Source: a virus (Duplodnaviria > Caudoviricetes). From it: 34,411 bases of DNA. Below are positions 1 to 34,411 of the stretch, piece by piece. The stretch covers positions 1-34,411 of IMG/VR virus record IMGVR_UViG_3300032227_000671. One strand, given 5' to 3'. Position 1 is the first letter of the stretch. Every line of letters starts with the position of its first letter. The notes below the pieces were generated by a model. It saw only the letters and a program-made list of their open reading frames with translations. It was not told where the DNA came from and ran no database searches. The position numbers and the translations under genes are program-made.

Positions 1-580
1 ACCATTAGAGCTAATATTATTGCCCTGTATATTACCAGATACGTTTAAATTTCCACCTACATTCGCTATATTACTAATGCTTAGATTATTACCAGTAACA
101 TTACCATTGGAACTAATATTGTTGCCCTGTATATTACCAGATACATTTAAATTTGCACCTACATTTGCCTGATTGTTAATGCTTAGATTATTGCCCTGTA
201 TATTACCAGATACGTTTAAATTTGCACCTACGTTCGCTATATTGCTAATGCTTAGATTGTTACCACTAACATTACCATTAGAACTAATATTATTGCCCTG
301 TATATTACCAGATACGTTTAAATTTCCACCTACATTCGCTATATTACTAATGCTTAGATTATTACCAGTAACATTACCATTGGAACTAATATTATTGCCC
401 TGTATATTACCAGATACGTTTAAATTTCCACCTACATTTGCCTGATTGCTAATGCTTAGATTATTACCACTAACATTACCATTAGAGCTAATATTATTGC
501 CCTGTATTATACCAAATACGTTTAAATTTGCACCTACGTTCGCTACATTACTAATGCTTAGATTATTACCACTAAGATTT
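1..580. repeat. Coding tandem repeat, ~102 bp (34 aa) units with one 69 bp short unit
   Basis: accatt(a/g)ga(g/a)ctaatatt(a/g)ttgccctg recurs at 1, 103, 274, 376 and 478; all spacings are multiples of 3. Confidence 0.9.
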
Positions 581-2529
581 CCAGTTACAATTAAAGAAGT
601 ACCTGTTGCAGCACCTATGTTCGGGGTGGTGAATTGTGCATTAGCTATTACTGCAATGTTCCCACCAACAATTCCTGTAGTAATTCCATCTGTATTTGCT
701 GAAAATTGTGTACCGGTTAACGCAATACCTGAACCAGCTGAATAAGTACCGGAGCCTGAAAATTGGGTGAATACGATCGGATCTGTACCAATTGTAGCTA
801 CGGTACTGACCTGCACCCAACCGGTACTTGCATAAGTATTTCCGGCTGATATAAATGTAAAGTCACCTGCTTCTACTTCAGGAATAGTGTTATAGTCACT
901 TGCTCTTGTTATGACAGTGCTGTTAGAATAAACATATATTCCATTCCAAGCCGGATCTGTTTCACTTTTAACAAGAATTCTAGTACCAACATTAGCAACA
1001 CTTACATTGTCAATTAACGTATATGCAGTAGTTGTTGTAAGGTTTGCACCTACTCCATTGGCGCCATTATTATATGTTACTATGCCACTGGTGATATTCG
1101 CTAGAGTATCAGGGGTTGCAACTAAACAAGCATCATGAATGTTTAACCCTTGAACAAAATCATCAACATATTGTTTATTAACCGCATCAGTTGCATTATT
1201 AGGTGTTCCAACTGAAGTAATTCTAGCATTATATGCATCTATAGTACCATTGCCGGTTGGTCGTAATAATATTGAGTAATTTCCTCCTGCAACGGTAGTA
1301 ATTGTAATATCGTTTAAGGGCGCTTTAATTATACTAGTAATTACAGAACCACTAGTTGTATCACCTAAAACATTAGCATTACCTACTGCGATTGCATTTG
1401 CTGAAATATTTCCATTGGCAGTAATATTACCTGAATTAATAGTAGAGTTAACATTAATTCCTGTGCCTGAAATTACAAGTACATTAGAGTTTCCTGCAAC
1501 ACTTATCGCTACATTGCTATTTTGTAATACTTGAATGTTAGAATTACCATTTGAAATTACAGAGGTGCTTATATTAGTTAGATAATATCCATTACCTAAA
1601 ATATAAGCACCTGAGACATTACCTGTAGCATTGACATTGTTGGCTGCATTTATATTATTTGCATTGACATTACCAGTGACATTGGCATTTCCTGTTACAT
1701 CTAACTGAGTTAATGTGCCTACACTGGTGATATTTGGTTGTGCTGCTGTTGTTACTGTTCCTGCTGTAGTTGCATTATCAGCCGAATTTGCGTGAGTTGC
1801 ATTTGCAACTGTACCTGTAACATTAGCTCCAGTAATATTTGCTAAATTGGCTCCACTACCAATGAAATAATTTGCTGTAACTGCATTACCTAAATTGGCA
1901 TTACCGACTACTGTAAGAAGATTGTTTGAACTATCAAATGTAAAGTTAGCACTAGCGTCAAAATCACCATTACTATTAAATTGTATATAAGTATTTGACC
2001 CTGCTGCTTGTTGAAAGTCAACTGGACTACCATTTGCATAGTAATAATTATCTGTTAAAATTCCGCCAACATTAGCATTCCCAATAATATTAGCAGCGCC
2101 ATTTGATATTAAATTACCACCAGTAATATTAGCAGATGCTTGCAATGTGTTAGCACCAATAATGCCTGAGTTAGCGTAAACATTGCCACTAGTAATATTA
2201 CCTGTTACATCTAACTGAGTTAATGTCCCTACACTAGTGATATTTGGTTGTGCATTTGTATAAACAGTACCTGCTACTAATGCGTTAGCAACTTGACCTG
2301 AAACATTAGCACCTTGAATACTAAACAGCGCATTAGCGTTTCCTGAGAAATAATTTGCTATAGCTAGATTACCTAAATCGGCATTACCAGTAGATAAATT
2401 TCCAACAACATTCCCATTGCCACTAAAATTAGCATTAGCGGCTGTGATGTCTCCATTACCTAAAACAATGTTTGTGGGTACGTTTCCTACAGAAAATCCA
2501 GCAACAGAGTTAAATGCCTTAATAGCCAT
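1..2529 (-). CDS. Tail fibre-like repeat protein (3' end runs off the window; absent from the ORF track)
   Basis: ATG at 2529 gives MAIKAFNSVAGFSVGNVPTNIVLGNGDI. The same frame at spot-checked positions gives DAVNKQYVDD, AQPNITSVGTL and VGGNLNVSGNIQGNNISSNG repeats. The N-terminus resembles that of the 558 aa neighbour. Confidence 0.8.
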   Translation of the reverse strand, partial: MAIKAFNSVAGFSVGNVPTNIVLGNGDITAANANFSGNGNVVGNLSTGNADLGNLAIANYFSGNANALFSIQGANVSGQVANALVAGTVYTNAQPNITSVGTLTQLDVTGNITSGNVYANSGIIGANTLQASANITGGNLISNGAANIIGNANVGGILTDNYYYANGSPVDFQQAAGSNTYIQFNSNGDFDASANFTFDSSNNLLTVVGNANLGNAVTANYFIGSGANLANITGANVTGTVANATHANSADNATTAGTVTTAAQPNITSVGTLTQLDVTGNANVTGNVNANNINAANNVNATGNVSGAYILGNGYYLTNISTSVISNGNSNIQVLQNSNVAISVAGNSNVLVISGTGINVNSTINSGNITANGNISANAIAVGNANVLGDTTSGSVITSIIKAPLNDITITTVAGGNYSILLRPTGNGTIDAYNARITSVGTPNNATDAVNKQYVDDFVQGLNIHDACLVATPDTLANITSGIVTYNNGANGVGANLTTTTAYTLIDNVSVANVGTRILVKSETDPAWNGIYVYSNSTVITRASDYNTIPEVEAGDFTFISAGNTYASTGWVQVSTVATIGTDPIVFTQFSGSGTYSAGSGIALTGTQFSANTDGITTGIVGGNIAVIANAQFTTPNIGAATGTSLIVTGNLSGNNLSISNVANVGANLNVFGIIQGNNISSNGNVSGNNLSISNQANVGGNLNVSGNIQGNNISSNGNVTGNNLSISNIANVGGNLNVSGNIQGNNISSNGNVSGNNLSISNIANVGANLNVSGNIQGNNLSINNQANVGANLNVSGNIQGNNISSNGNVTGNNLSISNIANVGGNLNVSGNIQGNNISSNG

Positions 2530-2553
2530 TGTTTATCCAATATAGTTGTTTAA

Positions 2554-2559
2554 TATTTA
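2554..2559 (-). promoter_or_regulatory. T4-type late promoter core TAAATA
   Basis: Minus strand GATAAATA ~25 nt upstream of ATG 2529. Confidence 0.55.
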
Positions 2560-2567
2560 TCATACGA

Positions 2568-4244
2568 TTATTCTTCATATACGGTAACACAAATCTTATG
2601 TGTCATGGTATTATTACTAGTAGGTTGTACATAAAGTTCTATCTGAGGTCCTTCAACAGGGGATAAGCCAGCATTATATGAAACTGAAAAATCAGCCGTT
2701 AAATTCCCCGCAATTAAGGTATTAACTTCGTTATAGTCTACTGTAGTATCATAAACAACTGAAGAAATTTTACTTATTTGTCTCGAACCTCCAACTGGAT
2801 CAGTAGAAATGATTTTATAGTCTACGCTGGAAATGTTCTCTGTAGGTAAACTATACATTACTACATTTGCTGTTGAATTAGTTACTAAAAATTGAACAAA
2901 TGAATATGCAAACTGGTATATACCCGAACCAATTGTAATGGTATTTGCAATTAAATTTCCACCAACAATAACGTTTTTACTTTCTTCATTGAAGATAAAA
3001 TATGGACTTCCATTAAATGATCCCGAATCATTGTATTGAATTTGTCTATTACTTCCACCTGGTATACCATTACCTCCACCGCCATTGCCGGTCGGCGCCC
3101 AGGCTAAATTACCTAGACCATCTGTTTGTAAGAAGTAACCATTAAATCCACCGTCAATATGTATATTTCCAACAGAACCTAAATTAACATTGGGAGAAGA
3201 TCCTGTATTGACATTACTTAAAGCTGTTAGATTTCCCCCTAATAATCCTACGGTTAAGTCACGTGAAACGCTAACATTACTTACAAATACACCATTCCCA
3301 CCATATATAGTATCCGAAAAATTCATGTTGCTTGCAGTAACATTGGCACTAGTGCTAATGTTAGCATTAGATGATAATATGCCAGTTAGTGTCAATCCAG
3401 TTAGTGTGCCTACGCTGGTAATATTTGGTTGAGCATTGTCTGTAACTTTATTAGCCAGAGCTACTGTACCAACTATGTTAGCAGAAGGCAGATTAGTTAA
3501 ATTAGCCCCGCTACCAATAAAGTAATTTGCAGTAACAGCATTACCTAAATTAGCACCTGTGTTTGAAGTAATAAAGTTTGCTAGTGCATTACCGGTTACA
3601 TTTAGTATAACTAGATTACCCAAAGATGTGATATTTGGTTGTGCCCCATTAGTTACGGTTCTGGCACTATTAGCAAGACCATATAAATTACCAGTGAATA
3701 TACTAGCAACAACATTACCTGTTGTTACTGTGTTGGTTACTGAATCAAACTGTAAGCCAGGACTACCTGCAAAGCTACCTGCTGCATTATATTGAATTTG
3801 TGAGTTTGATCCACCAGGAGTACCATTTCCTCCACCATTACCACCGGCTGCCGACCAAGTTAAATTACCTGTGCCGTCAGTCTGTAAAAAATATCCGTTA
3901 TTACCACCAAAAATCGTTACATTACTTATATCACCTAATATGACATTCCCTGTTAGAGTAATACTAGGCACTGATAATACGCTTGTAGTACTGTCAAATG
4001 TAAAATTTGCACTGCCTGCAAAATTATTGTTGTTGTTATATTGTACTTGAGTGTTTAATCCACCGGCTCTGGCAGCAATAGGTTGACCATTGGCATACTT
4101 ATAATTATCCGCATATATGGTATTGGCAGTGACATTACCAGTAGTTAAAACATTGGTAACTACATTGCCATTTGCATCTATGACTGGTACTGGCGGTATA
4201 CCAACTGTGTACCCTGTTAATGAATTAAATGCATCTGCTGCCAT
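2568..4244 (-). CDS. Tail fibre/virion structural repeat protein
   Basis: 558 aa, rich in N/G/T/V. Repeated modules GGxNxQ(I/V)QYN (x3), GYFLQTDGxGNLxW (x2) and AQPNITS(V/L)G (x2). Confidence 0.75.
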   Translation of the reverse strand: MAADAFNSLTGYTVGIPPVPVIDANGNVVTNVLTTGNVTANTIYADNYKYANGQPIAARAGGLNTQVQYNNNNNFAGSANFTFDSTTSVLSVPSITLTGNVILGDISNVTIFGGNNGYFLQTDGTGNLTWSAAGGNGGGNGTPGGSNSQIQYNAAGSFAGSPGLQFDSVTNTVTTGNVVASIFTGNLYGLANSARTVTNGAQPNITSLGNLVILNVTGNALANFITSNTGANLGNAVTANYFIGSGANLTNLPSANIVGTVALANKVTDNAQPNITSVGTLTGLTLTGILSSNANISTSANVTASNMNFSDTIYGGNGVFVSNVSVSRDLTVGLLGGNLTALSNVNTGSSPNVNLGSVGNIHIDGGFNGYFLQTDGLGNLAWAPTGNGGGGNGIPGGSNRQIQYNDSGSFNGSPYFIFNEESKNVIVGGNLIANTITIGSGIYQFAYSFVQFLVTNSTANVVMYSLPTENISSVDYKIISTDPVGGSRQISKISSVVYDTTVDYNEVNTLIAGNLTADFSVSYNAGLSPVEGPQIELYVQPTSNNTMTHKICVTVYEE

Positions 4245-4274
4245 TTACGGAATCCTAAAATAAACTTTATTATA

Positions 4275-4297
4275 TATTTAGTCTAACCTACTAAATA
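4275..4297. promoter_or_regulatory. Back-to-back late promoters (CTAAATA on each strand)
   Basis: tattta at 4275-4280 (minus) and taaata at 4292-4297 (plus) between divergent genes. Confidence 0.55.
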
Positions 4298-4318
4298 CAA
4301 TGGTTAATTTTAGAATCC

Positions 4319-4675
4319 ATGGTGTGCTTTTTTATGCTAACTAGTCAACCAACAAGACCTTTATGTCTACATTGCAAAATTTCGTTAGCCAAAGCCAATG
4401 GTGTAAGTAAACATGGATTTAAGCAATGGCACAAGTACTGTGTACAGTGTGCTAAATTACTATATAATCCAAAATTTCAATATCTTAAACACAAAAAAGC
4501 CACATGCGAAACATGTGGCTTCATACCTCTAGATAACTGTCAACTAGATATTGTCAAACTTGACAATAATTATAAAACTCTATGTGCAAATTGCAATAGA
4601 TTATCTAAAAAAAGATTACGCGAGGGTAAAAAATCTATATTAGATATTACAGTTGATGCTGATGTTATACCTTAA
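4319..4675 (+). CDS. Cys-rich zinc-finger protein, degenerate HNH-like (start may be ATG 4334)
   Basis: Four CxxC pairs; CETCGF...CQLDIV...NYKTLCANCNR resembles an HNH scaffold without its His residues. Confidence 0.6.
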   Translation: MVCFFMLTSQPTRPLCLHCKISLAKANGVSKHGFKQWHKYCVQCAKLLYNPKFQYLKHKKATCETCGFIPLDNCQLDIVKLDNNYKTLCANCNRLSKKRLREGKKSILDITVDADVIP

Positions 4676-5033
4676 CCCAACTAGTTGTAGCTTCATCCCA
4701 ATAATATTTATTGTCATCAATTGGCATTGCAACAGGTGGATTCCATAAACAGGTTTGTTCATTTAATGACCAACTTGGATAGGGTTTAGGGGGAATAAAA
4801 GCATCTCTAGTTGGGTCCCATGTATATCCAATACCTGCATAATTTTTTCTATAAGGTGTGCCACCTGTTCTATGCACTCCCCCACTGGTATTATAACTGG
4901 TTCTGCGACAAATCATACCAGGACGAAATTCAGCGTAATGCTGTTCCCAATTCAGTGTAGTATCAGTTTCATCTTTACCTACAATAACTTCAGTTACAAT
5001 GTTTTGACTATTAATAATTGCGTAGTGTGCCAT
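4665..5033 (-). CDS. Conserved phage hypothetical protein, often next to tail fibre genes
   Basis: MAHYAII...RKNYAGIGYTWD..RDAFIPPKPYPSW pattern; AAGGA RBS and TATAAATA upstream. Confidence 0.7.
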   Translation of the reverse strand: MAHYAIINSQNIVTEVIVGKDETDTTLNWEQHYAEFRPGMICRRTSYNTSGGVHRTGGTPYRKNYAGIGYTWDPTRDAFIPPKPYPSWSLNEQTCLWNPPVAMPIDDNKYYWDEATTSWVKV

Positions 5034-5057
5034 TAGTAATTCCTTTTATATAGATTA

Positions 5058-5065
5058 TATTTATA
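5058..5065 (-). promoter_or_regulatory. T4 late promoter TATAAATA
   Basis: Perfect consensus just after a terminator and upstream of ATG 5033. Confidence 0.7.
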
Positions 5066-5081
5066 TATTAGATAGTAAAAT

Positions 5082-5105
5082 AAAAAAAAGGCCCTTGCGA
5101 GCCTT
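5082..5105 (-). terminator. Rho-independent terminator after the HNH gene
   Basis: Minus strand AAGGCTC-GCAA-GGGCC followed by T8 (GNRA loop). Confidence 0.85.
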
Positions 5106-5134
5106 AACCTTCCCATCCCGTTGAGATATTGTAT

Positions 5135-5887
5135 TTATGCTGGTTTACGTTTTTTACCGCCCACTTGCCAACCTTGGTCTAGATAACTTTGTAATGCATC
5201 TTTCTTTACTTTCTTCTCTACATCATCTTTATTGATACTGATATTACCTATGTTTGCTTTGGCTACGTTAGTTGAATGACCTTCTTTTTTCTTTATACCT
5301 TTGCCACCTAGACTAATAGCAAGACGATGTTCTTCTGATTGAGGACCTTTGGGTTTACCTTTTGAAGCTATTGACATTAATTGCTTAGTTTCTTCCGATC
5401 GTTTTTGCCCTGTTACTTTTGCTATTCTTTTTTGCTGACCTTCTGCCTGTTTAATAGGATCAACATTTCTATTTCTTGCTCTTTCAATATGTTCTTGTAA
5501 TTCATGTTCTTCTAACTTCCTACCCTTATTCCAAGCAGGTCTACCCTTCATTTTTTTACTATGATTCTCTGCGTGTTCTATTCTGTACTTCTCATATACT
5601 CTTGCGGTGATTTTTGTATGATATCTTTGTTGATATCTGTTCTCCGCTTTCATTCCATTGAGTGCGTATAACATCTTACTTCTATCTTCACCTTCTGTCA
5701 TTTTAATCAACAACCAATGACAAATAAAATGTTCTCTAGCTGTAAGTTCTACTAAATTTTCTTTATCATTGCTACCGCCCATTGATTGAGGGATAATATG
5801 ATGTAATTCTGTATAACCCTCAGTAATGCGATGTTTGGCATTGTTGGTTATATCAAAATAAATATTAGAGTATTTGTTTGTAAGCAT
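5135..5887 (-). CDS. Free-standing HNH homing endonuclease with NUMOD3-like DNA-binding repeats
   Basis: ELHHIIPQSMGGSNDKENLVELTAREHFICH HNH motif; basic KRSEETKQLMS and QSEEHRLAIS repeats; PAWNKG. Confidence 0.88.
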   Translation of the reverse strand: MLTNKYSNIYFDITNNAKHRITEGYTELHHIIPQSMGGSNDKENLVELTAREHFICHWLLIKMTEGEDRSKMLYALNGMKAENRYQQRYHTKITARVYEKYRIEHAENHSKKMKGRPAWNKGRKLEEHELQEHIERARNRNVDPIKQAEGQQKRIAKVTGQKRSEETKQLMSIASKGKPKGPQSEEHRLAISLGGKGIKKKEGHSTNVAKANIGNISINKDDVEKKVKKDALQSYLDQGWQVGGKKRKPA

Positions 5888-5892
5888 AATAG

Positions 5893-5900
5893 TATTTATA
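5893..5900 (-). promoter_or_regulatory. T4 late promoter TATAAATA driving the HNH gene
   Basis: Perfect consensus 5 nt before the ATG. Confidence 0.7.
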
Positions 5901-5931
5901 CATAATATAACATTTCACTAATTTCAGATAC

Positions 5932-5953
5932 AAAAAAGGGCGCCGAAGCGCCC
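5932..5953 (-). terminator. Rho-independent terminator after the major capsid gene
   Basis: GGGCGC-TTCG-GCGCCC-T6 with a cUUCGg tetraloop. Confidence 0.92.
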
Positions 5954-5999
5954 AATTTTGTGTGAAATTACTTTCAAATACACTTGTAAGTGATTGATT

Positions 6000-7196
6000 T
6001 CATTGGAAGGTGAGGTTCTGAACCGCAATTTCCCCAACGTAGTCCGCGGCATTCCCGAAAGAACTTGCAGTATTGGTAAGCTCGATGTAGCCGTACCTTG
6101 TCATAAATGACACGACTGGTTCGAACGTTGTTGGATCAAGAACAACACCAGAACTCATCAAAGGAATGTATGGGCAATAGAACGCGGCTGCGTCTGTCTC
6201 GCTTGAACCTTTGTAGCCAACTAGAACAGGCTGTGTATCAGGGGCGTAGCTGTTAACGAATACACGCATAGCGCCGTTTAGAGTACCGACGAATTTGGTA
6301 TTTGTTGGAGCTTCGAATGTACCTTCTGTTGTACGAGCGAATGCGCTAGTTGTAGCACTTTGAAGAACTGTCAAGCTTGCAGGTGATACAACGGCCCAGT
6401 TACCAGCACCACGACGGGTACGTTGTGCGATCAAGTTAGCGACGCGGTTGATAAGAACAGCCAGAGCGGCGTGTTCGTCACCAACGTATGTAGCTGTACC
6501 AGATACGGTAGCTTGGTTGAATGTAAACTCTGTTGATGCAAGAGTTGCGAGTGACAAGAGGATTTCTTGATCGATCTCAGCGGTGATCTCTTGAGCTAGA
6601 GCAGCCATGATTTCTGCTTCAACGTCGATACCATGTTGGCTTTGAGCGTCTTGTGCAGCTTCGAATGTCCAACGTGCCTGTAGCTTACGTGACTTAGCTT
6701 CAACAGCCTGTCTTAAGATTTGCACGGAAATTTGCTTACCGCCATTGCCTTCTAGAGCAGCGGTATCATTACCTGTGTAGAAACTTGTTGAGTCAGTTCC
6801 TAGTGGGGTACGTGAATAAGCCTGTGCAATTAAGAATGGGCTTAGAGCTTCCTGACCAGCTGTTACGCTTGTTTGAGCAGCACTGTTGTCTGTCAAGTTA
6901 TTTGCGTAGCGAACACGTAGTGTATGGATCTGACCAACTGGACCAGTCATTGGTTGAACACCAACCAACTCATTAGCGATAACTGTTGGCATAACACGAC
7001 GGATAACTGGAAGAATCACACGGTTTAGAGTAGCGATATTACCAGCTGTAGTTGTACCTGCTGTAGATTCAGCAAGTAGTTGCTTTTTGGTGTTTTCTAA
7101 GATAACACCCATTGTTGAGCGGCGAGTGCCTTTTAAGCCTTCTAACAGGGCCTCTTTGGTCTCTCCCCAACGGCTTTCTAAGAGTACTTTTGACAT
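6000..7196 (-). CDS. gp23: Major capsid protein (T4 gp23 family)
   Basis: VGVQPMTGPVGQI, VEAKSRKLQARWTFEAAQD, FYCPYIPL and MTRYG motifs; AGGAG RBS. Confidence 0.97.
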   Translation of the reverse strand: MSKVLLESRWGETKEALLEGLKGTRRSTMGVILENTKKQLLAESTAGTTTAGNIATLNRVILPVIRRVMPTVIANELVGVQPMTGPVGQIHTLRVRYANNLTDNSAAQTSVTAGQEALSPFLIAQAYSRTPLGTDSTSFYTGNDTAALEGNGGKQISVQILRQAVEAKSRKLQARWTFEAAQDAQSQHGIDVEAEIMAALAQEITAEIDQEILLSLATLASTEFTFNQATVSGTATYVGDEHAALAVLINRVANLIAQRTRRGAGNWAVVSPASLTVLQSATTSAFARTTEGTFEAPTNTKFVGTLNGAMRVFVNSYAPDTQPVLVGYKGSSETDAAAFYCPYIPLMSSGVVLDPTTFEPVVSFMTRYGYIELTNTASSFGNAADYVGEIAVQNLTFQ

Positions 7197-7219
7197 TTTA
7201 TTTTCTCCTAATCTATGTC

Positions 7220-8320
7220 TTAAAGCCCTGCCAGACGTTTGATCGCTATCACGTTGTCACGTTCTTCGACCTCAACCTCTACCTTGGCAGTTTTATCACC
7301 AGTTGCTTCTGTAATCATGGATTCTGCTAGCTTAGTTTTTGACTGAGCTTTTACAGTGCCATTATTAAGAACTGCTGGTAAATATTTATCGAAAGTGGCC
7401 TTTAGCTTTGGTGTTTGGACACTTTCTAGTAAACTCGCCATTACCTGTGCCTTTTCTTTGTTCAATGGAGCGAGTAATTCGCTCATTGTTTTTTCACGCA
7501 GATTAGATTCACGAATAATACGAACTTCACGATCCTTTTGTTCAACTAATTGCTTAGTTGTTTTGATTTGGTTAATAGATTCAGCCAACTGTCTTTCTCT
7601 TTCAGTTAACCTAGCCACTAACTTACGAGTTTCAGACTTCTCATTTAGATGAGTAGTTGAAAATTCACTTGCAAATGCTTCAAATAGTCTACGCCCGAAA
7701 TTATTTTCGCGGGCAGCCTTGATGTCTTCCTTAAGTTGTGTCATTTCACTTCTTAAGTGACCGGTAACGATTGTATTCAATCTTGTAGCACTTTCTTTGA
7801 TAAACTTAGATTTCAGTGCTTCAAGTTGTTTACGACCTTCAGAAACCAATTTGACCTTAGCTTCAACAACAGCTTTTTTGTCTTGAGAGAATTCTTTAAT
7901 TTCTCTTGCAAGAGCGTGAACAACGAATTGTTCTAGCTTTTGTTGACTTTCTTTTTGCACTTGGCGATCACTACGCAATTCTTTGATTTCTTCGGCTAGT
8001 TTTGTAACCATGAAATCATTAAATTTTGTTGCACTTTCGCGCAATTGTTGTTGTGCTCTTACGCGGTCTTCGTTGATTGATTGTCTTTCTGAGTGAAATT
8101 CAGCGATTTCACCTTTAAGACTTTCTGTTACCATACGATCAAGGGCTTCAACCATCACGCTTCTGTCATGTTGATAACGTTGTGCAAACTCTTCTCTGAG
8201 TTCTGCACGAACTTGCTCACGGGCCTCGACTAACTTTGATTCCCAGGCTTCGTTTAATTCTTGGCCCACGTCTTCATTAATAAGTCCGCTCTCAAGTAAT
8301 GGTTTTAATGCGTCTAACAT
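7220..8320 (-). CDS. gp22: Prohead core scaffolding protein (gp22-like)
   Basis: Glu/Lys-rich coiled coil located between the protease and capsid genes. Confidence 0.8.
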   Translation of the reverse strand: MLDALKPLLESGLINEDVGQELNEAWESKLVEAREQVRAELREEFAQRYQHDRSVMVEALDRMVTESLKGEIAEFHSERQSINEDRVRAQQQLRESATKFNDFMVTKLAEEIKELRSDRQVQKESQQKLEQFVVHALAREIKEFSQDKKAVVEAKVKLVSEGRKQLEALKSKFIKESATRLNTIVTGHLRSEMTQLKEDIKAARENNFGRRLFEAFASEFSTTHLNEKSETRKLVARLTERERQLAESINQIKTTKQLVEQKDREVRIIRESNLREKTMSELLAPLNKEKAQVMASLLESVQTPKLKATFDKYLPAVLNNGTVKAQSKTKLAESMITEATGDKTAKVEVEVEERDNVIAIKRLAGL

Positions 8321-8334
8321 TACTGATCCCCTTT

Positions 8335-8964
8335 TTATATTTTGAGATCCTTAATGAGGCGTTTTACTTCCTCTTTAAGAAATCTCTGTACCTTCTTGTC
8401 GCCCTTAGCATCTTTTGCAATTTCTAAAACTTTATGACCGTATTTCATATTCTGCATACCTTCATAAATTGCCTTAGGATAAGCATTTGGTGCACTTGGT
8501 TGAGCAACAATATCCACAGTGACTATTTCAAAGTCACTGACCTTGCCGTTCATGTCGTCAACGTTACCGCTTCCACGACTAGATACGCCGAGTTTCACAC
8601 CACTCTCCAACATGGTCTTTACTAACTGACCCATTGGAGTTGGCAATATTTTTAATTTTCCGAATCCATTAGCTCCGTCCATCCACATACTAGTAATCAT
8701 ATGTGATACACGATCCAAATTGATCTTGAGGTCATCTGGGTGATCCACTTCACCCAATACAGAATGACCTTCTGCCATTTGTTCATTAAGAGTTTGTACA
8801 GCATTTTCAATTTCAGCAACGGGGTAAATGCGCTCATTGGCATTTTTAACCCCGCCTTGAATGAAGATACCCTTCATATAAAGGTTTTTCTTGTCACCTT
8901 CACCGACCGCTTCTAACACCATGTTAGCGCGGTCGAATGTTAGGTGTTCTCTTAAATAAGCCAT
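8335..8964 (-). CDS. gp21: Prohead protease (gp21)
   Basis: GIFIQGGVKNANERIYP, LGEVDHP, GVSSRGSG and DIVAQPSAPNAY motifs. Confidence 0.95.
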   Translation of the reverse strand: MAYLREHLTFDRANMVLEAVGEGDKKNLYMKGIFIQGGVKNANERIYPVAEIENAVQTLNEQMAEGHSVLGEVDHPDDLKINLDRVSHMITSMWMDGANGFGKLKILPTPMGQLVKTMLESGVKLGVSSRGSGNVDDMNGKVSDFEIVTVDIVAQPSAPNAYPKAIYEGMQNMKYGHKVLEIAKDAKGDKKVQRFLKEEVKRLIKDLKI

Positions 8965-8976
8965 TGTATTCTCTAA

Positions 8977-9807
8977 TTATCTACGCTTACGTGATTCAGC
9001 TACTGGACTACGAGTACCTGTAGCAGCGTCTTTTGTAACTGCTTTGGGTGCGCTAGATAGATCCTGTGACTTCTGTCCTGGTACATTCTTGAATGAACCA
9101 GCACCCTTAACTTGGCCTTCGCCTTTTGTCAAGTAGTCATGTGGCTGTTTAGGACCAGTGGGATCTGATTCAGCATAACCAGAGAACTTAACAGGACGAC
9201 TGGCCATTCCAGCTTGTCCAGAGTTAGCATCTACTGTGCTACGTCTTTGAACGCCGTTGTCACCATGGGTAACGCTAACTTTTTGTAGTTGAACGTTTTC
9301 CATCATAGCCTCTTCTTCGTCATGATCTTGTTCCATGTCACGTGTTAAATCTTTGCCATCTTCTTCAGCATCATCATCAAACTCAGAGTCAGATTCATCA
9401 TCGCCGCCGCCCATGATATCTTCAAACTCAGCCATTAACTGGTCAAGCTTGTCTTCAATACGGATAACAGCATCTTCAACTTCATCGTGATCTTCGTCAT
9501 CACCTTCGTCTTCAATGTCGATGACTTCTGTTTCTTCGTCATCACTGTCTAACATGTCATCTAAATCATCATCTTCATCTTCGTCTTCGTAAACGCCACC
9601 GGCTTCGTCAACGTTGATTTCGTCTAGTAGATCGCCAACTTGACCACCCATGTCATCGTCCATGTCATCCATCATTTCTTGTTCCATAATAGACTCGTAG
9701 ATTTCACGGGATTTTTCTACAACGATATCGTGAAATAATTCACGGGCTTGTTCTTCATTCTCATTGATAATAAGATCAATGAGTTTTTCAAATTTCTTGT
9801 GGTCCAT
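8977..9807 (-). CDS. Highly acidic prohead core protein (gp67-like by position)
   Basis: Long D/E-rich tracts; lies between portal and protease; AGGAG RBS. Confidence 0.65.
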   Translation of the reverse strand: MDHKKFEKLIDLIINENEEQARELFHDIVVEKSREIYESIMEQEMMDDMDDDMGGQVGDLLDEINVDEAGGVYEDEDEDDDLDDMLDSDDEETEVIDIEDEGDDEDHDEVEDAVIRIEDKLDQLMAEFEDIMGGGDDESDSEFDDDAEEDGKDLTRDMEQDHDEEEAMMENVQLQKVSVTHGDNGVQRRSTVDANSGQAGMASRPVKFSGYAESDPTGPKQPHDYLTKGEGQVKGAGSFKNVPGQKSQDLSSAPKAVTKDAATGTRSPVAESRKRR

Positions 9808-9846
9808 TATTTGTTCTCCTGAATAGAAATATGGCTTACGTAGAAT

Positions 9847-9852
9847 TATTTA
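9847..9852 (-). promoter_or_regulatory. Late promoter CTAAATA for the core-gp21-gp22-gp23 operon
   Basis: tattta downstream of the terminator at 9915-9942. Confidence 0.55.
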
Positions 9853-9914
9853 GTGCATAGCTAACAAAAGTGCGTTATAAGTACGTATTTTTCAGCTTTT
9901 CAGTAGACATAAAC

Positions 9915-9942
9915 AAAAAAGGGGCATTAATGCCCCTTTTTT
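9915..9942. terminator. Palindromic, potentially bidirectional terminator
   Basis: aaaaaaggggcattaatgcccctttttt is a perfect 28 bp palindrome. Confidence 0.88.
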
Positions 9943-9961
9943 TAATAGAATTATCTTAGAT

Positions 9962-10195
9962 TTATAATGTTGGTGCTGCACCTTCAGCACTGGCTTGAGG
10001 ACCATATTGACTTTGAATCTTTTTCAAATAGGTTCTTTTTTCGTAATTTCTTACATCTAACATTCTTCTCAATTTTCTAATTTGCTTTAGTGTAAGCTTT
10101 GTTTTTCTAGAGGTACGCCAAACAGGTTTGCTATTGTCAGCCTCAATATCCTGAAATCCTTGTACACCTGGGTCAAATAGTTCTAGTAGTATCAT
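9962..10195 (-). CDS. Small basic head-module protein
   Basis: 77 aa with RKTKLTLKQIRKLRRM; has its own GATAAATA promoter. Confidence 0.7.
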   Translation of the reverse strand: MILLELFDPGVQGFQDIEADNSKPVWRTSRKTKLTLKQIRKLRRMLDVRNYEKRTYLKKIQSQYGPQASAEGAAPTL

Positions 10196-10212
10196 AATAT
10201 CTATTTATCTAG

Positions 10213-12000
10213 TTAACCAGGTGCGACTCCGCCGGCTGTTGGTGCGCCACCTGCTGATTGTACCGGGCCGACTACTTCAGGTGAAGCTGGTGCTCCGCCT
10301 GCTTCGGCTTCAGGTGGGGCTTCTTCTATATCTGCTGCCGTTTGCTCATCACCTTCCATATCACCAACTGATACACCAATGTTACGCAAATCATTGCCTT
10401 TGGGTGATTCATCTTCTTCTTTATTATGCTCTTCACGCCACATTTTTTCATTACGATTAATTTCATCTTCACTCAAGCCCAAGAATCTTTCTAGTGCAAA
10501 TCGTTTTGAAATATATGGAAGAGCTTCCATTTGAGCAAAAACAGTAACTCTTGCAGTATCTAATTCACTTTGACGATAACTTGCAAAGTTTTGAGGAGGA
10601 TTAAACTGTAAATTGAATAAGCCTGAATCAATATTAAATCCGCGCCATCTTAAGAACAGTTTAAATTCTTGGTCTAGTTTCATTGCAATATAATTTTGCA
10701 ATCTTTCACAATATTGATTGAATCTATACTCTTGGATTAATGCAGTACCAACACGACCATCGCTTAATGGTCTATCACTGTCATCAGGGCCAGTTGGTAG
10801 ATATGAACTTGGAACACGTAAACCACGTGCTAATCTATTATTAAAGTATTTTAAATCATCAATCTCACCTAGATTTTGTCCACCTTGTAATAAATCAACT
10901 GAAGATCCGCGACCATCTGCGGTTACAGGGAAGAAGTAATCTTCGTTCATACTTAATGGATTATATGTAGCATCTACAATACTTTGTCCACCGTATACAC
11001 TAGGTATTCTACGTTGATGAATTTCGTTTTTAATACGTTCAACAAAACTCATAGCCATATGACTAGGCATATTACCAACGTCAATTTTAAATACTCTACG
11101 TTCAGGTGCTCGCTGTACACGATAGATTAGAACCGCATCTTCTAGTAATTCTTTTTGTTTATAAACTTTAAAGATATTTTCTAAGATACTTTGTCCAAAC
11201 GGCCAAAAACGATCTAGACCCTCTGTTAAACTTAAATGTACTATATGCTTAGCGTCAATGGCTGATTCACTTTGACCTAATGTAAATCTACTACCAGTTG
11301 TGTTATAAGGCATTGCTGGAACGGTATATGGAGTATTTGTGCCACCGCCTGTTCCACCTAATCCAGTTGCTGGATTAGCAGCAAAGTCTGTATTGGTTTT
11401 TTGTGCTACTGAAAGATTTTGTAAATTAATGTTAATATCTTTAAGAACATATTGTTCAGGTAGTTTACCTTCGCTTTCGTTTACAATTACCTTAATAACC
11501 TTAACCATATCTACCCAATATAATTTAAAGTTTTCAGGATCTCTTACAAATAATTGATCCCCGTACTTGATGGTATTGCGAAATATTTTAAAAACTCTAG
11601 TATCGAACTCATTTAATTTACACCATTGTTGTAATTGAGTTTTTAAAATAGTAATTTCATGAGGAGTAGGATCGTCTTTAAATTCAATATTAAAAGGTGT
11701 TTTGTTATGTTCGTTTTTCTGTGTACTAAACTCAGAGATTATATCTAAACATGCGTTGATTTCAGCATCAACGTCCATCATTTCATATTGATTATAGCGT
11801 TCTATACGATTTGGGTGACCAGTGTAGACTTCAGGAAGTCTACTCATATAGTTCTTATAACCAAATTCAGTATTATTCCAACCACCAGTCTCGCTGCCAT
11901 TTTGACCTGGACTGCCATTCCAAGCACCAGAGTTACTATTTACACCAGAGATAGGGCTAGATATACCGCTACGATTTAGAAATTTCTTTTTGTAAGTCAT
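10213..12000 (-). CDS. gp20: Portal vertex protein (gp20)
   Basis: LLEDAVLIYRVQRAPERRVFKIDVGNMP, EDYFFP, NLGEIDDLKYF and LRVPSS motifs. Confidence 0.96.
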   Translation of the reverse strand: MTYKKKFLNRSGISSPISGVNSNSGAWNGSPGQNGSETGGWNNTEFGYKNYMSRLPEVYTGHPNRIERYNQYEMMDVDAEINACLDIISEFSTQKNEHNKTPFNIEFKDDPTPHEITILKTQLQQWCKLNEFDTRVFKIFRNTIKYGDQLFVRDPENFKLYWVDMVKVIKVIVNESEGKLPEQYVLKDININLQNLSVAQKTNTDFAANPATGLGGTGGGTNTPYTVPAMPYNTTGSRFTLGQSESAIDAKHIVHLSLTEGLDRFWPFGQSILENIFKVYKQKELLEDAVLIYRVQRAPERRVFKIDVGNMPSHMAMSFVERIKNEIHQRRIPSVYGGQSIVDATYNPLSMNEDYFFPVTADGRGSSVDLLQGGQNLGEIDDLKYFNNRLARGLRVPSSYLPTGPDDSDRPLSDGRVGTALIQEYRFNQYCERLQNYIAMKLDQEFKLFLRWRGFNIDSGLFNLQFNPPQNFASYRQSELDTARVTVFAQMEALPYISKRFALERFLGLSEDEINRNEKMWREEHNKEEDESPKGNDLRNIGVSVGDMEGDEQTAADIEEAPPEAEAGGAPASPEVVGPVQSAGGAPTAGGVAPG

Positions 12001-12015
12001 GTTGTATTTAGTGTA

Positions 12016-14916
12016 TCATGATGTATACCGAAATATCCGTTCTAATATATTATTAGAGTCACTTACTTTGTCTACCACTTCCTGCATCTTACTAGTTATT
12101 GAATCTTTTATATCATATAACATTCTAGCATAAGTTTCCTCTGAAGATGCCACTGATGTACCGGTTGCAGGTGAGCTTTGTGTTGAAGTTGAAGTTTCTG
12201 TTTTAGATGAAGGCTTTGACTCGGCTACAAGCTGTGGCTTAGACACTTCAAAACTAACAGGCTGCTTTGAACTTGCTGTTTGTGTTAGTGCAGAAGAAGG
12301 TATTGACGCAGCCTCGGGGCTTAAAGAAGGTCTTGAAGAAGGTCTTGAAGAAGGTCTTGACGCAGCCTCGGTTCTTGATCTAAGTAATTCAAAATGAACA
12401 GGATCACGAGCACCATATGGTTGAAGTAATCCTTGACTTAGTAACGCCATTACCGCTTTAGGATCAGTTTTGGCTTCTTGAATATCAACCGCAATACCTT
12501 TTTCATGTGCGCTGTTCCCGGGTTCAGCAACTAGCATACCAGTAGGCCCTATACCCGGATGACCAAGTCTAACAGATTCATCCCATAATCTTTTTTGATC
12601 AGCATAAGTCCTTAAGCCACTATTAATAGTTAAGGGTTTTCCATAAACTTCTGCTGCGGCCATTAACTTTCTGTGCAATTCAGAATCTAACCCGTATGCC
12701 GGTCCTTTTAGAAGTCCTGTACTTGTAGTAGCACCGCCTGTTGGAGTAGCACCCCCTAAATTTCGTTGGCCCTGAGCAAGTTCATCTGCAAGTTCAGGGG
12801 GCGGTGACATACTTCTTGTATTAGTAGAACCTCCTGTTGGAGTAGCAGCCTTATTTGGAGTAGCAGCCTTATTTGGAGTAGCACCGCCTGTTGGAGTAGC
12901 ACCGCCTGTTGGAGTAGCACCGCCTGTTGGAGTAGCAGCAGGCTTCTTCTCAACACCCATACGTTTGAGCATCCATTCTGGAAGATATTCTTGTTGTTTT
13001 TTGTACGTCCATGCATGAACGTCGTCCATAAATTCGTCAACTTTTTTCCCAACTTCAAGTTTTTCGTATTCTTTCCCAAGTTTATGAACTCCTGCACTGA
13101 CAGCAGCGCCAGCGAGAGCGCCGTACTTCGCGCCTTTAATTGCCCCGCCCGGTGTTCTGGTTAAGAACGCGCCGGCTACACCACCTGCCACTGCTCCTGC
13201 TCCGGCACCTTTAGCTAATGAAGGAAAATATTCAATTATTGTTTTTATTATCCCGTTTAATCCACCCATACTGACCCATAATTTATGCGCTTCAGTGGCC
13301 AGTTGACTAAATTTGTTTATTACAGGAATAATAGCTTCTTTTATATCTATATTAAAACGATCTTTGATATATTTGTTAGCAGGCTCTAGGACCTCTTTCT
13401 TAAGAAAATCCCAAGTCGCTGATAAAATTTGTTTCATATAAGTTTTAATGTTGTCTATTATAGTTGTTAAACTATTTACAAAAGGGTTTAAACTCTTGAG
13501 AATGTCATCATATTGCCTTTGAAAGCTCCGCACCATAATATCAAGATGATTTTGCATACTTTTAGAACTATCAGCTTGAACTCTATTAATATCTGCAAAT
13601 ACAGTTTTTTGCCTTTCTACCGTCTCTCCTGCGCCTTTCGCTATCTGTTGAAAATCTTCAGCGGTTCCCAAAACGTCTTTTGCAAATGAATCTTGGGCGC
13701 CACCGGACAATTGAATGCTAGTACCAAATATTTCACCAGCATATTCTAACCCTTTGGCAACTACTTCTATTGCAGCCGCAGCCGCTTGGCCTGCTGTCTT
13801 AGTACTATCCTTAGCTAGTGCCTCAAATGCACGGGGATCTATCCCCATGTTAGCTAAATTACGACTTATCTCTAGGAATGAACCTCCAGTTGCAATTACA
13901 CTTCTTACCGATGCAGTCATAGAAGAACTATATTGAGCAGATATTGCTTTTATAATAGCTTGCTCTTTTGCAATCTGATCTTCTATTGCTGATGCTGCTT
14001 TCAAATTGTCCAAGTCCTGTGTTTCTCTAAGCTTGAAAGCCTCAGCCTGCATTTTGTTATGGCGAAGCATTATATCCAAACTAGCTTGGGCTTCTTGCTG
14101 TTTTTTCTTAACGGTATCTACATCTTTTCCAGTTAAAGCAGATAATTCTAAAATATTTTTAGTATATTCTAATGAACCTTTTCTAAGTGCTTCTTGTGAT
14201 TTTTGATATCCATTTAGTTGAACACCGGCCGCGGCCAAAGATTTTACATAATCTGCCATGTGTACGGCTAACTCTTCTTTTGGTATTCCCAAACTATTGA
14301 ATTCTGATAGTACCTCATCACCCACAGCAGCCATTTCAGCAAACTTTTCCACTCCCCTCGACATATTTCTACTAAAAACTAATAAGTCACCGCCTGCTTT
14401 TCCAGCAGCCGAGTATAACTTATGCATGTTTAAGGAGAAATATCCTGCATTTTTGGCTAACTCATTTAAACGATCAGAAGAAAGATTCCCTGCTGCACCA
14501 AATTTCGTGACTTGATCTTTTGCTTTTACTATGGCCTCTGATTGGGCAGAAGCAAGTTGTACTACTTTTGAGGCTGTTTGTATTAGTGCACCTGCCAAAC
14601 CTCCCAATACACCAAAATGCTTGACAACATCAGTAGCGAGATCAGCAGCTACCGATGCTGCACCGGCAGCTTGTTTAAAGCTAGATTCATTGCTTGTTAA
14701 TACTCTCGTAAAAGACTCTACTGCTCGTGTACTAGCTTCAAACACCGTTGTAGTAGCAGATACCGCTGTTGTAAATCCCTTGTTTATATCAAGTTTGGCC
14801 TTTTCTGCTTTAGCTTGTGCATCGGCAATAAGGTTAGACTCCCTCATTGACTCAGATTGTCTACGATATTCTTCGCTCAATTGAGCAAGCAGTGCGGGAT
14901 CTAAATTTGCAGCCAT
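12016..14916 (-). CDS. Tape-measure-like protein with a C-terminal M15-family peptidase domain (ATG 14916 preferred over TTG 14928)
   Basis: Long Ala-rich helical body and Gly/Ala hydrophobic segment; SGLRT..Q, SAHEKGIAVD (SxHxxGxAxD) and DPVH Zn motifs. Confidence 0.75.
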   Translation of the reverse strand: MAANLDPALLAQLSEEYRRQSESMRESNLIADAQAKAEKAKLDINKGFTTAVSATTTVFEASTRAVESFTRVLTSNESSFKQAAGAASVAADLATDVVKHFGVLGGLAGALIQTASKVVQLASAQSEAIVKAKDQVTKFGAAGNLSSDRLNELAKNAGYFSLNMHKLYSAAGKAGGDLLVFSRNMSRGVEKFAEMAAVGDEVLSEFNSLGIPKEELAVHMADYVKSLAAAGVQLNGYQKSQEALRKGSLEYTKNILELSALTGKDVDTVKKKQQEAQASLDIMLRHNKMQAEAFKLRETQDLDNLKAASAIEDQIAKEQAIIKAISAQYSSSMTASVRSVIATGGSFLEISRNLANMGIDPRAFEALAKDSTKTAGQAAAAAIEVVAKGLEYAGEIFGTSIQLSGGAQDSFAKDVLGTAEDFQQIAKGAGETVERQKTVFADINRVQADSSKSMQNHLDIMVRSFQRQYDDILKSLNPFVNSLTTIIDNIKTYMKQILSATWDFLKKEVLEPANKYIKDRFNIDIKEAIIPVINKFSQLATEAHKLWVSMGGLNGIIKTIIEYFPSLAKGAGAGAVAGGVAGAFLTRTPGGAIKGAKYGALAGAAVSAGVHKLGKEYEKLEVGKKVDEFMDDVHAWTYKKQQEYLPEWMLKRMGVEKKPAATPTGGATPTGGATPTGGATPNKAATPNKAATPTGGSTNTRSMSPPPELADELAQGQRNLGGATPTGGATTSTGLLKGPAYGLDSELHRKLMAAAEVYGKPLTINSGLRTYADQKRLWDESVRLGHPGIGPTGMLVAEPGNSAHEKGIAVDIQEAKTDPKAVMALLSQGLLQPYGARDPVHFELLRSRTEAASRPSSRPSSRPSLSPEAASIPSSALTQTASSKQPVSFEVSKPQLVAESKPSSKTETSTSTQSSPATGTSVASSEETYARMLYDIKDSITSKMQEVVDKVSDSNNILERIFRYTS
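12324..12360. repeat. 12 bp coding repeat (SRPS x3)
   Basis: agaaggtcttga x3. Confidence 0.85.
12725..12940. repeat. 18 bp coding repeats (ATPTGG/ATPNKA linker)
   Basis: gtagcaccgcctgttgga x3 tandem plus a distal copy near 12728; gtagcagccttatttgga x2. Confidence 0.9.
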
Positions 14917-14928
14917 TTCTGTATCCAA

Positions 14929-14949
14929 TAAATATACTTATAGTATTTA
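14929..14949. promoter_or_regulatory. Face-to-face late promoters for the tape measure and gp26-like genes
   Basis: taaata on plus at 14929-14934 and tattta (minus TAAATA) at 14944-14949. Confidence 0.55.
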
Positions 14950-14989
14950 GTATGGGCAAATTGCCTATTCTTAAACATAAGGAAATCCA

Positions 14990-15820
14990 ATGACTATAAA
15001 TAACAATCCACTTAGACAATATTTTCGTAGACCTTCAGTACACTTGAGATTACCCAGCAAAGGTAAATATTATGCTGACAATGTAATAGACATGCCTCCC
15101 ACAGGCGAGTTGCCAGTTTATCCTATGACTGCCATTGATGAAATAACAGTAAAAACTCCCGATGCACTGTTCAACGGATCAGCTATTCCGGAATTGATTA
15201 AAAGTTGCATACCTGATATCAAAGATCCATGGGCTATCAACAATGTTGACTTAGATGCAGTATTAATTTCTATTAAAGCAGCTACAGGTGATGGAGAAAT
15301 GGATTTAGACACCGTATGCCCCGCGTGTGAAGAAGAAACCAAATACGGACTAAGTTTAATTAGTATGTTAACACAATTAAAAGAAGGAGACTATGATTCT
15401 GAATTAATTATAAATGAGCTACATATTAAATTTAGACCAATCACATATAAAGAAATGAATTCAGCTAGTATGAAACAATTTGAAATTCAAAAGTTATTTA
15501 ATTCAATAGACCAACTCACCGACGAGCTTGAAAAAGCAGAAAGAGCTAAAACAGCAATTATTTCAATAACAGAGTTGACTATGAAGTTGTTAGCAAATGC
15601 TATTGAATATATCAGCACTCCTTCTGCTAGAGTAGAAGAAACCGAATATATTTTGGATTTTCTACAAAATTGTGATAAAGAATCTTATGATAAAATTAAA
15701 GATTATCACGCAAAACTTAAAGAAGATACTAGTATCAAGCCTTTAAAACTTAGTTGCACTAGTTGTAACCACAACTATGAACAATCCTTTACATTGAATA
15801 CAGCCGATTTTTTCGAGTGA
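14990..15820 (+). CDS. Baseplate hub assembly/tail chaperone (T4 gp26-like)
   Basis: LPSKG..Y, PMTAIDEI, DLDAVLISIK, CPAC and CTSC motifs; ends DFFE. Confidence 0.75.
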   Translation: MTINNNPLRQYFRRPSVHLRLPSKGKYYADNVIDMPPTGELPVYPMTAIDEITVKTPDALFNGSAIPELIKSCIPDIKDPWAINNVDLDAVLISIKAATGDGEMDLDTVCPACEEETKYGLSLISMLTQLKEGDYDSELIINELHIKFRPITYKEMNSASMKQFEIQKLFNSIDQLTDELEKAERAKTAIISITELTMKLLANAIEYISTPSARVEETEYILDFLQNCDKESYDKIKDYHAKLKEDTSIKPLKLSCTSCNHNYEQSFTLNTADFFE

Positions 15821-15856
15821 TGCTTCTTCGCCTTGACCATGAGGGCGTTAAGAAGC
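15808..15856 (+). other. Candidate programmed -1 ribosomal frameshift site
   Basis: In-frame T TTT TTC heptamer (15808-15814), 7 nt spacer, 13 bp stem-loop at 15822-15856; the next ORF is in the -1 frame. Confidence 0.7.
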
Positions 15857-16044
15857 TCATAGAAAACTATGACAAAGAGTGTAAGGGTATTAAGAAGATG
15901 GCTTTAAGCCTATCATGGTATATGAGGGGAGGGGTGTCATATGAGGATGTTCTCAATATGTCCCCTCAAGAACGAATAGAGATAAAAGAAATTATTGACA
16001 GCAATATGGAAATAACGAAAAAGAGTCAATTGCCCTTCTTCTGA
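15817..16044 (+). CDS. gp51-like small protein, or the frameshift extension of the upstream ORF
   Basis: LSWYMRGGVSYEDVLNMSPQER resembles the gp51-type aromatic/'xMxPxER' pattern; no clear RBS; overlaps the upstream stop. Confidence 0.65.
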   Translation: MMLLRLDHEGVKKLIENYDKECKGIKKMALSLSWYMRGGVSYEDVLNMSPQERIEIKEIIDSNMEITKKSQLPFF

Positions 16045-16084
16045 TTTTAACCATAATTATTCATTTATCCAAGTGCTGTTTCAT

Positions 16085-16580
16085 TAGAAGATGAGCTATC
16101 GCTCATCTAAGACCTCACTTCGTTCGGTCTTTATTTTTACAATTCAATACGGTTAAGAATTCTAATTTTATTTATTTTCTTAAGGGACTCATCTGCCGTC
16201 AGGAGACCATGGTAGTGCTGTTCAGCACTACCAATGATTAAGGGAACCTGCCATGCCCATCATCCATTGTTGTCTATTCCCCGTATAATCAGCTATTTGA
16301 GCTACTATACGCTACCGGTTGCTCTGTAAAGTTTGCTGGGACTGTAGTGAAGATTATCTCTTGCAAGAGGTCTTCCGCAACGCATGTTCTATAACCCAAA
16401 GACAAAGTAGGCTATAGACTCATTCAGGGTTCGCACACATAACGAGAGCCCTGTCGGTATTCCAAGACTAAAATACTAATCAATGATTAATATAATAATC
16501 CTGCATACTCCAGATCTGTCGGCCACGAGCCTTACCTCGGCTGACTCAAGGAGGATCGAGGTACCTCGATCAAACGAAAT
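16085..16580 (-). ncRNA. Candidate large structured non-coding RNA (alternatively an origin region); strand tentative
   Basis: ~0.5 kb with no ORF in the track, about 45% GC in its core by hand count, and about nine stem-loops with possible long-range pairings. Confidence 0.55.
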
Positions 16581-17150
16581 TTAGTGAATTTGTAATGTAA
16601 GTAAATTATTAGAAGATTTAATTTGATTTGACTTGGTGTCTATGGTGCTAGAATAAGTTTTAAGAAGGTCTTTGTTGTTTTTAAAAAAGTGATTGAATTC
16701 TATAAGAAGCCAATCACCATATTTGCCTGAAGAATAATATATAAAATTATCTGTAACCCAAGTAAGACCGCATTGCACGGCCACGTATCTTCCCTTTCGG
16801 TTGAACTTCATGAATAGGATATTTAAATCCCCGTCATCAGCTACCGACATGAGTTGATCTAGCCACGTATTTAGTTGCTTACTTTCACCTGAAAGTACTA
16901 AGTGAAAGGGAAAATCAGCATAGTTCTTTGCTTCAGCATTAAACTTACTCCAAGAATCAGGGGGAATAATATCTCCCTTAAACCCTTTGATTTGATTTTC
17001 ACTTAGATTTTGCTTTCTATGTGAATTTGAGCCACCAATAAAAGCACCTGAGTTAGGCACTCTTACAAAATGATCATCATATAGGTCACTGAGATATTTT
17101 GCAACATCTCTTTCCCATGATGAACCTTTTTGCTTCTGTGGACTAGACAT
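16581..17150 (-). CDS. Holliday junction resolvase-like PD-(D/E)XK nuclease (Hjc type)
   Basis: KQKGSSWERDVAKYL, RVPNSGA, GDII and EAK motifs. Confidence 0.8.
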   Translation of the reverse strand: MSSPQKQKGSSWERDVAKYLSDLYDDHFVRVPNSGAFIGGSNSHRKQNLSENQIKGFKGDIIPPDSWSKFNAEAKNYADFPFHLVLSGESKQLNTWLDQLMSVADDGDLNILFMKFNRKGRYVAVQCGLTWVTDNFIYYSSGKYGDWLLIEFNHFFKNNKDLLKTYSSTIDTKSNQIKSSNNLLTLQIH

Positions 17151-17154
17151 ACTA

Positions 17155-17913
17155 CTACTTAGCGTTTATTAGGGGTATGGAAAATTTACATTTATCACCA
17201 TGAAACATTGTATAATGATTTTTTGCCACTGTCTTACTACAATGTTCACACGTTCGTTGATGTTCGGGTTTCTTCATTGGATTATTATCGCCCGAGTTTT
17301 TTAATTTGGTCATTTCTTTATTGTAATCTGATGCAGGAACTCCGTACATTGGATTATTCGCACCTCGTAATCTCTCAGACAATTTCGGGTTTCCCTTAAG
17401 AGACTTACTTATGTTTTTGTTATGAGAGGTAGGTCTATTTTTTGCGTATTCCTTCAAACTAGAACTTTGTTTCTGCTTTCTACTATCATCATATTTTTTC
17501 CCGTAATGAGGTGATTTTTCGCCAGTTTTACCGTACATAGGATTTTTATTACCTATCCTAGCTTCACTCTTTTTTCGCCTAGTAGTTGCATTTTCCTTTA
17601 CCCCGTATCTATTGTATAATCCATCTCCGTTATGTTGATTGAAACTCAATGGATCATCTTTGGCATTAAGAGAGGTAAGAATTGAGTTTTCTAAATCAGC
17701 AATATAATTAGCTTCTCCAATGTATAGTATTTCATATACCCATTCATTGCGATTTTCTAAAACCAATGGCTTTACTTCTTTGCTTGAACAAATGTATTCT
17801 TCATGTCTTGTTGGGTTCCATCCCTTGCGAATCTTAGAACCTATATACCATTTGCCGGTTGGTATATGAGTCCATTTATAGATATAGGGTGTGGTTTCGT
17901 TATAAATAGTCAT
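17155..17913 (-). CDS. Free-standing GIY-YIG (Seg-like) homing endonuclease with NUMOD3-like repeats
   Basis: YIYKW...WYIGS, YICSS, then E and N residues; NPMYG repeats; C-terminal CEHC..H..C finger. Confidence 0.85.
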   Translation of the reverse strand: MTIYNETTPYIYKWTHIPTGKWYIGSKIRKGWNPTRHEEYICSSKEVKPLVLENRNEWVYEILYIGEANYIADLENSILTSLNAKDDPLSFNQHNGDGLYNRYGVKENATTRRKKSEARIGNKNPMYGKTGEKSPHYGKKYDDSRKQKQSSSLKEYAKNRPTSHNKNISKSLKGNPKLSERLRGANNPMYGVPASDYNKEMTKLKNSGDNNPMKKPEHQRTCEHCSKTVAKNHYTMFHGDKCKFSIPLINAK

Positions 17914-17988
17914 GCTGGTGCTCCTTGTAAATGAATAGCATTAGAGTAGTTGGGGAGGTGAGATTCCCGCGAACTACACTATTATTTA
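17914..17988 (-). promoter_or_regulatory. Late promoter plus structured 5' leader of the GIY-YIG gene
   Basis: GATAAATA, then GTAGTT..GGGA/TCCC..AACTAC stem, then ATGCT able to pair with the AAGGAGCA or AGCAT region. Confidence 0.6.
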
Positions 17989-19746
17989 TCATTTTTCAAT
18001 ACTTACGGAACTCTCATACGTAGTAAACCCACTCTCTTTGACAACTTTGAGAACATTTGGCACTCTGTTGATTAATTCTTCTTTATGACTAACTAACCAA
18101 ATAGATTTTTGCCTACGCCGTGACATCTCTTTAAGTATACTTAAAGAATTTTCAACACCTATACTATCAGTACCGTTGTCTAATAGTTCATCAATAAATA
18201 ATACATTGATTGGTGAATATAATGATTCCCAAACGTCACGAAAAGCCCAAGACAATGCTAATATAACTCTGTTCATCTCTCCCCTTGACAAATTATAGAA
18301 ATCCATTTCTCTGCCCAACTCAGTGATTTCAACCTGAAGATCATTTTGAAATACCACTTGATGCGGTAGACCAATCTTATCTAAATAATGAGTAAGCCTA
18401 CTATTAAGATAAGATAGATTTTGGTCAATAATCTTTTTGCGAACAAACGAATCTTTACTACTCAACAGGTCAAGTAGAAATTTCTGATGTTCTAATGTTT
18501 TCGTTAACCTATTGATATTATCAAAATCAATTTCTTGTAGAGCTTGACTCTCCATTTCATTAATCTGTTCATCATATGGGTCAACTTCGGCTGCTTTATT
18601 TTCTATTGAAACTAGAGTATTAGCAATCTGACTAGAATGTTTAACCGCCTCAGCCTCAGTTTTATAATGAGTAGTAGGTTTGGTACTGACAAACACTGGA
18701 TTATCTTCAAGAGATTTTACCATGGCTTCGAACTCATCCATATGTTTTTTACTCTCAGCCAATGATTCAATCTTTTTATTTAAGACTTCAGAATGAGATT
18801 CATCATGAAACTCTTGCCCACATGCATAGCACTTGTGTTCTTTAAGAGTTTTTACTTCAATATCTAGTTTAGTCCAAGCTTTCTTTTCTTTGGCTAGATC
18901 AGTCTTTGCTCTACTAAGATTATTTTCGTGTTCAGTTTGTAAACGAACCTGATCATTATAAATGACTAAATCTTTATGAGCCTGTAGTTCTTTATCTATG
19001 TCAATAGCACTTAACTTGGTATACTCAATAGCGAGTTTTTCCAAGTCTTCATCGTGCTTAGTTTTCCAAAGTCTCTGTCTACGCTTTAAACTTTCAATTT
19101 GTTCTTTAACACGCTTGTTGGCTTCTTCAATGGCTTTGACTTTGAATTCTTCGGATTGAATAGATTCTTTGCTTTCTTTAATTAGATTTTTAATCACCTC
19201 AGCTTTTTCGGAAAGAATAGTAATTCCCAAAAGCTGTTCAATGATGTTTTTTTGTTCGTTGGTTTTAAGAGCAAGAAATGGCTCACTATATGTATTCAGG
19301 GCAACGATATGTCTAAACATATCAGCCGACATATTGATAGTTCGTTCAATGGCGTACTGAGTTTCTTTATTTTCCCCTTGTGCATCATCGGTTGATTTTT
19401 GCAAATCATTGTTTACATAAAATCTTAGTACATTGGGTTTACGACCACGTTCAATCTTGTATTCAATGCCATTGACACTGAATTCAAGAGTGACCATCAT
19501 ACCCTTACCATTAGTACGATTAACTAAGTTATCTTTCCGAATGTTATTAATTGGAACACCAAACAGGGCATATGACAGTCCTTGAATCAGTGTGGTTTTA
19601 CCGGTGCCATTTCTAGCACCATCGCCGCCTAAATCTAAGTTTTCACCTAAGATAAGAGTCAACTCTTTACGATCAAAGTTTACTGCTTGTGTTACTTGCC
19701 CAATTGATAAAAAATTTCTAAGAGCAATATTTTTTAGTAAAATCAT
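17989..19746 (-). CDS. gp46: Recombination endonuclease ATPase subunit (gp46, Rad50/SbcC)
   Basis: NFLSIG, Walker A NGTGKTT, zinc hook CYAC, signature LSRGE, Walker B LFIDE, VSH. Confidence 0.95.
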   Translation of the reverse strand: MILLKNIALRNFLSIGQVTQAVNFDRKELTLILGENLDLGGDGARNGTGKTTLIQGLSYALFGVPINNIRKDNLVNRTNGKGMMVTLEFSVNGIEYKIERGRKPNVLRFYVNNDLQKSTDDAQGENKETQYAIERTINMSADMFRHIVALNTYSEPFLALKTNEQKNIIEQLLGITILSEKAEVIKNLIKESKESIQSEEFKVKAIEEANKRVKEQIESLKRRQRLWKTKHDEDLEKLAIEYTKLSAIDIDKELQAHKDLVIYNDQVRLQTEHENNLSRAKTDLAKEKKAWTKLDIEVKTLKEHKCYACGQEFHDESHSEVLNKKIESLAESKKHMDEFEAMVKSLEDNPVFVSTKPTTHYKTEAEAVKHSSQIANTLVSIENKAAEVDPYDEQINEMESQALQEIDFDNINRLTKTLEHQKFLLDLLSSKDSFVRKKIIDQNLSYLNSRLTHYLDKIGLPHQVVFQNDLQVEITELGREMDFYNLSRGEMNRVILALSWAFRDVWESLYSPINVLFIDELLDNGTDSIGVENSLSILKEMSRRRQKSIWLVSHKEELINRVPNVLKVVKESGFTTYESSVSIEK

Positions 19747-20759
19747 ATGTTGTTATAAATTTCTAACAAAAGGCGTTTGTCAAAACTCTCACTTTCAATA
19801 GCGTTAATGCTTTCTAAAACAATTTGGTCAACTGATTCAAATTTCATTCCATCAGCGTTTTGATATTGTTCTACTTGGTCTACTTTTATGGGTATCAAAG
19901 CCATTTCTCTTAGTTTATGTTCGGGAATTAATGTTTCACGAATGAAGTTTGCTTCTTCGTATGAAATGTCTATATCTAAATGCACTCTAACATGCGAGTC
20001 AGGTAATAGCAAACCTTTAGGGTTTTCCAATACATCACTTAGCTTATAGACTCTAAATAAAGGTTGATTGGGCCAGCTATGAAATTCAGGCTCTTCGCCC
20101 CATTTCAATATCATCATGCCACGTTGGTCATCTCCTGCATCAGCATAGTTATGTGGGAAGGCATTACCAATATACCAAATGTTCTTGCGAGCCTGTCGTT
20201 TATGAAAATGCCCTGAGAAAACTTTTTCAAAGCCCTCTACATGTCCATCATTGATTTCACCATGATCGGGCATTGCTATTTGAGCATTCATAAAAAAATG
20301 AGGCAACTCAAGATGGGCAAAAAGATATTTCCCAGATAATTTCGCTAACTTTTTGTAATCGTTGCCTACTAACCAAGGAGCAATAACACAGTCACCTGCT
20401 TGAAACCAATCATTGACAATAGTGATATTTGGCAAATGTTTAGCCCATTCTACAGAATGAATGTCACGCCTGTCCCTATAATATAAATCGTGGTTACCAG
20501 GAACAAAATATACCTGTTGAAAGTTTTCACTTAGCAATTCTAAACTTCGTAAGCCAAACTGAAGAGTCTGTATGTTAATGCTTGCTCGGTGATGATTCCA
20601 ATCACCTAAGAACAAGCAAGTTTCACACCCTTCTTGTTTGGCTTTCTCTACAAACCAACTGACAAAATTGATACAATCAGTGTTGTGAACCAAAGAATTA
20701 GACTTGTTGCCATAATGTATGTCCGTGAAAACCGCTGCTTTTTTAAATAGATTACTCAT
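19743..20759 (-). CDS. gp47: Recombination endonuclease nuclease subunit (gp47, Mre11/SbcD)
   Basis: TDIHYG, LGD, GNHD and SGHFH metallophosphoesterase motifs. Confidence 0.95.
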   Translation of the reverse strand: MSNLFKKAAVFTDIHYGNKSNSLVHNTDCINFVSWFVEKAKQEGCETCLFLGDWNHHRASINIQTLQFGLRSLELLSENFQQVYFVPGNHDLYYRDRRDIHSVEWAKHLPNITIVNDWFQAGDCVIAPWLVGNDYKKLAKLSGKYLFAHLELPHFFMNAQIAMPDHGEINDGHVEGFEKVFSGHFHKRQARKNIWYIGNAFPHNYADAGDDQRGMMILKWGEEPEFHSWPNQPLFRVYKLSDVLENPKGLLLPDSHVRVHLDIDISYEEANFIRETLIPEHKLREMALIPIKVDQVEQYQNADGMKFESVDQIVLESINAIESESFDKRLLLEIYNNI

Positions 20760-20765
20760 CCACTG

Positions 20766-20795
20766 ATTATATCTTATTCTTGACTATCTAGTCAA
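20766..20795 (-). promoter_or_regulatory. Sigma70-type promoter for gp47-gp46 with a palindrome over the -35
   Basis: TTGACT-N18-TATAAT; palindrome TTGACTA-GA-TAGTCAA at 20780-20795. Confidence 0.7.
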
Positions 20796-20808
20796 TTATA
20801 TTGGTTGC

Positions 20809-21720
20809 CTATTCTTCGTATACGTTAATTTGCGGACCATTTGAAATACCTTGACGAGACCATGAGGGGTTCAACCCATTCATTTCTAGGATATCATCCC
20901 GAATATTTTGGTTTCTTTTTTCTGTATTCAAAACTCTACAAAAGGAATTTGTAATAGCAGCGGTATAATATGCAAACGGGTTCGCACTTTTAGATTCGTT
21001 AAATCGTAGACCCACATAGGTAAGTTGAAGTATAGCACTATTTTTCATTTCATCATTATAGGTATATCCACGCCAGTTGTATTTCATAGCGTATTTTTCA
21101 CACATCATGATATACATTCTAGCTAATTTATCAGTGATCTGTCCATGATCCTTACTGAAATGTCCAGTTACTAAATCACCTTTCCAATGAGAATGCCCGA
21201 TACAATAAAATTCATTTTGTTCGTTAATCTTATAATGCTTGAAGGGTGGAAAGTTTACTTTGACATGAATCATATCATCTACTTCAGCCTGAGTAGTAAC
21301 ATCTTCTAAATCTGCGAAAATTTCATCAGGATCAGTTTCATCAAATTCAAAAATATCTTTGGCAGTTTTCTTTTTTATTGTTTTTCGAGGTTGTTTTTGA
21401 GAAACTGGAATGTGATCCCAAGTCATAACTCTAAACACTAAATCTGTAACTGGAATGCTCATTGGATCTACGGAGTCTTTTACTCCTGCTTCAATGCTAA
21501 GCCTAGTGGCTCTTGTTTCACGAGCAGTTTGGATTATATCTTTAATAGTTTCGTTATTGATGATTTCTTCTATTGAAGATTGGGGCATGTCTATGATGTA
21601 ATCATATCGGTGATATTCTTTATTTTCAAAGTAGCAATATGTATTTTTGCTTTCGTGAATTTCTTTTAAAATATCTTTATTATTTAGGTAGTTAACCGGT
21701 TTTTTTGTAGTGATTGACAT
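20809..21720 (-). CDS. gp55: Late transcription sigma factor (gp55-like)
   Basis: NYLNNKDIL at the N-terminus; NWRGYTYNDEM and NPFAYYT..I.NSF...L..EK; adjacent to gp47 as in T4-like phages. Confidence 0.85.
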   Translation of the reverse strand: MSITTKKPVNYLNNKDILKEIHESKNTYCYFENKEYHRYDYIIDMPQSSIEEIINNETIKDIIQTARETRATRLSIEAGVKDSVDPMSIPVTDLVFRVMTWDHIPVSQKQPRKTIKKKTAKDIFEFDETDPDEIFADLEDVTTQAEVDDMIHVKVNFPPFKHYKINEQNEFYCIGHSHWKGDLVTGHFSKDHGQITDKLARMYIMMCEKYAMKYNWRGYTYNDEMKNSAILQLTYVGLRFNESKSANPFAYYTAAITNSFCRVLNTEKRNQNIRDDILEMNGLNPSWSRQGISNGPQINVYEE

Positions 21721-21747
21721 AGGGTCCTTGTTATTTTGCTATTGTAG

Positions 21748-21778
21748 AGTATAGCATGTTTGTTGCAGAATAGCAACA
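21748..21778 (-). promoter_or_regulatory. Sigma70-type promoter for gp55 with extended -10 and a palindrome over the -35
   Basis: TTGCTA-N17-TATACT with TG at the extended position; TGTTGC-N6-GCAACA at 21761-21778. Confidence 0.65.
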
Positions 21779-21844
21779 TCGAGTGGATCAAACGGTAAAA
21801 GCAATATTATTATTTATCTTCTAAAAGTCAATGTTTTTTGATAC

Positions 21845-21850
21845 TAAATA
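21845..21850 (+). promoter_or_regulatory. Late promoter CTAAATA for the baseplate operon
   Basis: Followed by AAGGA and ATG 21871. Confidence 0.6.
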
Positions 21851-21870
21851 GTAATAAGGATAATAATATT

Positions 21871-23577
21871 ATGGCAGACGTAAAAACAGCGGCGGAATGG
21901 CAACAAGTTGCCGACAATGCACAAGCTGAATTAACACCATTACTAGCACAGAAGGCTGCGGCTCAAGAATCTGCCAAAGCTGCGGTCGCCGCCGCAGAAG
22001 CAGAAGTTAAAAATCTAAAACAGGCTGCTAGGACTGAAAACTTTCCAAATTTACAAACTCCAGAGGGCAAGGCTGCATTTGACGCGGCTAGAGCAGCAGT
22101 AAAAGCAGCCCAAGCTAAAGTAGAAGAAGCCAAAGCGGCTGAGTACAAAGCAGGACTGCCATATTTAGAACAAACTAACCAACTGCTCAGCACTAGGGAT
22201 TATGCGGCTGCTCAAGCAAGATTTGCAGAGGCAGGGGCAAAGGTCGCGCCACCCGATACATCTACAATCACTCCGCCCGCCAACCCACAACCCGGTAGTA
22301 ACACTGAGGTCACTACCACTCCTACGCCTCTAATTCAAAATCAAACACCGCGTGATGTACCATTAGACCCAAATCGTCCAGTTACACTTGAGGAAATACG
22401 TGCACGTGGTCCCGTGTCGATCACCGGTCTACCCCCAGCTGAAGTACAAACTGCCTCGATCTTGCCCCCTAATGTTACAACGATTGATACAAATATTGCT
22501 GGAATGGCATCAGAACCATTTTATGAAGTAGTTGAACCACAGAAAACCGCAGATGCATATCAAGATGAATTTGCAGGTGTTGATGACGCAATAGCTCAGC
22601 AAAAAACTATAGACATTAATACTTCAGGTTTACCGGTACAGGCTGAAGATGGTTCGGTAGCCTCAGGTGTACTTATTAATCCTGAAACAGGACAAACTTA
22701 TTATACAGGATTACAAGGAGCTAGGACAAATGCTCAATCTGAATCTACGGCACAAAATCAGGCTAATTTTGCTATTAAGGAAGATTGGCGTGTTAGATTA
22801 AGCCTAGCCCCTAATTCAGGTTATCTTTATCAAGCAGCAGAAGTTCCAGGTATACTACAACCTTTGATAACAACCAATGGTGTAGTTTTTCCATATACAC
22901 CGAATATACAGATTCAATATAGCGCACACTATGATAATTATGATTTAATCCATAGTAATTATAAAATATATCAATATAAAAACAGTTCAGTAGACACTGT
23001 TACGATTTCTTGTGATTTTACCGCGCAAGATACGGCTGAGGCGAATTATTTACTTGCTGTAATACATTTCTTTAAATCGGTCACTAAAATGTTTTATGGA
23101 CAAGATTCAATTCCTAAAATTGGAACACCTCCTCCCCTATGCTTCTTGTCAGGATTAGGATCTTTTCAATTTGATAACCATCCATTAGTTATAACAAATT
23201 TTGCTTATAATTTACCCACTGATGTAGATTATATACGATCATCCGCTAGTGTAACGACAGTAGCAGGGGTAAATAAATCACCTGCTCAACAACCAAATAA
23301 TACAAATGCTATAAGTGATGCCAGATTAGCTGGCAACGGCGGCAAAATAGGTAGAGGTGGTGTAACACCTAATCCAAATTTTTCATCAACCACTTCAATA
23401 CAAACACCGTCTGCCTCATCAAGAACACCAACATATGTGCCTACAAAAATGAGTCTAACAATAACTGCAAACCCAATTGTAACAAGAAATGATATTAGTA
23501 ATAGATTTAGTTTACGAGATTATGCAACTGGTAAATTGTTGCAAGGTAAACAAAATGCAACTGTGGGTATTTGGTAA
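21871..23577 (+). CDS. Baseplate/tail tube initiator-like protein (gp48/gp54-like) with a long N-terminal extension
   Basis: DWRVRLSL, GVVFPYTPNI, GTPPPLCFL and YVPTK in the C-terminal half; ATG 21871 has an RBS and promoter (the track starts at TTG 21838). Confidence 0.6.
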   Translation: MADVKTAAEWQQVADNAQAELTPLLAQKAAAQESAKAAVAAAEAEVKNLKQAARTENFPNLQTPEGKAAFDAARAAVKAAQAKVEEAKAAEYKAGLPYLEQTNQLLSTRDYAAAQARFAEAGAKVAPPDTSTITPPANPQPGSNTEVTTTPTPLIQNQTPRDVPLDPNRPVTLEEIRARGPVSITGLPPAEVQTASILPPNVTTIDTNIAGMASEPFYEVVEPQKTADAYQDEFAGVDDAIAQQKTIDINTSGLPVQAEDGSVASGVLINPETGQTYYTGLQGARTNAQSESTAQNQANFAIKEDWRVRLSLAPNSGYLYQAAEVPGILQPLITTNGVVFPYTPNIQIQYSAHYDNYDLIHSNYKIYQYKNSSVDTVTISCDFTAQDTAEANYLLAVIHFFKSVTKMFYGQDSIPKIGTPPPLCFLSGLGSFQFDNHPLVITNFAYNLPTDVDYIRSSASVTTVAGVNKSPAQQPNNTNAISDARLAGNGGKIGRGGVTPNPNFSSTTSIQTPSASSRTPTYVPTKMSLTITANPIVTRNDISNRFSLRDYATGKLLQGKQNATVGIW

Positions 23578-23888
23578 TGGCTGTTAATAGTTTATACCCA
23601 TCAACTAGTCCTTACAATGTTACAGACATTGTTAATAATAGTTATTTGGATATTATGATTAATATCCCTATTCCAATGGTTCCTAGTGATATATATTTTG
23701 AAATTACTACAGTTTATCAATATAGACCTGATATGTTAGCGTATGATTTATATGGTGATTCTAGATTATGGTGGGTTTTCGCACAAAGAAATCCAAATAG
23801 ATTAAAAGACCCTTATTTTGATTTTGTAGCTGGTTTGAGCATTTATATACCTAAATTAGAATTGTTGAAACAAGTACTGGGAATTTAA
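23577..23888 (+). CDS. Baseplate wedge protein, LysM-like (gp53-like)
   Basis: YRPDMLAYDLYGDSRLWWVF motif; TAATG coupling with the upstream stop. Confidence 0.8.
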   Translation: MAVNSLYPSTSPYNVTDIVNNSYLDIMINIPIPMVPSDIYFEITTVYQYRPDMLAYDLYGDSRLWWVFAQRNPNRLKDPYFDFVAGLSIYIPKLELLKQVLGI

Positions 23889-26465
23889 ATGGCTAATGAA
23901 GATCCAATACTACTTAATCCATCTACCGACACTGAACAACAAAATAGACAATATGTGGCATCAGGCGGAGCTGATGGCGATTCAGGTACAGAAAGCACTG
24001 GATCAGGTGATAGAGCAAACACCGTGCAAGGGTCATCCGCTGCAAATGCGGGTGGTACAACACAAGCAGGTAAAGCCGAAACCCCAACTGCCACTGTATA
24101 TCAGGCAACACCCGGTAAAAGACCATTTAATCCCTTAGGACAATTTTCTAGTTATACCTACCAAATTACCCTTTACATGATTTCTCCTGACGCATATGAC
24201 AGATTCATAGATTCAGGACGTCAAAAATTAGATGTATTAAATCAATCATCTGCTAAAGGACAAGGTGGAGCATTAATAATTTGTCAAAGTGGTGGAATTA
24301 ATAATTCTAGTACTAAAAGAGCACGTGGATTTGTATATGATTTTTATATAGATGATTTAAAAATTGACTCTGCTGTAAATGGAAAAAGCACTCAAAGTGC
24401 AACCAACGTAACTGATATTACTTTTAATATTATTGAACCAATGGGGTTTTCTTTTATTACTAATTTAAAACGAGCAGCAGATCAACTACAAGAATATAGT
24501 AAAACTAAGAATTATAAAGATTTACAAAATCCCACTAGACAATTCTATATTTTGGGTCTTAGATTTCAAGGTTATGATAAAGATGGGAATATCATGACCG
24601 GTAAAGAAAAATTTTTAGATCAACAACTAGATCCATCACAAAGTGATAACTCTAGTGGAATTTTTGAAAGATATTATGATATTATTATTCGTGGTATTAA
24701 ATTTAAAATTAATGGTCAAGCCACAGTATATAATATATCTGCGAATTCAATCCCTCCGGGTATAGCTATGGGGTTAAAGCGTGGATTTTCTACTAAAGAT
24801 ATACAGGTTACTTCTGGTACAGTTGGCGGCGCCGTAACTCAATTTTTAGATATTCTATCTAAAGAGCAAGAAGTCATGTTGAATAAAAATCAGATTACAA
24901 TTAAAAATACATATAATGTGGTATTTGAAGATTCAGAAATAGCTAATGCTAGTATAGTTAATAAAGCTGATTTAATCAAATTTTCTTATCGAATGCCTGT
25001 ACAAAAGACATCTCAATCAACTGAGGCTGCTGCTAGTAGACAGAATAAACCAGTTGATCCCAATGAAAAAAGATTAACATTTGCAACTAATACGCCTATT
25101 CTTCAAGCTATTGAAAATATTATTTCTAATAGTTCTTACATGAGAAATGCTGTTGAATCGGTATATTCTAATAATCCAAATACATCTGATAAACTTTTAA
25201 AGAATCCCGATGAAGCTATAATAAGTTGGTATAATATTAGTGTAAAAGTAAATAATGCAGAGTGGGATCCCCAAGTAGGTGATTATGCATTTAATATAAC
25301 ATACTTTATTAAAAAATATGTAACTCCTATCGTTTTAAGTGCTTATGCTAAAATTGCACCTAAGTATTATGGCCCCCATAAAGTCTATGAATATTGGTAT
25401 ACTGGAGAAAATAGAGAAATATTAAGTTATGAACAATCATTAGATAATGCGTATTTTAATGTGGCAGTCGTTCCGTCTGGCACAGGTAAATCACAAGGTG
25501 GTCCAGTTGATATACCCACTGTACCGGATAAGCGAACTGATCAATCTAGACTAGGTGCGGTAGACAAAAATTTAGAGACTATAAACACTTATGTCACTTC
25601 ATTGTATGATCCTGGATCATATGCTAAAGTAAAAGTGACTATAATAGGCGACCCGGATTTTCTAATGCAAGATTCTCCAGGCAGTGTCAAAGCCGTATAT
25701 GATAGATTTTACGGGGATGATGGATTTACTGTCAATCCCAACGGTGGACAAGTTTTTATAGAAATAAATTTTAAAGAAGCTGATGATTACGATACCAATA
25801 CGGGTGTGCTATCTATAAACGAGAGTATTAGATTTTGGGCATATCCCAGTGAAATACAAAACAGAGTCAAAGGTGTAAGTTATATGGTTTTAAGAGTGAT
25901 TAGTAACTTCAAGGGAGGTAAATTTACACAGGATTTGGAATGTCTGATTAACACATTCCCTGATCCGACTGTTGCTAGCCAAAATGCTAGACCAGCCGAT
26001 CCTTATGCTAACGAAACCGCTAAATTTGCTAGACAAGGTACTAGATCAGTCAATCCTAATGCCAATGAATTTGAAATAAGTGGATCCCAAGCTACTTCAC
26101 CATACGCACCACTAGGAACTGGTAATACATCTACTGGATTAAAATCTGCTGATATTATAGACTCTGCTCTCAATAGGGTAGAGTCTACTGAATTAGTGAA
26201 TGTGACCAATTCTATTATACCATCTTCTGCCATTACATCTCCCACTGGAGGGTTACCTAATGCAGGATTGATAATATTAGATGGTGATGCTGAAGGCACT
26301 ACACCTACGCCTATTCCTGAACAGGGTAGAGAAGTTAATAGAAGTAATAAGGTTCGATCCCTGTCTTCTCCTTCTAGGTATGATGTAATACGGGCAGAGA
26401 CTGCACAACGACAGTCAGAGACTCTATCTGCTATTGAAAGACTTAAAAGAAACTTGGGACAATAA
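23889..26465 (+). CDS. Baseplate hub-like protein (gp27/gpD-like)
   Basis: Lies between gp53- and gp5-like genes; VTIIGDPDFL and Y.V..V.S.F.GGKFTQ.L hub-type C-terminal motifs. Confidence 0.6.
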   Translation: MANEDPILLNPSTDTEQQNRQYVASGGADGDSGTESTGSGDRANTVQGSSAANAGGTTQAGKAETPTATVYQATPGKRPFNPLGQFSSYTYQITLYMISPDAYDRFIDSGRQKLDVLNQSSAKGQGGALIICQSGGINNSSTKRARGFVYDFYIDDLKIDSAVNGKSTQSATNVTDITFNIIEPMGFSFITNLKRAADQLQEYSKTKNYKDLQNPTRQFYILGLRFQGYDKDGNIMTGKEKFLDQQLDPSQSDNSSGIFERYYDIIIRGIKFKINGQATVYNISANSIPPGIAMGLKRGFSTKDIQVTSGTVGGAVTQFLDILSKEQEVMLNKNQITIKNTYNVVFEDSEIANASIVNKADLIKFSYRMPVQKTSQSTEAAASRQNKPVDPNEKRLTFATNTPILQAIENIISNSSYMRNAVESVYSNNPNTSDKLLKNPDEAIISWYNISVKVNNAEWDPQVGDYAFNITYFIKKYVTPIVLSAYAKIAPKYYGPHKVYEYWYTGENREILSYEQSLDNAYFNVAVVPSGTGKSQGGPVDIPTVPDKRTDQSRLGAVDKNLETINTYVTSLYDPGSYAKVKVTIIGDPDFLMQDSPGSVKAVYDRFYGDDGFTVNPNGGQVFIEINFKEADDYDTNTGVLSINESIRFWAYPSEIQNRVKGVSYMVLRVISNFKGGKFTQDLECLINTFPDPTVASQNARPADPYANETAKFARQGTRSVNPNANEFEISGSQATSPYAPLGTGNTSTGLKSADIIDSALNRVESTELVNVTNSIIPSSAITSPTGGLPNAGLIILDGDAEGTTPTPIPEQGREVNRSNKVRSLSSPSRYDVIRAETAQRQSETLSAIERLKRNLGQ

Positions 26466-26517
26466 TAAATTAAATGTTAGGTATTATACCAACACTATAC
26501 AACGGAGTTAAAAAATA

Positions 26518-29500
26518 ATGCAAGATTACTTCAAGCCAAGAGGGCCTATAAAGTCAAGCAAACCTGATGCAGGTAAGGCTAATATAAGATCGGTTCCTGT
26601 TTTTGGCGTGGTTAAAGATAACGTTGACCCAGTTAGAATGGGTCGAATTCAGGTATATTTACTTGATATGAACGGTGAAGATCAGGATGATGCCGATAGT
26701 TGGATAACTGTTGGACAGCTTCCTAACTTTTATGGTTATACTGCACCTAGGGCCAGTAAGGAACCCGATGATTTTGGTACTTATGAAAGAAATCCTCATT
26801 CATATGGTGTATGGCAAAGTCCTCCTGATATAGGAACAGTAGTTATATGTATGTTTGTAAATGGTGATACTAACTTTGGTTACTATATGGGTAGTGATAT
26901 TAATCCTGATGCATTACACATGGTTCCGGCTATTGGTTCTTCAACAAATGTAGTTTTAAGTAGTGCTGAATCATCTAGCTATGGAGGTGCTACTACCTTA
27001 CCTGTAACTAATATTAATCCTAATAATCCCAAATCAAATAATCCGGATTATTTTACTATGGCGAAACCAGTTCATTCTTACATCGCTGCTCGTATGAACC
27101 AACAAGGTATTATTAGAGATCCTATTAGGGGACCTATTGGTTCTAGTGCTCAACGTGAATCACCTAGTAGAGTTGGTTGGGGAGTAAGTACTCCTGGTAG
27201 ACCTATATATGAAGGTAATTATACCGATGAATCTGTAGTTCAGGCAGCGTTAGCTGACAAGCCCGATGTAAAAGTTGTAGGTAGAAGAGGTGGTCATTCT
27301 ATAGTTATGGATGATGGAGACTGGGTTGGAAATGATCAGCTTATTCGGATCAGAACCGCATTGGGTCATCAAATCACGATGAGTGACAATGGTCAAACGC
27401 TAATGATCCTACACGCAAATGGTCAAAGTTACATTGAATTGGGCAAAGAGGGTACTATTGATATGTACAGTACCAATAGTGTGAATATTAGAACACAGGG
27501 AGATTTAAATTTACACGCAGATAATGATATTAATATAAACGCTGCTAAAAAACTAAACATTCAAGCCGATTCTATTACTGTAAATTCAGAAAAAGATTAT
27601 ACGTTGAGAGTTGGCGGCGATAGTATTCTACAAACTATAGGTAAATTTACACATAAAATTGGTGGAGCCATGAGCATGGCAGCTAGTGGGGTAGCTTCAT
27701 TTGCTAGCAGTGCGGTTACATACATTAATGGTTCTACTATAAATTTAAATACAGGTCAAACCAGTGTAATTCCAAAAGATGTTCCTGTTCCTACTAATGT
27801 GGCCCATACCGATACTTTGTATGACAAAGAAAAAGGCTTTTTAGCAGCTCCTGGCAAATTAATAAGTATAGTATCTAGGGCTCCTGCTCACGCACCGTGG
27901 GCTAGCGCAGGCCAAGGGGTTAATGTACCTACTACATTAAATGCAGATGCTCAACTTCCTGCCGCACCTAGCCCTAGTACCGCTGCAATTAATGCAACAG
28001 CCGATGCGAATCCCAGTGTACCTGTTAGTCCTGCTGCGGCTGCTACCGTGCCGGCAACACCTCCTATTAGTAAAGCTCTTGGAACTGGTGAAACTAAGGG
28101 CCTAATAGCAGCGGTTGCGACCAATGTGGCCAGTAGTGCCGCTGCAGGGGCAGCAGCCGCGGGTGGTGGAATAGTACCAACATTGCAAGGAAATATTCCT
28201 GTAGCGGGTAAATTGGCACAAACCCCGCAACAATTACAAAATGACGGTATTCTTAAACCCGGTGCTGCTGCATCAGCAATGGCTAATGCACAAAAAATTG
28301 GCGCTACAATAGCTAAAGTCTTACCACCAGCTCTATTTACAGGCAAAGCTGGTGCTGAAAATGTAACTGCTTTTGCCAGCAATATTACTGCTCAAGTCCA
28401 AACGGCGGCTAGAGGCTTAGGACAAGGTCAATCTGCACTAACACAAGCGGGAGTTATTACTGGTAATGAATCAGGAACTCAGATTGCAGGGTTAACCTTG
28501 GCTGCTGCTACTTCTGGATTAGCTGCAACTGTAAATGCTGTAGCTAGTGCCGGTGCTGCTGTAGTTAAAGGATTAGTTAACACTGGTCAAAATTTAGTTG
28601 CAGGTATAAAAGGGGCACTACCGTCTCTGCCTTCTTTGCCTTCTCTGCCAAATATCGGTGCAACTATTAATTCAGGTAATTTTGCAGCCAGTCTCGGTGC
28701 CTCCGGTGGGGCATTGGGAGCAATATCAGGATTTGCTAGTAAATTGGGTGGGGGAATTACTGGTATTCTTGACCAAGCTAAAGGTATAGCAGCAGGTGCG
28801 TTTAATTCAATTAAAAATGCTTTACCAAAATTAAAGGCAAATGTACCGCAAAATTTAAAAGCAATAACTGCTGCAAAAGCGGCTGAATCGGCTGCAGCCA
28901 GTGATAGCGAAGCCGTTGTTGCCGAAGATGGGTCTGTTAGTAACCTTAGAAGAAATACAGAGACTGGTGAATTGTATGACCCCGCGGGAAAGATACTCGC
29001 TACTAGATCCGCAGTGACGAATATTACCGGCGGAATAAGCTCAGCGATAGCTAGTGGTGTTGATATGATACCAGGGGGGCAAAATGCCATAGCATCAATA
29101 ACAAATTATTCAAGTAAGGTCGTTAAATCTATTCCTGGTGTAGGGGCTGTTAGGTCATTGTTGAATAACGCCAGCACCTCAGCCATTAATGGAATTTCTC
29201 TATCAAACTCTATATCAAGTGCGGCAAATTCAGTTACAGGAGCACTTGGTGGTGCAGCAGGAGCACTTAAAGGAGCACTTACTGGAGGACTTACAGGAGC
29301 ACTTGGTGGTGCAGCAGGAGCACTTAAAGGAGCACTTGGCGGCGCAGCAGGCGCACTTACTGGCGTACTTTCAGGTGGATTGGATAAAGTAAAATCTTTA
29401 GGGTTGACAACACTTGCAAAATTAGGATTACCTACCGCGGCTCTTGCAAAATTAGATTCTGCTATTTCAGGATTAAGCTCGGGTCTTGTGAAGGTAACTA

Positions 29501-29982
29501 CCCCTCAAGTAGGCGAAAATACTACTGATAGAGCGCAAATAGATTCTCAAACTAATGCATTAATAGGCGGCGCTCCCCCGCCAAACTTAACCGGAACTAT
29601 TTCAGAAGCAGCTACCGCTGCATTGAATACAGCAGAGGAAAAAAATAATAAAATAAATGATGTATTAAAACAAATCGACGACCTAATTATTGAGAGAGAT
29701 AAAGTTGAAAGCAATTTTACATCGCTGCAGGCTCAATACAGAGACTTAGCAAATTCTAGTCCGCAGGGAGATCCAAGAGTAGCTAGTGCTAGAAAGGCTG
29801 CATCTGATGCATTAGCAGAAGTTGAGTCTTTAAATGAAAAAATCTTAGCTTTAAGAAAGCAGCAGTATGCATTACAAGGAATAACTAGATCTATTAATAC
29901 TGGCAATCCCGCACGTGACAGGATTAGAGAACTACAAGGCGGTACTGCATCTGCAATTGACGCACTTAGAAGAAATTTATAA
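26518..29982 (+). CDS. Baseplate central spike (gp5/VgrG-like) with a long Ala/Gly-rich C-terminal extension
   Basis: GVVKDNVDP.RMGRIQV OB fold, PPDIGT.V, GHSIVMDD, IRTALGHQI and beta-helix repeats; no lysozyme motif seen. Confidence 0.8.
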   Translation: MQDYFKPRGPIKSSKPDAGKANIRSVPVFGVVKDNVDPVRMGRIQVYLLDMNGEDQDDADSWITVGQLPNFYGYTAPRASKEPDDFGTYERNPHSYGVWQSPPDIGTVVICMFVNGDTNFGYYMGSDINPDALHMVPAIGSSTNVVLSSAESSSYGGATTLPVTNINPNNPKSNNPDYFTMAKPVHSYIAARMNQQGIIRDPIRGPIGSSAQRESPSRVGWGVSTPGRPIYEGNYTDESVVQAALADKPDVKVVGRRGGHSIVMDDGDWVGNDQLIRIRTALGHQITMSDNGQTLMILHANGQSYIELGKEGTIDMYSTNSVNIRTQGDLNLHADNDININAAKKLNIQADSITVNSEKDYTLRVGGDSILQTIGKFTHKIGGAMSMAASGVASFASSAVTYINGSTINLNTGQTSVIPKDVPVPTNVAHTDTLYDKEKGFLAAPGKLISIVSRAPAHAPWASAGQGVNVPTTLNADAQLPAAPSPSTAAINATADANPSVPVSPAAAATVPATPPISKALGTGETKGLIAAVATNVASSAAAGAAAAGGGIVPTLQGNIPVAGKLAQTPQQLQNDGILKPGAAASAMANAQKIGATIAKVLPPALFTGKAGAENVTAFASNITAQVQTAARGLGQGQSALTQAGVITGNESGTQIAGLTLAAATSGLAATVNAVASAGAAVVKGLVNTGQNLVAGIKGALPSLPSLPSLPNIGATINSGNFAASLGASGGALGAISGFASKLGGGITGILDQAKGIAAGAFNSIKNALPKLKANVPQNLKAITAAKAAESAAASDSEAVVAEDGSVSNLRRNTETGELYDPAGKILATRSAVTNITGGISSAIASGVDMIPGGQNAIASITNYSSKVVKSIPGVGAVRSLLNNASTSAINGISLSNSISSAANSVTGALGGAAGALKGALTGGLTGALGGAAGALKGALGGAAGALTGVLSGGLDKVKSLGLTTLAKLGLPTAALAKLDSAISGLSSGLVKVTTPQVGENTTDRAQIDSQTNALIGGAPPPNLTGTISEAATAALNTAEEKNNKINDVLKQIDDLIIERDKVESNFTSLQAQYRDLANSSPQGDPRVASARKAASDALAEVESLNEKILALRKQQYALQGITRSINTGNPARDRIRELQGGTASAIDALRRNL
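29234..29362. repeat. 57 bp coding repeat (TGALGGAAGALKGAL)
   Basis: ttacaggagcacttggtggtgcagcaggagcacttaaaggagcactt at 29234 and 29291, plus a degenerate third copy. Confidence 0.85.
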
Positions 29983-30001
29983 GAGTAAGGAGTAATAAAT
30001 T

Positions 30002-30451
30002 ATGCCATCATACATTGGATTCAGTACAATTGGAGCGAATCAACCAAGAACCACTAACGCCGTCAATGGTACTGATGGGGGTGTAGGTGGGATTGTTAGA
30101 CCTGTTAACACCGGTAAAAAATATACCTTAGTAGATGTTCCCCTTGTAATTCAGGATTTTATCAACGCATTAAACATACAGCAGGGGCAAAAAGTAGGTC
30201 AACCTGCATATGGTACTACTCTTTGGTCTTATGTATTTGAACCAAATACGGCTGATGTTCAGTTTCAATTAGAAAACGAAATTAGAAGAGTTGCTAGCCT
30301 AGATCCTAGAATAATTTTAAACACAGTGGCAGCTTTTCCACAAGAGCTTGGTATATTAATAGAATTAGAAATAGCTATCGCTCCCTTTAATAATCCATTG
30401 GTATTAAGTGTGTTTTTTGACTCTAATACTAGCAGAGCAACTATTCAGTAA
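30002..30451 (+). CDS. gp25: Baseplate wedge subunit (gp25-like)
   Basis: QGQKVGQPAYGTTLWSYVFEP and DPRI motifs; AAGGAG RBS. Confidence 0.85.
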   Translation: MPSYIGFSTIGANQPRTTNAVNGTDGGVGGIVRPVNTGKKYTLVDVPLVIQDFINALNIQQGQKVGQPAYGTTLWSYVFEPNTADVQFQLENEIRRVASLDPRIILNTVAAFPQELGILIELEIAIAPFNNPLVLSVFFDSNTSRATIQ

Positions 30452-30482
30452 TTTACTTAAAAACCATGGTTTACAGGTTTGA

Positions 30483-30488
30483 TAAATA
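30483..30488 (+). promoter_or_regulatory. Late promoter GATAAATA
   Basis: 17 nt upstream of the gp6-like ATG. Confidence 0.55.
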
Positions 30489-30505
30489 CTTAAAAGAGAA
30501 AACGT

Positions 30506-33500
30506 ATGGCAACCAGCAGTAGACAATCGGCCTTATTTGGTATTAATGATTGGAAATCTATATACCAAACCTTTAGAGAAGCAGATTTTCGGTCTTATGA
30601 TTATGAAACATTACGCAAGAGTTTTGTAGATTACCTACGTACCTATTATCCTGAGACATTTAATGACTATATAGAAAGTAGTGAATTCATAGCATTATTA
30701 GATGTTATGGCTTTTATGGGCCAAGGTCTAGCTTTCCGCAATGATTTAAATACTAGAGAAAATTTTATTGATACTGCTGAACGTAGGGATTCAGTGGTAA
30801 AGCTTGCTAATTTAGTAAGTTATACTCCTAAAAGAAATTTGGCTGCAGAAGGATTTCTAAAGGTAACTAGTATTAATACCTCTGAAAATATCTCAGATTT
30901 GAATGGTATTAACTTGAGTAATTTAACTATACTTTGGAATGACCCAGCTAATCCAAATTGGTTAGAACAATATAATACTATCATTAATGCTACATTAATC
31001 AATACACAAAAAATTGGTCGCCCGGGCAATACCGCAGATTTGCTAGGCATTACCACCAGTGAGTATGCTGTAAATATACCTCAAGGTACTTTGCCAATAG
31101 CACCTTTTTCTTCTACAGTAGATGGATTAACTATGAATTTTGAACTTGTTAGTGTAACAAGTTTAGATGAAGATTATTTGTATGAGATTCCACCTGCTCC
31201 CTCAGGTAGATTCAACATGTTATATAGAAATGATAAATTGGGATTTGGTAGCCCAAATACAGGATATTTTTTCTATTTTAAACAAGGTATTTTACAAAAT
31301 TACGATTTTACACTACAGCAACAAATTTCAAATCAAGTAGTCAATATTGACATTCAGGGTGTTAATAATACAGATACTTGGTTATATCAACTAAGTCAAG
31401 CTAATGGCGGACTAAGTCCCTGGGTTCAAGTTGAAAACGTATATGCAAATGCATATCTACAAACAGCTTCTAGTGATAAAAGAATCTTTTCAGTAGGTTC
31501 AGGATTTAATGATGTAGTTAATTACAATTTTGGCGATGGAGTATTTTCAGCCATACCAGTTGGCAATTTCAGAGCATATGTACGTTCTTCTAATGGATTA
31601 ACATATACGATTGATCCTACCGAAATGCAGGGGCTATCAGTTGCGTTTTCTTATGTAAGTAGATTGAACAGAATTGAAACTTTAACAATTGGTTTACAAT
31701 TATCAACACCTGTTTCTAATGCTCAGGCTAGAGAGTCTTTACCACAAATTAAACTACGTGCCCCTACTCGCTACTATACACAAAATCGTATGGTCAATGG
31801 GGAAGATTACAATAATTTTCCTTATACTCTATACAGTTCTATTATTAAAAGTAAAGCGATTAATAGAAGTTCTATAGGTATTTCTAAAAATTTAGATTTG
31901 TTAGATCCAACAGGAAAATACAGTAGCTTAAATTCTTTTGCTAGCGACGGTGGATTATATTTAAACGATACTGATGGTAATTTAATCTTCACAGTAAATG
32001 ACATTAGCAATATTATTACCTTTTTAACAGATACTCTGGCATCTGAATTATTATTAAATAAAACAACTCAATATTATCTACAAAATTATACTAGATACAA
32101 TGTAAATACATCTACTCGTGATGGCATAGTATATTGGCAAACCAGTACAGTTGATGCCAATTCTTTAACTGGATACTACTACAATATTATTAATGGTGCT
32201 AATGTACCTATTCCAGTTGGAACTTTTTCAGGATTTAATGCAAAATATATTACTCCCGGCGCTCTTGTTAAATTTATTGCACCAACAGGGTATTACTTTG
32301 ACTCAAATAACAGATTGGTATCAGGGATCGCCGGACCATCTAATGCAACTTATTTTTGGACTAGTGTTTTAACTGTAGTTGGTGACGGTTTTAATCAAGG
32401 AGACGGGTCATTTTCAAACGGAACAGGTCCTGTTACTCTTAATGGTTATGTCCCGACAGGCGCTATTTTAACTCAAGTAATCCCTTCATTTAGCAATACA
32501 TTTAGTAACAATGTCATTCAAGAATGTATTACCAGAATAGGATTAGAGCAAAGTTTTTCTCTAGTCTTTAATAATAGTTTGAATATTATTCAAGACAGAT
32601 GGTCTGTTGCTGATTATAATGATCCTAGTTACTTTATTAATTTTTTAAGTTTAGGCAATAACAGATACTCAGTATCTTATAAATCTTTAATATATTATTT
32701 TGGTAGCGTAAATGACACTAGATTTTCTTTTGAAAGAGATAAGCTGGTTTATGACCCATTTACTGGTAAAATTCTACAAGATTTTATAAATGTTCTAGCT
32801 ACTAATACACAACCTAATTCAAATTTTCCGTTAGCTTCAAACGTTCAAGTAAACATTGTGGGTCAAACAGTATTGGCTGATGGATATATAGATGATTTTG
32901 AAGTTCAGGTATCTGCAACTGATATTAATAATAGACTTATTATTACTGATCCTGATTTCTTTAATACAGTAACAGGTTATGTAACAGGTGCTCAGAATTT
33001 TGGTATATACACTTTCTTTGAACTTATTCAAGATCCAATAAACTTAGCAAGACAACAACTTATTCCTACAGCAGATGTTGTTTATCAGTATCCCACACTG
33101 AATTCAATTGAAGTTATTAAGTATGATTATCCATTGGGTCAAATATTTTACGCTTATACAGATAATCTATTTTATACTAGTGTTCAGAGTACTACAGTAC
33201 CTACCCCGTATTACATATTAGTAGTACAACCTCAGTATTCAATGAAGCCTGGTAGACAAGGATTACAATTTCAATATAGACATAATTCTAACAACACAAC
33301 TAGAATTGATCCAGCTACAACTAATATTATAGATTTGTATGTTGTAACTCAAGCATATTATACAGCATATACGAATTATATTGTAGATACTACTAATACT
33401 GTACCTGAACCTCAAAGACCAACTATCAATGAGTTAAATCAGGCATATGGTCAAGTTAATGATTATAAAATGATCAGTGATTCTGTTATTTTAAACAGTG

Positions 33501-33877
33501 TAATATTTCAACCCTTGTTTGGACCAAAAGCACCTGAACAGTTAAGGGCTACTATTAAGGTAATCAAAACATCAAATACCAATGCCAGCGATAGTGAAAT
33601 TCGCAGTGCAGTATTAACAACAATGAATAATTACTTTAACATTAACAACTGGAATTTTGGTGACACCTTTTATTTTTCAGAACTAAGTGCTTATTTACAT
33701 TCAGAAATAGGTGATCTTATTAGTTCTGCTGTTTTAGTTCCTAACGATCCTACACTAAAATTTGGAGATTTGTACGAAATAAAATGTGCCCCTTATCAAA
33801 TTTTTGTTAATGCAGCAACATCAAATGATGTAATAGTAATCTCGGCTCTGACTCAAGTTCAGTTACAAACAAGATAA
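30506..33877 (+). CDS. gp6: Baseplate wedge subunit (gp6-like)
   Basis: YDYETLR, ENFIDTAERRDSVVKLA..VSY.P, FGDGVF..IP and QNRMVNGEDY motifs. Confidence 0.88.
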   Translation: MATSSRQSALFGINDWKSIYQTFREADFRSYDYETLRKSFVDYLRTYYPETFNDYIESSEFIALLDVMAFMGQGLAFRNDLNTRENFIDTAERRDSVVKLANLVSYTPKRNLAAEGFLKVTSINTSENISDLNGINLSNLTILWNDPANPNWLEQYNTIINATLINTQKIGRPGNTADLLGITTSEYAVNIPQGTLPIAPFSSTVDGLTMNFELVSVTSLDEDYLYEIPPAPSGRFNMLYRNDKLGFGSPNTGYFFYFKQGILQNYDFTLQQQISNQVVNIDIQGVNNTDTWLYQLSQANGGLSPWVQVENVYANAYLQTASSDKRIFSVGSGFNDVVNYNFGDGVFSAIPVGNFRAYVRSSNGLTYTIDPTEMQGLSVAFSYVSRLNRIETLTIGLQLSTPVSNAQARESLPQIKLRAPTRYYTQNRMVNGEDYNNFPYTLYSSIIKSKAINRSSIGISKNLDLLDPTGKYSSLNSFASDGGLYLNDTDGNLIFTVNDISNIITFLTDTLASELLLNKTTQYYLQNYTRYNVNTSTRDGIVYWQTSTVDANSLTGYYYNIINGANVPIPVGTFSGFNAKYITPGALVKFIAPTGYYFDSNNRLVSGIAGPSNATYFWTSVLTVVGDGFNQGDGSFSNGTGPVTLNGYVPTGAILTQVIPSFSNTFSNNVIQECITRIGLEQSFSLVFNNSLNIIQDRWSVADYNDPSYFINFLSLGNNRYSVSYKSLIYYFGSVNDTRFSFERDKLVYDPFTGKILQDFINVLATNTQPNSNFPLASNVQVNIVGQTVLADGYIDDFEVQVSATDINNRLIITDPDFFNTVTGYVTGAQNFGIYTFFELIQDPINLARQQLIPTADVVYQYPTLNSIEVIKYDYPLGQIFYAYTDNLFYTSVQSTTVPTPYYILVVQPQYSMKPGRQGLQFQYRHNSNNTTRIDPATTNIIDLYVVTQAYYTAYTNYIVDTTNTVPEPQRPTINELNQAYGQVNDYKMISDSVILNSVIFQPLFGPKAPEQLRATIKVIKTSNTNASDSEIRSAVLTTMNNYFNINNWNFGDTFYFSELSAYLHSEIGDLISSAVLVPNDPTLKFGDLYEIKCAPYQIFVNAATSNDVIVISALTQVQLQTR

Positions 33878-33884
33878 TTAAATT

Positions 33885-34411
33885 ATGGCCATAAAAATAA
33901 GAACTCTAAATTTTCTACCAGAGATATTTCAAACTCCAACCAATGCCCAATTCTTATCCGCCACACTTGATCAACTGGTTGCTCAACCTGATGTTGAAAG
34001 AATTCAGGGCTATATTGGTACTAGCGTTGGTTATGGTATCAATGCTAAAAATTATTATGTAACTGAACCAACCAAGGTTAGAACAGATTACCAACTTGAC
34101 CCTGGTGTTGTATTTAGAAAAACCGATCAAGATATTGCACAAGATTTTATAACCTATCCAGGCATATTAGATTCTCTTAAATTAGAAGGTGGGATAACAA
34201 ATAATAATAACCGACTTTTTAATAGTGAATTTTATTCTTGGGATTCCTTCACTAATTTAGACACAAATGTTAATTTTCATCAGTACTATTGGTTACCTGA
34301 AGGTCCTCCTCCAGTAGTAATAACATCCGGTATCGCATATTCTTCAGAGCAATACTATGTGATTGATGGTGCAATTTCCTATGAAATTACCACTGAGCCT
34401 GCAGGCACTTC
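33885..34411 (+). CDS. Partial structural protein (probably the next baseplate wedge subunit), truncated by the window end
   Basis: ATG 33885 gives MAIKIRTLNFLPEIFQTPTNAQFLSATLDQL... and the frame continues to VNFHQYYWLPEGP near the edge. Confidence 0.7.
   Translation, partial: MAIKIRTLNFLPEIFQTPTNAQFLSATLDQLVAQPDVERIQGYIGTSVGYGINAKNYYVTEPTKVRTDYQLDPGVVFRKTDQDIAQDFITYPGILDSLKLEGGITNNNNRLFNSEFYSWDSFTNLDTNVNFHQYYWLPEGPPPVVITSGIAYSSEQYYVIDGAISYEITTEPAGT

Follow-up and report, generated by a model that had tools for sequence, protein, structure and literature searches.

The window, by which we mean the whole stretch of 34,411 nt analyzed here, derives from a T4-related jumbo myovirus, with genes for the major head protein, protease, portal, baseplate, a gp46/47-like nuclease, and late sigma genes. 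Two of its genes converge on a non-coding gap of 536 nt (16045-16580), in which the element described here is located:

15817-16044, plus strand: small convergent ORF, which in the locus comparison is the fixed downstream neighbor of the element.
16193-16575, minus strand: structured RNA gene of ~385 nt, delimited by conservation and supported by covariation and mutual information (MI).
16581-17150, minus strand: gene for a RusA-like/PD-(D/E)XK Holliday junction resolvase of 189 aa (PHROG 244, E 3.6e-22; PF24608, E 9.6e-26).

The small ORF sits behind a baseplate-hub gene (14990-15820), and the closest cultured relatives of the resolvase are found in PA5oct/Paride (46%), SCTP-2, and Phosso. 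The initial annotation had described the region as the sole long non-coding gap of the window and as raised in GC, and both descriptions are correct. The runner-up among the gaps between main ORFs measures 154 nt (window positions 1-2530 are an open-ended ORF, not a gap), and positions 16201-16440 have a GC content of 0.45 versus 0.37 for the whole window, other spacers lying mostly at 0.23-0.32 and one at 0.43. No hidden ORF was found in the gap, where the longest stop-to-stop frame has 50 aa. At the end of the hub gene (~15805-15820, plus strand), a TTTTTTC run overlaps the small ORF, likewise in the Paride and Atu_ph07 sequences. Two homing-endonuclease genes have T4-type late promoter words (TATAAATA) where they start, at 17901-17908 (plus) and 5893-5900 (minus); one of these words lies antisense within the first codons, and the four matches in the window are at chance level.

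The element is conserved and real, belongs to giant lake phages, and is not catalogued in Rfam 15. It was present in all 73 IMG/VR resolvase loci having both flanks (out of 80 loci), with a resolvase-adjacent gap of 407-668 nt in 71 of them and of more than 1 kb in 2. In the latter two (L023, 1050 nt; L063, 1229 nt), the element tail is separated from the small ORF by an insertion. A search with the core pattern yielded at least 120 viral and at least 120 metagenome stretches (estimated totals of 330 and 220), and none in GTDB genomes. Among the matches listed, the resolvase was upstream and the small ORF downstream in 69/69 long-flanked viral loci; among the metagenome matches listed, the corresponding counts were 61/63 and 73/74, one miss being a chance match. 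In the other upstream miss (L352), a GIY-YIG-like gene stands where the resolvase would be. Three genomes (G001, G003, and G004) each contain a single copy of the element, as judged by both blastn and CM searches.

No match to Rfam 15 was obtained with the window, the best local E value being 2.8, and none of 15 related loci scored above gathering. A match to OTKONC (E 3.2) was taken as due to chance. The element is therefore uncatalogued, also with respect to group II introns, GOLLD, ROOL, ARRPOF, and Polynucleobacter-1, the last being a motif covered in the accessible part of PMC2864571. The initial annotation had not recognized it as a tRNA, tmRNA, RNase P, or group I intron, and it matches none of these, since no Rfam family reached its gathering score and ARAGORN reported nothing, including no tRNA anywhere in the window. 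Blastn against GenBank phages and plasmids gave no real match to the lake-phage element, and no published description of it was found in the full-text literature outside subscription papers. Short RNA candidates close to resolvase genes are reported in the available part of Fremin et al.; six contig ids of element-bearing loci were absent from six of the supplement files of that study, and fragments of the element RNA may be among its candidates of 29-151 nt.

The claim of a folded RNA on the resolvase strand is supported by conservation and covariation in related loci. Folding z-scores were -3.78 for the minus and -2.65 for the plus strand, and across 59 distinct sequences with a mean identity of 70%, the highest-ranking MI pairs are Watson-Crick or G-U pairs on the minus strand. 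This is the folded strand, since G-U pairs are tolerated there that would be A-C on the plus strand. An 83-pair structure was scored on a 43-row alignment, in which one row is short at the 3' end. Paired cells accounted for 94.2% of the total versus 80.5% in shuffled and 31-43% in slid alignments, the slide control favoring the window's own row, on which the structure was drawn. Two-sided (compensatory) changes were found in 57 of the 83 pairs, both pseudoknots included. The RNA is laid out as a 5' domain (P1-P3), a multi-junction closed by P4 and containing P5-P8, then P9, the two pseudoknots, and a 3' domain:

16554-16571, minus strand: P1 hairpin, with 7/7 pairs covarying and a variable loop.
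16508-16553, minus strand: P2, a CUCC/GGAG stem with an inner hairpin; P2a is 100% paired with one two-sided change.
16313-16459, minus strand: multi-junction core closed by P4 (P4, P5, P6, P7, P8), from the covariation alignment.
16270-16405, minus strand: pseudoknot PK1, in which the P6 loop (16405-16400) pairs with 16275-16270; 6 pairs, 100% paired, 5 of them with two-sided changes.
16278-16341, minus strand: pseudoknot PK2 (16341-16338 with 16281-16278), 88% paired, with register slips.
16210-16233, minus strand: P11, the last hairpin, between the twin words described below; 98% paired, conserved in sequence with little variation.

Within the core, pairing reaches 97% for P4 (16459-16455/16317-16313), 100% for P5a and P6, and 96% for P7 (16381-16376/16323-16318). 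The PK2 variants are TCC/GGA, GCC/GGC, and ACC/GGT, with 16340:16279 as its MI pair. All seven stems listed in the initial annotation are present where it had placed them. What it had called a perfect palindrome is P1, which is indeed perfect over 18 bp and takes the form of a hairpin whose loop varies among relatives. The multi-stem junction with a pseudoknot that it had proposed is supported by covariation for GTTGC/GCAAC (P7) and TTGTCT/AGACAA (PK1). The proposed CATGC/GCATG pairing was not confirmed: the local partner of CAU is AUG, within P6a, where relatives have ACA/UGU, while GCATG is part of twin word A, around which no consensus helix was found. PK2, the twin words, and a box upstream of the RNA are additions to that list. 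An invariant, self-complementary CCAUGG (16207-16212, minus strand) overlaps the base of P11. An extension of P11 by CCAU/AUGG was discarded because its 5' side is not conserved.

A ribozyme, which the initial annotation had also considered, or a structure that functions solely in single-stranded DNA, would explain the many invariant unpaired bases (ACUACA, UUA, AUGG), and covariation alone cannot separate RNA from single-stranded DNA, a point made in the accessible portion of PMC5737381. We nevertheless consider both extremely unlikely, given that there is no Rfam match to a ribozyme or intron, no interrupted gene, and that G-U pairs are frequent and the knots span a range of 130 nt.

The most unusual property of the element is a pair of short words near the 3' end of the RNA, which covary by identity:

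16248-16256, minus strand: twin word A, N-C-[1-2 nt bulge]-R-G-C-A, identified by MI and identity covariation and predicted to pair with the template at B.
16193-16199, minus strand: twin word B, N-C-R-G-C-A, 11-12 nt behind P11, identified by identity covariation.

The pair 16256:16199 is among the top MI pairs, and what it records is identity, not complementarity. Both words were parsed in 108 of 126 distinct elements. Position 1 was the same in A and B in 103/108, the 5 exceptions being G/A, from one clade that includes the window, and compatible with an rG-dT wobble. Position 3 was the same in 108/108, a count that includes a CGtGCA class in which this position had been fixed by the pattern. 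Counted on a tree of the element's 5' part, position 1 changed 15 times in A, 16 times in B, and 16 times jointly, while position 3 changed 4 times by each count. The independent G/T contrasts at position 1 all went in the same direction (8/8, p 0.008). All four letters co-switch identically, even where the resolvases are 93% identical, as between the window and L004. Allowing for the gap, the A/B match over 110 distinct pairs was 7.35 for own partners versus 6.16 +/- 0.10 for permuted ones (maximum 6.52 in 5000), and 4.04 for the reverse-complement control. In a held-out metagenome set, 45 of 53 new pairs could be parsed, and 45/45 were identical at both positions. The 8 unparsed pairs include wholly different twins (GTTGAA, TTGCATGAT), and further twins (GGTAAT, AGTAAT, GATAAT, GCAAGTA) are found among the 18 unparsed rows of the 126.

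A search for a shared complementary RNA partner within -900/+500 nt gave 36/87 in its best bin and nothing for the C- and A-types. A third RNA partner for word B, P7 and P2b included, was rejected on the basis of MI and this partner search, and a target-site duplication as the origin of the twins is ruled out by the ~16 joint changes. The simplest reading of the identity is that the third strand linking A and B would be the template DNA, since the template changes automatically with word B. Three observations count against such a template clamp: positions 7-8 of the words show no covariation and their identity decays there; a C(A)/T(B) mismatch, incompatible with RNA A on template B, occurs in five of the unparsed rows (L148, L160, L181, L005, and L087); and in 9/22 cultured copies (see below) the base after the bulge mispairs. 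Alternatively, A and B could have as their common partner an antisense RNA made in cis by the convergent strand, rather than the template DNA. This would account for the identity covariation equally well, convergent late transcription could read through to supply it, and the C/T mismatches suit a mixed RNA-RNA wobble geometry. It is made highly improbable by the search for a conserved antisense promoter or structure, which found none; a weak plus-strand consensus at 16030-16057 was at chance level. Taken together, it is quite likely that the RNA clamps its own template through word A, whatever the role of this contact.

The twin words are followed by an A+T-rich tract and two hairpins, and a dyad lies 5' of the RNA:

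16125-16185, strand not assigned: A+T-rich tract of 23% GC, by composition a candidate unwinding element.
16109-16131, minus strand: tail hairpin h1, a stem with tandem G-A pairs and a GAA triloop, from the tail comparison and DNA folding.
16089-16108, minus strand: tail hairpin h2 with a GATA loop; relatives have a GNA/GNNA loop, mostly closed by C-G.
16630-16640, minus strand: GAC-N5-GTC dyad box (GACACCAAGTC), a candidate protein-binding site inside the C-terminal tail of the resolvase.

In 105 relatives, the tract after word B is 55-93% AT. The h1 pattern has exactly one match in each of the three genomes with a single element copy, and a strict h2 hairpin is present in 89/105 tails, mainly with GNA triloops. 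Loops of the GNA/GNNA type are stable in DNA, and h2 loops such as GATA and GTTA depart from the GNRA rule of RNA. The DNA fold of h1 and h2 together has a z-score of -4.6. The words GTT/GCT, which are those of the T4 primase, were considered in the tail and dismissed, as they are not invariant.

At least one GAC-N5-GTC box was found within 170 nt 5' of P2 in 135/146 distinct loci, versus 0/146 control windows. It overprints the resolvase tail D-T-K/T-S, in which GAC is never GAT and the third codon is NNG with its amino acid free, so that the DNA letters are kept while the residue changes; in L352, which lacks the resolvase, two boxes are located in non-coding DNA. A narrower motif is near-unique, with 1, 3, and 2 occurrences in G001, G003, and G004, respectively. 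Given the variable distance to P2 (39-94 nt) and the absence of a -10 after the box, it is probably a protein site rather than a promoter. The dyad was rejected as a -35 box for want of a -10 at a fixed distance, and its genome-wide avoidance does not stand out from that of other spacers.

The same slot is also non-coding in PA5oct, Phosso, 121Q, and GAP32. The element profile gave no match to the Paride, Phosso, SCTP-2, and Atu_ph07 loci, and no long gap adjoins the resolvase homologs of SCTP-2 and Atu_ph07. The element in the 121Q slot has look-alikes in 73 GenBank phage records, of which 72 are Enterobacterales or Xanthomonas phages and one is a short match in a Bacillus phage. Six phages were searched for further copies (121Q, GAP32, BF, Munch, XaC1, and RaK2), each of which carries 3-5 on the same strand; in 121Q, GAP32, and Munch, one of the copies is in this same slot. 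No published description of this multi-copy RNA was found. Its 3' order (PK1-P7-PK2-P9-word A-hairpin-word B-AT-GNA) is that of the lake element in the 22 copies parsed of 27. PK1 scored 7.45 versus 5.81 when permuted, PK2 weakly (5.18 versus 4.72, permutation maximum 5.32), and the twin words 8.55/9 versus 7.03 (maximum 7.91), the copies not being independent samples. Within a single genome the copies vary, but their twins match in cis.

The CM of the P7-to-B region and an nhmmer profile gave no significant match to the cultured copies, and a first descriptor missed 27/27 because its P7 span was too long. A descriptor retuned post hoc, some of whose matches use words other than the true twins, recovered 26/27 cultured copies and 53/126 lake elements with 0 on the reverse strands; across 2.27 Mb it matched nothing but the 3 true sites, and it gave 3 matches in 1740 block shuffles. 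The two RNAs resemble each other in slot and direction, in the bulged word A, in AA followed by word B and, for the 121Q copy, in the P7 word ACAGAGCAACC. They differ in copy number (3-5 per genome versus one), in the 5' half, and in the GAC-N5-GTC box, found in 0/27 cultured copies. They thus appear to share a skeleton, which falls short of family membership and of proof of common descent. In RaK2, two copies 280 kb and 191 kb along (L273 and L275) have an identical 3' tail and PK1 region but not the same P9, a pattern suggestive of conversion or recombination among copies.

Other cultured phages present further types. PA5oct (MK797984, W01) contains a structured element in three copies, at 75.9-77.0 kb (the slot), 12.9 kb, and 246.1 kb. 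Clear promoters of the sigma-70 type precede two of the copies, and in the annotation the slot copy appears as tiny hypothetical ORFs. The 246.1-kb paralog overlaps the published ncRNA004, an early, low-abundance transcript that accounts for 0.08/0.03/0.02% of phage reads in Table 1 of PMC7318152, the part consulted. Since the PA5oct RNA fails the retuned descriptor, we consider it a different type with a shared slot and tail design. In Phosso, an unannotated structured gap of 1 kb (L083, 1486-2500) lies between an annotated RNase HI gene, which stands beside the slot, and the resolvase; it has no homolog in GenBank phages, and its GAA-loop hairpins are on the strand opposite to the lake layout. 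In 121Q, RaK2, and GAP32 (L271, L270, and L281), an inverted Endo VII gene occupies the resolvase position between the gp46 and hub genes.

These comparisons bear on the idea, raised in the initial annotation, that the RNA is a nuclease partner. In a specific form of it, word A would guide the resolvase (or GIY-YIG protein) in cis to cleave or resolve DNA at B. A nuclease gene is indeed directly upstream in nearly all metagenome loci listed, L352 with its GIY-YIG gene included, and the identity of guide and target resembles the donor loops of bridge RNAs. Nevertheless, the neighbor varies between resolvase, GIY-YIG, and Endo VII, most cultured copies are outside that slot (in 121Q and GAP32, look-alikes are found beside Endo VII and at 3-4 other sites), some resolvase homologs have no gap, and neither a variable guide nor mobile-element ends were found. 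The resolvase is the usual upstream neighbor of the RNA element, swappable and not an obligate partner, and RNA-guided cutting or recombination is very unlikely.

Expression was examined in public RNA libraries. Of 16 runs listed as holding the element, 11 are on record as RNA, and 6 RNA runs were examined, chosen for holding the element; their contigs cover parts of it and carry no information on strand, ends, or level (X2 contigs were seen through loose ends only). The contigs have a depth of ~4-6 and 0-4 differences where listed, and neighboring genes are covered too, no lower. The contig ends at 16198 (X3) and 16222 (X1) are not usable as transcript ends, and stretches lacking coverage carry no information. 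The proposed co-transcription with the resolvase received weak support from one RNA-library contig that bridges both (X3, 16494-17131), and no separate sigma-70 promoter was found. Sigma-70 promoters are not enriched 5' of the RNA (11.3 versus 11.5 in controls), no T4 middle-mode promoter, that is, an activator box at -30 with a sigma-70 -10, was detected there, and there is no MotA box or U-tract terminator in the gap.

These data also speak to an ornate RNA like GOLLD or ROOL, free and abundant, an oligomeric scaffold or protein sponge in which the twins would bind one protein or make symmetric contacts. Its size, phage setting, several knots, and invariant self-complementary CCAUGG would fit. 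We consider it quite improbable, because identical co-switching of four letters is unexpected for a protein site or kissing loop, the window has no tRNA and, as weaker evidence, RNA contig depth is not above that of the neighbors.

Skew, which the initial annotation had proposed to examine, does not place an origin here. In G001, G003, and G004, gene orientation switches at a distance of ~5-7 kb from the element, and the minimum of the raw cumulative skew is within ~6 kb of it in G001 and, locally, G004, and ~35 kb away in G003. The switch and the raw skew are one inherited arrangement, and skew tracks gene direction. A fourfold-site model placed the best origin elsewhere in 3/3 genomes, with inconsistent outcomes (rank fractions 0.21, 0.81, and 1.0); in phages that replicate by recombination and from several origins, skew is a poor test of origin position. 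In G004 the skew is W-shaped over 525 kb, and the record may be composite. The lack of an origin signal from skew and of a sigma-70 promoter 5' of the RNA both count against an origin, as do the weak signs of expression, and the nearby switch in gene orientation would fit one.

A real template clamp might also serve transcription: its R-loop would pause, terminate, or block transcription between the resolvase operon and the convergent hub operon, with the tail hairpins as a boundary. In favor of this, the element lies between convergent units in every long-flanked pattern locus among the matches listed, and skew gives no origin signal. P11 precedes word B by 11-12 nt, a spacing similar to that of pause hairpins. 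Still, a 385-nt double pseudoknot far exceeds what a terminator needs, several cultured copies lie between same-direction genes (L283 and L284), and the gap has no U-tract, so this explanation is unlikely.

Of the three functions suggested initially, a replication primer at an R-loop origin fits best, a nuclease partner is weakened, and nothing speaks in favor of a ribozyme. On balance, we regard it as probable that the element would be a ColE1-like pre-primer RNA at a phage R-loop replication origin, because a word matching the template, an AT tract, and hairpins of the displaced strand come together in the module. According to this model, RNA polymerase would come from the resolvase side to transcribe the element, whose two pseudoknots would fold during transcription and expose word A. 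Once the polymerase has passed B, word A would pair with the template strand there over 6-8 bp with a bulge; as such a hybrid is too short alone, the RNA fold would have to hold it. The hybrid would persist into the AT tract, and its 3' end, either as such or after a cut by host RNase H or a phage nuclease, would prime leading-strand synthesis. A host RNase H would be needed since RNase H (PF00075) was found in 0/5 phage records. The displaced strand would fold into DNA-type hairpins that load helicase or primase, with the GAC-N5-GTC box as the putative site of a regulator.

A wider proposal, which we put forward tentatively, is that a superfamily of double-pseudoknot self-clamping RNAs might constitute the replication origins of many T4-related jumbo phages, from uncultured lake phages to the E. 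coli phages 121Q and Sharanji. Their fold would present a freely variable word that invades the template behind the polymerase, a natural reprogrammable R-loop machine with its own regulator box in the lake clade. The hundreds of natural variants with their two-position code (A must equal B) amount to ready-made mutant/suppressor pairs, and the look-alike in cultured E. coli phages makes a laboratory test feasible. If the proposal is true, these RNAs would form a large class that has its own DNA as partner, and they might provide a compact origin or R-loop tool with little need for host factors.

By the tests made, the element is not a member of the ColE1, T4-origin, GOLLD/ROOL, or OMEGA families. 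GOLLD and ROOL are larger than the ~385-nt element. They are described as large ornate non-coding RNAs, often phage-borne, in the sections available of PMC12286853 and PMC5737381; the element differs from them by the lack of an Rfam match and of a tRNA context, by its tail of twin words, AT tract, and hairpins, and in showing no sign of very high abundance. OMEGA and bridge RNAs come with an obligate cognate protein and a reprogrammable guide, and here the neighbor is swapped in L352. The plasmid motifs ARRPOF, GEBRO, and PAGEV, structured and 223-349 nt long, lie in replication-linked regions according to the accessible part of PMC5737381; the element has no Rfam match to them and no plasmid match.

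A published account of replication initiation in these jumbo phages was not found, and what triggers an RNA-DNA hybrid that persists is described as an open question even in ColE1 and T4 in the portions available of PMC5043065 and PMC3016281. T4 oriF and oriG consist of a promoter and an A+T-rich element of ~100 bp, and their R-loops are described in the accessible part of PMC3016281 as requiring no specific sequence or fold. The likeness lies in a T4-related phage, a transcript that would run into an A+T-rich element, as the composition indicates, and several origins per genome, which the copies in cultured relatives recall; the upstream GAC-N5-GTC box might stand in for the MotA box. Unlike these origins, the element keeps a conserved 385-nt fold and twin words and has no MotA box or fixed -10. 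For ColE1, pairing between an rG run in the primer RNA and a dC run in the template is required for a persistent hybrid (PMC4412123, with Masukata and Tomizawa 1990 cited there), which displaces the other strand for helicase and primase (PMC5043065, PMC4412123), as far as the sections available describe it. There is no similarity to ColE1 in sequence, in Rfam, or among plasmids, no RNA I equivalent was found, and the element differs by its two pseudoknots and phage setting, by priming that is here a model, and by a clamp word that is a mixed, bulged 6-8-mer varying between phages instead of an rG/dC tract. With ColE1 RNA II, it would share a long folded non-coding RNA with a stretch that matches the template, where pairing is predicted here, and, in the proposed model, a displaced non-template strand that would load helicase and primase. 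If the replication inference holds, the element would be a variant on RNA-primed origins.
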